Of a stretch of 64,000 bases of DNA, positions 1 through 64,000 are shown piece by piece. The stretch is from an uncultured Gemmatimonadaceae bacterium (GTDB lineage Bacteria; Gemmatimonadota; Gemmatimonadetes; Gemmatimonadales; Gemmatimonadaceae): the NCBI GenBank assembly GCA_963740355.1, contig CAVUDW010000003.1:1408001-1472000 (forward strand). Direction: 5' to 3'. A model generated the notes under the pieces. That model ran no database searches and was not told the origin of the DNA. It worked only from the letters and a program-made list of their open reading frames with translations. The stretch's first letter is position 1; every line of letters begins with the position of its first letter. The translations under genes and the position numbers were made by a program.

Positions 1-2
1 TG

Positions 3-1058
3 GCCGAACGCATCTCGAATGCGTTCGCGCGACCGTTCGTCCTCGAAGATCGTGAAGCGTTTGCGACGGCCAGCGTCGGAATCGCGATCAGCAGCGGCAC
101 CGAGAATGGCGACGACCTGCTGCGAAACGCCGACCTTGCGATGTACCTCGCGAAGAAACGCGGCAAGGCTCGCGTCGAACGATTTGCGAACCACATGCAC
201 GAAGAGGTGGTGGAGCGACTCGACCTGCTGGCCGACCTGCGGTACGCCATCGAGCGCGACGAGTTGCAGCTCGAGTACCAGCCGATCGTCGATCTCGCCA
301 CGCGATCGGTGAGTGGCCTCGAGACACTGGTGCGCTGGGATCATCCGCGTCGTGGACGTATTCCGCCGGCGGACTTCATCCCGATCGCGGAGCAGTCCGG
401 CCTGATCGTGCCAATCGGCCGTTGGGTGATGCTGCATGCCTGTGCGCACGCGCGTCACTGGAGCCGCTCGCTGCCCGACATGCCACCGGTGACCGTCACC
501 GTCAATCTTTCGGCACGCCAGCTCGGTGACGAACACCTGATCGATGATGTCGCCAACGCGTTGCGCGTGGCAGGGCTGCAGCGTGACCAGTTGGTGCTGG
601 AACTCACGGAGAGCACGTTGCTCGCCAACAGTGAAGAAACCGTCGGCATCCTGACAGCTCTCAAGCGCCTCGGCGTGCGACTGGCCATCGACGATTTCGG
701 CACGGGGTATTCGTCGCTCAGCTACCTGCACCGCTTCCCGGTGGATGTGTTGAAGATCGACAAAAGCTTCGTCGAAGGTGTGGCCGGTGGACCGGGCGCG
801 AGCGCACTGGCGAGCGCCGTGATCGCGCTTGGCAATTCACTCGGGCTGCGGACCGTGGCCGAGGGCATCGAGAGCGAAGCGCAATACGCGGTGCTGTCGA
901 GCCTCGGGTGCAAGTTCGGGCAGGGATATCTCTTCTCACATCCGTTGCCGCCAGGCGACGTGATGCCCTACCTGGTGCGATTCGGCCAGCGCGAACAACA
1001 CTTTCCCGAGTCGCGTCGCCTGTCACCGCTCACCAACGACGCGGTCTCGCAGGCCTAG
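3..1058 (+). CDS. GGDEF-EAL c-di-GMP phosphodiesterase/cyclase, 5'-truncated by window edge
   Basis: Frame is open from base 3 (ASVGIA...DLLRNADLAMY = GGDEF C-terminus). EAL domain follows: YQPIVDL, ETLVRW (EAL variant), VNLS, LELTES, IDDFGTGYSSLSYL, LKIDKSF, VAEGIE, GQGYLF. Confidence 0.93.
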   Translation, partial: AERISNAFARPFVLEDREAFATASVGIAISSGTENGDDLLRNADLAMYLAKKRGKARVERFANHMHEEVVERLDLLADLRYAIERDELQLEYQPIVDLATRSVSGLETLVRWDHPRRGRIPPADFIPIAEQSGLIVPIGRWVMLHACAHARHWSRSLPDMPPVTVTVNLSARQLGDEHLIDDVANALRVAGLQRDQLVLELTESTLLANSEETVGILTALKRLGVRLAIDDFGTGYSSLSYLHRFPVDVLKIDKSFVEGVAGGPGASALASAVIALGNSLGLRTVAEGIESEAQYAVLSSLGCKFGQGYLFSHPLPPGDVMPYLVRFGQREQHFPESRRLSPLTNDAVSQA

Positions 1059-1129
1059 GCGCACGCTGCGGGGCACGCGCCGCGAGCACGCTCGTTCGAG
1101 GCCGCTTCCAGCGGTCGTTAGCGTTACGG

Positions 1130-2062
1130 ATGACCGCCGAACGCACCACACCGCCACCGCGCGTTCTCCTCGTGGCGGCATTTGCGGCGCTCTACATCAT
1201 CTGGGGTAGCACCTACCTCGCGATCAAGATCGCCACCGAGACGATGCCGGCGTGGCCCATGATTGCCGCACGTCACCTGCTCGGCGGCATCGTGCTCTAC
1301 ACCATTCTTCGCCTCACCGGCACACCGGTTCCGCAGCGGAAACACTGGCGCGGCGGCGTGCTTGGCGGCGTGATGCTGCTGGTGATGGGCAATGGCATCA
1401 TCGCCTACTGCGCGCATCGCATTCCGAGTGGACTGGCAAGTATGGTGGTGGCCACCACTCCGATTTGGATCGTGGCCGCGGCCAGTGTCAGGCCTGGCGG
1501 ACGTGCCCCGACGCCGAAGGAATGGTGCGGCCTCGCCCTCGGTCTTGCCGGTTTGGCCCTGCTGGCCGGCCCAAGCGCAATCGCGTCGATGCGAGGCACC
1601 GCGGGTGCGGTCGATGCGGGCGCGGTTGGGCTGGTGCTGCTCGGCACGATCTCGTGGGCCGTCGGTTCGGTGATCGGGCGGGAGATGTCGAAGCCGGACA
1701 ACGCCTTCATGGGCAGCGCGCTGCAGATGTTGTCGGCTGGCATCTTTCTCACCGTGACGTGCCTCGCGACCGGGCAATGGAACACGGTCGATCTGGCGGT
1801 CGTCTCGGCACGCTCATGGTTCGCGTTCGCCTTCCTGATCTTCTTCGGGAGCCTGCTCGGCTTCACCGCATACGTCTGGCTGCTGCGTGTGGCCAAGACC
1901 TCGCACGTGTCGACCTATGCCTACGTCAATCCGATCGTGGCGCTGTTGCTCGGCGCGTCGATCGGGCATGAAGTGATCACGCGCACGATGTTGATCGCCG
2001 CCGCGATCACGTTGTGCGGTGTGGTGCTGGTGGTCATGCCGCCATTGCGATCAAGGGCGTAA
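1130..2062 (+). CDS. EamA/DMT family transporter (YedA-like)
   Basis: About 10 hydrophobic segments; IIWGSTYLAIK and STYAYVNPIVA motifs. ATG 1130 chosen over the longer ORF start. Confidence 0.9.
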   Translation: MTAERTTPPPRVLLVAAFAALYIIWGSTYLAIKIATETMPAWPMIAARHLLGGIVLYTILRLTGTPVPQRKHWRGGVLGGVMLLVMGNGIIAYCAHRIPSGLASMVVATTPIWIVAAASVRPGGRAPTPKEWCGLALGLAGLALLAGPSAIASMRGTAGAVDAGAVGLVLLGTISWAVGSVIGREMSKPDNAFMGSALQMLSAGIFLTVTCLATGQWNTVDLAVVSARSWFAFAFLIFFGSLLGFTAYVWLLRVAKTSHVSTYAYVNPIVALLLGASIGHEVITRTMLIAAAITLCGVVLVVMPPLRSRA

Positions 2063-2070
2063 GGCGGCTT

Positions 2071-2976
2071 TCACTCGCGCTTGCCGAGTGATTCCCAGAG
2101 ATGCAGCGTGGCGTAGGCGCGCCATGGTCGCCACGCCTCGGCGCGAGCGAGGATGTCACGTTTGCCGATGCTGGCGTTCGCCATGGCTTTCAGGACACCC
2201 AGATCAGCTGCGGGAAAGGCGTCCTTGTCGCCCAATGCTCGCATGCGAACGTAGTGGGCCGTCCACGGGCCGATGCCGGGCAAGGCGATCAACGTCGCCT
2301 CCGCTTCATCGGTGGGCGCGCCGCGCAGCGATTCGAGATCGATGGCACCGCTGGCCACGGCCACCGATACGCCATGCAACGTGGCTGCCTTCGCATTGGT
2401 GAGACCGATGGTGCGCAGCGTATCGGCGCCGGCTGCGGCCAGCACTGCCGGCGCAGGAAAACCGAACACCGGCGCCTGGCCTTCGACCATTGCCAGTGGC
2501 TTGCCGAATGCACGCACCAGGCGATCCGTCATGGTACTCGCGCCCACCACGCTCACCTGCTGACCGAGGACGGCGCGGATCAGTCCTTCGAACGGATCGA
2601 GCAGTTGCGGCAAACGAAGGAACGGACGGGCCTTGAGCAACGGCTTCAGCATCGCATCGCGCTTGGCGAGTGCCCGGAACGGAGCGAGGTCTGTCGCGAG
2701 ATCGAAGCTGCGCTCCACCAGTGCGCGGACTGCAGCGGGCGGGAGTGCCGGGCGAGTACGCGCAATCAGTTGATGGGCGGCGGCGTCATGCTCGAGATCG
2801 AGCAGCAGGTGTGCACCGGTGCCGTGATCGCGGACGCTCCGCAGGTAGTGCGTGCCATCCACGCGCTCCAACGCATCGACCGTGCGCACCACGAGGTATC
2901 GCAGCGTCCAGCGCACGTCGACATCCTCGGGGAGCGGAATTCGAACCCGTCGCGACCATGCCGCGCTGTCGCTCAT
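2071..2976 (-). CDS. alkA: DNA-3-methyladenine glycosylase II (AlkA family, HhH-GPD)
   Basis: DPFEGLIRAVLGQQVS, HhH motif LPGIGPWTA, DAFPAADLG, WRPWRAYATLHLW; AlkA N-terminal domain present, no Ada domain. Confidence 0.9.
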   Translation of the reverse strand: MSDSAAWSRRVRIPLPEDVDVRWTLRYLVVRTVDALERVDGTHYLRSVRDHGTGAHLLLDLEHDAAAHQLIARTRPALPPAAVRALVERSFDLATDLAPFRALAKRDAMLKPLLKARPFLRLPQLLDPFEGLIRAVLGQQVSVVGASTMTDRLVRAFGKPLAMVEGQAPVFGFPAPAVLAAAGADTLRTIGLTNAKAATLHGVSVAVASGAIDLESLRGAPTDEAEATLIALPGIGPWTAHYVRMRALGDKDAFPAADLGVLKAMANASIGKRDILARAEAWRPWRAYATLHLWESLGKRE

Positions 2977-3159
2977 ACTTGCTCTCGCCTGTGGTCTGAC
3001 ACACTGCGAGTGTTTGCGGCGTGCGGTATGGTCCAGCTCAATGGTGACATAAACGGAAGCTGGCAGCGGTCACGGAGATCTCCAAGGTGGGAATCTCACA
3101 CGATCGCTGCCAGCCAGTTGTTGCGCGTCCCGATTCTTGCGGTGCCCGTGCGGGCCAGG

Positions 3160-5268
3160 CTACGGCATCCGCACCAGTCCGAGCGACACGATGAAGGCGC
3201 GCGGGAAGCCCGGCTCGTAGGCCACGAACTGGCCAGCGACGACATCCGGGTTGAGGAAGCCCGACGTCATGTAGCGTCGATCGAGCAGGTTCTCGACCCG
3301 CACGAAACCTGTCACTCCCACGCTGCTGAAGAGACGCTTCGCCTGGCGCAAGGAGATCGTGGCGTTGAACACCGTGGCCGATGGCAGCTCGACGGTGTTG
3401 GCGTCGTTCAACATGTACGCGCCGGTGTACTGCATGTCGGCGTCGAAGCGCAGCGGCATCGACGGGGCATCCCACCGCGCCCCAACGGACCCCATCGCCC
3501 GCGGAACGCCGACGGCGGCATTGCCGGCATAGTTCGCGAATGCACCGGGCTTGCCGTAGTGCACCGAGTCGACGACGTACTCGAGGTACTTCGCACGCAT
3601 CAACGTCGCCGTGCTGCGGACGGCGAAGCCTTCTTCCAACTCCAATTCGCCGCCCAGCTCGACGCCCTGACGGCGCGTCTTGCCAGCGTTGAAGTAGAAG
3701 CGGCCGCCGCGGTACGGCACCAGCTCATCACGCACTTCGGTGTTGAAGAGCGACACCTCGTAACGCAGTGCCTTTGCGCCAGGCGCCGTGAGCGCGAGCG
3801 TGTTGCGTGTACCGATTTCGTAGGTCAGCGAACGAATCGGCTTGAGGAGCGGGCTGATGCCGGTGACGGTGTCCTGACCGAAGGTGCCAGCAGGATCGGT
3901 CTCGTTACCAGCGGGTGTTTCCACGCCGGCGCCGAGATTGGCGTAGAACAGGTTTGCGCCCGAAGGGCGATAGACGGCGCCAAGCTTGGGCGAAAGCTGG
4001 GTGTAGTTCCGTGTGGCACTGAGCTTCGGCGTGACGCGATCAGTGAGGCCGTAACGCAACGCGTCGAAGCGTGCACCGAGGTTGAGGCTGACCTTCGGCG
4101 AAACCGTCCACTCGTCTTGCACGAACAGGCCAGCGGTCGTGGCCGACTCGTTCTTGTCCTGCTGCAGCGTGGTGCCCTTCTCGCCTGCGGCAGAGAGCGA
4201 CCAGAAGCGCGCTGGACCATCCTGGTGCTGTACATCGCTGCCGACGATCAGGCTGTGCACGCCGAGGTTTTCGTGCAGGCTGATCGTGCCACCGCCATGG
4301 GTCCGGTTGAATTCGCGATATGTGCCGCGCTCGGAGCGAATGAGCTTCTTTGGCGTGACGTACGACATGATCGTGAGCACGCCTGACTGGCCGATTTCGC
4401 GATCGAGCGTGGTGCCGAAGCGGATGATCTGGTTCTCGCGGCGTTCGCGACGGGTGTTGTATGTCGCGTTGGCGAGCCGCGGCGTCGCAAGCGCCTGTGC
4501 CGCGGTGAGCGGGCCCGGAATGCCGAAGTTGTTCTGCGATGCGTTGAGGCGCAGCGCGATGCGCGTGCGAGTGCCCAACGGCGACACCAATCCCGACGAC
4601 AGCACCGAGCGATCGCTGGCCGAATTCTGGCGCCAGCCATCCGACTCGGTGCGCGATACGCTGGCGTAAACGCGCGATTCGCCGGTGCCCGTGCTGGTTT
4701 GTGCGATGGCGCGACGGAGGCCGAAGCTGCCAGCCATGGTGCGGAAATCGAATTGTGTCCCGGGCAATGGCGTGCTGTTGAGCGAGATCACGCCACCCGC
4801 CGCGTTACCCCACAGCGCAGACGAGTTCGATCGGATCACATCCACGCCCGTCATCGTCGCGAGGTCGATCAGGTCGAGACTGGTGCGTCCATCCGGCTCG
4901 GTCTCGGGCATGCCATCGATCATGACGCGAATGCCGCGCATTGTGCCGGCGTTGGAGCGATCACCCGCGCCGCGAGCACCGAAGCCGCGAATCGTGATGC
5001 GGGTATCGACGCCGCTGGAGCGCGATTGCGCCAGCACACCAGGAATGCCTTGGAGTGCATCGGCGAGCCCGATGCCGGCCGTCGCCCGCAGCCGTTCGAT
5101 GCCGACCGATGAGACAGCGAGTGGCGCCAGCAGCAACGGCTTGGTGCTGCGTGTGGCGGAGACGGTCACCTTCGGCAGGGTGGATGCCTTGGTGGTGTCT
5201 GGGCGCTGTTGGCCGGCCAGCGGGCTGGCGGCGAGGAGCGCGAACGGGAGGAGGGGGAGTCGTCGCAT
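3160..5268 (-). CDS. TonB-dependent receptor
   Basis: Signal peptide, VTVSATR TonB-box-like segment, plug (IRGFG, IDGMP, GGVI), barrel strands (GLFVQDEW, RVENLLD), C-terminal PGFPRAF. Confidence 0.92.
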   Translation of the reverse strand: MRRLPLLPFALLAASPLAGQQRPDTTKASTLPKVTVSATRSTKPLLLAPLAVSSVGIERLRATAGIGLADALQGIPGVLAQSRSSGVDTRITIRGFGARGAGDRSNAGTMRGIRVMIDGMPETEPDGRTSLDLIDLATMTGVDVIRSNSSALWGNAAGGVISLNSTPLPGTQFDFRTMAGSFGLRRAIAQTSTGTGESRVYASVSRTESDGWRQNSASDRSVLSSGLVSPLGTRTRIALRLNASQNNFGIPGPLTAAQALATPRLANATYNTRRERRENQIIRFGTTLDREIGQSGVLTIMSYVTPKKLIRSERGTYREFNRTHGGGTISLHENLGVHSLIVGSDVQHQDGPARFWSLSAAGEKGTTLQQDKNESATTAGLFVQDEWTVSPKVSLNLGARFDALRYGLTDRVTPKLSATRNYTQLSPKLGAVYRPSGANLFYANLGAGVETPAGNETDPAGTFGQDTVTGISPLLKPIRSLTYEIGTRNTLALTAPGAKALRYEVSLFNTEVRDELVPYRGGRFYFNAGKTRRQGVELGGELELEEGFAVRSTATLMRAKYLEYVVDSVHYGKPGAFANYAGNAAVGVPRAMGSVGARWDAPSMPLRFDADMQYTGAYMLNDANTVELPSATVFNATISLRQAKRLFSSVGVTGFVRVENLLDRRYMTSGFLNPDVVAGQFVAYEPGFPRAFIVSLGLVRMP

Positions 5269-5564
5269 GCCCCATCATACGCGCTGCCCATGAAAAGTGT
5301 TAATGAATTATTCACATCAATTCGCAGTCGGTCGCTCTGGATTTCCGAGGCTGACGGGGGCGGAACGCTGTGCTCGCGGCGCTCGACGAGGATGGGCACG
5401 GCGGCCGGTACGCCGGCGGCTACAGCTCAACGCCGGGGCGGCGGCCTGTCCGTTCGGCCGATGTTGCCGCCTGCGGCCCGAGGCGAGCCTTGTCTGCGAC
5501 GCAGCTGGCCGGTTCGGGCCGGGTGCGGGTACCAGGGAAAGCCCACTCTTCACTACCCCGACCG

Positions 5565-6476
5565 ATGTCGACTCTCTCCGAAATCTCAGACCAGCTCGCC
5601 GACGCCGTCAGCGCGGCCGCGGCGAGCGTCGTCGCCGTGCATGCGCGGCCCCGCCTCGCCAGCACTGGCGTCCATTGGCGCGATGGCGTGATTGTCACCA
5701 CTGATGCCACCGTCAAGCGGACCGACGACATCTCGGTCACCCTCCCCAATGGCCAGCGCGTGACCGCCACCCTGGCTGGTCGCGATGCCGGGACCGATCT
5801 CGCCGCCCTCCGCATCCCGACCGGGCTGCTGCCGGTGGCGCCGCGGTCGGCCGCCGCTGACCTGAAGCCGGGGCACCTCGTGCTCGCCTTGGCCCGCACG
5901 GGCAATGATGGGCCGCAAGCGACCTTTGGCGTGGTGAGCAGCGTGGGCGAAGCCTGGCGCACCTGGCGCGGCGGCACCCTCGATCGCCGCCTCCAGAGCG
6001 ACGTGGAGCTCTTCCCGGGCTTCGGTGGCGGACCGCTGGTCACGGCCGCTGGCACCATCGCCGGCATCAACTCGGGCGGCATGAGCAAGCCACTCTGCGT
6101 CACGATCCCGGACACGACCATCGACCGCATCCTCGACGCCGTGCTCAACCGCGGCTACGTGGCGCGCGGCTGGTTGGGCGCGAGCATGCAGGTGGTGCGC
6201 TTCTCCGACACCGCCACCGCCAAGCTTGGCTTTGATGGTCGCGGCGGCCTCGTGGTCCTGGACGTCGAGCACGACAGCCCCGCCGCGCACGGCGGCGTGA
6301 TGATCGGCGACGTGCTGGTGCGGATCGACGAAACCCGCATCACGCAGCATGACGATGTGATGGCATTCCTCGGCAGCGATCGCGTGGGCACCACGGTGCA
6401 GCTGCAAGTGGTGCGTGGCGGCGAAGTGGTGATCGTGCCGGTCACGATCGGCGAACGGCCACGCGGCGCCCGATAA
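5565..6476 (+). CDS. HtrA/S1C trypsin-like domain plus PDZ protein; catalytic His and Ser apparently substituted
   Basis: Trypsin-like fold motifs (GRDAGTDLA, PGFGGGPLV, GINS) and C-terminal PDZ (GWLG, SPAAHGG, GDVLV). TTDATV and GFGGG replace TxxHV and GxSGG. Confidence 0.85.
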   Translation: MSTLSEISDQLADAVSAAAASVVAVHARPRLASTGVHWRDGVIVTTDATVKRTDDISVTLPNGQRVTATLAGRDAGTDLAALRIPTGLLPVAPRSAAADLKPGHLVLALARTGNDGPQATFGVVSSVGEAWRTWRGGTLDRRLQSDVELFPGFGGGPLVTAAGTIAGINSGGMSKPLCVTIPDTTIDRILDAVLNRGYVARGWLGASMQVVRFSDTATAKLGFDGRGGLVVLDVEHDSPAAHGGVMIGDVLVRIDETRITQHDDVMAFLGSDRVGTTVQLQVVRGGEVVIVPVTIGERPRGAR

Positions 6477-6481
6477 CACGC

Positions 6482-7114
6482 GTGGACGATGACCTGCTTC
6501 ACCTGACGCTGGGTGCGATGCCCGCCATCGTGCGGGCTCGCCTCAGCGCGGGGCTCAATGCTCGAGGTGATGTGCTGTTGGACGACGGTCGCGCACAGCG
6601 GGCGTCGCGTTCGCACGCCGCCCACTCGGTGCACGTCACGGAGTGGCCGTACGCCGAAGACATCGTCGATCAGCGCGCCGTCACTGTTTTCCTGATCGAC
6701 CCCGGCGTGCACCCGCCGGCGTCGCAGCTCTCCCGCGGCAGCACGGGCTGGCTCCCACTCGATGCCGACGCCGACGATGTGGTGGCAGCCGCTCACGGTG
6801 TCGTCCGCGGCCTGACGGTGATCTCGCCGTCGGTGCTGCCGAACGCCGGCAGTTCACGCGACCGTCCCGCGCGCCGAGAGCAGCGCGTGGCACCGGTGAC
6901 CGCCGGCAGCGACGAGCCGCACCTCACCGACCGCGAGCTGGAAGTCCTCCGTGCGCTGGCCGAAGGCTTGGGCAACAAGCAGATCGGTGCCAGGCTCGGC
7001 ATCAGCCCGAGTACGGTCAAGTATCACCTGCAGGCGATCTTCGCCAAGCTGAATGTGCGCACGCGCAGCGAAGCGGTGTCGTACGGGCTGCGGCATGGGG
7101 TGGTGCCGCTGTAG
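6482..7114 (+). CDS. LuxR/NarL-type transcription regulator with degenerate receiver domain
   Basis: C-terminal LTDRELEVLRALAEGLGNKQIGARLGISPSTVKYHLQAIFAKL; starts 5 nt after the upstream stop. Confidence 0.88.
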   Translation: MDDDLLHLTLGAMPAIVRARLSAGLNARGDVLLDDGRAQRASRSHAAHSVHVTEWPYAEDIVDQRAVTVFLIDPGVHPPASQLSRGSTGWLPLDADADDVVAAAHGVVRGLTVISPSVLPNAGSSRDRPARREQRVAPVTAGSDEPHLTDRELEVLRALAEGLGNKQIGARLGISPSTVKYHLQAIFAKLNVRTRSEAVSYGLRHGVVPL

Positions 7115-7141
7115 GAAGTACGCGTTGCAACGCGGCGGTCG

Positions 7142-7695
7142 TGTACGCGAAAAGACAGGCCTAAGTCGTTGGCGGCCATCGGCTTGCCCCCCGATCAAGG
7201 GGTCGGAGATCTTGATCGGGGAATAACGAGGCTAAGTCGTTGCCTGTTATGGACTTGGCCTCCGATCAAGATCTCTGACCCCTTGATCGCCTGACGCGCC
7301 GATCAAGATCTCCGACCCCTTGGTCGCCTGACGCGCCGATCAAGATCTCCGACCCCGATGACGGCTGTAGGGGGCGCGGGCTGTACGCCGCAAAAACTGG
7401 CCTAAGTCGTTGGCGGACATCGGCTTGCCCCCCGATCAAGGGGTCGGAGATCTTGATCGCGGAATAACGAGGCTAAGTCGTTGCCTATTATGGACTTGGC
7501 CTCCGATCAAGATCTCTGACCCCTTGATCGATCAAGATCTCTGACCCCTTGATCGGGCCCGTTGATCGCGCCGACCCCTTGATCGCGAAACTGGCATAAG
7601 TCGTTGGCCGCATTTGATTTGCCCCTCGATCAAGGGGTCAGAGCTCTTGATTCTCCGGCGTCCAGGATTTCCGCCAGCCACCACGCGCTTGATCG
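7142..7695. repeat. Mosaic intergenic repeat array (REP/BIME-like) of 27-bp CGATCAAG-N11-CTTGATCG palindromes alternating with TAAGTCGTTG motifs
   Basis: Unit CGATCAAGGGGTCGGAGATCTTGATCG forward at 7192, 7433 and 7627 (variant); reverse at 7263, 7300, 7337 (partial), 7504, 7529 and 7571 (partial). TAAGTCGTTG motif at ~7162, 7233, 7403, 7474, 7597. A ~150-bp block (7142-7289) repeats 241 bp later. Confidence 0.92.
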
Positions 7696-7802
7696 GTTGA
7701 CACCACCGTCAGGCAATGGTGGATCGCGGCGTGATGGTACGGGCGACAGGTTTGGGCATGCCCCGCGCGATCGCACGGGCGAACGCCTCCTCCCGGTGCC
7801 CA

Positions 7803-9269
7803 ATGCTTCGATTCCCTTCCGTTGGCCGGCTCTGCGCTCTGACGGCCCTCGTGGCCACGCCGGTGGTCGCACAACTGCCACGCCCTGCCGCCAATACGGC
7901 GCCAATGCTCAGCACCCTCGACGCCGGCGCCGCGCACTACACGCAGGTGGCGCAGCAGATCTGGGGATGGGCGGAAGTCGGCTACATGGAAGCCAAGAGC
8001 TCAGCGTTGTTGCAGGCAGAGCTGAAAGGCGCGGGCTTCACCGTGACGGCAGGCATCGCGGGCGAACCGACGGCGTTCGTGGCGGAGTACGGCAGCGGCA
8101 AACCGGTCATCGCGATCCTCGGTGAGTTCGATGCGCTGCCAGGGCTCTCACAGGCCGCGACACCGGAACGATCGGCCGTCATCAACGGTGGACCCGGCCA
8201 TGGTTGTGGCCATCACCTGTTCGGCACCGCCAGCACCGCCGCAGCGATCTCGCTCAAGCAGTGGATGATCGCCAACAACGTCAAAGGCACGCTGCGCATG
8301 ATCGGCACACCGGCAGAAGAGGGCGGCGCCGGCAAGGTCTACATGGTGCGCGACGGTGTGTTCAACGATGTCGATGCGGTGATCGCCTGGCATCCGGGCG
8401 ACGAGAACTCGATCACCGGCAATCGCTCGATGGCGAATATCTCCGGCAAGTTTCGCTTCCACGGCCTGAGCGCACACGCCGCCGCTTCACCCGAGCGCGG
8501 GCGGTCGGCGCTGGACGCAGTGGAAGTGATGGACGTCATGACGAACTACCTGCGCGAACACATCCCGGACGGCAGTCGCATTCACTACGTGATCACGAAC
8601 GGCGGCAAGGCTCCGAACGTGGTGCCCGACGAGGCCGAGGTCTACTACGTGGCGCGACACGTCGACATGCGTGTCGTGCAGGACATCTGGGAGCGGATCA
8701 CGAATGCCGCGCGCGGTGCGGCACTCGGCACCGGCACCACCTTCGACCTGCAACTCGTCGGCTCGGTGTATGCGCTTCAACCGAACGAGACTTTGGCGCG
8801 TGTGCAACAGCGCGCCCTGGAGCGTGTCGGCGGCTTCACCTACACCCCGGACGAGCGGAGCTTCGCCGAGCGACTGCAGAAGTCGACCGCGTTCCAGGCG
8901 GTCCCGCTCGAGAACTCCATGCGTGTGAAGCCACTGGTGCTGGACCAGGCGGATCCGGGATCGACCGATGTCGGTGATGTGAGCTGGGTGGTCCCAACCG
9001 TGCAGTTGTCTGCCGCGACGTGGGTGCCGGGCACCGCGGCGCATTCATGGCAAGCGGTCGCGGCCGGCGGCATGAGCATCGGCTCGAAGGGCATGATGGT
9101 GGCCGCGAAGGTGATGGCACTCACGGGTGCCGACCTCTTCACGTCACCGGCGACCATCGACGTCGCCAAGGCGGAGTTGGTGCGGCGTCGCGGGCCGAAC
9201 TTCACCTACACCACAGCGCTCGGCACGCAGAAGCCACAGCTGGACTATCGGAAGGGCAGCGTACCCTGA
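7803..9269 (+). CDS. M20 family amidohydrolase (AbgB-like), secreted
   Basis: Signal peptide; GEFDALPG, GHGCGHHLFG, GTPAEEGG, WHP, GSTDVGDVSW, AHSW motifs. Confidence 0.9.
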   Translation: MLRFPSVGRLCALTALVATPVVAQLPRPAANTAPMLSTLDAGAAHYTQVAQQIWGWAEVGYMEAKSSALLQAELKGAGFTVTAGIAGEPTAFVAEYGSGKPVIAILGEFDALPGLSQAATPERSAVINGGPGHGCGHHLFGTASTAAAISLKQWMIANNVKGTLRMIGTPAEEGGAGKVYMVRDGVFNDVDAVIAWHPGDENSITGNRSMANISGKFRFHGLSAHAAASPERGRSALDAVEVMDVMTNYLREHIPDGSRIHYVITNGGKAPNVVPDEAEVYYVARHVDMRVVQDIWERITNAARGAALGTGTTFDLQLVGSVYALQPNETLARVQQRALERVGGFTYTPDERSFAERLQKSTAFQAVPLENSMRVKPLVLDQADPGSTDVGDVSWVVPTVQLSAATWVPGTAAHSWQAVAAGGMSIGSKGMMVAAKVMALTGADLFTSPATIDVAKAELVRRRGPNFTYTTALGTQKPQLDYRKGSVP

Positions 9270-9299
9270 AGTAGCGCCGGGAGGCGCGGAGCACGAACG

Positions 9300-9782
9300 A
9301 TGCTTACTGAATTGCGGCACCTGCGCGATCACATGGCATGGGCTGACGATGCCATCCTCGATGCACTGGCGGGCGCCGCTGAACTGCCGGTCGAGGCGGC
9401 GCGTGAGTTTGCGCATGTGCTGGGCTCGGAGGAATGCTGGCTCGCGCGTCTCGAATCGCGCGCGCCACGTTCGGCGATCTGGCCGAGCGTCAATCTCTCG
9501 GAGCTGATGCAACTCGCGGTTGACGTGCAGGTGGGATACGCGCGGCACCTCGATGCGCTCACCGAAGCCGACTTGCATCGCATCGTGACCTACACGAACA
9601 GCGCCGGTATCCTCTTCGAGACATCGGCGCGTGACATCCTGCATCACGTCTTCCTCCACTCACAGTATCATCGCGGCAAGGTGAACCTGTTGCTGCGCCA
9701 GGCTGGCCTGGCCCCGACGCCGGTTGACTACATCGGGTTCATTCGCGGATTCCCGGCCGCCGTCACACGAGTCGGCGGCTAG
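9300..9782 (+). CDS. DinB family protein
   Basis: HMAWAD, FAHVLGSEECW, ILHHVFLHSQYHRG metal-binding His pattern, ending PVDYI. Confidence 0.85.
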   Translation: MLTELRHLRDHMAWADDAILDALAGAAELPVEAAREFAHVLGSEECWLARLESRAPRSAIWPSVNLSELMQLAVDVQVGYARHLDALTEADLHRIVTYTNSAGILFETSARDILHHVFLHSQYHRGKVNLLLRQAGLAPTPVDYIGFIRGFPAAVTRVGG

Positions 9783-9938
9783 GGCACGCCTCTTCCGTCA
9801 TCACATTTCTCGGTCGGCATTCACGCACCATGGTGCGCGCCGGTGTGCGATACGTGATCGAGAAAAGGCCGTTGTCATTGTGCAGGACCTCCATGGCCTG
9901 ACCAGCGCGTGGCGTGCATCGCGCGATACATTCCCGCG

Positions 9939-11813
9939 ATGCGCCTCCTCGCACTGACAGGCAGCCTTCGGGCACGCTCCATCAACACAGAGCTGCTCCG
10001 CGCCGTGGCGCTGGTCGCGCCGCCCGACGTGAGCGTCACGTTCAGCGATGCCCTCGGGCAGTTGCCACACTTCAACCCTGATCTCGATCAGGAGGGTATG
10101 GCACAGCCTGCAACGGTGACACGACTGCGCGGCGAGGTCGCGGACGCTGATGCCGTCATCATCTCCTGCCCCGAGTACGCGCACGGGATCGCTGGGTCGT
10201 TCAAGAACCTGCTCGACTGGCTCGTGAGCAGCAGTGAGATGCCGGGTAAGCCGATCTGCGTGCTCAACGCATCAACCAGTTCGCGCTTCGGCCCGGCGTC
10301 GCTAGTCGAAATCCTGAAGACCATGTCCACTCTGGTCGTGACCGGTGACGCCGTCACGGTACCGGTGGATGGTCGCCGAATGGACGCTGCCGCGATCGCG
10401 GCCGATGCGGAACTGCGCGCCGTGCTCGACGATGCGATCGCCGCCATTGCTGCGGCTGTGGCCGCCCCGCGCATTCGCGACGACTTCCTCCGCGCCGCCC
10501 TCGCACCGCGCACGGGATCACATGCCAGCGGCACGTTGGCGATTGCCGATGCGCTGCTGACAACGCACGCAAACCTTGCCACGCATGACATCTACGTCGC
10601 CGCGACGCTCGGCAACGCTGACGCCGTTCGGCAGTTCCTCGACGCGAACCCGTCACTCGCGACCGCGACCAGCGCGCCCTACGGCTGGGACGCGCTCACC
10701 TGCCTCTGTTTTTCACGCTACCTGCGCCTCGACGATGCACGCTCCGCGGGTTTCGTTGACGCCGCACGCGCGTTGCTCGATGCGGGCGCAAGCGCAAACA
10801 CGGGGTTCTTCGAGAAAGACCATACGCCGGCACCCGAGTTCGAGAGTGTGCTGTATGGCGCGGCTGGTGTGGCGCATCACGAAGGGGTGACGCGACTGCT
10901 CCTCGAGCGCGGCGCCGATCCGAACGACAACGAGGTCCCGTATCACTCACCCGAGGGGTATGACCTTCGTGCATTGCGCGCCATCCTCGACTCCGGCCGC
11001 GTGACGCCGGAGACCCTCACGATGATGCTGCTCCGAAAGAGCGACTGGCATGATCGTGACGGCATGCAGCTGGTGCTGGAACGTGGCGCTGATGCAAATG
11101 CCGAAAGTCTCTGGGGTACCACGCCATTGCGTCATGCGATCCGCAGCGACAACTCGGCAGCGATCGTGACCTTGCTGCTCGACCACGGCGCCGACGCCAC
11201 GAGGCCCAATCAAGGCATGACACCCTACGCCCTCGCCGCGTGGGCCGGCCGCAAGGAATTGCTGGAGTTGTTCGATGACCGTGGCCAGAGCGTCGCGCTG
11301 CATGGACTCGACGCCTTGGTCGAAGCCTGTGCACGGCAGCAGGGAGCTCGTGCGCTCCAGCTGGTCGAGGCAGAACCGACGCTGCTGCCGCAGTTGCGCG
11401 AGCGCGGCGCGAAGGTCTTGGTGCGCTTCGCCGGTGTCGGCAATAGCGAGGGCCTCGAATGCCTGCTCGATCTCGGCCTCGATGTGAACGCTGCCGATCC
11501 AGACCCGAACGGGTACTTCGAACTTGCCGCGCACACGACCGCGCTGCACATCGCCGCATGGCGTGGGCGGCACGCAACGGTGCGATTCCTGATCGGTCGC
11601 GGCGCCGATGTGAACCTGCGCGATGCAGCGGGCCGGTCCGCATTGAGCCTCGCCGTGCGCGCATGCGTAGACTCCTACTGGACCGACTCGCGAGCGCCGG
11701 ATTCGGTGGCCATGCTGCTCGACGCGGGCGCGTCGGTCGCGGGCGCGCGGTTCCCGTCCGGGTATGACGAGGTCGATGTGTTGTTGCGGGCCCACGGCGC
11801 GACCAATTCCTGA
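9939..11813 (+). CDS. NADPH-dependent FMN reductase (ChrR/SsuE-like) fused to an ankyrin-repeat domain
   Basis: N-terminus GSLRARSIN, PEYAHGIAGSFKNLLDW; C-terminus has ankyrin repeats (LLERGADPN, TPLRHA, LLDHGAD, TALHIAAWRG, LIGRGADVN). Confidence 0.85.
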   Translation: MRLLALTGSLRARSINTELLRAVALVAPPDVSVTFSDALGQLPHFNPDLDQEGMAQPATVTRLRGEVADADAVIISCPEYAHGIAGSFKNLLDWLVSSSEMPGKPICVLNASTSSRFGPASLVEILKTMSTLVVTGDAVTVPVDGRRMDAAAIAADAELRAVLDDAIAAIAAAVAAPRIRDDFLRAALAPRTGSHASGTLAIADALLTTHANLATHDIYVAATLGNADAVRQFLDANPSLATATSAPYGWDALTCLCFSRYLRLDDARSAGFVDAARALLDAGASANTGFFEKDHTPAPEFESVLYGAAGVAHHEGVTRLLLERGADPNDNEVPYHSPEGYDLRALRAILDSGRVTPETLTMMLLRKSDWHDRDGMQLVLERGADANAESLWGTTPLRHAIRSDNSAAIVTLLLDHGADATRPNQGMTPYALAAWAGRKELLELFDDRGQSVALHGLDALVEACARQQGARALQLVEAEPTLLPQLRERGAKVLVRFAGVGNSEGLECLLDLGLDVNAADPDPNGYFELAAHTTALHIAAWRGRHATVRFLIGRGADVNLRDAAGRSALSLAVRACVDSYWTDSRAPDSVAMLLDAGASVAGARFPSGYDEVDVLLRAHGATNS

Positions 11814-11857
11814 CATCCAGCGACGCGAACTGCACGCATCGACGAGAGTGTTGCCCA

Positions 11858-12280
11858 GTGATCGTGATCCGCATGCTCGGCCCGCACGACGCTGGGCTCC
11901 TCGACAATCTCGCCGCCGACGTGTTCGATGACGCGATCGAGCCGGCGTGGCGAGAAGAATTCTTTGCCGACCCGCGACACCACCTGGCCGTGGCGTTCGA
12001 CGGCACCTGCGTAGTCGGGATGGCGAGTGGCGTGCACTACCTCCATCCGGACAAACCCGCTGAGCTGTTCGTGAACGAGGTGGGCGTTGCGATGACTTAC
12101 CGCGATCAGGGTGTGGGGCGACGCCTCCTGCAGGCGCTGCTGGACCATGCCGCGACGCTCGGCTGCCAGAGCGCATGGGTGCTGACCGAGGAATCGAATC
12201 AGGCAGCGCGGCGTATGTACGCGGCCGCCGGCGGCGTGGAACAGGTGGAACGTCCGGTGATGATCGAGTTCCGGACCTGA
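11858..12280 (+). CDS. GNAT N-acetyltransferase
   Basis: [18 protein letters not shown] acetyl-CoA motif A; NQAARRMY. Confidence 0.88.
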
Positions 12281-12410
12281 CCATCCTCCCCACGCTGCAT
12301 CTCCGTCTGCTTGCGTCCGCGGGTGCCGCCCGACAGCGTTGCAGCGACGAATCTGTCAGCCATCATTTCCCGACGTCGACTTTCCCTTTCTCCCTGCTGC
12401 GGAGCGCACC

Positions 12411-13286
12411 GTGGAACGCCGTACCTTCCTGCTTCAGTCTGCGCTTGCCGCGACGACGCTGCCCGTGCTGATGCGCCACGTCGCCAAGCCACCCTTCCGC
12501 ATTTCGCTGGCCCAGTGGTCGTTTCACAAGGCACTGTTCGCGAAGGAGATGGAGCACCTCGACTTCGCGAAGGTCGCCAAGCGCACGTACGGCATCGAGG
12601 CGATCGAGTATGTGAACGTCTTCTTCAAGGACAAGGCGACCGACGCCGCATACCTCGCGGAGATGAACAAGCGCGCGAAGGACGAGGGGGTGTACCAGCA
12701 CCTGATCATGGTTGACGGCGAAGGTGCGCTCGGTGACCCCGACATGACCAAGCGCCAGCAGGCAGTCGACAACCATCGCAAGTGGCTCGATGCGGCGAAG
12801 ACACTCGGCTGCGCCACCATCCGTGTCAACGCACAGAGCACAGGCACACCCGAGGAGCAGCAGAAGCTCGCCGCCGATGGCCTGCGCAAGTTAGCCGAGT
12901 TGGCCGCGCCGATGAACCTCAACGTGATCGTCGAGAACCACGGTGGCCTGTCGTCACACGGCGACTGGCTCGTCGGCGTGATGAAGCTCGTTGACCACCC
13001 GCGCATGGGGACCCTGCCCGACTTCGGCAACTTCTACGACTACGACCGCTATCAGGCCGTGACGGAGATGATGCCGTATGCGAAGGCGGTCAGCGCCAAG
13101 TCATTCGACTTCGATGCCGCTGGCAACGAGACCACCATCGACTACGTGCGCATGATGCGCATCGTCAAGGCGGCAAAGTTCAGCAGCTGGGTCGGCATCG
13201 AGTACGAAGGCGAGAAGACCCCCGAACCGGACGGCGTTCGCCTCACCCTGGCGCTCCTCAAGCGACTGCAGGCCGAACTGGCCTGA
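12411..13286 (+). CDS. Sugar phosphate isomerase/epimerase (xylose isomerase-like TIM barrel), Tat-like signal
   Basis: GGAG RBS before GTG 12411; N-terminal ERRTFL; ISLAQWS, VENHGG, LPDFGNF, VSAK, GIEYEG motifs. Confidence 0.87.
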
Positions 13287-13337
13287 TCGCTCGGCGCTCT
13301 CGCCCGTACACCGCGCGCGAGTCGTGCTCTCGGAGAC

Positions 13338-14375
13338 TCAGAGCAGCACTTCTCGCCGCGTCTCGGACGACTCGATTCCCAGTGCGATCAGGCGCATGAC
13401 CTGCAGCGCCTCAGTGGCCGGCACGGGGTTGGGGCCGGTGCCATGAATCGCGTCCCGCACAGCGGCGTAGTAGCGGCGATAGTCGCCGACATCACCGTGC
13501 ACCAGTCGAGTGCTCGTACGCTCACCATCGACGGTGGTGAGCGTGCCAGGTCGGTTGTCCACGCCCCAGAGTGCATCGCCTGGCGTGCGGCCAGCCTTCA
13601 ACGCGTCTTCCTGCGTATCGAGCCCCTGCTTGACGAAGCTGCCGTGTGTGCCGTGCACCGAATAGCGAAGGTCATGCGCGGCCATCATCGTGGACGCATG
13701 CAGGATCACGCGCAATCGATCGTAGCGCATCACGGCGTGGAAGTAGTCGTCGGTCTGTCCACCGTCACGCTGCACGGAGATGTCGGCCGTGATACCGATC
13801 GGCACGCCGAACAGCCGCAGCGCCTGATCGATCAGGTGCGGGGCGAGGTCGTACCAGAGGCCCGCGCCCGGACCCTTCTGCTCGCGCCACCGATCGCGCA
13901 CCTCGAGTCGGAAACGATCGAAGTGTGACTCGAACTGCGTCACGACGCCGAGCGCTCCGTCAGCCACCAGGCTGCGCAGCGTGACGAAGTCGGCGTCGTA
14001 GCGACGATTGTGAAAGACCGACAGCACCTTGCCCGCGCGCTCCGCATGCGCGATCACCGACTCGGCTTCCTCCACCGTCACCGTGAACGGCTTGTCGACG
14101 ACGACATGCTTGCCCGCGTCGAGCACCGCGTGCGCCTGCGGCGCGTGCAGCGGATTCGGTGTCGCGATCACCACCAGGTCGATCGCCGGGTCGGCAAGCA
14201 CCACCGACAAGTCGGGCGCGACGCGCGTGGCGGGGAAATCGGCGTGCACCGCAGCCGGGTTGCTCGAGACCACGCTGTGCAGCGTGAGGCCATCGACCGA
14301 TGCGATCAGCGGTGCATGAAAGATCTTGCCGACGAAGCCGTAGCCGACGAGCGCGACGTTCAGGTTCTGGGCCAT
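13338..14375 (-). CDS. Gfo/Idh/MocA oxidoreductase (YdgJ-like)
   Basis: GYGFVGKIFH Rossmann motif, KHVVVDKPF, FHNRRYD, YDLAPHLIDQ. Confidence 0.92.
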   Translation of the reverse strand: MAQNLNVALVGYGFVGKIFHAPLIASVDGLTLHSVVSSNPAAVHADFPATRVAPDLSVVLADPAIDLVVIATPNPLHAPQAHAVLDAGKHVVVDKPFTVTVEEAESVIAHAERAGKVLSVFHNRRYDADFVTLRSLVADGALGVVTQFESHFDRFRLEVRDRWREQKGPGAGLWYDLAPHLIDQALRLFGVPIGITADISVQRDGGQTDDYFHAVMRYDRLRVILHASTMMAAHDLRYSVHGTHGSFVKQGLDTQEDALKAGRTPGDALWGVDNRPGTLTTVDGERTSTRLVHGDVGDYRRYYAAVRDAIHGTGPNPVPATEALQVMRLIALGIESSETRREVLL

Positions 14376-14597
14376 AGAGAGATGGGCAACCGGGCGGGAC
14401 AGGGATGAACGACACAGTGATCGTGTGATGTTTCATGAATTTCAAACATCACCACACGGCATCAGGTACTGTACTGGTGCCGGAGTGAGCCCGTCGTTAC
14501 CGCCTCACGCCGTTGCGTGTGTTCTCCTGAGAGCGTCAGGCACATGCCCGCTCAGACACCAGCAACACTTCGGCCTCGGGCCGATCACAGGGGAATC

Positions 14598-15455
14598 ATG
14601 CTGAAATGCTTTAACGAGTCGCTGCGCATCGACCAGGTTGACCGTGAGGCGTTTCGCTTCGGGCACAACCTGCTCGGTCATCCGGCGCTCTCCCTCGAGA
14701 ACCTCGCCAAGGTGCTGCCGGCCCTGCCGCAGCCCAACGTGATGTATTCGAAGGGCTTGCTGATGAATGGCGACGACTTCGAGAGCACCTTTCGCAAGCG
14801 CCCGGAAGACCGGTCGCTGGAGCAGACGATCGAGGAGATTCGCACCGGCAACTCGTACATCATGGTGAAGTCGCCGGAACTCGACCCGTCGTTCCAGCCC
14901 CTCTTTCAGGACCTGCTCGCGGACGTGAACTCGATTGTCCGGGAGCGGCGGATCAGTCGGGAAGCGATCGACCCGCAGTTGTACCTCTTCATCGCCTCAC
15001 CGAACAGCGTCACCCCGTTCCACATCGATCGCAACTCGACCTTCCTGATGCAGTTTCGCGGCACGAAGCACGTGCACGTGTTCCCCCAGTGGGATGAGCG
15101 CGTGGTGAGTGCCCCGGACACCGAGCTGTACATGGCCTACACCAGCACCAAGCTGCCTTGGTCACCGGAGATTGATTCCATGGGCACCGACTTCGAGTTC
15201 AAGCCGGGCGAGGCGCTGCACATTCCCTTCGTCGCCGGCCATCACGTGCGCAACGGCGCAGACGATGTGTCGATCTCGATGTCGATCATCTTCAATACCG
15301 ACGAGAATCTCGAGTGGAAGAGCGCACTGGCGTTCAACCATTCACTGCGGAACGTGATGGGTCGGGTGGGCGCGAAGCCGAAGTCCATCGGCTCCAGCCC
15401 GACGCGAGATGCCGCCAAAGCGCGCATGTATCGTGGGCTGACCGCGCTGCGATAG
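14598..15455 (+). CDS. JmjC/cupin-like 2-oxoglutarate-Fe(II) oxygenase domain protein
   Basis: FIASPNSVTPFHID (HxD), QFRGTK, PGEALHIP..GHHVRN (distal His), SISMS. Confidence 0.8.
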   Translation: MLKCFNESLRIDQVDREAFRFGHNLLGHPALSLENLAKVLPALPQPNVMYSKGLLMNGDDFESTFRKRPEDRSLEQTIEEIRTGNSYIMVKSPELDPSFQPLFQDLLADVNSIVRERRISREAIDPQLYLFIASPNSVTPFHIDRNSTFLMQFRGTKHVHVFPQWDERVVSAPDTELYMAYTSTKLPWSPEIDSMGTDFEFKPGEALHIPFVAGHHVRNGADDVSISMSIIFNTDENLEWKSALAFNHSLRNVMGRVGAKPKSIGSSPTRDAAKARMYRGLTALR

Positions 15456-15596
15456 AGCATCGGTGAGGCTTGGCGGCCGATGTGCCTGCCCCGCGGCACC
15501 GGGGGAGAGCGCACTGGTCGATCAGCAGGCACCAAACGACGATCGCGACATCGGCACTGAGCCGGTGTCGCGATCGTCGTTACGGCGCATGCGTCG

Positions 15597-16481
15597 TCAG
15601 CGCTTGTTTGGCCCGCGACGCCAGGCGTCGAACATCGGCAGGCCAGCACCGGCGGCGGTGATCAATGCGGGCAGCAGCACACCCGAGCGCCCCATCGCCA
15701 TCAGTACCAGGCCGACCGACGACAGCACCGCACCTGCAATCATCATCGTCTCTTCTCGGCGCTGCATCACGCGACCGTACAACACCGACAACCAGCGGCG
15801 ATGCACAGGCAGCAATCGTGACTTCGTGATCACCAGCCCCTCCAGCGCCCAGGCGTTGGTCGGGTCGAGTTCACGCGCCTGCTCGAACTCGGCGTGCGCC
15901 CCCTTCACGTCGCCTGTCTCCAGCAGCGTCCACGCATGCCCGGTGCGCGCGAGGGCGTTGGCCGGATAACTGTTCGCGAAGGTGCGCCATGTGTCGCCGG
16001 CACGCACGTCGAGTCCCTTGCCCGCCGCGATCGCCGCGCGCAGCGGCAGCAACTCCTCTTCGTCGGCGCCATGTGATGCAGCATCCGCCACCGCAGCGCG
16101 CGCCGCTTCCCACTGTGCCTTCTGCAGGTAGACGCGCGCGAGCAGCACATGTGTATCCGATTCTTCCGGATCGAGTGCGACGGCCCGCTCAGCCGCACGC
16201 TGGGCACCCGGGAGGATGTTCGCGCGCAGCAGCACCACGCCGCGGGTCCAGTGGGCGAAGGCGGCGATCGGGGCTTGCTGCACGGCCGTTGCGCTGGCCG
16301 CGAGGGCGCCCGTGGTATCGCCGGTCTCGAGCAGGAGCAGCGCCCGCATGCCGTGAAGCCAGGCGTCACCCGGGCCAAGGATCAGCGAGCGGTCCAGCAG
16401 CTCGAGCGCATCAGCGAACCGCGCATCGGCGATGAGTTCGCCCAGCCGGGCACTAATGACGTTTTCGTCGAGCTGAGACAT
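15597..16481 (-). CDS. Tetratricopeptide repeat protein with C-terminal transmembrane helices
   Basis: Repeated TPR-like helices (AERAVALDPEE, FEQARELDPTN); two hydrophobic C-terminal segments. Confidence 0.75.
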   Translation of the reverse strand: MSQLDENVISARLGELIADARFADALELLDRSLILGPGDAWLHGMRALLLLETGDTTGALAASATAVQQAPIAAFAHWTRGVVLLRANILPGAQRAAERAVALDPEESDTHVLLARVYLQKAQWEAARAAVADAASHGADEEELLPLRAAIAAGKGLDVRAGDTWRTFANSYPANALARTGHAWTLLETGDVKGAHAEFEQARELDPTNAWALEGLVITKSRLLPVHRRWLSVLYGRVMQRREETMMIAGAVLSSVGLVLMAMGRSGVLLPALITAAGAGLPMFDAWRRGPNKR

Positions 16482-16575
16482 GCGATTGGGTACGATTGAG
16501 AGAGGATTCCCAGATCAATAGCGCAATGCTTGGGCCAGCGAGCGGGACCGTAAACCAATTGAAACAGGATATAGT

Positions 16576-17421
16576 TTGGGCTCCGTGCCACATAATACTT
16601 CGGCCTTCCTGGCCCAGCTGACAGACGCCCGCGCGGCCTATCCGCTCCCAGCGCGCCTGCATGAGACGGTGCGGGACTGGATGCGCAGCGTCCTCTCCCT
16701 GCTCTTCCCGCACGCCGCGCCGCCGGGCGCCAGTCAGGACGTCTTCGGGGTGCGCCGAGAGTACGACACTGTGGCATCGACGCTGCAGGACCTGTTGCGT
16801 GCCCTGTTCAGTGACGACGAGCGTGCCAGCGCGGTGGCGGACGAGTTGATGGCCGCCCTCCCTGACATCCGCATCCGTTTGTACGCCGACGCCGACGCGC
16901 TGTATCAGATGGATCCGGCGGCCCAGAGCGTGGACGAGGTGTTTCTGGCCTATCCGGGCTTCCTCGCCACCATTTGCCACCGGGTGGCCCAGCCGCTCTG
17001 GCGCGCTGGGGTCCCGATCATGCCGCGCCTGATCACTGAGTGGGCCCACGAACGCACGGGCGTCGACCTGCATCCAGGTGCCACCATCGGCGATCGCTTC
17101 GCCATCGACCACGGCACCGGCATCGTCATCGGCGAAACCGCCCGCATCGGCAATGACGTTCGCCTCTATCAGGGGGTGACGCTTGGTGCATTGCGAGTCA
17201 ACAAGGCGCTGGCGAGTGTACAACGACACCCGACGATCGAGGATGATGTGACGGTGTACGCCAATGCGACGATCCTCGGCGGACGCACCGTCATCGGCAG
17301 GGGAAGTGTGATCGGCGGCAACGTCTGGCTCACACACAGCGTACCACCCGGGTCGATCGTGACCCATGCGGTGCCCGACGAACGGCTCCGCGATGACTAT
17401 CCACTGGAGTTCGAAATATGA
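16576..17421 (+). CDS. cysE: Serine O-acetyltransferase (CysE/EpsC type)
   Basis: [44 protein letters not shown] hexapeptide repeats; stop overlaps cysK start (ATGA). Start may be GTG 16585. Confidence 0.92.
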
Positions 17422-18347
17422 GCCGCGCAGCCTCCATTCTCGGGACCATCGGCAACACGCCGCACGTGCATCTCGCGCGCCTCTTCGGCACACGCGTCGA
17501 CGTCTGGATGAAGCTGGAACGCGCGAACCCGGGCGGCAGCATCAAGGATCGCATCGCGATGGCGATGATCGAGGATGCGGAGCGCCGCGATGTGCTGAAG
17601 CCGGGCATGGTCATCATCGAGCCGACCAGCGGCAACACGGGCATCGGACTCGCGATGGTGGCGGCCGTGAAGGGCTACCGGCTGATCCTCGTGATGCCGG
17701 AGAGCATGTCGGTCGAACGCCGGCGCATCATGCTGGCGTACGGCGCAGAGTTCGAGCTCACCCCGCGCGAGCTGGGCATGAAGGGCGCGATCGCGAAGGC
17801 CAACGAACTGCTCGCGGCAACGCCGAACGGCTGGATGCCGCAGCAGTTCGACAACGCGGCCAATATCGAGATCCACAAGTGGACGACGGCGCGCGAGATC
17901 ATTGCGGACTTCCCCGAAGGCCTCGACTACCTGATCACCGGCGTGGGCACGGGTGGCCACATTACCGGCGTGAGTGAAGTGCTGAAGCAGACGATGCCGA
18001 ACCTGAAGACGCTGGCGGTCGAACCGGCGAAGTCCCCGGTCATCAGCGGCGGCGCACCGGGCCCGCATCGGTTACAGGGCATCGGCGCTGGCTTCATCCC
18101 CAACAACCTCCACACGGCCACACTCGACGGCACGGTGCAGGTGACGGAAGAGGAAGCGTTCGACTTCGCACGGCGCGCGGCGCGCGAGGAAGGCATCTTC
18201 ATCGGCGCATCCAGCGGTGCATCACTGGCCGCGATCGCACAGCTGCTGCCGACGATGCCCGACGGTGCGCGTGTACTGACGTTCTGCTACGACACGGGCG
18301 AGCGGTATCTCTCGGTCGACGGCCTGTTCCCCGCGCCACCGGTCTGA
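17418..18347 (+). CDS. cysK: Cysteine synthase A
   Basis: [12 protein letters not shown]-lysine motif, [33 protein letters not shown]. Confidence 0.96.
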
Positions 18348-18348
18348 C

Positions 18349-18837
18349 ATGCGTCGTGCCGCATTGACGGCACTGCTCTGCCTGGCAGCGGCGTGCGATT
18401 CGCGCGCCGCCGCTGCGCCCGCACCACCGTCTGACGCACCGCCGTCCGAGGCACCACGCGCGATCACCCGCATCAGCCCCGCGGCTCGGCCGACGCGTGG
18501 CGTGGTGCATCGCGTGATGATGCTGATGGACAACGAGGGCTACCGCTTCGAGCCGAGTTACCTGACGGTGGCCGAAGGCGACGGCGTGTTGTTCCAGATG
18601 GTGAGCGGCGTTCCGCACAACGTGGCCTTCGACGAGAAGTTCATCCCGTCCAACGCCCGCGCGCAGCTGATCGCGAACCTCTCCCAGGTCGGCGGCCGCG
18701 ACCTCGCCGCCCCCGTCATCACCGTCGTCGACTCCTCGTTCGTGATCAGCACCACCGGCCTGCCCCACGGCGATTACCTCTTCTACTGCGCGCCCCATCG
18801 CAGCCTCAACATGCACGGCGTGCTGACCGTGCGCTGA
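18349..18837 (+). CDS. Plastocyanin/azurin-family blue copper lipoprotein
   Basis: Lipobox LAAAC; type-1 copper ligands PHNV and YCAPHRSLNM. Confidence 0.85.
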   Translation: MRRAALTALLCLAAACDSRAAAAPAPPSDAPPSEAPRAITRISPAARPTRGVVHRVMMLMDNEGYRFEPSYLTVAEGDGVLFQMVSGVPHNVAFDEKFIPSNARAQLIANLSQVGGRDLAAPVITVVDSSFVISTTGLPHGDYLFYCAPHRSLNMHGVLTVR

Positions 18838-18892
18838 CCCGCCTTTCGTGGCCGAGCAAACAAGCGAACGGCGACGCTGCGCTTTCGCCCGG

Positions 18893-19257
18893 CGGTCCAC
18901 ACTTACTCACGCGGAGGCGCGGAGGACCGCGGAGCCGCGGAGGTTCGCGCGCGGTGGCCATCGTTTGCGTGGCTCGGAGGTTTAACTACAGGGGAACTGC
19001 TTTCGCCTCCGCTGCATAGTGACCGCGATAGAAACGATTGCGCACCGACCATGGCAATGACGCGCAGCCCCCCAAAAATGCCGTTGCTCTTCCGCCCGCG
19101 ACTGACCCCTCCGCCGCCTTAGGCGTCCAGCGCTTTTCCCCGCGGCTCCGCGTCCCCCGCGGCTCCGCGTGAGCGAGTGTGGACCGTCAGGCGTAAGCGC
19201 AGCGTCGCGGAGGATCACGCAGGGTCACGCGGGGGATCGCGGAGGAGCGCGGAGGAT
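18893..19257. repeat. Imperfect ~50-bp inverted repeat made of CGCGGAG units (MITE/REP-doublet-like), plus a third cluster
   Basis: CGGTCCACACTTACTCACGCGGAG... (18893-18942, four CGCGGAG) is inverted at 19137-19185 (...CTCCGCGTGAGCGAGTGTGGACCG). More CGCGGAGGA units at 19206-19257. Confidence 0.8.
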
Positions 19258-20720
19258 CAGGGTACGCGGTCGCCGGTCGTCGTGAGCGCGAGATCACACA
19301 CGACGCTGCCGTCCGCCGCAGACGCGGTGAGGCGAGTCACGGCTTGTACGGCGCCACTGCGGCTGATACGGCCCGCGACACGCACCGTGACGAACGAGTT
19401 CGACGGCCCGCGCACCGGTGATACGTCGACGCCAGATTCGAACAGTCCATCGCTGCGGACCGACGCGTTGAAACTCTGGCCGTTGAGGAACTCCATCTTC
19501 ATCATCGGCGCACCACGCAAATGTCGGAGCACCAGGTCGGTGCCCGGTGCGAACGTGCGCGCGACGTCCCGGCATGGCGCACGTTCGGCGCCCCACCGCT
19601 CTGCATAGCGCACCCGATAGCGTCCCGCAAACGAGATCGGGGCGAGGGCGCCGTCATCACCCAGCAGCGGCGCGTTGTCGTCGCCAAAACGCATCGTGCG
19701 ACCGTCGCGCGTCACGATCCGGTCGATGTCGGACTTCGCGATCTCGAACTCGAGACCGGAATCGCCGTCCTTCACGATCACCGTCTGCTGTCGCACACTC
19801 AGCACGCGCCCCTCGATCACGCGCCCCGCATGCATCACGATGTCGTCGGCAGTACGCGGCGAGGCGGGAGCGACCGTCACCGGCGCACGAACTACGGGCG
19901 CAGCCGAGTCGCGCGTCGAGCGGGCGCTGTCGCGTGCGGCCGGTGAGACGGGCGTTGGTGCGATGCCTGACGCCTCCGCTACCGCGACAGCCGGAGTCGG
20001 CGGAGACGATGCAGGCGAGCCCGTGCCAGCGTCGCTGGCGGCCACGCGCGGCACCTGCACATCGAACCGCCCAGGCTCGGGTGTTGGCAGCACCGGCTGG
20101 CGCGTTGGCGCGGCTGTCGACGGTCGCGTAGCAGCAGCGGGCGATTCACTCGCTCGCTCGGCGCGACGGTTCGTGTCCCAGAATGCAAACGCGACCAGGC
20201 CGGTGAAGACCACGCCCATGCCCAGCATCAAGCTGTTCGTCTGGCGATACGCCTTCAGTGATGCCGCGCTCGGCTGCGCCGCCGTAGTTGGCGGACGAGT
20301 GGAAGGCATCGGCGCACCAGTGGTGGGCCGTGGCTGCTGTCGTGGCGCGATCACTGGGCGTGGCGTCGCGACGCGTGCGACCGGGACCGGATCTGGTCCG
20401 AGGGCATTCGTCCACGCATCTGCCACGAAACGGGCAATCCCCGGTTCCACGAAGCGCTGCACCTGCAAGTCGCCGGCAAGGCGCGCCGCCGCCGCGTCCC
20501 ACACCTGCCGACTCGCCGAACGATCGGGAAGTTGGCGCAGCATTCCGTCGTCATACGCCCGCAGCAGCAACTCGGCTACCGGCATCGCGTCGCTGCTCAC
20601 CGCATCGAGCAGCAGGTTGCGGAAGCGGCGCCGGTCTTTCAGCGGCCATTCCGACGGGTCGCGCACGAGCCGCTTCAATTCCGCCGCGAGGCCGGCACGC
20701 ACATCCAGCGGCGTGGCCAC
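19257..20720 (-). CDS. Hypothetical bitopic membrane protein, fourth gene of the TerY-P operon
   Basis: Helical N-terminal domain, Pro-rich linker, one TM (LMLGMGVVFTGLVAFAFW), second Pro/Ala linker, beta-rich C-terminal domains. GTG 20720 overlaps the kinase TAG; alternative ATG 20747. Confidence 0.75.
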   Translation of the reverse strand: MATPLDVRAGLAAELKRLVRDPSEWPLKDRRRFRNLLLDAVSSDAMPVAELLLRAYDDGMLRQLPDRSASRQVWDAAAARLAGDLQVQRFVEPGIARFVADAWTNALGPDPVPVARVATPRPVIAPRQQPRPTTGAPMPSTRPPTTAAQPSAASLKAYRQTNSLMLGMGVVFTGLVAFAFWDTNRRAERASESPAAATRPSTAAPTRQPVLPTPEPGRFDVQVPRVAASDAGTGSPASSPPTPAVAVAEASGIAPTPVSPAARDSARSTRDSAAPVVRAPVTVAPASPRTADDIVMHAGRVIEGRVLSVRQQTVIVKDGDSGLEFEIAKSDIDRIVTRDGRTMRFGDDNAPLLGDDGALAPISFAGRYRVRYAERWGAERAPCRDVARTFAPGTDLVLRHLRGAPMMKMEFLNGQSFNASVRSDGLFESGVDVSPVRGPSNSFVTVRVAGRISRSGAVQAVTRLTASAADGSVVCDLALTTTGDRVP

Positions 20721-22180
20721 TAGCTGGTCCTCATGCTGACGCGCCATGTGCGGCCTGCGCCGCCATCAGCGCGTGAGGCGACCGCGATCTCGAGATCGTC
20801 CACCAACTGCACCGGGGCGTTGCGCCCGATCACCTGCCCCGACGACGTGTGCCATTCACGCTCGGTGAGGTTCACCAACCACCACACCCCTTCGTGGAAA
20901 CTGGTGTACGCCACCGCGTCACGGGGTACCTCTTCGCGCGGCCGCACATCGGTGTCGAAATGCCATTGATGCAGCGTGCGATGGTGGAACAGTGCCGTCG
21001 CAATGCCATCGTCGCGCCACGCGTTGCCAGTACCCCGACCGGCACGCAACATCGGCACTGCGCGATGCACCACTTCGCCGCTCCAGGCATCGACCAGCGC
21101 GCCACTGTCCGGCACGATCAGCCACCCACGACCTGATGGCGTCGGCATGATGCGCTCCAGCGTGCGATAGAGCGCCTCTTCCCACTCCACTGCGTCGGGG
21201 CGTTTCGCAGGCACGTGCAGCGCGTCCTCGAACGCGCGCCGCATCAGCGGCGCGAGGTGCGGCCCCAGTGCCTCGACGGCCACCGTGATTGGCACATCCG
21301 ACGGATTGCGGCGATCCGTGCGGTGCTCCACGAACAGCGCCTTGCGGCCCATCGACAGTTGCTCATCCTCTTCAGCACTGCGAGTGCTGTTCACCAGCGT
21401 CCCGCGCAATGGATGTCGCTGCAGCAACAGCTCATAGAACAACACGGCCAGCGCGTGCTTGTCGGTCTCGATCGACGGCAGCGCGGTGCCGGCCACGACC
21501 TCCGGCGCCATGTACCCCGGCGTGCCAAGCACCGTCGGCGGCGCCAGGCCCGGCACCACCAATGCATCGATATCGATCACACAGGCGTCGCCGCCGCGCA
21601 GGTCCACCAGCACGTTGCGATTCGACAGGTCGCTGTGTGCGAGGCCTGCGAAGTGCAATCGTCGCACCGAGCGCGCGAGGCGCATGCACACCTGCAGGCG
21701 CGTCAGCAGCGATCCCTTCTCGACATCGGGGATCAGCGCACCCGCCTTTCTCCCGGTGAACCAGCGCACTTCCTTCTCGACCCGGTTGCCGAAGCGGTCC
21801 TGCATGAAGAACACGTTGCGATACACTGGCATCACGACGCCAAGTGTGGGCTGCGCCAGCGAATGGGCGCGGGCGAAGTCGGCCGGCGCAGCCTGTGCAC
21901 CATCGACGATGCCCGTCGGCCAGCAGAAGGCATCGCGCCAGTAGGCGGCACCCGCGCCTCGTGTCGGATCATAACTCGAGACGATGCGACGCAGACGTTC
22001 CAGCCGCTCGGTACGATCGCGCAAGGCACCGAAGTAGAACGCCACCACTTCACGCCCATCCACCGTGAGGAACGCGACCTTCTCCGCCCCGCTGGCCAGC
22101 GGCGTGGGACGCAGCGTCAGCGTCCGCCCATCGGTCGTGTGCACCGTCACCGCTGCCATCCGTGCCGCGCTCGCACTCAT
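20720..22180 (-). CDS. TerY-associated Ser/Thr kinase (YegI-like) with FHA-like C-terminus
   Basis: SGAEK G-loop, FCWP, HSDLSNRN catalytic loop, IDID, GTPGYMAPE, DKHALAV; ATG overlaps the PP2C stop (ATGA). Confidence 0.85.
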   Translation of the reverse strand: MSASAARMAAVTVHTTDGRTLTLRPTPLASGAEKVAFLTVDGREVVAFYFGALRDRTERLERLRRIVSSYDPTRGAGAAYWRDAFCWPTGIVDGAQAAPADFARAHSLAQPTLGVVMPVYRNVFFMQDRFGNRVEKEVRWFTGRKAGALIPDVEKGSLLTRLQVCMRLARSVRRLHFAGLAHSDLSNRNVLVDLRGGDACVIDIDALVVPGLAPPTVLGTPGYMAPEVVAGTALPSIETDKHALAVLFYELLLQRHPLRGTLVNSTRSAEEDEQLSMGRKALFVEHRTDRRNPSDVPITVAVEALGPHLAPLMRRAFEDALHVPAKRPDAVEWEEALYRTLERIMPTPSGRGWLIVPDSGALVDAWSGEVVHRAVPMLRAGRGTGNAWRDDGIATALFHHRTLHQWHFDTDVRPREEVPRDAVAYTSFHEGVWWLVNLTEREWHTSSGQVIGRNAPVQLVDDLEIAVASRADGGAGRTWRVSMRTS

Positions 22181-23184
22181 CGCTTCACGTCCGCACCGCG
22201 CCATGCCAACAGCAGCGAGCGATCGTCAACTTCGCCGCGTTGCTCGAAGCCCAGCCACTGCAAGAGGGCGCTCGCCTCTCCAAGCACCGATGGCGCCACT
22301 GGCTGCCGCGCCGTTCCGATCGGCGTCGCGGTGCCATGGCGCCACTGCTCCACCAGCGCGGCGCCGGTCTGTTCCAGCGGATGAAACGGATCGTCCACGC
22401 CGTCGGTCATCAGCGCGATCAACGCGACGTCGGACGCACGCACCTGTCGCAATGCTGCCGCCTGCGTCATCGCACACGCGTCCGGCACGAAGCAGGTGAC
22501 TTCCCCCGCCCATCCCGTTTCCCGCATTGCACCAACTCGCGCCACCGATCCATCGGTGCGCTGCACCAGCACCGCCCCATCCCCAACCTGCGACACGAGC
22601 ATCAGGTCATCGAGGATTGCGACCAGCAAAACCGTCGTGCGGAGCGAGGACGGAGAGACCTCGCCGGCAGTTGCCAGTTCGTGCAAGCGCATCGCCGCGT
22701 CATGCACCGCGTGCGCCATCGCCGTGCCGAGTCGCGACACCGGCGATGCATCGCTCGCGCCGGCCATGTATCGCCGATGCGTGTTGTCGACCGCCAGCTG
22801 TGCTGTCACCGCAGCCCCGATGCGGCTCAGGGCACTCGACCCCGCACCATCTGCCACCGCCAGCACCAGCAGCCCATCGCGCGACAGCGCAGCGATCGCG
22901 TCATCGCGATATTCGCCACGATGCGCGTGCGACTTGCCGCGCACACTGGCGCCCAGCACCTGCCAGTCACCCGCCTGCAGCTGCAGCAGTCGTGGCTCGA
23001 CCGAGACCTCAGCGATCCAGCGCGCGTCGAGCCGGGCGGCGATCACCTCGGGGCTCCACGCGCTCTCCGGATCGCGCGCACTCCACGATGCCGGAACCTG
23101 CGCGGCATCCGCATCGACCGTCGGCGTGAACTCCAACGAGTCCGTTGGCACGGCGACGTCCTCTCCTCCCGACGCTGCAGGCAC
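22177..23184 (-). CDS. PP2C-family protein phosphatase (YegK/PphC-like)
   Basis: GASVRGKSH, RDDA, VADGAGS, TTVLL, QVGDG, MTDGV, DDRS. Confidence 0.88.
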   Translation of the reverse strand: MPAASGGEDVAVPTDSLEFTPTVDADAAQVPASWSARDPESAWSPEVIAARLDARWIAEVSVEPRLLQLQAGDWQVLGASVRGKSHAHRGEYRDDAIAALSRDGLLVLAVADGAGSSALSRIGAAVTAQLAVDNTHRRYMAGASDASPVSRLGTAMAHAVHDAAMRLHELATAGEVSPSSLRTTVLLVAILDDLMLVSQVGDGAVLVQRTDGSVARVGAMRETGWAGEVTCFVPDACAMTQAAALRQVRASDVALIALMTDGVDDPFHPLEQTGAALVEQWRHGTATPIGTARQPVAPSVLGEASALLQWLGFEQRGEVDDRSLLLAWRGADVKR

Positions 23185-23187
23185 CGG

Positions 23188-23835
23188 TCAGGGAATGATC
23201 GTGATGCCCGGCGGCGGCGGCGGCAACGTGATTGCGCCACCGTCACCCATCGACCCCACCTTGGCGCTGGTCGTCTTCACACTCGCCGAGACGAACTTGA
23301 AGAACGCACGGAAGGCGTCCGGCGACATGTCGCGCATCTGGATCACCGTGTCGGTGGTCTCGCGCAGCGCCACGAGGTCGGCGTGATCACCGCAGGCCAC
23401 GGCGATGATGTTGGCGGGCCGCCGGTTGCGGAGTTCACCCGCGTATTGTGGCCACGCCGTGTCGGTCGGTGCGCCATCGGACAGGATGAACACCAGCGGC
23501 CGCCAGTCACCCTTCTGCTCGGCGGTCGTGCGCACCACCTCCATCTCGAAACACTCCAGCAGCACACGGAGCGCGTCGCCGTAGTTCGTTTGCCCGTTGG
23601 CGTCCATCTCGGGCGGGATGAAGCTGCTCACCTCCGTCAGCGGCACCACCTGGATCGCGACATCGGCGAACGTGATCACGCTCAGGTAGGCACTCTCGAC
23701 GGCCTGCGGATCGGTGAGCAGGTCCCGATGCAACTGGCGAATGCCGGCCTTGACGCTCTCGACGGGCGTACCTCGCATGGAGCCGGAAACATCGGCCAGG
23801 ATGTAGACGGGAAGGCGGCGCAGCGACACGAACAC
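23188..23835 (-). CDS. terY: TerY-like von Willebrand factor A domain protein (YegL-like)
   Basis: RRLPVYILADVSGSM (MIDAS DxSxS), GQTNYG, GDWRPLVFILSDGAPTD, FFKFVSAS, C-terminal LPPPP. Confidence 0.9.
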   Translation of the reverse strand: MFVSLRRLPVYILADVSGSMRGTPVESVKAGIRQLHRDLLTDPQAVESAYLSVITFADVAIQVVPLTEVSSFIPPEMDANGQTNYGDALRVLLECFEMEVVRTTAEQKGDWRPLVFILSDGAPTDTAWPQYAGELRNRRPANIIAVACGDHADLVALRETTDTVIQMRDMSPDAFRAFFKFVSASVKTTSAKVGSMGDGGAITLPPPPPGITIIP

Positions 23836-23979
23836 TCCGGAAACGAGGTGCGGGGCACGCCCTCTGGCGCGCCACTCCGCAATCGTAACACCTGAAACCA
23901 GATCGCTGTTTCGACAGCAGGCTCGCCGGCTGCCAAAGCGGCTCCCCGAAATGGGGCGCCGAGCGTATCGCCGCGAGGG

Positions 23980-26034
23980 CTAGGTGGCGGGCGGCGCGTC
24001 GGGCGGTGTCACGGACAGTGCCACGCCGAGCTTGAGCGCAACGCGCCGGGCCATCGCCGCGCTGGTGAAGGGCTTGGCAAGGAAGTCGGTCTCGATGTTC
24101 AACCCACGAACCTCTTCCAACGCATCTTCGGGATATCCCGACATGAACAGGACCGGGAGGCCGGGCATCTGCTGGTGCAGTCGCGCCGCGAGTTTCGGCC
24201 CGCTCAGCCCAGGCATCATGACGTCGGTCACCAGCAGGTCGACCTGTCCGGCGTTCGCCTCGGCCATCCGCAACGCCTGCAACCCGTCGGGGGCGAGGAG
24301 CACGGTGTAGCCGAGGCGCTGCAGGATGCGGGCGACCGTGGCGCGTGTGCCGTCGTCGTCTTCCGCCACCAGGATCGTGGCGCCGCCACCGGCAAACGCC
24401 GCCGCAGGTTGCACCGCCAGGATCGCCGAGGGTGCGTTGGCGAACGGAAACTCGAGAATCACCGATGTCCCGCGCGATGGTGAGGACTCGATGTCGGCGC
24501 GGCCACCGCTTTGCATCGCCATGCCGTGAACAGCGGCCAGGCCAAGTCCCGTCCCTCGACCGCGTGGCTTGGTGGTGAAGAATGGCTCGAAGGCACGCGC
24601 CTGTGTCGCGGCATCCATGCCCACCCCTTCGTCCCGCACGCGCAGCCGCACCCACGTTTCACCGTCATCGTTGGTCATGCGCACGACCGTCAGCGTACAA
24701 GTACCACCGTTCGGCATCGCGTCCCGCGCATTGCTGACGAGGTTCACCAGCGTCTGTTCCAGCTGACCCACATCGGCGCGGATGCGACAGTCCGGCTCCA
24801 CGTCACAGGAAATCCGCGCCTGCTCGCCGGCCACGCGTTGCAGCAAGCGTCGCAGGCTCAACACCTGGGCCGACAGGTCGAAGACACGCGGATGCACCAC
24901 CTCACGCCGCGCAAACGCCAGCAATTGACGGGTTAACGTTGCGCCGCGTTCCTGCGCTGCAAGGATCTCATCCAGCAGTGGTGACGCTCGTTCATCGCGC
25001 AACTCGGCGCGCAGCACCTCCGCCGATGTGCCGACGATGGTGAGGATGTTGTTGAAGTCATGTGCGATCCCGCCCGCCAGCTGGCCCACGGCTTCGAGCC
25101 GTTGTGAATGGGCGAGTTGCAGCTCCATCTCGCGTCGCGTCTGCTCGGCGCTGATACGCTCCGACAGGTCGCGCAGCACGAGCTGTCGCCGGCCGCTGTC
25201 CATGGTGCGCCATGTGACCTCGAGCTCCACCGTCGTGCCGTCGATGCGATGCAATGACCAGGCAAGGGGACGCTCGCCGGTATCGTGGATGTCGAAACCG
25301 GTCGCCACGTCGCCGCGCGCGTCAGCGGCGGTCAGCACCGCGCAGATGCGCCGTCCAATGCACTCGGCGAGCGGTAGGCCAAGCAGACGGATCGCCGCCG
25401 GATTGGCAATCTGCACCAGATCGTTGGCATCGACGACCAGGATGCCGTCAGGCGCGCTGCTGATCGTTTCCGACAACTCGCGTTCCTTGCGTACCACTTC
25501 CACGAAGGCGCGATCGAGAATCGAGAGTTCGATCGTGACCAGCCCCCACACCGCACTGGTGATCACAGCATGGGCGACGAGCCAGTAGATGACACTCGGC
25601 GTGACACCGCTAGCCTGGATCGGCGGCGAAAGAAGCACCACCGGCCATGTGACGACGAGGGCGGAAACCGTGAGGATGGTTGCGTGACGTGGTTGCAGCA
25701 GCAGCGTTGCAGCGACCACCACCGGCGCGGTCGCCAGCAGCGACGGGCTGGGGAACTGCGTGGCGGTGAGTATTCCGTAGTTCACCTCGCAGCACACGCC
25801 GAACAAACCGACCAGACCACCCTGGAAGACGCGCCCCTGATGCGCGAGCAGCGCGCCAACGGCGCACATCATCGCCGCCAGGATCAATGGCAACTGCTGG
25901 CGCGTCGGATCGGCGAGGCTGACCAGCGCGAGCACGAGATACGCGACGGTGCCGATCACGGCTCCAATCAGCACCCATCGACGCGTGTCCGAGTACTCGA
26001 AACGCAGTGATCGCGGCGGAGCCTCAGGTATCAC
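23980..26034 (-). CDS. Hybrid sensor histidine kinase/response regulator (TM-PAS-HisKA-HATPase-REC)
   Basis: Several N-terminal TM segments, PAS (SAPDGILVVD), H-box GGIAHDFNNIL, NLVSNARDAM, DEGVGM, FEPFFTTK, GTGLGL, REC (AEDD, TDVMMP, FLAKPF). Confidence 0.93.
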   Translation of the reverse strand: MIPEAPPRSLRFEYSDTRRWVLIGAVIGTVAYLVLALVSLADPTRQQLPLILAAMMCAVGALLAHQGRVFQGGLVGLFGVCCEVNYGILTATQFPSPSLLATAPVVVAATLLLQPRHATILTVSALVVTWPVVLLSPPIQASGVTPSVIYWLVAHAVITSAVWGLVTIELSILDRAFVEVVRKERELSETISSAPDGILVVDANDLVQIANPAAIRLLGLPLAECIGRRICAVLTAADARGDVATGFDIHDTGERPLAWSLHRIDGTTVELEVTWRTMDSGRRQLVLRDLSERISAEQTRREMELQLAHSQRLEAVGQLAGGIAHDFNNILTIVGTSAEVLRAELRDERASPLLDEILAAQERGATLTRQLLAFARREVVHPRVFDLSAQVLSLRRLLQRVAGEQARISCDVEPDCRIRADVGQLEQTLVNLVSNARDAMPNGGTCTLTVVRMTNDDGETWVRLRVRDEGVGMDAATQARAFEPFFTTKPRGRGTGLGLAAVHGMAMQSGGRADIESSPSRGTSVILEFPFANAPSAILAVQPAAAFAGGGATILVAEDDDGTRATVARILQRLGYTVLLAPDGLQALRMAEANAGQVDLLVTDVMMPGLSGPKLAARLHQQMPGLPVLFMSGYPEDALEEVRGLNIETDFLAKPFTSAAMARRVALKLGVALSVTPPDAPPAT

Positions 26035-26174
26035 GTCGTGCCCATGAGGGGTGGCGTCGGCGTCCGGGGTGGGTACATGGGACGGAGAATAACCCCCTCT
26101 GGCCTGCCCCGCCGTTCGCGATCTACCAGGCAGCCCACTCCGGCCGTCGGCGCCAACCGTTTACGACGAATCGC

Positions 26175-27092
26175 TTACGCCACGCGTGTTTCGCGAGGTG
26201 TGCGTCGCGAGCGCAGGGCGCGCGCGACAAACACCAGTCCACCCACCAGCAGCACCATCGGCCCGCCATAGACCACGGCCCAGATCAATCCATTTACCAG
26301 CGAGCGTGATGTCGCGAGCAGGGCGCGCGTCGCATCGCGCAGCACACCGCGGGGCTGCCAGGTGGCCGATGCGATCGGCGTCGCGACCACGTCCGGGCGC
26401 AGGTCGAGGGTAATCGTCGAGAGGGCCGCCAACTGCGTCAGCGACTGCAACTCTGCGGTCCGCTGCTCGATCTCCCCCCGTACCCGAGACAACTCGGTGT
26501 GCACCTCCAGTACGTCCGACGCCTTCTGCGTCTTCTGGCGCACCGTCACCAGCAGCGCCCGCAACTCGGTCTCGGTCGCCCGAAGGTTGGTCAGCTGCGC
26601 CGTGAGGTCCACCGCCTGCCGCGTCACATCCTCACCCGTCACCGACTCGTTGTCGACCCGCACGGCCATCCCGCGCAGCCGCGCCAGCGTCGCGTCGAGC
26701 TTCGCCGCCGGCACCCGCACCGTCATGCTGGCGCGATCCAGCTCCCCCTCGCGCCAAAGTCGCGATGCGCCAAGAAACCCCTCCACCTCGCGGGTTGCAT
26801 CGGCCACCTGCTGCGTCGCCCGGCGCACGTCGCTCACCTGCAGGGAGATGTCCGCCGTTCGCACGATCATGCGCTGCACGGCCGGGGCGGTCGGCGCGGC
26901 CGCGCTGGGGGTGGCGAAGCCTGCGGCAATCGCGCGCTGCTGGGGCGCCGCCGCGTCTGACATGCTCTCCGAGGCGCCCCGCTCGACCGGTGCCCCGCCC
27001 GAGGCGACCATCGCACTTCGTGGCGCCGACTCGTCCGATCCCCGGCTGCACGCGCTCAGCACCGCCACGACCACCAGTCCCCGACGCCACAT
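26175..27092 (-). CDS. DUF4349 family lipoprotein
   Basis: GGAGG RBS, lipobox LSAC, MIVRTADISL, VRVPA, GEDVT, coiled coil, STITL, C-terminal TM. Confidence 0.85.
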   Translation of the reverse strand: MWRRGLVVVAVLSACSRGSDESAPRSAMVASGGAPVERGASESMSDAAAPQQRAIAAGFATPSAAAPTAPAVQRMIVRTADISLQVSDVRRATQQVADATREVEGFLGASRLWREGELDRASMTVRVPAAKLDATLARLRGMAVRVDNESVTGEDVTRQAVDLTAQLTNLRATETELRALLVTVRQKTQKASDVLEVHTELSRVRGEIEQRTAELQSLTQLAALSTITLDLRPDVVATPIASATWQPRGVLRDATRALLATSRSLVNGLIWAVVYGGPMVLLVGGLVFVARALRSRRTPRETRVA

Positions 27093-27325
27093 ACCGCCTC
27101 CCTGGAAGATTTCCGCAGCGGCGGCCAGTCGGGCGCGCGCTGCGTTGCTCCGGGAGAGGCGGCACCCGCCGCCCCTTGCACACCGCATCCTCGCCTGACG
27201 AATAACCGGCGCCCGCTGGACGCCAACGCCCCCCCGGGCGACCGTGTATGCACTCACAGAGACGGCTGCACCAAACGTCTCCCCCCTTATCGATCGCGCC
27301 ACTGTGGCGCTTCTACACTGGCTTC

Positions 27326-27922
27326 ATGACCTCGGTTGGTTTGAGCACTGGTCCGCCCGCCGACAGCAATGCCGACGAGCCCGGGCTGGTGGAGCGGGTG
27401 CAGCAAGGCGACACGGCGGCGTACGCGGTACTCGTGCAGCGGCACCTGCCGCGCGGCTACCGCATCGCGTGGCGCGTGCTGCGACATCGCGAGGATGCCG
27501 AAGATGCAGTGCAGGATGCCTTTCTGCGGGCGCTGGAACGGATCGAGCAATGCGATCCCGGACGGCCCTTTGGTCCTTGGTTTTTTCGGATCGTGGCGAC
27601 GACGGCGATCAACAAGCAGCGCTCGGCGAAGCGACGCGAAACGGAAGTGCTGTCTGACGCAGAGGTGAGTGAGGCGGTGGGTCCGGCCGATTCGGCGGTG
27701 CTCGGCGCGCTGCGCGAAGAGGTGGACCTGGCACTGGCGACACTGCCTCCGGTGCAACGCCAGCTGATCGAGCTGGTGACGTTCGAGGAGTTCACGCCAA
27801 CGGAGGCGGCGCAGGTGTTGGAGATACCGGCAGGAACGGCCCGATGGCATTTGCACGAGGCTCGCAAGGCGCTGCGGACGCAGCTGCACGCGTGGCTCGG
27901 TGACGGTGGAGAGGATGAATGA
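27326..27922 (+). CDS. ECF-type RNA polymerase sigma-70 factor
   Basis: DAEDAVQDAFLRA, FGPWFFRI (region 2); AAQVLEIPAGTARWHLHEARKALR (region 4). Confidence 0.92.
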   Translation: MTSVGLSTGPPADSNADEPGLVERVQQGDTAAYAVLVQRHLPRGYRIAWRVLRHREDAEDAVQDAFLRALERIEQCDPGRPFGPWFFRIVATTAINKQRSAKRRETEVLSDAEVSEAVGPADSAVLGALREEVDLALATLPPVQRQLIELVTFEEFTPTEAAQVLEIPAGTARWHLHEARKALRTQLHAWLGDGGEDE

Positions 27923-28374
27923 CGATCGACCCGCGCGACGAGTCTCTGGACTCGAGGGATCTGAAGCACGAAATGGAACCAGGAATGGAAGTACACGATC
28001 CGCGACTCGACGCCGTCCTGCGGCGTGGCGACGGCGGTGCACCGCGCACCGACTTTGCCGCGATGCAGGCGCGCATCATGTCGCAGGCAGCGTTCCCGCT
28101 GGCGGCGCGGCGGCGGAGTGCGCGCACATCCACTGCCGACATGCTGGCAGCCTGGGTACGCGTCGCACTGCCATTGGCGGCCGCGGCCGCGATCTTCGCC
28201 GCCCTGGTGCTCAAGTCGGCCGAGCCGAGCATGCTGGCGGACGCTGAATTGCGCGACAGCGATCCGGCCGCGCTCCTCAGCGCGCTCGAGTCGGATGGCA
28301 GCAGTGGCCTCGCGCACCACCTCATCGCGAACGACGCCGTCGCGTCCAGCGCGGCGGAGTCGGAATCGCAATGA
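27919..28374 (+). CDS. Putative anti-sigma factor (single TM)
   Basis: Overlaps the sigma stop (ATGA); central TM (VALPLAAAAAIFAALVL). Confidence 0.6.
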   Translation: MTIDPRDESLDSRDLKHEMEPGMEVHDPRLDAVLRRGDGGAPRTDFAAMQARIMSQAAFPLAARRRSARTSTADMLAAWVRVALPLAAAAAIFAALVLKSAEPSMLADAELRDSDPAALLSALESDGSSGLAHHLIANDAVASSAAESESQ

Positions 28375-28856
28375 CCACACCGCGTTCGCGGATGATGGCC
28401 ATCCTGACAGTGGTGGCCATGCTGGCGGTTGGCATAGCGGTCGGCATCGGGATCGAGCGCAAGTTGCTCCATCGACGATACGATGACCGCGGTGGCGCGC
28501 GCCGCGGCGGTGGCGGGGGCGGCGGTCCGTTCGGCATGATCTCGGAACCGGTCGACACCGCGAGCCGCAACAGAATGCGGGCGCGCATCGTGAAACGCAT
28601 CACCGAAGACCTTTCGCTCACACCAACGCAGGCCGTGGCAGTCGACAAGCTCTTCGCGCGCCGCGAACTGCAACTGGACTCGATTCGCAGTCATGTCGGT
28701 CCGCAGCTCGATTCCCTGCGCGATCAGATGCGTATCGCATTCGACTCGATCCTCACGCCGGAGCAGCGCGTGAAGTCCGCAGCGACGCGGAAGCGAATGG
28801 AAGAGCGTCGCAAGGCAGACAGCGCCAGCAGTGATGGGCCGGGGCCAAGGCGCTAG
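28371..28856 (+). CDS. Putative periplasmic Spy/CpxP- or heavy-metal-sensor-like helical protein
   Basis: N-terminal TM, Gly-rich stretch, two LTPxQ motifs (LSLTPTQ, ILTPEQ); ATGA overlap. Confidence 0.65.
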   Translation: MTTPRSRMMAILTVVAMLAVGIAVGIGIERKLLHRRYDDRGGARRGGGGGGGPFGMISEPVDTASRNRMRARIVKRITEDLSLTPTQAVAVDKLFARRELQLDSIRSHVGPQLDSLRDQMRIAFDSILTPEQRVKSAATRKRMEERRKADSASSDGPGPRR

Positions 28857-28943
28857 CTCGGCTCGACTGACCAAAGACGATGAGCGCGCCACAGAGACCT
28901 CTGGCGCGCTCATTTTTTACGGCGTCACGCGCATCATGCGACG

Positions 28944-29507
28944 CTACCCGCCCGACTCGATGCGAAGGAATCGCGTCCAGTTTTCCGGCTCGTCCTGTAT
29001 CGCGTCGGACAGGATCGTCAGGCCGTAGAGGATCGCGGCGCTGTGGCCGGCGACGGCCGCAATGGTACGATCGCCCTTCTCACTGACCATCTTCGCCGCG
29101 CCCGCCGTGTCATAGAACGGTTCTGTCCTGGCGCCGAACGCCTGCAGGAATCGACGACACTGCGCCAGCGCGACGGGATGACTGGTCACCACCTTCATGC
29201 CTTCCAGTGTCGAACCGGGGACACCGAGTAACGCGTGCACGATCGGGATGTCGGTAGTGCCGCCGAGATTCAGGCCGTCACTGAAATCATCCAGTGCATC
29301 GAGCGCCGAGGTGATCGGACCGACGACCATGTTTTCGACCGGCAGCACAGCGCCATCCGCCGAGCCGGATCGGACCGCCTCGAGCATCGCTGAGAAGGTG
29401 GTGCAGGCGATCGGGATTGTGTCGGGGCCCCAGAAGACACGAATGGCATCTTCGCTGAAGGCGCCGGGCGCTCCCTGAAACGCGATCCGGGGTCGTGCGG
29501 TCGTCAT
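28944..29507 (-). CDS. pheA: Prephenate dehydratase, catalytic domain only (no ACT domain)
   Basis: IAFQGAPGAFSE, LPVEN, SHPVALAQC, DTAGAA, ENWTRF; stop follows 7 codons after TRF. Confidence 0.85.
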   Translation of the reverse strand: MTTARPRIAFQGAPGAFSEDAIRVFWGPDTIPIACTTFSAMLEAVRSGSADGAVLPVENMVVGPITSALDALDDFSDGLNLGGTTDIPIVHALLGVPGSTLEGMKVVTSHPVALAQCRRFLQAFGARTEPFYDTAGAAKMVSEKGDRTIAAVAGHSAAILYGLTILSDAIQDEPENWTRFLRIESGG

Positions 29508-29669
29508 GCGACGAATGTATCCGCCGCCGACGCATGGCGCGCAGGCGTTGACGCCGAGTACGCCGCGAATACTGTCGCACAGTTCGCTTGCCGATGCAGG
29601 CGATCCGAACATCGTCGCGAGGTGCGCCTGACAGACTCGCTGCCATTCCTCGGCCCGATCCTCGGATCG

Positions 29670-29711
29670 AAAAAACGAGGTGCCCCCGGCAAGCCGTCGC
29701 TCACCGGGGGC
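29670..29711 (-). terminator. Intrinsic terminator-like hairpin upstream of pheA
   Basis: Minus strand GCCCCCGG-loop-CCGGGGGC followed by ACCTCG-TTTTTT. The U-tract is offset from the stem by 6 nt. Confidence 0.55.
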
Positions 29712-29721
29712 TGAACGTGCT

Positions 29722-29910
29722 TCAGGGCCCACCCGCCCCTCCACACGAAGAACTCGTTGTCGCTGAACGGTCGATCACGACCCTCAGATCCTGCCCTGTT
29801 GCTCGCGTCGGACCGGGTGGGGTACCGAGCGGGTCGTACCAGGTGTTGTCCAGCGAACTCATCCATAGACGCGTGACGTATGGTGGCGTCACAAGCGGGG
29901 GAGGCCCTGA
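29722..29910 (-). ncRNA. Candidate structured RNA/leader (nested inverted repeats)
   Basis: Arms 29895-29910/29722-29736, 29848-29856/29760-29768 and 29831-29837/29777-29783. Mismatches read as G-U pairs on the minus strand. Confidence 0.35.
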
Positions 29911-30208
29911 GGGCCGAACCCCGCCCTTCTGGTGACCGGTCCAGCACGTCGCGCCAGCCAGACACATCCACTCAGTGGCCAATGACGTGTGAGGCTCCAC
30001 CTCGTCACGCCGCGCTCGGGCGCCCCGGCACCCGCGCCGGTGAGAGCTTGCCTGATGTTTCTGCGCGTGAACCGGCATGGAGCACTACGCCCGGAACGCA
30101 CACGCCACCCCGACTCGCCGGCCGATCGAGCCCCACCGCTTGACGCGGCCGTCTCATCCACGGAACGTGCTGATCCGTACCGCCGCCTTCACGCTGCCCA
30201 GGCCTCCC

Positions 30209-30778
30209 TTGGATCGGACCGATTCCGACGTCACTCGGCTGCTCGCGGCCCTCGCCAACGGCGAACCGCAGGCCATGGATCACCTGCTCCCGGTGATCTA
30301 CGACGAGTTGAAGCGCCTCGCCGCGTCCCAATTGCGACGCGAGCGCGACGAGCACACCCTCGGTGCCACCGCACTGGTGCACGAGGCCTTCCTCAAGCTC
30401 GTCGACCAGCGTGCGGTCGATTGGCGCGGTCGATCGCACTTCTTCGGCATCGCCGCGCAAGCGATGCGCCGCATCCTCGTCGATCACGCACGTCGGCGCA
30501 CGGCGGGCAAGCGGTCCCGCGATCAACAGGTCACACTCGACGAAGCGGCACCGATCGCCGCCGATTCCGACAGCGACGAAATTCTCGGTGTGCACGAAGC
30601 GCTCGAACGACTGGCGCTGCTCGATGAACGTCAGGCAAAGCTGGTCGAGATGCGCTACTTCGCCGGCTTCACGCTCGACGAAGCGGCCGAGTTGCTCGGT
30701 ATCTCGCCGGCCACGGCCTATCGCGACTGGGCGGTGGCGCGTGCCTGGCTGCAACGCGAACTCGCACCAGACGCCTGA
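30209..30778 (+). CDS. ECF sigma factor, TIGR02999-like (kinase-associated)
   Basis: DVTRLL, YDELKRLA, TALVHEAFLKL, HFFGIAAQAMRRILVDHAR, RDWAVARAWL. Start uncertain (TTG 30209). Confidence 0.9.
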   Translation: MDRTDSDVTRLLAALANGEPQAMDHLLPVIYDELKRLAASQLRRERDEHTLGATALVHEAFLKLVDQRAVDWRGRSHFFGIAAQAMRRILVDHARRRTAGKRSRDQQVTLDEAAPIAADSDSDEILGVHEALERLALLDERQAKLVEMRYFAGFTLDEAAELLGISPATAYRDWAVARAWLQRELAPDA

Positions 30779-30793
30779 GGCGATCGCATCATC

Positions 30794-33283
30794 ATGGCGA
30801 TCGACGCACAACGCTGGGCGCAGGTCTCGTCGATCTTCGGCGACCTGCTCGCACTCTCCACCGCGGAGCGCGAAGCGCAGATCGGCGCGATCGAGGATGA
30901 CGACGTGCGGCGCGAAGTGCGCTCGCTTCTGGCCGCCGATGCTGGTGCCGCGGGTCGATTCGAGCGCGCACCAACCATCACCTCCGACGGCGCCACCACC
31001 ATCGGCCCTCGTCCCACGGCCGGACAACGAATCGGCGCCTGGCGCATCATCCGGCTGATCGGCGAAGGTGGCATGGGCGCCGTCTTCGAAGCCGTGCGCG
31101 ACGACAGCGGATTCACCAAGCGCGCCGCGCTGAAGATGGTGGGACGTGGGGCCACCGACAGCGCACTGATCCCGCGCTTCGAAGCCGAGCGTCGCATCCT
31201 CGCGAGGCTCGAGCACCGCAACATCGCGGCACTGCTCGACGGCGGTGTGGACGAGGACGGTCGCCCCTGGTTCGCGCTCGAATACGTGGAGGGGGAACGC
31301 ATCGATCGGTGGTGTGATGCACGCGGGCTCGATCTTCGCTCGCGCGTGCAGATCTTCCGCCAGGCCTGCAGCGCCGTGCAGTACGCGCATGAGCGCCTGA
31401 TCGTGCACCGCGACATCAAGCCAGCCAACATGCTGGTGGCGGCCGACGGCACGCTCAAGCTGCTCGACTTCGGGATCGCCAAGCTCACCGACGACAGCGA
31501 AAACGCGCTGACCGAGTTCGGTCCCGCGCCCATGACTGCGGCGTACGCCAGCCCTGAACAACGCGCCGGCAAGCCACTCACGACCGCCACCGACATCTAC
31601 TCGCTGGGTGTCGTGTTGTACGAATTGTTGACCGGGCTTCGCCCCAATGCGTTGTCCGCCAGTGAAAGCACACCGGCGCTGCCGAGCCGCCGACTGGCTG
31701 ATGCGGACGATGCCGCACCGGTCACCGCCGACGCATCGGCGCGCCGACGCGTGAGTCGTTCGTTGCAAGGAGAACTGGACGCGATCGTGATGATGGCGTT
31801 GCGGCCCGAACCCGATCGCCGCTATGCCAGTGCCGAGGAACTAGGGCGCGACCTGCAACGGTGGCTGGAAGGGCGGACAGTGCGCGCACAGCCCGACACA
31901 CTCGGCTATCGCACAGGGAATTTCATCCGTCGCAATCGACTCGCAGTGGCTGGTGTTGCGGTGGGCGTGGTGGCGCTGATCGCCGGCACGGTGGTCAGCA
32001 TCCGGCAGGCGTCGGTGGCGCGCACCGAACGCGATCGGGCACGGGTGGAGCAGGCACGCACACAACGGGTGGCCGAGTTCTTCCAGCAGGTGTTCGCACA
32101 GGCCACGCCCCGTGAAGGGGGCCGCGCGCTGACGGTGGTCGAGGCACTCGATCGAGCGATCCCGATGATCGACTCCGCGTTCATTCGCGAGCCCGACTTG
32201 CTGGCGTCGGTGAAGTTGTCGGTCGGCTCCACGTTGCAGAACATGGAGCAGCACGAGAAGGCACGACCGCTCTTGCAGGCGGCGTACGACTACTTCCGCC
32301 AGCACGACGGCAGCCAGCCATCGCGCAACCAGACCGACGCCATGTGGGAACTGGCGAACCTTGCTCGGCAGGATGGGCGCACTGCGGAAGCGGAATCGTT
32401 GTACGTGCGGCTGGCGACCATCTATCGGACGCAGCCTGGGTACGCACCGAACGATCCGATCCTCTCGCTGCTCCGGATTGCGGGGCTGCGCATCGATGCG
32501 GGTGACCTGCCGGGAGCGGTGGCCGCCTACGACTCGCTGATTCCGCGACTAGTGCAGTTGAATCGCACCGACTCCCTGGACCTCGCCGCGAACCTCGGCT
32601 CGCGCGGGACTGCGTTGGTCGCACTGGGTCGTTTCGAGCGCGCCACCAAGGACTTCGCCGCCTGCATCGCGCTCGATGACAAGCTCCTCGGCGCTGACAG
32701 CTTTGCGACCGGTGAAGTGTTGCAGCCTTATGCTGGTGCAATGCTTTTCACCGGGCGACTGGTGGTCGCCGAATCGCTGGCGCGTCGTTCAGTCGCGATC
32801 TCGCGCCGCGAGTTCGGTGAGGCGGCGACGGGCACCCTGGCGGCGAAGCGAATGCTCGGCACCATCCTGGTGGCGGCCGATCGCTGTGCCGATGCCACGC
32901 CTGTCTTCAGCGAGATCCTGTCGCATCGCGGGTCCGGGATTCCAGACACCGATCCCAGCATCGGGTATGCGTTGGCACACCGCGGCTACTGTCGTGCGCG
33001 CGATGGACAGACGACGGCGGGGATTGCGGATGCGCGCTCAGGGCTGCAGCTCACGCGCACCGTCTTCGGCGACAAGCACTACATCTACTTTCTGGCCGAG
33101 AGTCTGACCGGCGCCGCGATTGGTTTCGGCCCTGCGAGCGGTCGTGCAGAGGCGGAGCGCATGCTGCGCGATGCTGCCGAGGGGCTGCGGAAGGCGCTCG
33201 ATGCCGCGCATCCGCGGGTGCGGGACGCCGACGCACGGATGGCGGAGTTCCGGCGACGCACGGGTGTGTCAGAGAAGGGCTGA
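30794..33283 (+). CDS. Ser/Thr protein kinase with TM and TPR-like C-terminus (ECF-associated)
   Basis: GEGGMG, AALK, HRDIKPAN, DFG, YASPE, DIYSLG; TM after the kinase domain, then helical repeats. Confidence 0.93.
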   Translation: MAIDAQRWAQVSSIFGDLLALSTAEREAQIGAIEDDDVRREVRSLLAADAGAAGRFERAPTITSDGATTIGPRPTAGQRIGAWRIIRLIGEGGMGAVFEAVRDDSGFTKRAALKMVGRGATDSALIPRFEAERRILARLEHRNIAALLDGGVDEDGRPWFALEYVEGERIDRWCDARGLDLRSRVQIFRQACSAVQYAHERLIVHRDIKPANMLVAADGTLKLLDFGIAKLTDDSENALTEFGPAPMTAAYASPEQRAGKPLTTATDIYSLGVVLYELLTGLRPNALSASESTPALPSRRLADADDAAPVTADASARRRVSRSLQGELDAIVMMALRPEPDRRYASAEELGRDLQRWLEGRTVRAQPDTLGYRTGNFIRRNRLAVAGVAVGVVALIAGTVVSIRQASVARTERDRARVEQARTQRVAEFFQQVFAQATPREGGRALTVVEALDRAIPMIDSAFIREPDLLASVKLSVGSTLQNMEQHEKARPLLQAAYDYFRQHDGSQPSRNQTDAMWELANLARQDGRTAEAESLYVRLATIYRTQPGYAPNDPILSLLRIAGLRIDAGDLPGAVAAYDSLIPRLVQLNRTDSLDLAANLGSRGTALVALGRFERATKDFAACIALDDKLLGADSFATGEVLQPYAGAMLFTGRLVVAESLARRSVAISRREFGEAATGTLAAKRMLGTILVAADRCADATPVFSEILSHRGSGIPDTDPSIGYALAHRGYCRARDGQTTAGIADARSGLQLTRTVFGDKHYIYFLAESLTGAAIGFGPASGRAEAERMLRDAAEGLRKALDAAHPRVRDADARMAEFRRRTGVSEKG

Positions 33284-33419
33284 CGCAACATCGCGGGTAA
33301 CGAGCGCCCTAGTGGTGGCCGCCGTCGAGCGAAAGGAATTCTGGTGCGGTGAGAGGTTGTCGAGCCGACCTGCGCGTGAAGGAGTGGATCGTATTTCACC
33401 CTTCCGGCTCGAGGTTCGC

Positions 33420-34541
33420 ATGTCGTCACATCGGTTGTCTTCACGGTGGCTGCCCACTCGCACGACGCCGCTCGCGGCAGTGTTGCTCATGCTGACGACG
33501 CTCGCCGGGTGTGGAGGCGGTGGCGGCGACACCACCCAGCCGCCGCCGCCATCAGCCACCGTGGGATCACTCACGGTGAGCATCGCAGGTCTGCCGGCCG
33601 ACGTCACACCGGCAGTCACGGTGACCGGTCCGGCAGGCTATACGCAGACGTTCGGTGCAACGCGCACACTCACTGGTCTGACGCCCGGTGCCTACACCGT
33701 CACCGGTGCCAACATCGCCGATCGCAGCGTGGGCTATGCGGCACCCGTCGCCAACGCGACGGTCACGGCTGGAGGCAGCGCGTCGGCCAGCGCCGCGTAC
33801 AGCCTTCGGATTCTCGCGCGCACGACCACCAACCGCACCGATGAATCGACGTCGCCGCGCCTCAAGGTCTTTTACGCGCTGCCGAGTGATGGCACGGACC
33901 GCAATCTCGACACCGATGGCACGCTGCATCGCACGGTGAGCAGCGGCCAGCGCTGGCTTGCGTCACAAACCGCCGGCCGCTCCATCCGTTACGACGTGGC
34001 CGACGGTGGGCTCGACATCACCTTCGTTCGCCTGCCGCGAAACGACGCCGCGTACTACAGCTACAACACGCAAATTCGTGATTCGATCGAAAAGGACCTG
34101 CGCGCGGCGGGGTGGACGCAGGCCAACGTGATGCTGCTGGTCTACTACGACGGTCGGCATGTCGATCGATGCGCATCAGCGGCATGGCCACCCAACTTCC
34201 CCGGTACGGTGGGCGTCCTCTACCTGAAAGGCCTCCCGAACGGGCCGATTCCTTGCGCCAGCAACCAGTTCGCCGCCTCTCCGACTGCGGCACCGGGCTA
34301 TTTGGAGTACCTCGCCCAACACGAGGTCTTCCACCTGCTGGGCGTGGTGAGCACCGGCGCTCCCAACCATGCACTCTCGGGTCACGTCAGTAATGATCCA
34401 ACCGACTTGATGTACGCCGGTAACCTCGGCTGGCGACCCTCGACGGTCGATGTGACGAAAACGAACTACTACAACGCCGCGGGGCTGCCGGGCACGGTGA
34501 CGAACTTCATCAATTCGCCGTACGTCGTGGCGGTGCCGTAG
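33420..34541 (+). CDS. Lipoprotein with Ig-like N-terminus and zincin-like (HExxH) domain
   Basis: Lipobox LAGC; QHEVFHLLG...H....H...DLMY. Confidence 0.7.
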   Translation: MSSHRLSSRWLPTRTTPLAAVLLMLTTLAGCGGGGGDTTQPPPPSATVGSLTVSIAGLPADVTPAVTVTGPAGYTQTFGATRTLTGLTPGAYTVTGANIADRSVGYAAPVANATVTAGGSASASAAYSLRILARTTTNRTDESTSPRLKVFYALPSDGTDRNLDTDGTLHRTVSSGQRWLASQTAGRSIRYDVADGGLDITFVRLPRNDAAYYSYNTQIRDSIEKDLRAAGWTQANVMLLVYYDGRHVDRCASAAWPPNFPGTVGVLYLKGLPNGPIPCASNQFAASPTAAPGYLEYLAQHEVFHLLGVVSTGAPNHALSGHVSNDPTDLMYAGNLGWRPSTVDVTKTNYYNAAGLPGTVTNFINSPYVVAVP

Positions 34542-34691
34542 GCTGGTCGTCTGACGGGTGCCAATCCTCAGGTCGAGAAGATTCGACCTCGCAGGGCATG
34601 CTCGGTGTTCGTGGCATCGGCTCGCGCCGATACTCGCACACTGAGCCTCGCCCATTCGGGGATGCGGCATCCTTCAACGCTCGTGAAAGCC

Positions 34692-35342
34692 ATGCAGTCG
34701 GAAGACCTCACCGCGACCGAGGCGGAACAGGCGCATGACGCCGAGGCCAGCATCGCTGCCGTTGCGCAGTCAGCGGTAGTTGAGACTGTTGACGCCGCGG
34801 TCGATCACGGCGTCGATCGCACTGTGGATCGCACCTGGCGCGCGCGTCCGCGGCTCGCCGCGCTCGCCACACGACCGGTCTTCCTCGCGCTGGCCGGCAC
34901 CGCGACCTGCATCCTGATCGCCCGTGGCACCGGCATCTACGCCAGTGCACACGGCGTGGCCACGTGGGACTCGATCGCATTCCTGGCGCGCGTGGTGGCC
35001 ATCGGCTGCCTCGCCTGGACGGCGGCATACCTGAGCTTCCGTGGCGCTGCGCTGCTCAACACCAGCTACGAACTCTCCGACGACCTGCTGGTGCTGCACA
35101 CTGGCGTATTCCGTCGCCGCGCGCATCACATCCCTCTGCGGATGGTCGTGGATGCCACGGTGGACACTGCACGGTGGGAGCGAATGTTCGGCTGTGGCAC
35201 CGTGATCGTGCACTCACGCGATCGGCGTGCGCCGCTGGCGCGACTGGTCGGTGTGACCACGACCGGTGCGCTTGCCGATGATGTGCTGGACCGCGCGACC
35301 GCGGCCCGTCGCGCGGCAGACGCGGTCTTCCTGCTGGACTGA
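34692..35342 (+). CDS. Membrane protein with bacterial PH (bPH_2/DUF304) domain
   Basis: Two TM segments, then TSYELSDD.LVLHTGVF, IPL..V, ERMFGCGTV. Confidence 0.75.
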   Translation: MQSEDLTATEAEQAHDAEASIAAVAQSAVVETVDAAVDHGVDRTVDRTWRARPRLAALATRPVFLALAGTATCILIARGTGIYASAHGVATWDSIAFLARVVAIGCLAWTAAYLSFRGAALLNTSYELSDDLLVLHTGVFRRRAHHIPLRMVVDATVDTARWERMFGCGTVIVHSRDRRAPLARLVGVTTTGALADDVLDRATAARRAADAVFLLD

Positions 35343-35426
35343 GGCGCCGTCAATCGATGAAGACATCACCGCGGACCTGCGTGTAGAGCGCAGGTCCGCG
35401 GTCCCTTTTCTGGTCGTACCGTTCAA

Positions 35427-36890
35427 TCAGCGGTGGCTCGTCAACAACGCCCTGATCTGCGACAGGCTCTGCTCATTCTGTAGCTGCCCATCCCGGAAGA
35501 CGGTCTTCAACTCGCAGTCGTTGACCTCTGCCCACGTGGCCTGGTCCTTCAGCACATATCGTCCGTCAGCATCCTTGAAGACGGCTGTCAGCCCCTTCGC
35601 GCTCCGCTTCGTGCCGTCGTCGGTCTTCGGTGCCTTGAAGATCTCGCGATCTTCGCCCTTCACCACTGCGAACGTCGCCTTGGCCGCATAGCCATCCGTA
35701 TCACGCGTGACGCACTGATAGGTGTACGAGCCGATGCCGAAGACAATGTTGGTGCTGGCGAATCCCTTTGCCTTCAGCCCTTCGCAGATCGCTTCGGCCC
35801 GCTCCATCGTGATCGAGTCACCGTAGATCAGGCCGACGTGCGGGTCCAGTACCCGGTAGCCCTGTGTGCTCATCGTCCCGCCGAACACCTCCCAGAGACA
35901 CTCGATCGCCCCCTTGTACTCCGGCGAGCCGACTGGTGCCGCGGGATCACCGCAGACGATCAGCACCGGATCGCCCGTATCGGGGCGGAAGACGACCTTG
36001 CCATCGCGCGCCAGGATCTGCGACTTGAGCGTCACGGTGTACTCCGTCATCACCTTCCAGAAATCCCAGCTGTCTGACACGATGCTGACGATGCCGGCCG
36101 GATAGACCTCGGTGATCAACCGGGTGAAGGTCCCGATCTCGTCCGACATGCCGCCGGCACACATCACGCTGTGCTCCGTGGCCGCCACGCTGCCACCGAT
36201 CAATTCCTTGTCGGCATCGGCGCCGTAGAACTCCTCCAGAAAGTCGATCGCTGGAATGGTGTCGGTGCCCGTGAACGAGGTGAGGTGCGCTGCACCACTC
36301 ATCCGCGCGGCCTCGAACCCGAACATGCCACGGAACGAAAAGTCATGCCCCTGCCACGGAACGAAGCTCGCATCACCAACCGTCTCGATGGCGTACTTCG
36401 TCAACAGGATCTTGAAGTAGTACGCGGTCGTGGCGCTGGTACTTGGACCCCACAGCGTCGTGGACAGGATCGTTTCGAGATAGTTCGTGAGCCAGAAGAA
36501 GCGCTCGTCGGTGTTGAAGATCACCAGTTGCGGCACCCGAAGCGGAATCAGGCTGCCCTCTGGCAAGGCCATGATGCAGATCGGCAGGAAGCCAAGCTCA
36601 TGGAGCGCCGCCACGTGCTCCGAGCCGACCGCGTTCGGACCGAGGTAGCTGTCGATGCGTCGCGTGAACTTTCGCACCACGGCATCACGTGGCTGGCTGA
36701 AGAAATCGTCGTTCCACTGACGGACCAGGTATTCCTTGAGGAAATACTGCAGGCCGAAGAACACCACCTGATCAGTCTCCGCGCGACGTGTCTTGCGCGG
36801 AGTGAAGTTGGTGAAGATCAGGCTCGTGCCGTCGGGGTACTGGCGTCTGTGGTCAACCTTGTAGCCATCAATCTGCGTGATCGGATTCAT
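35427..36890 (-). CDS. nadV: Nicotinamide phosphoribosyltransferase-family protein (NadV/NAMPT; possibly Namat-type)
   Basis: DGYKVDH..QYP, NFTPR, FFGLQY, WLTNYLET, HDFSFRG, ATEHSVM, SIVSDSWD, FRPDTGDP, IYGDSI, VFGIGS, KAPKTDDG..SAKG. Confidence 0.9.
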   Translation of the reverse strand: MNPITQIDGYKVDHRRQYPDGTSLIFTNFTPRKTRRAETDQVVFFGLQYFLKEYLVRQWNDDFFSQPRDAVVRKFTRRIDSYLGPNAVGSEHVAALHELGFLPICIMALPEGSLIPLRVPQLVIFNTDERFFWLTNYLETILSTTLWGPSTSATTAYYFKILLTKYAIETVGDASFVPWQGHDFSFRGMFGFEAARMSGAAHLTSFTGTDTIPAIDFLEEFYGADADKELIGGSVAATEHSVMCAGGMSDEIGTFTRLITEVYPAGIVSIVSDSWDFWKVMTEYTVTLKSQILARDGKVVFRPDTGDPVLIVCGDPAAPVGSPEYKGAIECLWEVFGGTMSTQGYRVLDPHVGLIYGDSITMERAEAICEGLKAKGFASTNIVFGIGSYTYQCVTRDTDGYAAKATFAVVKGEDREIFKAPKTDDGTKRSAKGLTAVFKDADGRYVLKDQATWAEVNDCELKTVFRDGQLQNEQSLSQIRALLTSHR

Positions 36891-36959
36891 CTATCGCTCA
36901 GGGTGAAGGAATGACTGCCCATTTCAGATTCGCCGCGTTTCCATTGCTGCGTCCGTTCC

Positions 36960-37778
36960 TCAGAGGTCCAGCGGGAAGACCGAGATGGTGTCCGGGTACT
37001 CCGACTGCGGCTTGAACGAGTCGGTCGTGCCGATCGAGGCGAATCGGGCCAACAGCGCGTCATGACCTTTCGCAAAGATCCCGTGCGACACGAAGAGGTG
37101 ATTCTCCCTCGACCCCGCCGCGGTCAACGCGTCGGCAAGATTGAGGAAGGTGCCACCACCGTCACAGATGTCATCGACGATCACGCACACCCTGCCCTGC
37201 ACATCGCCAAGCACCGTCGGCGCCGCGAGCGAACCGTCTTCCAGGTTGCGACTCTTGGTCGCCACGATCACGTCGGCGCCAATCGTGGTGGCTAGACGTG
37301 ACGTCTTCTTGTAGGCACCCGCGTCCGGCGCGACCAACACGAAGTCGGACGTGCCAACACGAGTCCGGATGTACTTCGCCGCCATCGCATCGCTGTTGAT
37401 GTTCGTGCAGCGGTCGAGCAAGGCCGGCCCAACATCGGAATGGGCGTCGAAGACCCGCACTTCCCTCAACGCGAGCGCGTTGATCAATCGTGCGAACACC
37501 TTCAGGCTGAAGGGTTCGCCCGGCACCATCACCCGATCCTGCCGGGCGTACGGCAGGTACGGTAGCAGCAGCGTGATCTGGCTGGACGGCACGCCGACGC
37601 GGTCGAGGGCGTCCACTGCCAGCAGCAGTTGCATCACATCATCGCCTGAGCGAATGCGGCAGCGGATCGTCACTTCTGCGTCGGCATCGACCGGCGCGTC
37701 GAGCCGCAGGTGCGTTTCCCCGCCATTGAACGTGAAGGTCGTGAACTCTATGACCTGCGAATCGTGCGAGATATCCAT
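36960..37778 (-). CDS. prs: Ribose-phosphate pyrophosphokinase-like protein (short, non-canonical; possibly Adps-type)
   Basis: FNGGE, YLPYARQDR, DAHS, PDAGA, KSR, VDDICDGGGTF, SHGIF. Confidence 0.85.
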   Translation of the reverse strand: MDISHDSQVIEFTTFTFNGGETHLRLDAPVDADAEVTIRCRIRSGDDVMQLLLAVDALDRVGVPSSQITLLLPYLPYARQDRVMVPGEPFSLKVFARLINALALREVRVFDAHSDVGPALLDRCTNINSDAMAAKYIRTRVGTSDFVLVAPDAGAYKKTSRLATTIGADVIVATKSRNLEDGSLAAPTVLGDVQGRVCVIVDDICDGGGTFLNLADALTAAGSRENHLFVSHGIFAKGHDALLARFASIGTTDSFKPQSEYPDTISVFPLDL

Positions 37779-37829
37779 GGTGTTGGCTGAGAACCTGTCG
37801 TTGCGGAAGGACTGCAGGAACGAGGTGAA

Positions 37830-38521
37830 TCACAGCTCGAACAGAAAACCCTTCTTCTTCAGTCGCTCGTAACGCGCCGGATCAAATCGGAACAGCTGCG
37901 CGGGCCGGTGCGCCCCCGCACGCTCGAACTCCTTCAGTGGCACCAGTAACTCGAAGCCGAGCACCTTCTTGCGGAAGTTTCGCTTGTCGATCTCCGTACC
38001 GAGGACCGCCTCGTAGAGTCGCTGTAGCTGCGAGAGCGTGAACTTCGACGGCAGGAGCTCGAAGCCGATGGGCTGGTAGCGGAGCTTCCCTCGCAACCGC
38101 GTCAGTGCCGCGTCGAGAATCTCCGCGTGATCGAACGCCAGCGCCGGAACCGCAGCGAGAGGAAACCAATGGGCTTCGCTGGCGTCGGTCGCCGCCGTGG
38201 TGACGTGGTCGGTCGGGCTCACCAGCGCGTAGTAGGCCACGCTCACCACCCGCTCCCGCGGGTCGCGATCGCAGGCTGACCGAAGGTGTAGAGCTGCTCG
38301 AGGTAGACGTCGCGCAGGCCCGCTTCCTCTTGCAGCTCACGTCGCGCCGCGTCGTCCACCGTCTCGGTGATACGGACGAACCCGCCCGGTAGCGCCCACT
38401 CGGCATTGAACGGTGCGAGCCCTCGCCGGATCAGCAGGACCTGCAGTTCGCCGCCATCGAACCCGAAGACGACGCAGTCGACGGCCAGTGCCGGTCGCGG
38501 ATGCTTGTAAGTGTTGTTCAC
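37830..38521 (-). CDS. nrtR: NrtR transcriptional regulator (Nudix plus wHTH), one frameshift near 38270
   Basis: Frame 1: [34 protein letters not shown]. Frame 2: [45 protein letters not shown]. Confidence 0.88.
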
Positions 38522-38527
38522 ACACCA

Positions 38528-38556
38528 AGTATAGTGTGCGTCTTACACCAAGTCAA
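38528..38556 (-). promoter_or_regulatory. Sigma70 promoter overlapped by an NrtR operator
   Basis: Minus strand TTGACT (38556-38551), 17-nt spacer, TATACT (38533-38528), 6 nt, GTG. Palindrome ATAGTGT-GCGTCTT-ACACCAA (38531-38551) has the GT-N7-AC NrtR core. Confidence 0.85.
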
Positions 38557-38643
38557 GCACTGGCCCCCAGCTTGTGGTGCAGCCGGCGACACCGCGTGGC
38601 TACCTTCCCCCAATCGCCCGCTCCCAATCGCCGTCGCACACCC

Positions 38644-39900
38644 ATGCGAGTCTCACCGCCCCCCGCCCGCCACCTGCTCGCGCTTGCCCTGCTGGCGGGC
38701 TGCGCGGGACGCGGCGACACCGTCACCCCGCCAGTGGCGCCACCGGTCGTGACATCGGGGCCGTCGCCGGACGTCGTGCTCCTCGCATGCGATTCCGGTG
38801 TGCCACTGTGGGTCGCAACACAACAGGGCAACGGACCATGGACCACAGTCACCGCCTCCGCGACTGGCCGATACGCCATCACCTATCCAGCAGGGAGCGG
38901 AGGCTTGATCGTCGTCGACACCATCAACAACGGTGTTCGCACCAGTGTGCTCTACATGGCGTCGGACGAATTCACTGCGATGCTCGCGCGCACCGACACG
39001 ACGCGTTCCTGCACGCGTCGCTCGACCAATGTGACCGTTGCCGGTTTGCGCGGCACCGACGTCGCACGCGTCGGGCTGGGCGGCGGAGCCCGCACCATCA
39101 CCGACAACGGCGTGCCAGGCACCATCAGCGATCTTGGCACGCGCTCGGTCTCACTCGGTGCCGCACGAGTTCATCAGGGCACGATGCGCGCCGACCTCCT
39201 GATTCTCCGGCGCGGCATCCCCTTCCCCGGTCCGCACGCACTAGTCGACTTCGGAAGCGCTGAGTCGATCCGGCTTGATAGCGTACCGCTGACAGTGACG
39301 AATACTGGCGGGCAGGCGACGACGATCGCGATGTCGATTCTGTCGTTCAGCCTCGGTGGCGCCTCGGTGGAACTCGACCGCACCGTGATCGGTGCCGATG
39401 GTACCACACCGCTTCGTCGCGTGCCGCTCGCGTCGCAAGTCAGCGGCGACATACACGCGGTCCTCGCGCAGACGGGCTTCCCAGATCCTCGTCAGGTGCA
39501 GTCATACGTGAGCGCGACATCGCCGATCACGGTCACACTCGGTCCTCCGTTGTCGCAGCCAACGGTGTCGACGATCAGCGGATCGCGCCCGCGCATGTCG
39601 CTGTCCGCGCAGTCCGCGTATGCCACCGCGGTGCAGGCCAGCTATTTCCAGCCGCAGGGGCGATCGCTGAGTGTGATCGTGTCGGCCCGGTATCTCGGTG
39701 GGTTGCCGACGACGTGGGATCTCGTACCGCCGGACCTGACCGGTGTTGCGGGATGGAATCCCGCGTGGGCGCTGACCGCGGGGCAAGCGCTCTGGCAGGC
39801 GAATGGCTTCGGCGGGCTGCTGGGCTCAGAGCCGAGGGGTGGTGCGGTGGGACGGGTGAGCACCTTCGCACTGCAACAAGGGGCAGTGTCGTTGTTCTGA
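38644..39900 (+). CDS. Hypothetical beta-rich lipoprotein
   Basis: Lipobox LLAGC; Thr/Gly-rich open frame of 418 aa. Confidence 0.7.
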   Translation: MRVSPPPARHLLALALLAGCAGRGDTVTPPVAPPVVTSGPSPDVVLLACDSGVPLWVATQQGNGPWTTVTASATGRYAITYPAGSGGLIVVDTINNGVRTSVLYMASDEFTAMLARTDTTRSCTRRSTNVTVAGLRGTDVARVGLGGGARTITDNGVPGTISDLGTRSVSLGAARVHQGTMRADLLILRRGIPFPGPHALVDFGSAESIRLDSVPLTVTNTGGQATTIAMSILSFSLGGASVELDRTVIGADGTTPLRRVPLASQVSGDIHAVLAQTGFPDPRQVQSYVSATSPITVTLGPPLSQPTVSTISGSRPRMSLSAQSAYATAVQASYFQPQGRSLSVIVSARYLGGLPTTWDLVPPDLTGVAGWNPAWALTAGQALWQANGFGGLLGSEPRGGAVGRVSTFALQQGAVSLF

Positions 39901-40038
39901 GGTCGGGGAACCCGGGATTCGTCGGCAAAGTCGCCGCAGGTGCTTCGCAACCGCGCGACCGCGTCCTACGTTCAGTCTCATGCGTATTGGCTGACTTCGT
40001 GCGACGGCTTCCTACCCCCTGAAATTCGTTAATTCGTA

Positions 40039-42747
40039 ATGCCCAGCACCACGCTCCCCGTGCTCACAGCCGCCCTCGCGGACCGGTACCGCGTGCTCCG
40101 GGAACTCGGGGCCGGCGGCATGGCGACAGTCTATCTGGCGCAGGACATCCGGCACGAGCGTGACGTCGCCATCAAGGTGCTGCACCCCGACCTCGGGGCC
40201 GCCCTCGGTGCCGATCGCTTCCTGACCGAGATCAAGGTCACCGCCAAGCTGCAGCACCCGCACATCCTGCCGCTGCTCGACTCCGGATCGGCCGAGGGGC
40301 TGCTCTACTACGTCATGCCGCTGGTCACCGGCGAGACGCTGCGCACGCGCCTCACGCGCGAGAAGTTGCTGCCGATCAGCGATGCGATCACCATCGCGCG
40401 CGAAGTCGCCGACGCCCTCGAGCACGCACACTCGCTCGGCATCATCCATCGCGACATCAAGCCGGAGAACATCCTGCTGCAGGGCGGCCACGCCGTCGTC
40501 GCCGACTTCGGGATCGCGCTCGCGGTGCAGACCGCCGGTGGCGCGCGCATGACGCAGACCGGGCTCTCGCTCGGCACGCCGCAGTACATGAGCCCCGAGC
40601 AGGCGATGGGCGAGCGCGTCATCGACGCCCGCAGCGACATCTACGCGCTCGGCGCCGTGACGTACGAGATGCTGACCGGTGATCCACCATTCGTCGGCAA
40701 CACCGTGCAGGCGATCGTCGCCAAGGTGCTCACCGAACGGCCGACCGCACCAACCGCGGTGCGCGACACCGTCACCTTCGGCGTCGAAGCCGCGGTGATG
40801 AAGGCGCTGGCGAAGATTCCAGCCGATCGATTTGCCCACGCCGCCGATTTCGGCGCGGCGTTGCTGCACTCCACCACCGGTGACAACGCCTACGCCATTT
40901 CTGGTGCCACGCGATCGGCGCTGGCACCGAAGAAGATCTACAAGCAGCCGATCGCTCTCGGCCTGATCGCCACCACGCTCGCCGCCAGCGCGATGGCACT
41001 CTGGATGGCGCTCACGCCAACCGCCGTCGCGACGACGACAACGCAGCGGGTGCGGTTCGAGGTGTCGCTCCCCGACAGCATCAGTCTCGATGAGGTCTAT
41101 CCCTGGCCGGGGGCGATCTCACCCGACGCCAGTGAGTTCGTGTTCGCCGGCGAGGTGAATGGCGGCCCGATTCGACTCTTCCGACGCCGACTGAGTCAAC
41201 TGGAGATCACGGCGCTGCCAGCGGCATTCGGCGTGTCGAATCAGTTGATGTACTCCCCCGACGGGAAGTGGCTGGCTGGTGAAGGCGACGTCGTCCATGT
41301 GCTGCGCAAGATCCGGCTCGCCGATGGTGCCATCTCCGACGTCTGCACCTGCAGCGCGGCCAACGGTGGCGATTGGGGTGCGCAGAATGAGTTCGTGCTC
41401 GGATTCGAGGGGACCCATCGTGGGCTGACACGCGTCAGCGCCGATGGCGGCACACCCACACCGCTCACGCAGACACCAGCCGGCGATTCGATCACCACGC
41501 ACATGTACCCGATCTTCGCTGGCAACAGCGATGTGATCGTGTTCAGCATCTTCACGCAGTGGCTCAACTCGGCGGAATTGGCGGCGACCTCGCTCAAGGA
41601 CGGCACAGTCACCAAGCTTGGCATCAAGGGTGTGCGCACGATGGCCGTGCAGAACGGCAAGATCATCTATGCACGCGCCGATGGTGTGCTGATGGCCGTG
41701 CCATTCGACGTCGAGGCGCGCAAGGTCACTGGCACGCCGCAGCCGGTGCGCGACGTGCCACCCGTCGGCTTCAACCAGAACGGCAACTCGCGTCTCGTGG
41801 TTGGCCGCAACGGCGGCATGCTGACGCTCGAGATGCATCTCTATTCGTTGCTCGGCTGGGCCAAGGGCAACGAGGCGCCCACACTCGTCTCGCGTGTGCA
41901 ACGTGAATACACGCAGCCGCCGAGGCTCTCGCCCGATGGCACGAGGGTGGTGGCCGAGATGGGCGATGTGACGTCGTCGCAGATCTGGGTGATCACGATC
42001 GCGTCGGGCGCCATGACACGCCTGTCCACCTCGCAGTGGTCCAGCAATCCCACCTGGTCGCCTGACGGCCGGTCGATCTACTATCTGGCCGCGGATGGTG
42101 ATTCGTTGCGTGTCGTGCGACAGCCGGCGGACGGCGGAGGCAGCCCAAAGAGCCTGGCGACACTCGAGTTCCATTCGCTCTGGCCCTTCCCCACCCCAGA
42201 CGGCAGCGCCGCCATCTATCGTGGCGAAAGCAGCGGCAACAACGACATCCGCATCGTCTCGCTGCGCGACGGGCTCAATGCGCGCAGCAAGCCCTACATC
42301 GCCACGCAGTACAACGAACTCGCGGACAACTTCAGCGCGAACGGTCGCTGGTTCCCGGTGCGATCCGATGAATCCGGCCGGTACGAGCTGAGCATCCGAT
42401 CCTATCCCGATCCCTCCTTCCGGCTGACCGTGTCATCGGATGGTGTGTCCGATCGTCCATTCTGGTCACCGGACGGCAACGTGTTGTACTACACCAATGG
42501 CGCCGGCGCACTGATCGCGTTGCACCTGAGTGGTGACAGTACCTCCCTCAGCGTGACCTCGCGCGAGGTGATTCGCCCGGCACCCCGAACGAGGTCGAGC
42601 GATACGACGGAGGCCGAAATCGTACAGCCGCGGGCTCCCGATGTGCGGTTCACCCCCAGCGCCATCGCAGCTGATGGCCGTCTATTCGGCCGAGTGAACC
42701 CGGTGATCACGAAACGGCTGATCATCGAGCCGAACTGGCGGCCGTGA
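40039..42747 (+). CDS. Ser/Thr protein kinase with TolB-like (PD40) beta-propeller
   Basis: GAGGMA, VAIK, HRDIKPEN, DFG, YMSPE; TM; repeated SPDG propeller motifs. Confidence 0.93.
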   Translation: MPSTTLPVLTAALADRYRVLRELGAGGMATVYLAQDIRHERDVAIKVLHPDLGAALGADRFLTEIKVTAKLQHPHILPLLDSGSAEGLLYYVMPLVTGETLRTRLTREKLLPISDAITIAREVADALEHAHSLGIIHRDIKPENILLQGGHAVVADFGIALAVQTAGGARMTQTGLSLGTPQYMSPEQAMGERVIDARSDIYALGAVTYEMLTGDPPFVGNTVQAIVAKVLTERPTAPTAVRDTVTFGVEAAVMKALAKIPADRFAHAADFGAALLHSTTGDNAYAISGATRSALAPKKIYKQPIALGLIATTLAASAMALWMALTPTAVATTTTQRVRFEVSLPDSISLDEVYPWPGAISPDASEFVFAGEVNGGPIRLFRRRLSQLEITALPAAFGVSNQLMYSPDGKWLAGEGDVVHVLRKIRLADGAISDVCTCSAANGGDWGAQNEFVLGFEGTHRGLTRVSADGGTPTPLTQTPAGDSITTHMYPIFAGNSDVIVFSIFTQWLNSAELAATSLKDGTVTKLGIKGVRTMAVQNGKIIYARADGVLMAVPFDVEARKVTGTPQPVRDVPPVGFNQNGNSRLVVGRNGGMLTLEMHLYSLLGWAKGNEAPTLVSRVQREYTQPPRLSPDGTRVVAEMGDVTSSQIWVITIASGAMTRLSTSQWSSNPTWSPDGRSIYYLAADGDSLRVVRQPADGGGSPKSLATLEFHSLWPFPTPDGSAAIYRGESSGNNDIRIVSLRDGLNARSKPYIATQYNELADNFSANGRWFPVRSDESGRYELSIRSYPDPSFRLTVSSDGVSDRPFWSPDGNVLYYTNGAGALIALHLSGDSTSLSVTSREVIRPAPRTRSSDTTEAEIVQPRAPDVRFTPSAIAADGRLFGRVNPVITKRLIIEPNWRP

Positions 42748-42790
42748 ACGAACTGCGCCCGTCATTGCTGTCTTCTCGCGAACCACGGTC

Positions 42791-44008
42791 ATGCCGAGCA
42801 CGATCAAGATCCTGTATGTCTTTCCGGCGACGTATTTCTCTCCACCGTGGGCTGTCTGTTCGCAGATCGTCAGGAATCTCGATCATTCGATGTTCGAGAC
42901 GTTCGTCGTGCTCGACACACTCGGCTCAGGCGGCGTCGGCCTCGATGACATGCCTGGGGCGCGCCTGCTCCGCCTTCCACTGGGCTCCGCGATCGACCGC
43001 GCGAAGCAGGGCAGCCTTGGCGGCCTGATCGCGCTGTGTCGATCCTGCGCGCGGATACTCGGCATCGTCCGCTCGGAGCGCATCGACATCATTCACACCA
43101 CCGATGACGGCACGTCGCTGGTGCTGGCGTCGATGCTGGCGCTGCTCACCCGTCGCAAATTGCTCGTGCACTATCACACCGGCCCGAGCCTCTTCAGCGG
43201 ATTGCGGCTGGCGCTGACGCGCTTCGTCGGTCGGCTGGCGTCGGCCAACATCGCCGTCTCACGATTCATGGTCGGGGAACTGCAGCCACTGGGCCTGCGC
43301 CCCAAGTCGCTCAGCTACGTGCTGAATGCCGTGAGTACCACGCGGTTCAGCCCCGAGGTCAACGGTCAGCGCCTGCGGCAGGAGTTCGGCTTTGCCGGCT
43401 CGGATGTCGTGGTGCTGCAGCTGTCGCGCGTCTGGCAGCCCAAGCGGCAGGTCGATTTCATTCGGGCACTGGCAATCGCTCGACAGGATGCGCCGCAGTT
43501 GCGCGGGTTGATCGTCGGCTGGGAATCACCGGACTATCAGGGCGAATTCGGTAGCTATCGCGCAAAGCTCGAGGCTCTCGCCACGGAGTTGGGCGTGCGC
43601 GACGCGGTGACGTTCAGTCACGCCAGGCCCGAGTCCGACCAACTACACGCCGCATCGGACATCGGCATCCTGCCGTCCATCGGTGAGCCGTTTGGTCTGG
43701 TGGTGATCGAATCGATGGCGTCGGGCAAGCCATTCATCGGGACGTTGTCTGGCGGAATACCCGAGATTCTGGTGGACGGTGAGACCGGGTTCCTGGTGCC
43801 CGTGCAATCGCCCGAACGCATTGCGGCGTTACTGGTGCGACTGGCGCATGATCCGGCACTGCGTGAACGCATCGGGCGCAGCGCTCGCGAGGCGGTGCTC
43901 GCGTCATTCAGCGAGCCGCGCCTCGCGAGCGAGATGGGGGCGATCTACACGGCGGTCCACACTAGCGCTGCGCTGCCGAATCACAGCACTGCAACGAGAG
44001 CCGAGTGA
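42791..44008 (+). CDS. Glycosyltransferase family 4
   Basis: IAVS, KRQ, PSIGEPFGLVVIESMASGKP, GGIPEI..GETGFLV. Confidence 0.9.
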   Translation: MPSTIKILYVFPATYFSPPWAVCSQIVRNLDHSMFETFVVLDTLGSGGVGLDDMPGARLLRLPLGSAIDRAKQGSLGGLIALCRSCARILGIVRSERIDIIHTTDDGTSLVLASMLALLTRRKLLVHYHTGPSLFSGLRLALTRFVGRLASANIAVSRFMVGELQPLGLRPKSLSYVLNAVSTTRFSPEVNGQRLRQEFGFAGSDVVVLQLSRVWQPKRQVDFIRALAIARQDAPQLRGLIVGWESPDYQGEFGSYRAKLEALATELGVRDAVTFSHARPESDQLHAASDIGILPSIGEPFGLVVIESMASGKPFIGTLSGGIPEILVDGETGFLVPVQSPERIAALLVRLAHDPALRERIGRSAREAVLASFSEPRLASEMGAIYTAVHTSAALPNHSTATRAE

Positions 44009-44012
44009 TCCC

Positions 44013-46076
44013 TCACTTCATCGTTGACTCGGCATTCAGGTACTGCCCGTACCAATCCAGGTACCGCTGCAATCGGTCACGCACGAAAGAGGGTCGCGTG
44101 ATCCCGTGGAACTGCTCGGGATAGATGACCATCTTCGTCGGCACGCCGATGGAACGCAGCGCCTGGTACATCTGCTCGCCGCCGATGATCGGCACATTGA
44201 AGTCGCTCTGCCCGCCAAGGAAGAGCGTCGGCGTGGTGATGCGATCGGCGTGCCAGAACGGATAGGAGAGCTTGTCCCACAACGGCTTGTTCTTCCACGG
44301 TACGCCGAGCTCGTTCTCGTACTGGTAGATGTACTGATCACTGCCGTACATCGACGTTTGCAGCGCGCTGCCCGCACCGCTGTACGCGGCCTTGAAACGC
44401 GTCGTGGTCGCGATGGTGTAGTCGGTGAGGATGCCGCCGTAGCTCCAGCCGCCGATGCCCAGTCGATCGGGATCGGCGATGCCCTGCGCGACGAGATAGT
44501 CGACGCCGGCCAGCAGGTCCTTCACTTCCTTGTTTCCCCAGTCAGCGAAGATCGCCTTCTTCCACGCCACGCCGCGGCCTGAGCTGCCACGATAGTTCAC
44601 TGCCAGCACCAGGTAGCCCTGCGCCGCGAACAGCTGCCGCTCCAGCGCGGCGCCGGGTCCGAAGAGATGCTCGTCCTGCCCGTTCGGACCACCATGAATC
44701 GACAGCACCAGCGGATATCGCTTGCCTGGTGTGAACCCCGCAGGCTTGAACAACAGTGCGCCGACCGTCACGCCATCGGTGCTTCCGAACTGCACGTCCT
44801 CCACTGCACCGAGCTGCAGCACGTTCATAATTGAGTCGTTCACGTGGGTCAGCACACGTTGCGACCCGTTCTCGAAGGCATGGAGTTCAGCCGGGGCCAG
44901 TGACGTGCCATCGCGCGTTACGATCTTGCCACTAGGCAGCATGTCGTAGGCATTCACGACCCGTCGCCCATCGAGCAGCCGCCGCACAGCGCCCCCTTTC
45001 GCATCAACGCTCGCCAGGTGCGCAGCGCGATCATCGCTGACGAGGAACTGCAGGCTGCGTCCGTCGCCGCTCCAGGTGAGTGAACCCACATCGCGGTCGA
45101 GGGATGGCGCTGGATACGTCGGCGTGCCACCACGGCTTGGGATGACGGCGATCCGAGACTGCGAGTAGGCGGAGAACTTTGGCTCGTTCGACTCGAGGTA
45201 GGCGATCGATGCCCCATCGGGGCTCCACATCGGACCTGCATCATCGCCAATCCAGGTCGTGACCGCGACAGGCTTTGCGCCGACCGTGGCATCGATGGTG
45301 AAGATGTCCGAGTTGTTCTCGCGATCCGGATCCGCCCCCACACGCGCGCTTACGAATGCGATGCGCGTCCCATCCGGCGACCACTGCGGTGCACTGTCGT
45401 CGAAGTCGCCCGACGTCAACTGCGTGCCAGCCTTCGACGCGACGTCCACCAGCCACAGATGGTCGCGCAGTCTATTCCGGTATCCATCCACATCTCGCTT
45501 GAACGCGTACCGGTCGATCACGATCGGCTTGGCGCGCGACTTGGACGAGTCGGCACTGCTGTCCTTCGGCTCGGGATCATGCGCGATCACGACCAACCGC
45601 TTGCTGTCCGGCGACCAGTGGTGTTCCGAGACCCCGCCAGCGATGTCGGTCATCTTCTGCGCCTCGCCACCGGAGCGATCGAGCAGCCAGACCTGTCCCG
45701 TCTTCGCACCTTCACGAGTCGCGATGAAAGACAGCCAGCGACCGTCCGGACTCCACTGCGGATCCGACTCGCCGCCCGGAGTCGTGGTGAGGCGCAGTGT
45801 CCGCGAGCCATCCCATCGCACCATCCAGAGATCGGAGCTGCGCGAGTCCTTCGCCGAATCGATCGTCGCGACGGAATAGGCGATCCACTCTCCATCCGGC
45901 GACAGGCGCGGCGCACCAACGGTTTTCAGCCGGTACATATCATCGGCGCGGATCGGGCGGCGGGCCGATGCCGCACTCTGCGTCGGCGCCGGTGCTTGCG
46001 CGTGCAGCGGGGCCAGTGGAGCCAGCAGCGACAGCGTGATGCCCAGAGAGCTGATGACGCGCGTGGTGATGATCAT
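44013..46076 (-). CDS. S9 family peptidase (prolyl oligopeptidase/acylaminoacyl peptidase)
   Basis: Signal peptide, WSPDG propeller repeats, IHGGP, NYRGS, GWSYGG nucleophile, DFNV, EQFHG. Confidence 0.93.
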   Translation of the reverse strand: MIITTRVISSLGITLSLLAPLAPLHAQAPAPTQSAASARRPIRADDMYRLKTVGAPRLSPDGEWIAYSVATIDSAKDSRSSDLWMVRWDGSRTLRLTTTPGGESDPQWSPDGRWLSFIATREGAKTGQVWLLDRSGGEAQKMTDIAGGVSEHHWSPDSKRLVVIAHDPEPKDSSADSSKSRAKPIVIDRYAFKRDVDGYRNRLRDHLWLVDVASKAGTQLTSGDFDDSAPQWSPDGTRIAFVSARVGADPDRENNSDIFTIDATVGAKPVAVTTWIGDDAGPMWSPDGASIAYLESNEPKFSAYSQSRIAVIPSRGGTPTYPAPSLDRDVGSLTWSGDGRSLQFLVSDDRAAHLASVDAKGGAVRRLLDGRRVVNAYDMLPSGKIVTRDGTSLAPAELHAFENGSQRVLTHVNDSIMNVLQLGAVEDVQFGSTDGVTVGALLFKPAGFTPGKRYPLVLSIHGGPNGQDEHLFGPGAALERQLFAAQGYLVLAVNYRGSSGRGVAWKKAIFADWGNKEVKDLLAGVDYLVAQGIADPDRLGIGGWSYGGILTDYTIATTTRFKAAYSGAGSALQTSMYGSDQYIYQYENELGVPWKNKPLWDKLSYPFWHADRITTPTLFLGGQSDFNVPIIGGEQMYQALRSIGVPTKMVIYPEQFHGITRPSFVRDRLQRYLDWYGQYLNAESTMK

Positions 46077-46217
46077 GTTCGGAGGGATGGCTGGCAGACC
46101 GGACCGGGGACGCAGCAAAGTAGCCGACGCCACTCGTATCGGCGTTCAGTCGCGCGGTCACGGACCGTGCGACCAGCCTTCGGAGTGGCGCCGGCTGCAT
46201 GGCCATACGCGCCAGGG

Positions 46218-46688
46218 TTACGGCTTCCGGGTCGCCTCGATGACCAGCGCGCGCACCGAGTCGGCCGTCTTCACGCTGTAGTGCGCCGTGGATGTGCCGA
46301 CCAACTTTCCGTCGCGCATCCTGATCACGCCGGCCGTGGTCACCTTCACCCCTTTCCGCAGGATGCTCGAGTAGGGCCCGGCTGACGTCATCGCACTGTC
46401 GCCACTCACCGTCACCGTCATCGGGATGGCCGGCCGACCAGGGAAGGTGAGTTTCCATCCTGCGGCATCGGCCGTCGCCTCCAACTCCGCCGTCACCAGC
46501 ACGGTGTCACCGGTCGGTGTCTTGGCGACGTACGTCCACTTGCCAGCCGCATCAGCGAGCGAGAACGCCGGAGGTGGAGCCGGCGCTGGTGCCTGCTCGG
46601 CCGCAGGTGCAGGCGTCGCCTCGGGAGCCTTCTCTTTCGAGCTGCAGCCAGCGACAACGATCAGCAGCGCAATTCTGGACGCGCGCAT
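46218..46688 (-). CDS. Hypothetical lipoprotein
   Basis: GGAGG RBS, lipobox VAGC, Pro/Ala linker, beta-strand domain. Confidence 0.75.
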   Translation of the reverse strand: MRASRIALLIVVAGCSSKEKAPEATPAPAAEQAPAPAPPPAFSLADAAGKWTYVAKTPTGDTVLVTAELEATADAAGWKLTFPGRPAIPMTVTVSGDSAMTSAGPYSSILRKGVKVTTAGVIRMRDGKLVGTSTAHYSVKTADSVRALVIEATRKP

Positions 46689-47058
46689 CGGAACCTCCGT
46701 CAGAAGGGAAACAGCGGTGTGGAAAACGCAGCAGCGAACCCAGCATCTGCTTCAAACCGCGCATCATCGCGTGTCGAACTACCAACGACTCCAAGCCACA
46801 AGGCCCCGGAAAGGCGCGCAGCAATTGCACTGCGGTAGATCGGCTGCACATACACTGCGACACCGGTGGCGAGACGATGGGAGAGTGTGCATGAAAACGC
46901 AATGACGCGAGACGTCAGCCTGAAACGCCCGGTGCTGGCGACACCGTATCGAGTGGCGCGACCGCAGCACCTGCGCCAAGATTGCGCATGCGAGTCGGCT
47001 TCGGACACGCCGACGCATCCGCCGATCGGCACGACCGAGACCTCTGATCCCGTCTGCC

Positions 47059-48000
47059 ATGTGCTCCGTACGACTCTGCACAACTCTCGCAGCCGGCGCC
47101 ATCTCGGCGAGTCTTTTCGCCCCGCCAGTGCTGGCCCAGTCGTTTCCCGAGCGCTGTGGCACGGGCATCCCGGCTGATGAGAAGCGTGGCTACACCCCGC
47201 TCCCTCGCGGCGATGTGTTCTGCCAGCTCGTCGCGGACCCGAAGGCCCCGCGTTCGTTCGTGACGATCGTGCGCGCACGCGAGGACAGCGGCGTAACGAC
47301 CAGAAGCGGCAACCTCGCGTCGGTCGGCATCGGCGACGTGTTCCCACTCGGCCGATGGTCAGGGAGCCAATCCGGTGACGGGCTGCAAGTCTCGCTCTCC
47401 GCCGGTGTCTTCGCGCAGTTCGACCTCGCGACGGAGTCGTATGACCTGCTCAACGCCGATTACACGATCGGCATCCCCATCACCTGGCGCCGAGGCCGGA
47501 ACTCGGCGCGCGTGCGCATCTATCACCAGAGCTCTCACCTCGGTGATGAGTACCTGCTGCGCGAGCCAGCCGACCGACAGGACCGCGAGAACTTGTCGTT
47601 CGAGTCGGTCGAAGTCCTGCTGTCTCGCGACCTCGGCGCGTTGCGGATGTATGGCGGCGGCGAATGGCTGGTGAATCGCGAGCCGGCCGACCTCGCCCGT
47701 TCGCTTGCGCACGCCGGGATCGAGTTCCGTCCGAGCACGTTCGTGATCCCGCTGCGCCGTCTCGGTGGCTTCCGCTTCGTGGCCGCGACGGATGTGAAGG
47801 CGTCGCAGGAGCAGGACTGGAAGCCGAGCATCAGCGCGCGGGCTGGGCTCGAGTATGATCGCGCAGCGGGTGGCAGCGAGCCGGCGTCCCGGCGCTGGGG
47901 CTTATTCGCAGAGTATTACGAAGGTCCATCGCCGTACGGGCAGTTCTTTCGCGAGCGGGTGAGGTACACGGGGGTCGGGGTGCATTTCAGCGGGTTTTGA
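47059..48000 (+). CDS. DUF1207-like outer-membrane/secreted protein
   Basis: ADPKAPR, FAQFDL, LLNADY, YHQSSHLGDEY, YYEGPSPYGQFF. Confidence 0.75.
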   Translation: MCSVRLCTTLAAGAISASLFAPPVLAQSFPERCGTGIPADEKRGYTPLPRGDVFCQLVADPKAPRSFVTIVRAREDSGVTTRSGNLASVGIGDVFPLGRWSGSQSGDGLQVSLSAGVFAQFDLATESYDLLNADYTIGIPITWRRGRNSARVRIYHQSSHLGDEYLLREPADRQDRENLSFESVEVLLSRDLGALRMYGGGEWLVNREPADLARSLAHAGIEFRPSTFVIPLRRLGGFRFVAATDVKASQEQDWKPSISARAGLEYDRAAGGSEPASRRWGLFAEYYEGPSPYGQFFRERVRYTGVGVHFSGF

Positions 48001-48182
48001 GGCGGTATCGTACTCGCCCAATGCGGGACCTCGTCGCGGCGCTGTCACTGGCGGCATGTACGTTACGAAGCTGTCGCGTCGACCGGGCCGAATAGTGCGT
48101 GCCAGGCGGCTCTGGCGCAGTGTTGCTGGAGGTCGTGTCAGACGCATCACGAAGTTTCCACGCACACACGTCAAGGGGACGC

Positions 48183-48635
48183 ATGCCTGACCATTCACCG
48201 AGCAACGCCTTCAACCTGCAGCGGTTCGTGACGGCGCAGGACGCGAACGATACGTTCAAGCACGCCTTGACCGAGATCACGCGCGGCAAGAAGACGTCGC
48301 ACTGGATGTGGTTCATTTTCCCGCAGCTCGCTGGACTTGGGAAGACCGAGATCGCCAAGACGTACGGCATTGTCGATCGCGCCGAGGCGGAGGCGTATCT
48401 CGCGCACCCGGTGCTTGGGCCGCGTCTCGTCCAATGCGGCGAGGCCGTGCTTGGCGTCACCGGGCGCACTGCAGAAGAGATCTTCGGGCCGGGGGATGCA
48501 CTCAAGCTGCGGTCTTCGGCGACGCTCTTCGCGAGTTGTTCGCCCTCGAGATCGGTCTTCCATCGCGTTCTGGCACGATACTACGGTGACGAGCCAGATG
48601 CGTTGACGGTGAGTCTGTTACATGAAGGTCGCTGA
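48183..48635 (+). CDS. DUF1810 family protein
   Basis: LQRFVTAQ, GKKTSHWMWFIFPQLAGLG, YLAHPVLGPRL, KLRSSATLF. Confidence 0.88.
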   Translation: MPDHSPSNAFNLQRFVTAQDANDTFKHALTEITRGKKTSHWMWFIFPQLAGLGKTEIAKTYGIVDRAEAEAYLAHPVLGPRLVQCGEAVLGVTGRTAEEIFGPGDALKLRSSATLFASCSPSRSVFHRVLARYYGDEPDALTVSLLHEGR

Positions 48636-48937
48636 ACACAGAGCACGGGAGGTGCTTGCGTTGCATAATGGACATGGCCCCGCGAACTCGCGAGGCCTTC
48701 CCCTTAGGCGTGAGCGGTCTCTCGTCAGACCGGTAGGGCACGGTGGATCGTCCGCCACCGACGCCACCCCGAAGTAGCTTCGCCAAATCAATCCTGAGTG
48801 TGCAGCGGCACTGTAAACGCGCGGGCACATCGTCGGCGCGCCCTGACTGTTCGTGGCATCGTCGCCCCAGTGGCCCAGTCACCGCTCTCTGTATCCAATA
48901 TCTCGCGGCCCTCGTTAGCCGCCGTGACTACACCGCC

Positions 48938-50317
48938 TCAGCGCCCGCGCTCCCAGCGCACGAGCGCGACGCCGAGGTCCGCCCACATCGTGAACGTCCC
49001 GTCCGAGCCAGACTCGAACGTGTAACGTGCGCGTCCGTCGGTAAATGTCCACGCGTTGTCGGCGTGCGCCGCCACGCGCAGTAGCACAGGTGGCAGCGGG
49101 CCACGCTTCAATCGCAACACGGGCCGACCAGCGGTGTCGGTCGCCTCGCTCACATCGACGTCTGTGGCGTATCGACCGACGAAGGCGCGAAGCGACGGAG
49201 GCTGCGGCACGGCCGCGCCAAAGCGCGTGCCAAGCGCCGCGTCGACGACCGCCGCCGCCACGGCGTCGGGGCGAGTAGGGCCCTGCGTGTTGATGAGAAT
49301 CGTCACGCTGAGCGAGTCATCGGGGAGCCACGCCGTGAAGGTCGTGAAGCCGTCGATGTCACCGCCGTGCTGATATGCGCGGCGTCCCGAAATCTCGCTG
49401 AGTGCGAGCCCGAGGCCGTAGCGCGTACGCCGACCACTTTGAATGGTGCCCGCACGCGTCATCTCGTCGTGACTGGCAGGAGTCATCACACTGCCCCCGT
49501 GCCGCGCGTGCAGCGCGGTGTTCCACGCCGTCAGGTCGGCCGCGGTTCCGCAGAATCCGCCGGCCGCCCACGGAACATTCGGGCTGATGTACCGCGCCGG
49601 GCGGAGACCATCCGGACCCATCGCGTAGCCGCGCGCGAGATGCGGGACGATGCGCTGCGGCGTGCAGAAGTGTGCGCGCACCGCTCCCGCTGGACGCAGC
49701 ACGCGCTCCTCGACGTACGCCGCATACGGACGGCCGCTGATCTTCTCGATCAGCTGGCCGAGCAAAACGAAGCCTGTGTTGCTGTACCGCATCGCCTCGC
49801 CTGGCGCGAAGTACAGCGGCGTGTCGCGCACCAGCGCGAGCAGCGAATCCGGCGGGGGATCGAGGAATCGCAGTGCCTGGCTGCGCGGCTCCTCGGCGTA
49901 GTCCGGCAGGCCGGATGTGTGCGACAGGAGTTGCCGCACCGTGATCGCCTGTCCGCGCACGGGCGCGTCGGGCAGGTAGCGCGTGATCGGCGCATCGAGT
50001 GCCACGCGCCCGTCATCCACCAGCGTCAGAACGGCGGCCGCGGTGAACTGCTTGGTGATCGACGCGAATTGAAAGACATGGTTCACCGACAGCGGTGCGT
50101 CATTCTCGACGTCGGCACGGCCGTAGGCGACGGACGCCAGCGTGTCACGCCCGCGTACCGCGACGGCGACGAATCCAGCCGCGCGCCCTCCGTCCACCGC
50201 CACATGCGCAATCGAGTCGAGCGCGACACGAACGCGGCGCGCACTGGCGTCGCGCGACTGCGCCGTGACTGGTACAGAGAGGACAAGGAGGAGGGCGAAG
50301 ATGACGGGCATACGCAT
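48938..50317 (-). CDS. Serine hydrolase, beta-lactamase/AmpC-like family
   Basis: Signal peptide; SITK (SxxK), LLSHTSG, YSN, HGG triad. Confidence 0.9.
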   Translation of the reverse strand: MRMPVIFALLLVLSVPVTAQSRDASARRVRVALDSIAHVAVDGGRAAGFVAVAVRGRDTLASVAYGRADVENDAPLSVNHVFQFASITKQFTAAAVLTLVDDGRVALDAPITRYLPDAPVRGQAITVRQLLSHTSGLPDYAEEPRSQALRFLDPPPDSLLALVRDTPLYFAPGEAMRYSNTGFVLLGQLIEKISGRPYAAYVEERVLRPAGAVRAHFCTPQRIVPHLARGYAMGPDGLRPARYISPNVPWAAGGFCGTAADLTAWNTALHARHGGSVMTPASHDEMTRAGTIQSGRRTRYGLGLALSEISGRRAYQHGGDIDGFTTFTAWLPDDSLSVTILINTQGPTRPDAVAAAVVDAALGTRFGAAVPQPPSLRAFVGRYATDVDVSEATDTAGRPVLRLKRGPLPPVLLRVAAHADNAWTFTDGRARYTFESGSDGTFTMWADLGVALVRWERGR

Positions 50318-50475
50318 TGGCGGCGATCGGTAAGAGGTGAGTACCTGATGCTGATTCGACACCTCAGTCGCGCCGAGCGTTGCGTGGGCGCGCTCCGGCT
50401 GGCATCGCGAGACTACCTTCATCGTCCATCACGCCTTCTTGCGCTGGTCAGACGAGTTGCGATGTCGCGACGACA

Positions 50476-51528
50476 TCACACCTCACCGCGGAGCAGCAGC
50501 GCGGACAGCGCGGTCCGGTTCGCGACTCCCAGCTTGCGCAGCACACTCGACACCTGATTACGCGCCGTGGATCGCTGCGTGCCGAGGCGCTCCGCGATTG
50601 CGGGGTTCGACAACCCCTCAGCCGCCAGCCGCGCGACCTGCATCTCACGAGCGGTCACTCCATATCGCGCCGCGAGTTCCGTACCGCCCAGCGGTCGTGT
50701 GAAGATCGGTGCTGCGGCGACCAGCACCAGCGGTGCCGCACCGAGCAGCCCCTCCGGCGCGAGTCGCGCTTCCACGCGCCAGCGTACACCGCACGGCAGC
50801 ACCACCTCGATCGCCATTGGTTCAGGATGTGGCACGACTACCGCCTGCGCAGCGAAGGTCCTTGCCGCGCGTGTGAGCGCTGCGCCGAGTGGATCGGCAA
50901 CCAGCAGGTCGGCGCAGAGTCCGTTGGTCGCTGTCTGGAGCGCGGCATTCGATGCGACGTGCGAGCGCAGCGCAGGGCTGGCGCGCACGAATGAGCCCGT
51001 CAGGTCGAAGAGCGCCAGTGGCTGTCCGAGCGCATCCAGTAACGCCAGCAGCTCGGCGCTGACATCATCCGCACGAGTCGCGGGGCGCTCATCGCCGTCT
51101 GCGAGCCAGCGTCGCGCATCGTCGGCCCACGTGGTGCCATGCAGCGCGTTGAAGTATCGCTCCGTCGCGTACGCCCCGGGCACCGCACGTGCGCTCACGC
51201 GCGTGAGCAGCAGGATGCGCGGATCGTCGCTCACGACGGCCGAGCGACGCGCGCCGTGCTCACGGCACCATGCCATGGTGCGCCGCACCACATCGGCCAC
51301 TCGTCCGTCGTACGGCTCCTGTCCTCGCAGGTCCACCAGCACGTCGAACACCGCCGCGCCGTCAGCGCGGACACGCGCCATCAGGTCGCGCGGCACGGCG
51401 AGCGCGCCGGCAAACGTCACTGCGCCGGTATTCCGGATGTAGTAGCCGTACTCGGTACGTTGGTTGGTCGCTGGCACGCGGAGAAACTGGACGTCGTCGG
51501 CAGGGAGACGTGATGCAGTCTCGAGCAT
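50476..51528 (-). CDS. LuxR-type HTH regulator with uncharacterised N-terminal sensor
   Basis: C-terminal VTAREMQVARLAAEGLSNPAIAERLG...STARNQVSSVLRKLG. The N-terminus (VLVDLRG, SAVV, ARRWL) looks STAS/SpoIIAA-like. Confidence 0.8.
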   Translation of the reverse strand: MLETASRLPADDVQFLRVPATNQRTEYGYYIRNTGAVTFAGALAVPRDLMARVRADGAAVFDVLVDLRGQEPYDGRVADVVRRTMAWCREHGARRSAVVSDDPRILLLTRVSARAVPGAYATERYFNALHGTTWADDARRWLADGDERPATRADDVSAELLALLDALGQPLALFDLTGSFVRASPALRSHVASNAALQTATNGLCADLLVADPLGAALTRAARTFAAQAVVVPHPEPMAIEVVLPCGVRWRVEARLAPEGLLGAAPLVLVAAAPIFTRPLGGTELAARYGVTAREMQVARLAAEGLSNPAIAERLGTQRSTARNQVSSVLRKLGVANRTALSALLLRGEV

Positions 51529-51727
51529 CGCGTCGATCGTGATGAGTCACATGACACATGTGCCGCCGCGCTGCGTGGCGTACGTTCGCGACGTCGGCTG
51601 GCTCGGTGCATCCCTACGTATTGGCGCGCCCGTGGTTTCTGATCGGGGCGTGGCACGCGGAACGACCATCGCGCCAGTCCGTGCGTGCGCTCCTGCGCCG
51701 CACCGTCACTCTACAGCCAGCCCCACG

Positions 51728-52149
51728 ATGCGCTCGATATTTCATGCGGTCCGCGGCACGATCATCCCGCTCGCACTTGGCTCGTATGGTTTAGCCGCAT
51801 GCTCTACTGCACCGACAGGCACGCCCTTGTCCGGACGCCTCTCCGGCACGGTGACGGTCGTGGGCGATGCGCTGCCTGAGCCGGCCTCGGGTGGCGCGCA
51901 GGTGTACCTGCTCCGCTCGCCCTATACGCGCAAGGCGGACGCCGTCGCGCGCGCGCGATGACGGGCGGCCCTCGCACGTTCAGCTTCGCACTCGAGATGC
52001 TTCCGCCAGGCACGTACTACATCGAGGCGTGCATTACGGTCGCGCAGAGCGTTGGATGCGCACCGTACACGGCCGGCGACCCACTCGGCCGCACCGCGCC
52101 GATCGTCATCAGGAGCGGCGAGGAGACGAGCGTTCAGGTACGCTTCTGA
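51728..52149 (+). pseudogene. Small lipoprotein, frameshifted near 51955
   Basis: Lipobox LAAC in the frame from ATG 51728; continues in ORF 51958-52149 (PPGTYYIEAC). Confidence 0.5.
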
Positions 52150-52283
52150 TCACCGTGGCACTGTGCCAACTCGCGAGCTCCTGGACGCGCAACGATCTCG
52201 CATGATCCGCAGTGCACTCGATCACACACAGGCAAGCGCGCGTTGCACCGCGCTGTGCACACACGACGCTGGCCGCGCGCGAC

Positions 52284-54010
52284 TCAGCCGCGGCGTTCGA
52301 ACCGCAGGTTGCGAATGAGCCCTGCCGAGACGAGCAGCGCGGTGACGCGCCCATCGCTGCCTCGCTCGAAGCGCAGCCGATCGAAGTAGAACCGGCCGCC
52401 ACGGAACTCATCGCGTGTGGCCTGCGACGCGAGTGGCAGCCGCCCGTGACGCCGGTGTCGCGCCGTGAGCCCATCACCCTCGACCGCGATCACGTATTCC
52501 GTCTCGAGTTCCGGGCTGTAGTAGCGCCCTGCGTATTGCGTGAGCTCGGCCGGTGCGGGCCGCCACGGCTCTGGCGCGGCCTCGGCGGGATACCCGCAGG
52601 CGTCGGGGGCGGAATTGACGCGACCGTGTTCTGCGCTGGGCGCATGCGGTTGCCGAAGAACGACTCGGCGACCTCGTTCAGCATGCCGGCGGCATCGAAT
52701 GCCGAGGAGTTGCTGAGCACCACTACGCCAGCGTCGAGCGTCGGATACCAGGCCACCATCGCGCGGTAGCCGGCGTCGGCGCCGCCGTGCTGCAATCGCC
52801 GCAATCCGCGATGCTCGTCACCACCAGGCCGAGTGCATACGCGATCGTGTCACCGCTCGCGAGCGCGCCTCGCTCCTGCATACGTCGCATCACGCCGGGC
52901 CACCGATGCGCCCGGTGCCCATGTTCGCGAGCCAGCGCGTCAGGTCGCCGGCGGTGGTGTGCACGCTGGTCGCGCCCCAATTGGCAAAGCTCAGCACCGC
53001 GCGGCGCTGGCCAGTGCTGGAGGGCTGGTGCGGGTCAGCTCGCCGCGGCTCGATGCGTTCGTGATCGTCGTCCACCGCAGTGGAATTCATGCCGAGTGGC
53101 TTGAACACGGTGCGTTGCATGTACGCGGCGAACGGTTCGCCTGCGACGCGCGCCACCACCTCCGCCAAAAGCATGCAGTTCGTGTTGCTGTACTGGTGCT
53201 CGACCCGGGGCGTGAAGTCGAGCGCGCGCTGACGCCGCACGAGCTCGAGCAGGTTCTCTTGCGTGATCACGTCGTCCAGCCGTCCGCCGCCCATCTCCCA
53301 GAGCACCCACTGGTCACGCAGCCCGCTCGTGTGATGCAGCAGGTGGCGCAGCGTGATCGTGGCACGGAAGTCCGCACCTCGGGCAGGTACTTGCGCACGT
53401 CGTCTTCGAGCGAGAGACGCCCCTCCTCAGCGAGGCGCGCGATGGCGAACGCCGTGAACTGCTTGGACACCGATGCGAAATGAGACGGAGGTGCCGAGTT
53501 CGGGATGCCGTGCTCCAGGTTCGCCATGCCGTACGCTTTCGTGAATACGGAGTCCGGCCCGCACCACGGCGATCACCGCGCCGGGCGCATCGGGTCGATC
53601 GTGCACGCGCATCAGTTGATCGACCTGCCCGCTGCGGTGCGTGCCACGGGTTCGACGCGCTCGACGGCGAACGCATAGCGGCCACTCGCACCCTCGAACG
53701 GGCGCAGTTCGATGCGATACCGTCCGCGCTGGTGGCGAGAAGCGGAACGATTCCGGCCCACGCGCTGGACCGTGAACTTGCCGGCGACCCGGCCTGGTCG
53801 ATCTCGCGCCACCATCACATCGACGCTTTGCTGATCGGCCACCGCCCATACCATCTGGTCGCGACCCAGCACGAGCAGGTACATGCGCTGGGCGCCGGCG
53901 ATGTCACGAACGAGTGGCCGGGCCGAGTCATCACCTCCGGCGCCGGGGGCCTGCGCCGGCAGTTGCGTTACGCCAAGCGCGATGTTGAGCGAGTGGGCAA
54001 TTCTCATCAA
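52284..54010 (-). pseudogene. Beta-lactamase-family serine hydrolase, multiple frameshifts
   Basis: Fragments in different frames: PGAVIAVV, ASVSKQFTA (SxxK), LLHHTSG, YSNTN, LQHGGADAGYR, RNLRFER. Confidence 0.75.
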
Positions 54011-54323
54011 TGTGCGGGCATGCGTGAAGCGGTCTGCGAGAGGCCAGCTTCAGCGTCGTGGAACAAGCGCGACGCGCGCGACAGTGCGCGGGCAGCGACG
54101 GACGAAGACATCGGTCAGCCTGTTCGGGAATCGGGAACGTGCACGTGGCACCGCCGGGAGTGGCGGACGTGTCACGCTAGCCGACCGGCGCTCTCCAGCG
54201 CATGGTGCAGGTGTCCCATGGGCCATGGCGGTCGCAGTGCGCTCGGCAAGTGGACGATGTCGGCGCCACCCTCCGGCGATGGACGCCGAAGCGGCTATTG
54301 CCGATGGCGAAAGCGACGGATGG

Positions 54324-55462
54324 TCACACCGTTAAATCAACGCTGCTAAAGATGTCTCTCGATGCATCCGCACTGCCAGAATGCAGATCTTTCGACGGCT
54401 CTGGCCCGCTTCGCGCGGGGACCACGTGCTGACTGGCCGAGCCCCGTGGCGTGACGCGCATCGAGAACACGCCGAGCAACAGCATGATGATGTTGGCACT
54501 CCACATGGCCAGCGCTGGCGAAATCGCCGAACGATCCGCGAGGTGTTCACCGGTGATGACGCACACGTAGTAGCTGGCGAAGACGACGAAGCTGATGCCG
54601 GCCTGTGCCCAGAGGCTGAGCGTGGCGCGCGACTCGCGATCCCTGCGGCGAGCAGGGCCAGCACCACGCACGCAGCGGCGAGTGCGAGCTTTTTCTGATC
54701 TCGACCTCATAGTTCGCAACCGAGGCGCCGTCGGCTTCCGTTTCCGTCTCGCCACGCGACACGCTGACCAGCCGCTTCTCCGCCTGGCGCAATTCGCGAA
54801 GGGTCATGCTGCGGTCAGTGGGGCAACCGGGTCACCTGCGTACATCGCCTGCAATCGCAGGTTCGCGCGCGGACCAGCTCGGCATTCAGGGCGAGGCAGC
54901 AGAGCGCGACAGCGGACGACATGACCGATGACGGGTGCTAGTCGGGGCGGCGGTGCACCGGCGGCGCGACGGATCGTCGCGTGCTCGACGTTGACCTGCG
55001 GCAGGCCGCCCACAGCACCGCGATGAACACGACATCGGGATCGTGAACGCGGCCGTGTACGGGATCGAGAACAGCATGACATCGAACCATGTACCAGTGA
55101 GGGGAGCGACCGCGCGCGTCGCCGCGGCCTTCGCGACGAACAGCGTCGTCAGCACGACGCTTGTCACGAGGAATGCGAGCGCGGTGCTGCCGCAGCTTCA
55201 CGACGTTCGCCGTAGCAGCGCCCGCCGCTCCTCGGAGAGCCGCTCGTAGACTCCGCGACGGGCGAGGTCCGCCAGCCCGCGAGGCCCGCGACCCACACGG
55301 CGCGCCGGCCATCGGGTGCGCTGCGTCGGAGTTCACGCTCGAACAGCTCGAGCATCGCGTCACCCTGTCGTACGCGAAGCCGTTTGGCAGCAGCGGGAGC
55401 AGCGCGCGATACGCGCGGTGCCAGAACCGTGGGCGGCGTCGCCTTCCGTCGTGGCGCGTCAT
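54324..55462 (-). pseudogene. LptF/LptG-like permease with PadR-partner-type N-terminus, frameshifted
   Basis: Fragments RAYRALLPLLP, GDAMLELF, SIPYTAAFTIPM, MTLRELR, NYEVEI, ISPALAMWSANII. The 3' end is uncertain. Confidence 0.55.
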
Positions 55463-55785
55463 GCGCCGGCCACCTGCGCCGACAACCTCGCGCGCGCCGT
55501 TCGGGCCATCGACTCCAGTCGGCTGCATTCGGCTTCGAGCGAGACACGTCCCGCCGCCGGTGATCCGGTAGAAGCGTCCCGACCCGAGCCGCCGTCCGGG
55601 CGGTCCGACTCGTCGAGTTCCTCGATCCACGCGAGTCGCACCAGCTCCTCGATCGATCCGTACAGCGTCGCGGGCCAGAGGCGGACGGCGCCGTCACTCA
55701 GTCGACGCGCGTCGTCCTGAATCGCGGTGCCGTAGCGGGGGCCGGGGGCGAGGGCGAGGAGGATGTAGAACCAGTTGGGCTTCAT
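55459..55785 (-). CDS. PadR-family transcriptional regulator (probable compensating indels in the C-terminal half)
   Basis: FYILLALAPGPRYGTAI, LWPATLYGSIEEL; the expected RFYRIT motif lies in another frame near 55560. Stop overlaps the permease ATG. Confidence 0.8.
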   Translation of the reverse strand: MKPNWFYILLALAPGPRYGTAIQDDARRLSDGAVRLWPATLYGSIEELVRLAWIEELDESDRPDGGSGRDASTGSPAAGRVSLEAECSRLESMARTARARLSAQVAGA

Positions 55786-55815
55786 CGTTGGTCTCGGAGG
55801 TGTACTATACCAAAG

Positions 55816-55837
55816 CATACTATCTTTGCATAGTATG
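55816..55837. promoter_or_regulatory. Perfect inverted repeat upstream of padR (putative operator)
   Basis: CATACTAT-CTTTGC-ATAGTATG in an AT-rich patch 30 nt upstream of the padR ATG; TATAGT -10-like hexamer on the minus strand at 55804-55809. Confidence 0.6.
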
Positions 55838-56153
55838 TCTCAGATTATGAAGTGTCGCCGCACATCAGCGTGGCCCGGGAGGTAACGAGCGCCACCCCCG
55901 ACGTCGGTTGCGGACGAGTCCGTCGTGAACGCGCAGCGATCGGGCTCTGAGGTGCCCGTCACGCACCGGAAAGTGACGATATTTTCGCAGAAAGTACTTT
56001 TGTCCCGGACATCTTCGTTGATCTTGGAATCAGACTCGCTGTCGCACTGCGATCGGTTGCTGTTCGACGCAGAAGGATGGTATGGTGTCCAAGTCGGGGC
56101 GATTCTTGCCACGCTGACGCGACACGCGCTTCAATCCTGAGGGTAGAAGTGGG

Positions 56154-57667
56154 ATGACGTCATCTCATGCGCAAACGCTGGGTGTCTGCCGGCGACTGTC
56201 GGCGCTGACAGCTGCGCTTCGTCTCGCGTACTGCTTCACGTTCTTCGCTCCGATGGTAGCATTCACAGGCAACGATTCGGGGCGTCGTTCACGACAGCCT
56301 GGCCGGTTCCGTCCTCCCCAGCGCTGCGATCCGCGTCGTGGCGGCCGCGACACCATGGACGGAAGGGTTCGCGACGACGAGCGACACCACCGGCCACTTT
56401 GCGACTCTCTGGTCTCGGAGCCGGCCGCTATCTCATCGGCTTCTCGCACCCTCGGCTTGATTCGCTGGGATTCGATGCGGTGTCGCGCACAATTGAGATT
56501 GCGACCCTGCAGCGACGTGACGCTGATGCTTGGCGTGCCGAGTGCTCGCTCGATTTCGCGTGCGTTGTGCGGTGAGCTGAAGAATCGTCCGGCGTCGTGT
56601 TCGGTCGGGTATACCGCGCGGAGAATGGCCAGTCGGCATCGGCAGGGTACGTGAGCGTCAGCTGGCGCGAGCTTAGCATGGATTCGGGGACACGGCGGCT
56701 GGACGAGCGACGCCTCCAGGCGAGCTTGACTGACGACGGACGATATGTGCTGTGCGGCGTTCCGACGGACGTCACTGTTACTGGATCCGCCCATCTGCTT
56801 GCACCCGACAGCAGTGTCATCGCGTCCACAGGCTCGATCGATCTCGCGTTCAGCGATTCCTCGACGACGCTGCATCGAAGCTTCATCGTTGGGGCCGAAC
56901 AGGATCGCGGCGCGTCGGATAGCACCGTCGGGGCAGAGATGCGCTGGCGCAGCTCGTGGGGCGGGTCATGGACGATGGCGGACGTCCGATGGCGAGCGCA
57001 CGCTTCGCCGTGCTAGGTGCGGGGTGGCGACTCCGTGGCGCTGACCGACTCGCTCGGCCGCTTTCGCGTCAACGTGGCGCATGGTGGCACGTACTCGGTC
57101 GCGATCAGCAGGATCGGTTTTACGAACTCGCCACTCCGTGGATTCTCGACCGTGACACGGCGCACGTGAGCTATGCACTGACGCGTCAGGCATTCGAGCT
57201 GGAGGGCGTGACGGTGTCGGCACGGGCGTCGATGGAGCAGGCCGGATCGACCGTCGCCGTGAAACGCGGAGGGGATTCTTCCTCGACCGTGAGCGATCGC
57301 GTCGAGTGGCGCGATTTTTTTTCCTCGCGAGTTCTCGGCTCGGATGTTGATGCAATGGGGATCGAATGAAGCCGGGCGTCCCGTCATCACGGGCCCACTG
57401 CAGTGTACGCCGCTGCTGTTCGTCGACGGCGTGCCGACCGCGATGCCGGTGTACAGAAAGTCAGCAGGCTATACGCCGTTCACGAAGGAACAGTCGCGGT
57501 TCGGCGCACCGACTGACGCTGTCGTGCCTGACGTGGACAATGCAATTCCGCTGGCCGAGGTGGGTGGCGTCGAGGTGTATGCACCAGGGGAGGCACCCGC
57601 GCGATTCACGGGCACCGCACGCTGTTCGAGCATCGTCATCTGGAGTCGGGCGCTGGTGCGGCACTAA
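56154..57667 (+). pseudogene. Carboxypeptidase-regulatory-like domain / plug-like secreted protein, many frameshifts
   Basis: Fragments GRVRDD, FGRVYRAE...TDDGRYVLCGVP, GRVMDDGGRPM, CTPLLFVDG, GVEVY...CSSIVIWSR in different frames. Confidence 0.6.
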
Positions 57668-58305
57668 ACGAAGAAACTCACTTTCTAGGGGGCTATTTAC
57701 CATTCACGTCGGAGCTTCTCACACTGCAGATAGAAGCCCAAAACCGTGTCGCAAGGCCGTGCATGCCGACATGGATGTCGGCTGTAGGCTGGGTCGCGGT
57801 GTCCACACTACCTGATCACTACACATGAACGGCAGCGGCTACATGCTGCTTCGGCAGGAGGGCGATGGACGTTTCTCCGCCTATCGCCGACGTGCGATAG
57901 CAGAGTGGTACACTTCCGTGAATGACGAGGACGGCCACTACGCGATGGGCGACACCGCGAAGCCACGCCGGTCCAGCTATGGTACACGGAACAAAATTCC
58001 GCCGATCACAAGCGCCGCGACACCGCCGAGGCCGAGCTCGCGTTGCAGTTGACTCCACAGCAGTACGCTGCGCGCCAGCTCGTGCAAGTCTGCCCACGCT
58101 CTTGTCAGCCTAACCGGCGGTGCCCACCGCCATCGTGGTGTGCACGGTCCGCACGACTGGCGTCGGTTCGGAAGGCGCCACCGCGAATGCCAAGGCGGCG
58201 CGAGCGGGGCATTGGTCGGTTGGGCTGTGTGTGGTGCGGCGGAATGGATTTAGTACCAGCGAATTCCAACCACGGTCACAACGGTCCGGTCCGCGGCGTC
58301 ACTCC

Positions 58306-58964
58306 TCAGTTACGGCTCTGGCACGAACAGTGAACCGGAATATTCGTGCGCAATTCGTAACCTTTGCCGAATTCGCCGCGTGCCCGACGGCCACTAGCCG
58401 GTGACGAGGCGCTTGCCGTCTTCAGCGCGAGCTGGGCTGCGGCCTCACTGACCGCCGTCGTCACCCTCGACAACGGCGGTAGATCCTGGTGTCGTCGGCC
58501 TGTGCAAAGCCTTACTGGAAGCGCGTGGATGGTTGAGCGATGTGGGACGCTGATCAAGTAGGAATGGCCCGAGTAGTCGTGGACATTCGCGAGACTAGCA
58601 AAGTCGCCAGCTCAACTACACCGACTTCACGTGCGCTTCGGTGCGAACCACACGCGGCCCCGGAAACGGCAACTAGCAGCGATAGCCGTCGTAGTTCGCG
58701 CCATCAACATTCTGAGAGCAGATTCAAGAGGTCGCCGGTGTTCATGTGATGGATTATTGAGCCCTTGTACTTCCCTCCACGCACCAGATCAACCGCCGCA
58801 TCGAGTTCGTGCGTCGCCCTCATGACGGAGTAAGGACCATTGTGGTCAATACACGATCCCACACTCCGTCGACTCCTTATCAGGGCTCGCTGGTAGAGCG
58901 CCATCGAAAGAGTGTGAGGCGTCAACGATCGAATAGCTGTCGCTGGCGATCTGCGGATTTGCAT
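58306..58964 (-). pseudogene. Possible AraC-like regulator remnant in a lower-GC tract
   Basis: Fragment HRSTIH...P.RL...TAVSEAAAQLALKTASA...RGEFG loosely resembles an AraC double HTH; frames are broken. Confidence 0.25.
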
Positions 58965-59384
58965 CGAAGGGCATTCGTGTCAGTCACTTTCGCTTCCATT
59001 GTGTGAGGGGAATGGCTCGCCCTGCATATCTGACATCGCAAACCCAATACTAACCGCGGAACTATAGCTGGAAAGGCGCGCTGCCAGCTCTATTTCTGCT
59101 TTGTTACACATCAGGGGCTAAATTGCGTTCTCTGGCCCCTAGTAGCAGCCATTACGGTATTGTCGCGATTTAATCGTGAGCTTGGAATACTCGCTCGCGG
59201 CAGCGTAAAACCCGAGGCGGCGCCTCGCTCTTCGCTGACTGTCGCCGCGATCCGCACTTCCCTCCGTACCCTGGCGATCACCTGCCCCGGATAGATCCAC
59301 TACAACCCTACCGGATATCTTGCGTAAATCGCGCCGCGGCAGGCGTCACCGCGGCATTTCATCGGACACTTCACGCGAGCGCAC

Positions 59385-60430
59385 CATGCCCCAGCTCATG
59401 TACCATTGCGGCTGTCACCAGCCCCGGCTGGCTTTCAGGCTCCAGGCACCCTGCAGTCAGTGCGCAGCCCCCGCCATTCGCCATGGTTGGCACCTCGGTA
59501 TGTATGGGGCGATGGCACCAGTACCAAGGTTCTATGGGTTCAAAGCGATGGGAGAGCACCGCGCGTCCCCCTCGACGCGCTCCTCGGCCCGCACCGCGCT
59601 CGCTGCGCGCGGCGTGTGTGGGCGCCGGCATCGTCGACTCCAGTGATCCCGCAGGCTGGCGTGCGTGTGACGCATGCGAGGGACACGGCAGTGTATGGGA
59701 CGAGCGCCCCTAACGTTGTCGACACAGCGCGCGTCGCAGGCATATACCCCGACGCCGTCGTACTGACCCGGACGCCGCCCCCGACTTCCCGCCATCTCTT
59801 TTTCAACGTGAGATCGTCGACCATCATAGACCTGCGCGATGCCTCTCCGCTGCGCACGATGGACTCGTCCTGGGGCCCCCGAGATCCGAGCGACAGGGAT
59901 CCACACGGCCGGCCCCGACGCGGACTCCAGCCCGGACACTGACGAGGAAGAGCCGGAGTATGTGAGACCCATCCGCTGGCCGCCGGCGGCGTGTATGCGA
60001 GCTTCGACAGCAGCAGACGTGGCGCCGCTGGTGGCCAACGATGCGGAAGTGAATCGGCGAGCTCGCCCTGTGCAAAGACCAATTTCTGGCCGAGCAACTT
60101 CGGCGAGTACGCATGGGCGGCTTCGACGCGGAGGATACAGCGTGGGATTCTCGGCTTGGGCACGGACTGGTATGGCGTCTTGGCGATGAATGCTTGGGCG
60201 GAAGACGATGTCAAAACTGCGCTGGTAGGAACGGAACGCTGTGGGCTCGGGCAGGGAGGTTCGAGGTGCACGCCACGGTCGTCGTCGTGACTCTTGTTGA
60301 TGGCCCGGCCGTCGCGGAGGTGGTCGGCGTGTGCAAGGATTTCCACGAAGCCGAATGGATGCTCGGGCGCTATGGACAACCTACATCAGTCCGATGGGCG
60401 GCGCCCGGTCATTTTCCACCCGCACGCTGA
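59385..60430 (+). pseudogene. Hypothetical protein(s), frameshifted
   Basis: Successive protein-like plus-strand fragments (59406-59942, 59991-60290, 60113-60430); no family recognised. Confidence 0.3.
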
Positions 60431-60577
60431 CTGCGGGACGCCGGAACTGTTCAGCCGGATGCCCGGTCGTGGACTCTTTGTGGAACCATGGCCACGCAGT
60501 TCGGCGTGTTAACGCTACCATCCGCACCTGCCGCACGGTACGCGCAGTTCCGTCACGTAACCCGGTGAATGTCGCCG

Positions 60578-61263
60578 CTACGGTATCGTGTCACATGCCA
60601 GGCCAAGCCGGCCATTCGCACCACGCTTCGTGCGAGCAGCCTGCGCGCGACGACTCATGTACTGCAAATGCTGTCGTCGAAGTGCGCGCGATTCATACCC
60701 AGGAGGTCTCCGCGGCATTGATCGTCGTCTGGGCTCCCCGATGCCAACCGCGGTGACGCCGGCCAAATCTAGAAAGCCGAACAGGTGACGGTCCATGGCG
60801 CTTTCGGGCAGGCCCACCAGAATCTTGAAGTAGTCCGCCGTCTTCGGGCCGATCCCGGCAGTCGTCTGGACCTTGACGATGCCTTCGCGATGCCCAGCCA
60901 CTCTCGAAGGTCGGCCTCGGTCTCCACGCCTTCCTGCGTGAAGAGCGCCAGCACGGCCTCGAAGCGCGCGGCCCGAATGGGGTCGTTCACCCCAAGGAAA
61001 TCGATAGTGGACGTGGACCGCAGGATCGCCAGCGCGGCGGCAGTTGTCGATACGGCACGGAAAGGGCCATCGGTTCCGAATCCGCTGCACGCGTGGCGTC
61101 ACAAAGGAGACGTAGTGGCGATTCGCTTGGAGGATCGCGTCCGCGACGGTCGCGCCGATGTGGTCGTATGAGGACCCTCATACATCCGGAAGTCCGGGAG
61201 GCCACCGACATACGTCACAAGGCGTTCGGCGGAAGCACGGATCGCAGCTCGGTCGGGTGACAT
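60578..61263 (-). pseudogene. HhH DNA-glycosylase-superfamily protein, frameshifted
   Basis: Fragments AERLVTYV, YDHIGATVADAILQA..Y..FVTPRV, EGVETEADLREWL, HhH GIGPKTADYFKILVG, AMDRHL. Confidence 0.6.
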
Positions 61264-61419
61264 TCGCGGTCCAGTCGCCAGAGAGCGTTGAAATTCTATC
61301 TCGGCCAGAGCTGCCGAATGGCGCAAGGGGTTTGTCGGAGAGCGTATTGCACTTCGTCGACACAGGTACACCTTGTATCTAATAGCGCCTTCGCGCCCAT
61401 CCCACACTCCTGCTGCGAC

Positions 61420-62370
61420 ATGCCAGAGCAAGACGACGAAACCCTGCAGGCGCTCTATGCGCAACGATGGGCAGATCCTGCAATCGGCACGGCGCTCGAC
61501 CACATCGTTCCCGGCGACCGGCTTCGACGACTCGTGAGTCGGAGGATGGCTGACGGCCTTCTGCGGGTCCACGCCCTGATCCCTGACCGCTGGGGAATCT
61601 CCGATGGGGTAGATTTTGTCCGGCTGAACGTCGGTCGCGCCGAGGCGATGTGTATCGACAACTACGGCGTGCTGCTGATGGTGCACGAGCCGACCGTCGC
61701 ACGCGTGGGACGCGGCACGGTGCTGGACGATCTTGACCACACGGCAAAGGGGGCATACCTAAGCATTCCGGACTCGGTATATGTGACCATCCCATGGCAC
61801 AATGAGCCCAGCGACATCACGAGATACCTCGAGCGCCTTCGCGAAGCGCACGAGGCCCATCTGGCCATCGCGGTCAAGACGGGAATGAACGGGATGACAC
61901 GGAAAAGGGACACCACCCCGGTCTGCTAGACATGATTGCAGCGACCGCGGGCATCAAGCTGCCGCAGCCGACGTACGTGAGGGTCTCGCCGCCAACCGCG
62001 ACGACGACCGCCGAAGAGACGCCTTCGCAAGGCGGGCCGCATCCTGGGTGGAAGAAGTCCGGCATGAGGTGACCCTGTCGCGTGTCGAGCGGAACCCGCG
62101 TCTCCGACACGACTGCATCGAAGAGTACGGGACCCGATGTCAGTGCTGCGACACCGATCTGGGGGAGGTGTACGGCCCTGTCGCGGTTGGACTGATTCAC
62201 GTCCGCCACTGCATCCGGCGTCACAAGGTGTCAGAGAGACGGACCCGATCCGAGACCTGCGCCCGGTCTGCGCGAATTGCCACATGGTCATCCACGCGGT
62301 CGGCGAACTGCGATCGGTCGAGGAGGTCAGCGCAATGTTCAAAGCGCACGGGATGCGCGGCCGTGCTTGA
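61420..62370 (+). pseudogene. McrA-like HNH restriction endonuclease with N-terminal domain, frameshifted
   Basis: ERNPRLRHDCIEEYGTRCQCCDTDLGEVYG...IHV.H, then DPIRDLRPVCANCHMVIH in the next frame. N-terminal part (RLNVG, HHPGLLD..LPQPTY) starts at ATG 61420. Confidence 0.7.
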
Positions 62371-63018
62371 TGCCGCTGACTTTGCGAAAGTGGTCGGGTG
62401 CACTCAATGCACCAGAACGACGGATGCAGCGCTGTCGCGCAGCGACGCGGACGTGCCCCAGCCGGGATTCATCGGCGCGAACTACCACACCCATCGGGTG
62501 CTGCTCGTTGGCCAGAACCCGGCACAGCCCAAGACCAGCCGCGAGCGCGATGAGCCGTACATGGACGCGCTCCGTCAGCTCGGCCGCGCACCGACGGACG
62601 AGGCCCTTGCGCACTACACCGCAACGGTCCGCGCCTACGTGGAGCATTGGCCAATCACGCGCTCATACTTCCCACTCGAGCGGTGTGGCCTGACGGTCGA
62701 CGACATCGCGTACTGCGCCTGGTGGTGCCGGACCGAGGGTGACGCGGCACCCGGCCCTCGACTCGTCGGTACCTGCGTAGCCACGCACTTCGAGGAATGG
62801 CTGTCCCGACTAACTCCTCGCGTAGTCGTCTTCATCGGTATGTGGGCCGCCGACCGCGGTGCGCCCGCCTGTGCACACGACACAAGATTCCGTTCACGTG
62901 GCTCAGCCGGCAACGAAACCTGACGGCCGACGCTCGGGAACGAGGGATGGTCAACGTTGTGGCGTTGGTGCAGTCCGCGATGCCTGGCGCGGCGCAAATT
63001 GGCGCACCACCGCACTGA
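62363..63018 (+). CDS. Uracil-DNA glycosylase superfamily protein (3' end frameshifted)
   Basis: CxxC (CTQC), PQPGFIG.NY, VLLVGQNP (motif A-like), CRT...C, LTPRVVVFIG; GTG start overlaps the HNH stop. Confidence 0.6.
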
Positions 63019-63104
63019 CGGGAAACGGCGGAATCGCAGGAGCTCCTTCACAGCGTGACGTCTACGTCCCACGCCTGCGACTCTGACGATTCCGAGTAGA
63101 CGGC

Positions 63105-63620
63105 ATGAAATCGAATCAGCATGCCATTGTTGCGGCAGTCGCAGCCGCGCGGATGTCAACGTGCCATCGCACAATGCCTGCAACTGACTGGTCGAAACGC
63201 TGCTCCTGCCGCGACCGCCGGGATTCTCCGGAACGCGAACAGCTGTGCCTGCCCGACGTGTGGCGCAATCGCCGCGGAAACGTGGACACTCCGGCGGCAC
63301 GAAGCCATGGCGCAGATGTACCAACGATTGTTCCGCCTCAAGCCTGTCGGTCCCCATCGCCCCATGCTGGAGAGAGTGCTTCGGCAGCGAATCAGGACCT
63401 ACACGAATTGCGGCACTTCAGGGTTTCGGGCAGGAATTATGCGTATCCGTGCCTCTGCGACGAATGTGACGCGCTTGGCGCTCGCTGGCACACGGCACCG
63501 CATGTGGCTGACGCGGCTCGCGAGACCATACTCGCCATGTACCCCGACGCGAGTGCCCCGCCAACACTTGGCGCGTTCGGTCGCAGCGATTCGCACTACA
63601 CGTGGATCTCACGGATCTAG
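63105..63620 (+). CDS. Hypothetical Cys-rich protein, probably frameshifted
   Basis: Overlapping plus-strand frames carry CACPTC and CLCDEC; no family recognised. Confidence 0.3.
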   Translation: MKSNQHAIVAAVAAARMSTCHRTMPATDWSKRCSCRDRRDSPEREQLCLPDVWRNRRGNVDTPAARSHGADVPTIVPPQACRSPSPHAGESASAANQDLHELRHFRVSGRNYAYPCLCDECDALGARWHTAPHVADAARETILAMYPDASAPPTLGAFGRSDSHYTWISRI

Positions 63621-64000
63621 GCAGGCCAATCTGTGGTCTCCAACGCGCCCTGTTGCAACAGCGTTAGCTCGGCGGCACGAATATTCGCAAAGATGCCGAT
63701 CGTGTCGACGACTGAGTATGCGTCGTGTGTGGTGACGAAATACAGAGGATCACGGTTCTGCACCGAAATCTCGCGAACCTGAACCCAGTACCAGCGTTCG
63801 TTCTCCTGAGCATCTTCGAGCAGCTCCTCGTTCCAGAGACCGGGGAATGTCGCGCCGTACCACTGCCAATCCAACTTCTCACAGAGCTGTTCTGCGGCAT
63901 CGGTGGTGGAACGCGTGCGCATCGATTGCAAGAGTCCAGCAATCTCTGGATCCTTCACCTTCGCGACTAACTCCGCGACGCGCAGCTCATCAGCGACGAG
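63617..64000 (-). CDS. Hypothetical protein, 5'-truncated by window edge
   Basis: Frame is open to base 64000 (LVADELRVAELVAKVKDPEIAG...); natural globular composition. Confidence 0.55.
   Translation of the reverse strand, partial: LVADELRVAELVAKVKDPEIAGLLQSMRTRSTTDAAEQLCEKLDWQWYGATFPGLWNEELLEDAQENERWYWVQVREISVQNRDPLYFVTTHDAYSVVDTIGIFANIRAAELTLLQQGALETTDWPA

Follow-up and report, generated by a model that had tools for sequence, protein, structure and literature searches.

Three neighbouring genes on the chromosome of an uncultured Gemmatimonadaceae bacterium, nrtR followed by homologues of prs and of NAMPT, raise the question of whether a bacterial host encodes, under its own repressor, the NAD+ reconstitution pathway that phages carry as NARP1, or merely ordinary nicotinamide salvage. 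The Adps and Namat enzymes that make up NARP1 are known from phages SPbetaL1, Bas63, FADO and ICP1 (bioRxiv 10.1101/2024.02.11.579819; PMC12774641; PMC13586617; PDB 9W5X, 9W5W). Analysis of a 64,000-nucleotide stretch (the window) leads us to the reading, with a probability of roughly 0.68, that the two enzymes, which group with phage NARP1, rebuild NAD+ in two steps and that their repressor is one predicted to be released by ADP-ribose.

The chromosomal nrtR-adps-namat operon at 35427..38556 is real (Table 1). The adps and namat ORFs are adjacent with a gap of 69 bases, where genes of a NARP1 pair are expected at most 10 genes apart. A single promoter-like site is found in 3.9 kb, and as shuffled sequences give 0.6 such sites, it is not significant by itself. 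As the nrtR start codon follows the -10 hexamer after 6 bases, the mRNA is probably leaderless. Of the three co-directional genes behind one promoter that the earlier note described, both enzyme ORFs and the promoter-like site hold, but nrtR is split in the assembly.

Table 1. Features of the nrtR-adps-namat operon and its 3' flank, in window coordinates
Feature	Position	Strand	Description
Promoter TTGACT-17-TATACT	38528..38556	minus	sigma70-type
NrtR operator 1 (predicted), TTGGTGT-N7-ACACTAT	38531..38551	minus	fills promoter spacer
NrtR operator 2 (predicted), TTGGTGT-N7-ACACTTA	38508..38528	minus	over predicted start site and start codon; 23 bases from operator 1
nrtR N-terminal Nudix half	38243..38521	minus	full GX5EX7REUXEEXGU box; out of frame past ~codon 81
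Frameshift in nrtR	38277..38279	minus	two bases more than related contigs
nrtR C-terminal half	37830..38276 (ORF 38249-37830)	minus	RDPR effector motif, NrtR winged helix PF21906, recognition helix DKRNFRKK
Adps-clade Prs homologue	37778-36960	minus	272-aa ORF; predicted ADP-ribose pyrophosphokinase
Namat-clade NAMPT homologue	36890-35427	minus	487-aa ORF; predicted ADPR-PP:nicotinamide transferase with NMN-forming side activity
15-pair hairpin	35368..35402		between namat and convergent bPH_2 gene; terminator score on plus strand only

Against SPbetaL1 Namat (9W5X/9W5W) the 487-aa protein reaches 576 bits, versus 219-230 bits against NAMPT structures. Its sequence identity is 54% with the Namat of SPbetaL1 and of FADO, 37% with Ralstonia NadV and 32% with KVP40 Nampt. 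In a quick tree of 46 rows it falls inside a 39-row clade (SH-aLRT 100) with SPbetaL1, FADO and ICP1. All residues of the Namat catalytic core (D13, Y15, F189, R192, D215, H245, R306, D308, R399 and D400) are identical. Two of the three residues of the adenine clamp are kept, R35 (= R40, the stacking residue of the clamp loop) and Y389 (= F392), with C393 at the third position, which is Tyr in 29/33 bacterial relatives; the clamp motif, described as "most often" aromatic, reads GSYTYQCVTRD, with Tyr at position 3 and Cys at position 7. Joint loss of R40 and F392 lowers NAD+ synthesis ~16.6-fold, whereas single clamp changes cost only ~1.3-1.7-fold (PMC12774641). Features of canonical NAMPT, or of NadV working with NadM (salvage II, NARP2), are absent, namely the ESRGG loop, the GGXLLQ helix and an NMN adenylyltransferase partner. 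The motif contrasts drawn by the earlier note survive in part: YKVDHRRQYP and NFTPR are both present and TPR versus ESR separates Namat from NAMPT, but YKVDH had to be discarded as a Namat marker because the tested SPbetaL1 Namat carries YKVSHKEQYP, the supposedly canonical form. Membership of the Namat clade alone does not fix function, since the NadV of Haemophilus ducreyi, a working NMN maker, nests inside it.

A 100/99 branch places the 272-aa Prs homologue with Adps and apart from housekeeping Prs, and the AU test rejects a placement with Prs only marginally (p = 0.046); identity is 28.5-32.6% with tested Adps versus 25-27% with Prs. Against the housekeeping Prs profile PRK01259 (NCBIfam) it reaches 127 bits, below the cut-off of 297, and it passes the broad TIGR01251 cut-off (149 vs 113). 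As had been noticed from the letters, the protein is short and its PP loop reads DDICDGGGTF, resembling DDICDGAASF of ICP1 Adps, while the separate housekeeping Prs of the genome has DDMIDTAGT; the DDMIDT.GT loop and ~315-aa length of housekeeping class I Prs are missing. The aromatic lid F211 is present, K175 occupies the position of catalytic Lys185, and 69 residues follow the DD motif, compared with 67-84 in phage Adps and 92-94 in Prs. Thus the remodelled PP loop, the catalytic Lys and the loss of the C-terminal helices can all be read from the sequence. F17, R79, H113, D152 and K175 are common to Prs, and the positions of F92 and F223 are Met and Asn. A PDB sequence search found no Adps structure. 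The tree comparison proposed as a check therefore places both enzymes with tested phage Adps and Namat and not with housekeeping Prs and NAMPT. Support for NARP1-type chemistry comes from the two trees, from the residues of the clamp, and from the PP loop and shortened C-terminus of the Prs homologue, so that a host-encoded pathway of this type remains the favoured prediction, although bacterial NARP1 had already been reported (Osterman 2024, bioRxiv 10.1101/2024.02.11.579819; Tesson 2024, bioRxiv 10.1101/2024.08.21.608784) and assayed (Lan 2026, PMC12774641).

Over the promoter lie two 21-bp palindromes with a GT-N7-AC core, which is the core of NrtR sites (PMC2330246). The site of operator 1, whose 14 outer bases are the same as those ahead of the host's own nrtR-nadB-nadA-nadC operon, has 2 genomic copies against 0.006 expected, and an operator stands upstream of nrtR or adps in 78/80 related loci (2.0 expected from shuffles). 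The tandem operators and their recurrence in related loci argue for the NrtR control that had been proposed. A 12-base operator pattern was found in 5/19 genus relatives, with two of the five matches before nrtR-nadB; a control pattern was as frequent, and we set this pattern aside as weak cross-genome evidence. Release of NrtR from prs-nadV by ADP-ribose has been known since 2008, binding of the S. oneidensis repressor being suppressed by ADP-ribose in gel shifts (PMC2330246). The operon NrtR has Arg where S. oneidensis NrtR uses Arg98 to bind ADP-ribose and where arabinose-sensing AraR has Gly; the equivalent of Arg41 is also kept, Asn43 is Leu and Lys76 is not kept. The nearest solved structure of its subfamily is AraR (192 bits), with S. 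oneidensis NrtR at 124 bits. As its Nudix box is complete, the operon NrtR might itself hydrolyse ADP-ribose.

The earlier note took nrtR for a single gene and overlooked that its Nudix and winged-helix parts, both there, stand in two reading frames as assembled. Should the frameshift be real, the NARP1 enzymes would be constitutive, or repressed in trans by the host NrtR of nrtR-nadBAC, perhaps insensitively to ADP-ribose. That protein, found in 17/19 genus relatives, shares with the operon repressor the recognition helix (DKRNFRRK vs DKRNFRKK) and the 14 outer bases of the operator; its Nudix box is gone, and RAPT stands where the operon NrtR has RDPR. Furthermore, the extra bases are in the assembly, the contigs lacking them come from other samples, and at the background of 5 per 51,977 codons a 230-codon gene would be hit only ~2% of the time. 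On the other side, the bases are missing from one contig of run X2 and two of run X3, in a comparison in which no sequencing run spans the whole stretch and no piece listed for X1, the closest, reaches the frameshift. Five of 117 conserved genes elsewhere in the same assembly, nadB included, are frameshifted as well, both halves are 74-76% identical to the intact NrtR of related locus L006 with no further lesion, and nrtR is in one frame in 70/70 related loci where both halves were found. Because related contigs lack the bases and other conserved genes are also frameshifted, the nrtR frameshift is probably an assembly or sequencing error, and an operon that has truly lost its own repressor is unlikely.

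From the enzymes with their clades and residues, the operators and their distribution, we infer the reactions, induction and physiological role as follows. NrtR would bind both boxes over the promoter and start codon, shutting the promoter until released by free ADP-ribose that stems from cleaved NAD+ or from ADP-ribosyl marks being removed; the inducer would therefore also be the first substrate. The Adps homologue would convert ADP-ribose and ATP to ADPR-PP, and the Namat homologue would combine ADPR-PP with nicotinamide to give NAD+. Without ADPR-PP, Namat probably makes NMN from PRPP, which could re-enter via PncC, NadD and NadE. The ARH, NADAR, macro and PARG families release intact ADP-ribose, and such de-ADP-ribosylation genes (ARH, NADAR, macro or PARG) are added in 49/80 related loci.

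A narrower purpose, recovery from the cell's own NAD+-depleting anti-phage systems, fits a genome with a SEFIR-domain protein next to gajA, a TIR-TM protein and a RES-domain protein, and it fits reports that Paenibacillus NARP1 protects E. coli against SPARSA (PMC12774641) and that a P. aeruginosa NADase toxin derepresses NrtR-controlled salvage genes. However, these three proteins are encoded far off and no such gene was seen near the operon; a SIR2-like domain appears in 1/64 scanned neighbour ORFs of related loci (L054), where de-ADP-ribosylating enzymes are common, and NAD+ rebuilding during infection would be expected to blunt an abortive defence. With the defence genes distant and no SIR2-family match in the genome, the suggested link to the cell's own TIR/SIR2 systems is unsupported, and we consider this purpose improbable.

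Classical nicotinamide salvage would instead split ADP-ribose into ribose-5-phosphate and AMP (Nudix/CinA), with a dedicated Prs supplying PRPP, NadV forming NMN and PncC, NadD and NadE following; CinA/PncC, a NadD-like protein and NadE are encoded in the genome, the Nudix box of the operon NrtR is complete, SPbetaL1 Namat forms NMN about half as fast as human NAMPT does (PMC12774641), S. oneidensis and H. ducreyi NadV raise NMN in E. coli, and Cys393 is off the clamp consensus. The lack of an NMN adenylyltransferase stressed by the earlier note is correct in that none of the three PF01467 matches in the genome is in the window, but proves nothing here, since those same salvage enzymes make NMN usable. 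This route is nevertheless quite unlikely, given that SPbetaL1 Adps forms product with ADP-ribose only, that H. ducreyi NadV stands without a Prs neighbour and retains none of the three clamp residues, two of which the 487-aa protein keeps, that among 64 scanned unclustered neighbour ORFs the sole adenylyltransferase is beside a clamp-less enzyme (L084) and Nudix hydrolases number 0, and that the genome already has a housekeeping Prs.

The NARP1 reading can be set beside known systems. Gene pair and order, the clade of both enzymes, the whole Namat catalytic core (H240 and R302 included), clamp R35 and Y389, Adps K175 and the short C-terminus are as in phage NARP1; unlike it, the locus, known here from sequence, is chromosomal without prophage sign, has nrtR and operators in front and carries Cys as the third clamp residue. 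Paenibacillus foliorum likewise has a host-encoded Adps-Namat pair, which forms NAD+ in vitro and gives rescue against SPARSA (PMC12774641), but that pair is near SPbetaL1 (54% and 72%) and ours belongs to another bacterial subclade. H. ducreyi NadV (pNAD1; PDB 9KE8) shares the Namat clade and 48% identity with the 487-aa protein, differing as an NMN producer in use. AntiDefenseFinder lists non-mobile NARP1 matches (bioRxiv 10.1101/2024.08.21.608784).

The nrtR-prs-nadV operons described in Rodionov 2008 (PMC2330246) for Shewanella oneidensis, Acinetobacter ADP1, Chromobacterium violaceum and Cytophaga hutchinsonii have the three genes in common with ours, along with tandem GT-N7-AC sites and a prs paralogue additional to the housekeeping one; in our operon, by contrast, the sites stand ahead of nrtR itself and the encoded Nudix box is complete. 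There prs-nadV was read as PRPP supply for NMN salvage, and co-regulation of the second prs was unexpected and unexplained. An Acinetobacter prs-nadV-nrtR locus (L004) encodes an Adps-clade Prs and has a full clamp. Osterman 2024 and Lan 2026 left the role of bacterial NARP1 open, and NrtR is unmentioned in the main text and one supplement file of the latter (PMC12774641). Our searches found no paper joining bacterial NARP1 with NrtR/ADP-ribose control, although Osterman Table S1 and the Tesson tables may list such operons. The locus thus adds one case to an enzyme pair and an operon type that are both known already, and its value is in linking two literatures: if the NrtR-controlled pair is NARP1, one answer would serve both the Rodionov 2008 and the bacterial-NARP1 questions, and many genes annotated prs and nadV would need new names. 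On balance, we favour the wider hypothesis that the prs-nadV operons assigned to NrtR control in 2008, in which a second prs went unexplained, are NARP1, serving ADP-ribose-induced NAD+ recycling in the host; that in Bacteroidota one operon with ARH, NADAR, macro, PARG and Tpt1 turns ADP-ribose stripped from damaged protein, DNA or RNA into NAD+; that phages took the enzyme core without the regulator; and that the cassette arrived here with an operator fitting the host NAD+ regulon.

The nrtR-adps-namat cassette probably arrived by lateral transfer, and its operator would already have fitted the box of the host nrtR-nadBAC operon. Namat had 0 matches among 400 sampled genomes of the phylum. 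Base composition was rejected as a sign of transfer (third-position GC 0.81-0.82 in the operon vs 0.76-0.83 in neighbours), and the insertion site is unmappable because the flanking bPH_2 gene is in 0/19 genus relatives. A prophage setting was likewise rejected, as the window has no tRNA and a PHROGs scan of 20/46 window ORFs gave no integrase or capsid. That scan gave only one tail-lysin family match, 10 kb away.

The Prs-family and NAMPT-family genes carry the motifs that the earlier note had quoted for them, in an assembly of 5.45 Mb (65% GC, five contigs) rated 94% complete. The proposed order of three co-oriented genes also held, but nrtR, described there as a single gene, is divided into two ORFs by a frameshift. 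Its GTG start lies six bases past the promoter. A contig from run X1 (another sample) covers 35266-35484, which comprises the end of namat, the hairpin and the convergent neighbour, so the same convergent gene adjoins the operon in that sample.

Features of the operon and of other loci discussed in the text (bare positions, window, which is G000:C3:1408001-1472000; G000, this genome; L numbers, fetched sequence pieces)
Feature	Position	Strand	Remark
NAMPT-family gene (namat), 487 aa	36890-35427	minus	
Prs-family gene (adps), 272 aa	37778-36960	minus	
nrtR, two ORFs (Nudix half, winged-helix half)	frameshift near 38277-38279		upstream of Prs-family gene
Promoter TTGACT-17-TATACT	38556-38528		upstream of nrtR
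NrtR-core palindrome (GT-N7-AC)	38531-38551		within promoter spacer
NrtR-core palindrome (GT-N7-AC)	38508-38528		over the start
Flanking membrane protein with bPH_2 domain	34605-35342		not found in any of 19 genus relatives
Flanking probable lipoprotein	38644-39900		no match in Pfam or NCBIfam
Host nrtR-nadB-nadA-nadC operon	G000:C2:423002-427213 (L119)		probably leaderless start
Photosynthesis-like cluster	G000:C2:1476000-1482100		magnesium chelatase subunits (by eye); adjoins another NrtR-family gene
H. ducreyi NadV	L086:3828-5315		identical to PDB 9KE8
SPFH (Band 7) gene and unannotated ~305-aa gene	L016:7994-9924; L027:7432-9344		after namat
Two defence islands elsewhere in this genome	L142:690-2042, 4487-6199; L143:486-5520		SEFIR-domain protein near gajA; TIR-TM, AbiJ-like and NsnA-like genes
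607-aa fusion	L144:1444-3267		apparent protein-phosphatase domain (HCWGGAGR, by eye) plus ADP-ribosylglycohydrolase; kinase-SWIB-like gene nearby
RES-domain protein	G000:C3:1808649-1809068		possible NAD+ phosphorylase toxin of a toxin-antitoxin pair

We put the probability that the locus works like NARP1 in its chemistry at about 0.8. The NAMPT homologue matches the SPbetaL1 Namat structures (9W5X, 9W5W) at 576 bits and human, rodent and Xanthomonas-type NAMPT at 219-230 bits. In a quick IQ-TREE analysis of 46 full-length homologues (partial sequences left out, long branches among phage rows flagged by the program) it groups with phage Namat in a 39-row clade (SH-aLRT 100) containing SPbetaL1, FADO, ICP1 and a copy from an Acinetobacter chromosome; outside the clade fall KVP40 Nampt and the NadV of Ralstonia, whose gene is adjoined by nadM. 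Of the SPbetaL1 positions mapped onto the window protein, 18/21 are identical, the differences being that A362 is replaced by Ser, F392 by Tyr and Y396 by Cys. Among Namat mutants, R40 and F392 jointly weigh most (16.6-fold) and single clamp changes cost 1.3-1.7-fold (Lan et al., PMC12774641); the R40/F392 pair is retained here, with Tyr for F392. The Cys at position 396 is unusual, since 33 bacterial relatives show only Tyr (29), His (3) or Leu (1). Membership of the Namat clade alone is no proof of function, because H. ducreyi NadV, whose expression is reported to raise NMN in E. coli (PMC6095924), nests within it. Unlike the window protein, H. ducreyi NadV lacks all three clamp residues (R40, F392, Y396) and has no Prs neighbour, so that clamp and partner are missing together. 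This textbook bacterial NAMPT may have arisen from a Namat by reversion to making NMN. Three related loci (L075, L076, L084) combine an Adps-clade Prs with a NAMPT homologue from a distinct subclade that lacks the clamp (GVGGILRNHSRD), and L084 also has an upstream NadR-like gene.

The Prs homologue likewise falls on the Adps side, with SPbetaL1, ICP1 and FADO, in a careful phylogeny covering 37 of 105 Prs-family proteins, where a 100/99 branch separates it from nine Prs; constraining it to Prs was rejected, marginally (p = 0.046). A separate housekeeping Prs (loop DDMIDTAGT) is encoded elsewhere in the genome. Using a numbering that reproduced all 20 ICP1 Adps residue numbers from Liu et al. 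(PMC13586617), we located the catalytic lysine K175, the PP loop DDICDGGGTF and the aromatic lid F211, and the C-terminus extends 69 residues past the DD motif; several conserved residues are common to Prs and thus do not discriminate. Identity is 28.5% to SPbetaL1 Adps, 32.6% to ICP1 Adps and 25-27% to Prs, which are thin margins, and the protein reaches 263 bits with the phage family phrog_619 and 149 with TIGR01251. The missing NMN adenylyltransferase, used earlier to argue for direct NAD+ synthesis, is not decisive: the genome encodes NadA, NadE and CinA/PncC, and its three PF01467 proteins look, by eye, like CoaD, NadD and an RfaE-like protein, so that PncC, the NadD-like protein and NadE could convert NMN to NAD+ without it. 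PncB was not found in the genome, the operon's own gene being the only PF04095 match. Of the routes detected in the cell, the operon would be the only one that starts from nicotinamide.

We consider it fairly likely that the locus forms a whole ADP-ribose-induced circuit. The NrtR operator core is described as GT-N7-AC, and in S. oneidensis ADP-ribose suppresses the binding of NrtR to the tandem sites that precede prs-nadV (PMC2330246). The extended form TTGGTGT-N7-ACACTAT occurs twice in the genome (0.006 expected), the second copy lying in the promoter spacer of the host nrtR-nadB-nadA-nadC operon. Among related loci (best 80 of 210 candidates, mostly Aquimarina and hence not independent), 78/80 have a candidate site upstream of nrtR or adps, versus 2.0 in shuffles; nrtR is present in 70/80 and namat lies inside the fetched span in 47/80. 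In the operon NrtR the counterparts of Arg41 and Arg98 are conserved and those of Asn43 and Lys76 are not, its subfamily scores better against arabinose-sensing AraR, where the Arg98 position is reported as Gly (PMC4666351), than against S. oneidensis NrtR, and its Nudix box is complete; from these features, ADP-ribose sensing appears likely and hydrolysis possible. By a strict pattern the box is complete in 13/71 relatives, most of the others deviating only at its end. The M. smegmatis NrtR is described as having a damaged Nudix box and no hydrolase activity (PMC6800001), and in P. aeruginosa a NADase is reported to trigger derepression of the NrtR regulon (PMC11535050).

The nrtR frameshift is more likely an assembly error than a real break. 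A run X2 contig has 189 letters over 191 positions, bases are missing at 38277-38279 in one X2 and two X3 contigs, and nrtR is in a single frame in 70/70 related loci with both halves. A survey of three genus relatives (222 ORFs in 395 kb), in which 117 ORFs had close orthologues in this assembly, found 5/117 conserved genes (about 4%) frameshifted here, nadB included, so that split genes in this genome call for caution. Alternatively, the break could be real and the host NrtR, which lacks both a Nudix box and an RDPR motif, could then repress the operon in trans: its recognition helix and operator are near-identical, it is present in 17/19 genus relatives, the contigs without the extra bases come from other strains, and the background rate gives a gene of nrtR length only about a 2% chance of a frameshift.

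Lateral gain of the operon is likely. Namat was found in 0/60 relatives and 0/400 sampled genomes of the phylum, and the top matches to the Prs homologue in 30 relatives were Prs (25-31% identity); the nearest locus (L006), in a Verrucomicrobiota MAG, has Namat at 84%, Adps at 65% and an intact NrtR at about 75% identity. Non-prophage bacterial NARP1, with suggested housekeeping or regulatory roles, and ADP-ribose as a possible transcription regulator are both raised by Osterman et al. (bioRxiv 10.1101/2024.02.11.579819); NARP1 is reported as enriched in non-mobile regions, with 469 Acinetobacter matches (Tesson et al., bioRxiv 10.1101/2024.08.21.608784), and a chromosomal pair has been assayed (Lan et al., PMC12774641). 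Rodionov et al. (PMC2330246), where they list nrtR-prs-nadV operons, leave the second prs unexplained. Our literature search, thin in subscription journals, found no paper joining NrtR to NARP1, and in the sole joint match NrtR was confined to introduction and references. These two known kinds, NARP1 and the nrtR-prs-nadV operons, are probably one.

The suggested tie to the cell's own TIR/SIR2 defences found no support here: no SIR2 or SIR2_2 match turned up in the genome, and its possible ADP-ribose sources (proteins with SEFIR, TIR-TM and RES domains, one of each, and one ARH fusion) all lie away from the operon. Judged from gene neighbourhoods, recycling of intact ADP-ribose fits better than cleavage or defence recovery. 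With labels from one representative per cluster, the related loci (best 80 of 210) contain NADAR (35), ARH (31), Tpt1 (31), macro (26) and PARG (11), and 49/80 have at least one of ARH, NADAR, macro or PARG. The 64 of 211 other neighbour ORFs scanned (near or downstream of adps, flanking-gene clusters in part) included no Nudix, one SIR2-like and one NadR-like protein, the latter from L084 of the clamp-less subclade. Phage NARP1 loci are reported also to take in ADP-ribose-feeding enzymes (10.64898/2026.05.28.727677). In Aquimarina and other Bacteroidota (L017-L074, L081, L085), long variable arrays follow adps, in many cases lying between it and namat, with ARH, NADAR, two macro types, microbial PARG, Tpt1/KptA, NDT-like, SLOG, metallophosphoesterase, 2OG-Fe(II) oxygenase, DUF4291 and DUF1152 genes. 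DUF4291, found in 30/80 related loci (best 80 of 210), may act on ADP-ribosylated substrates.
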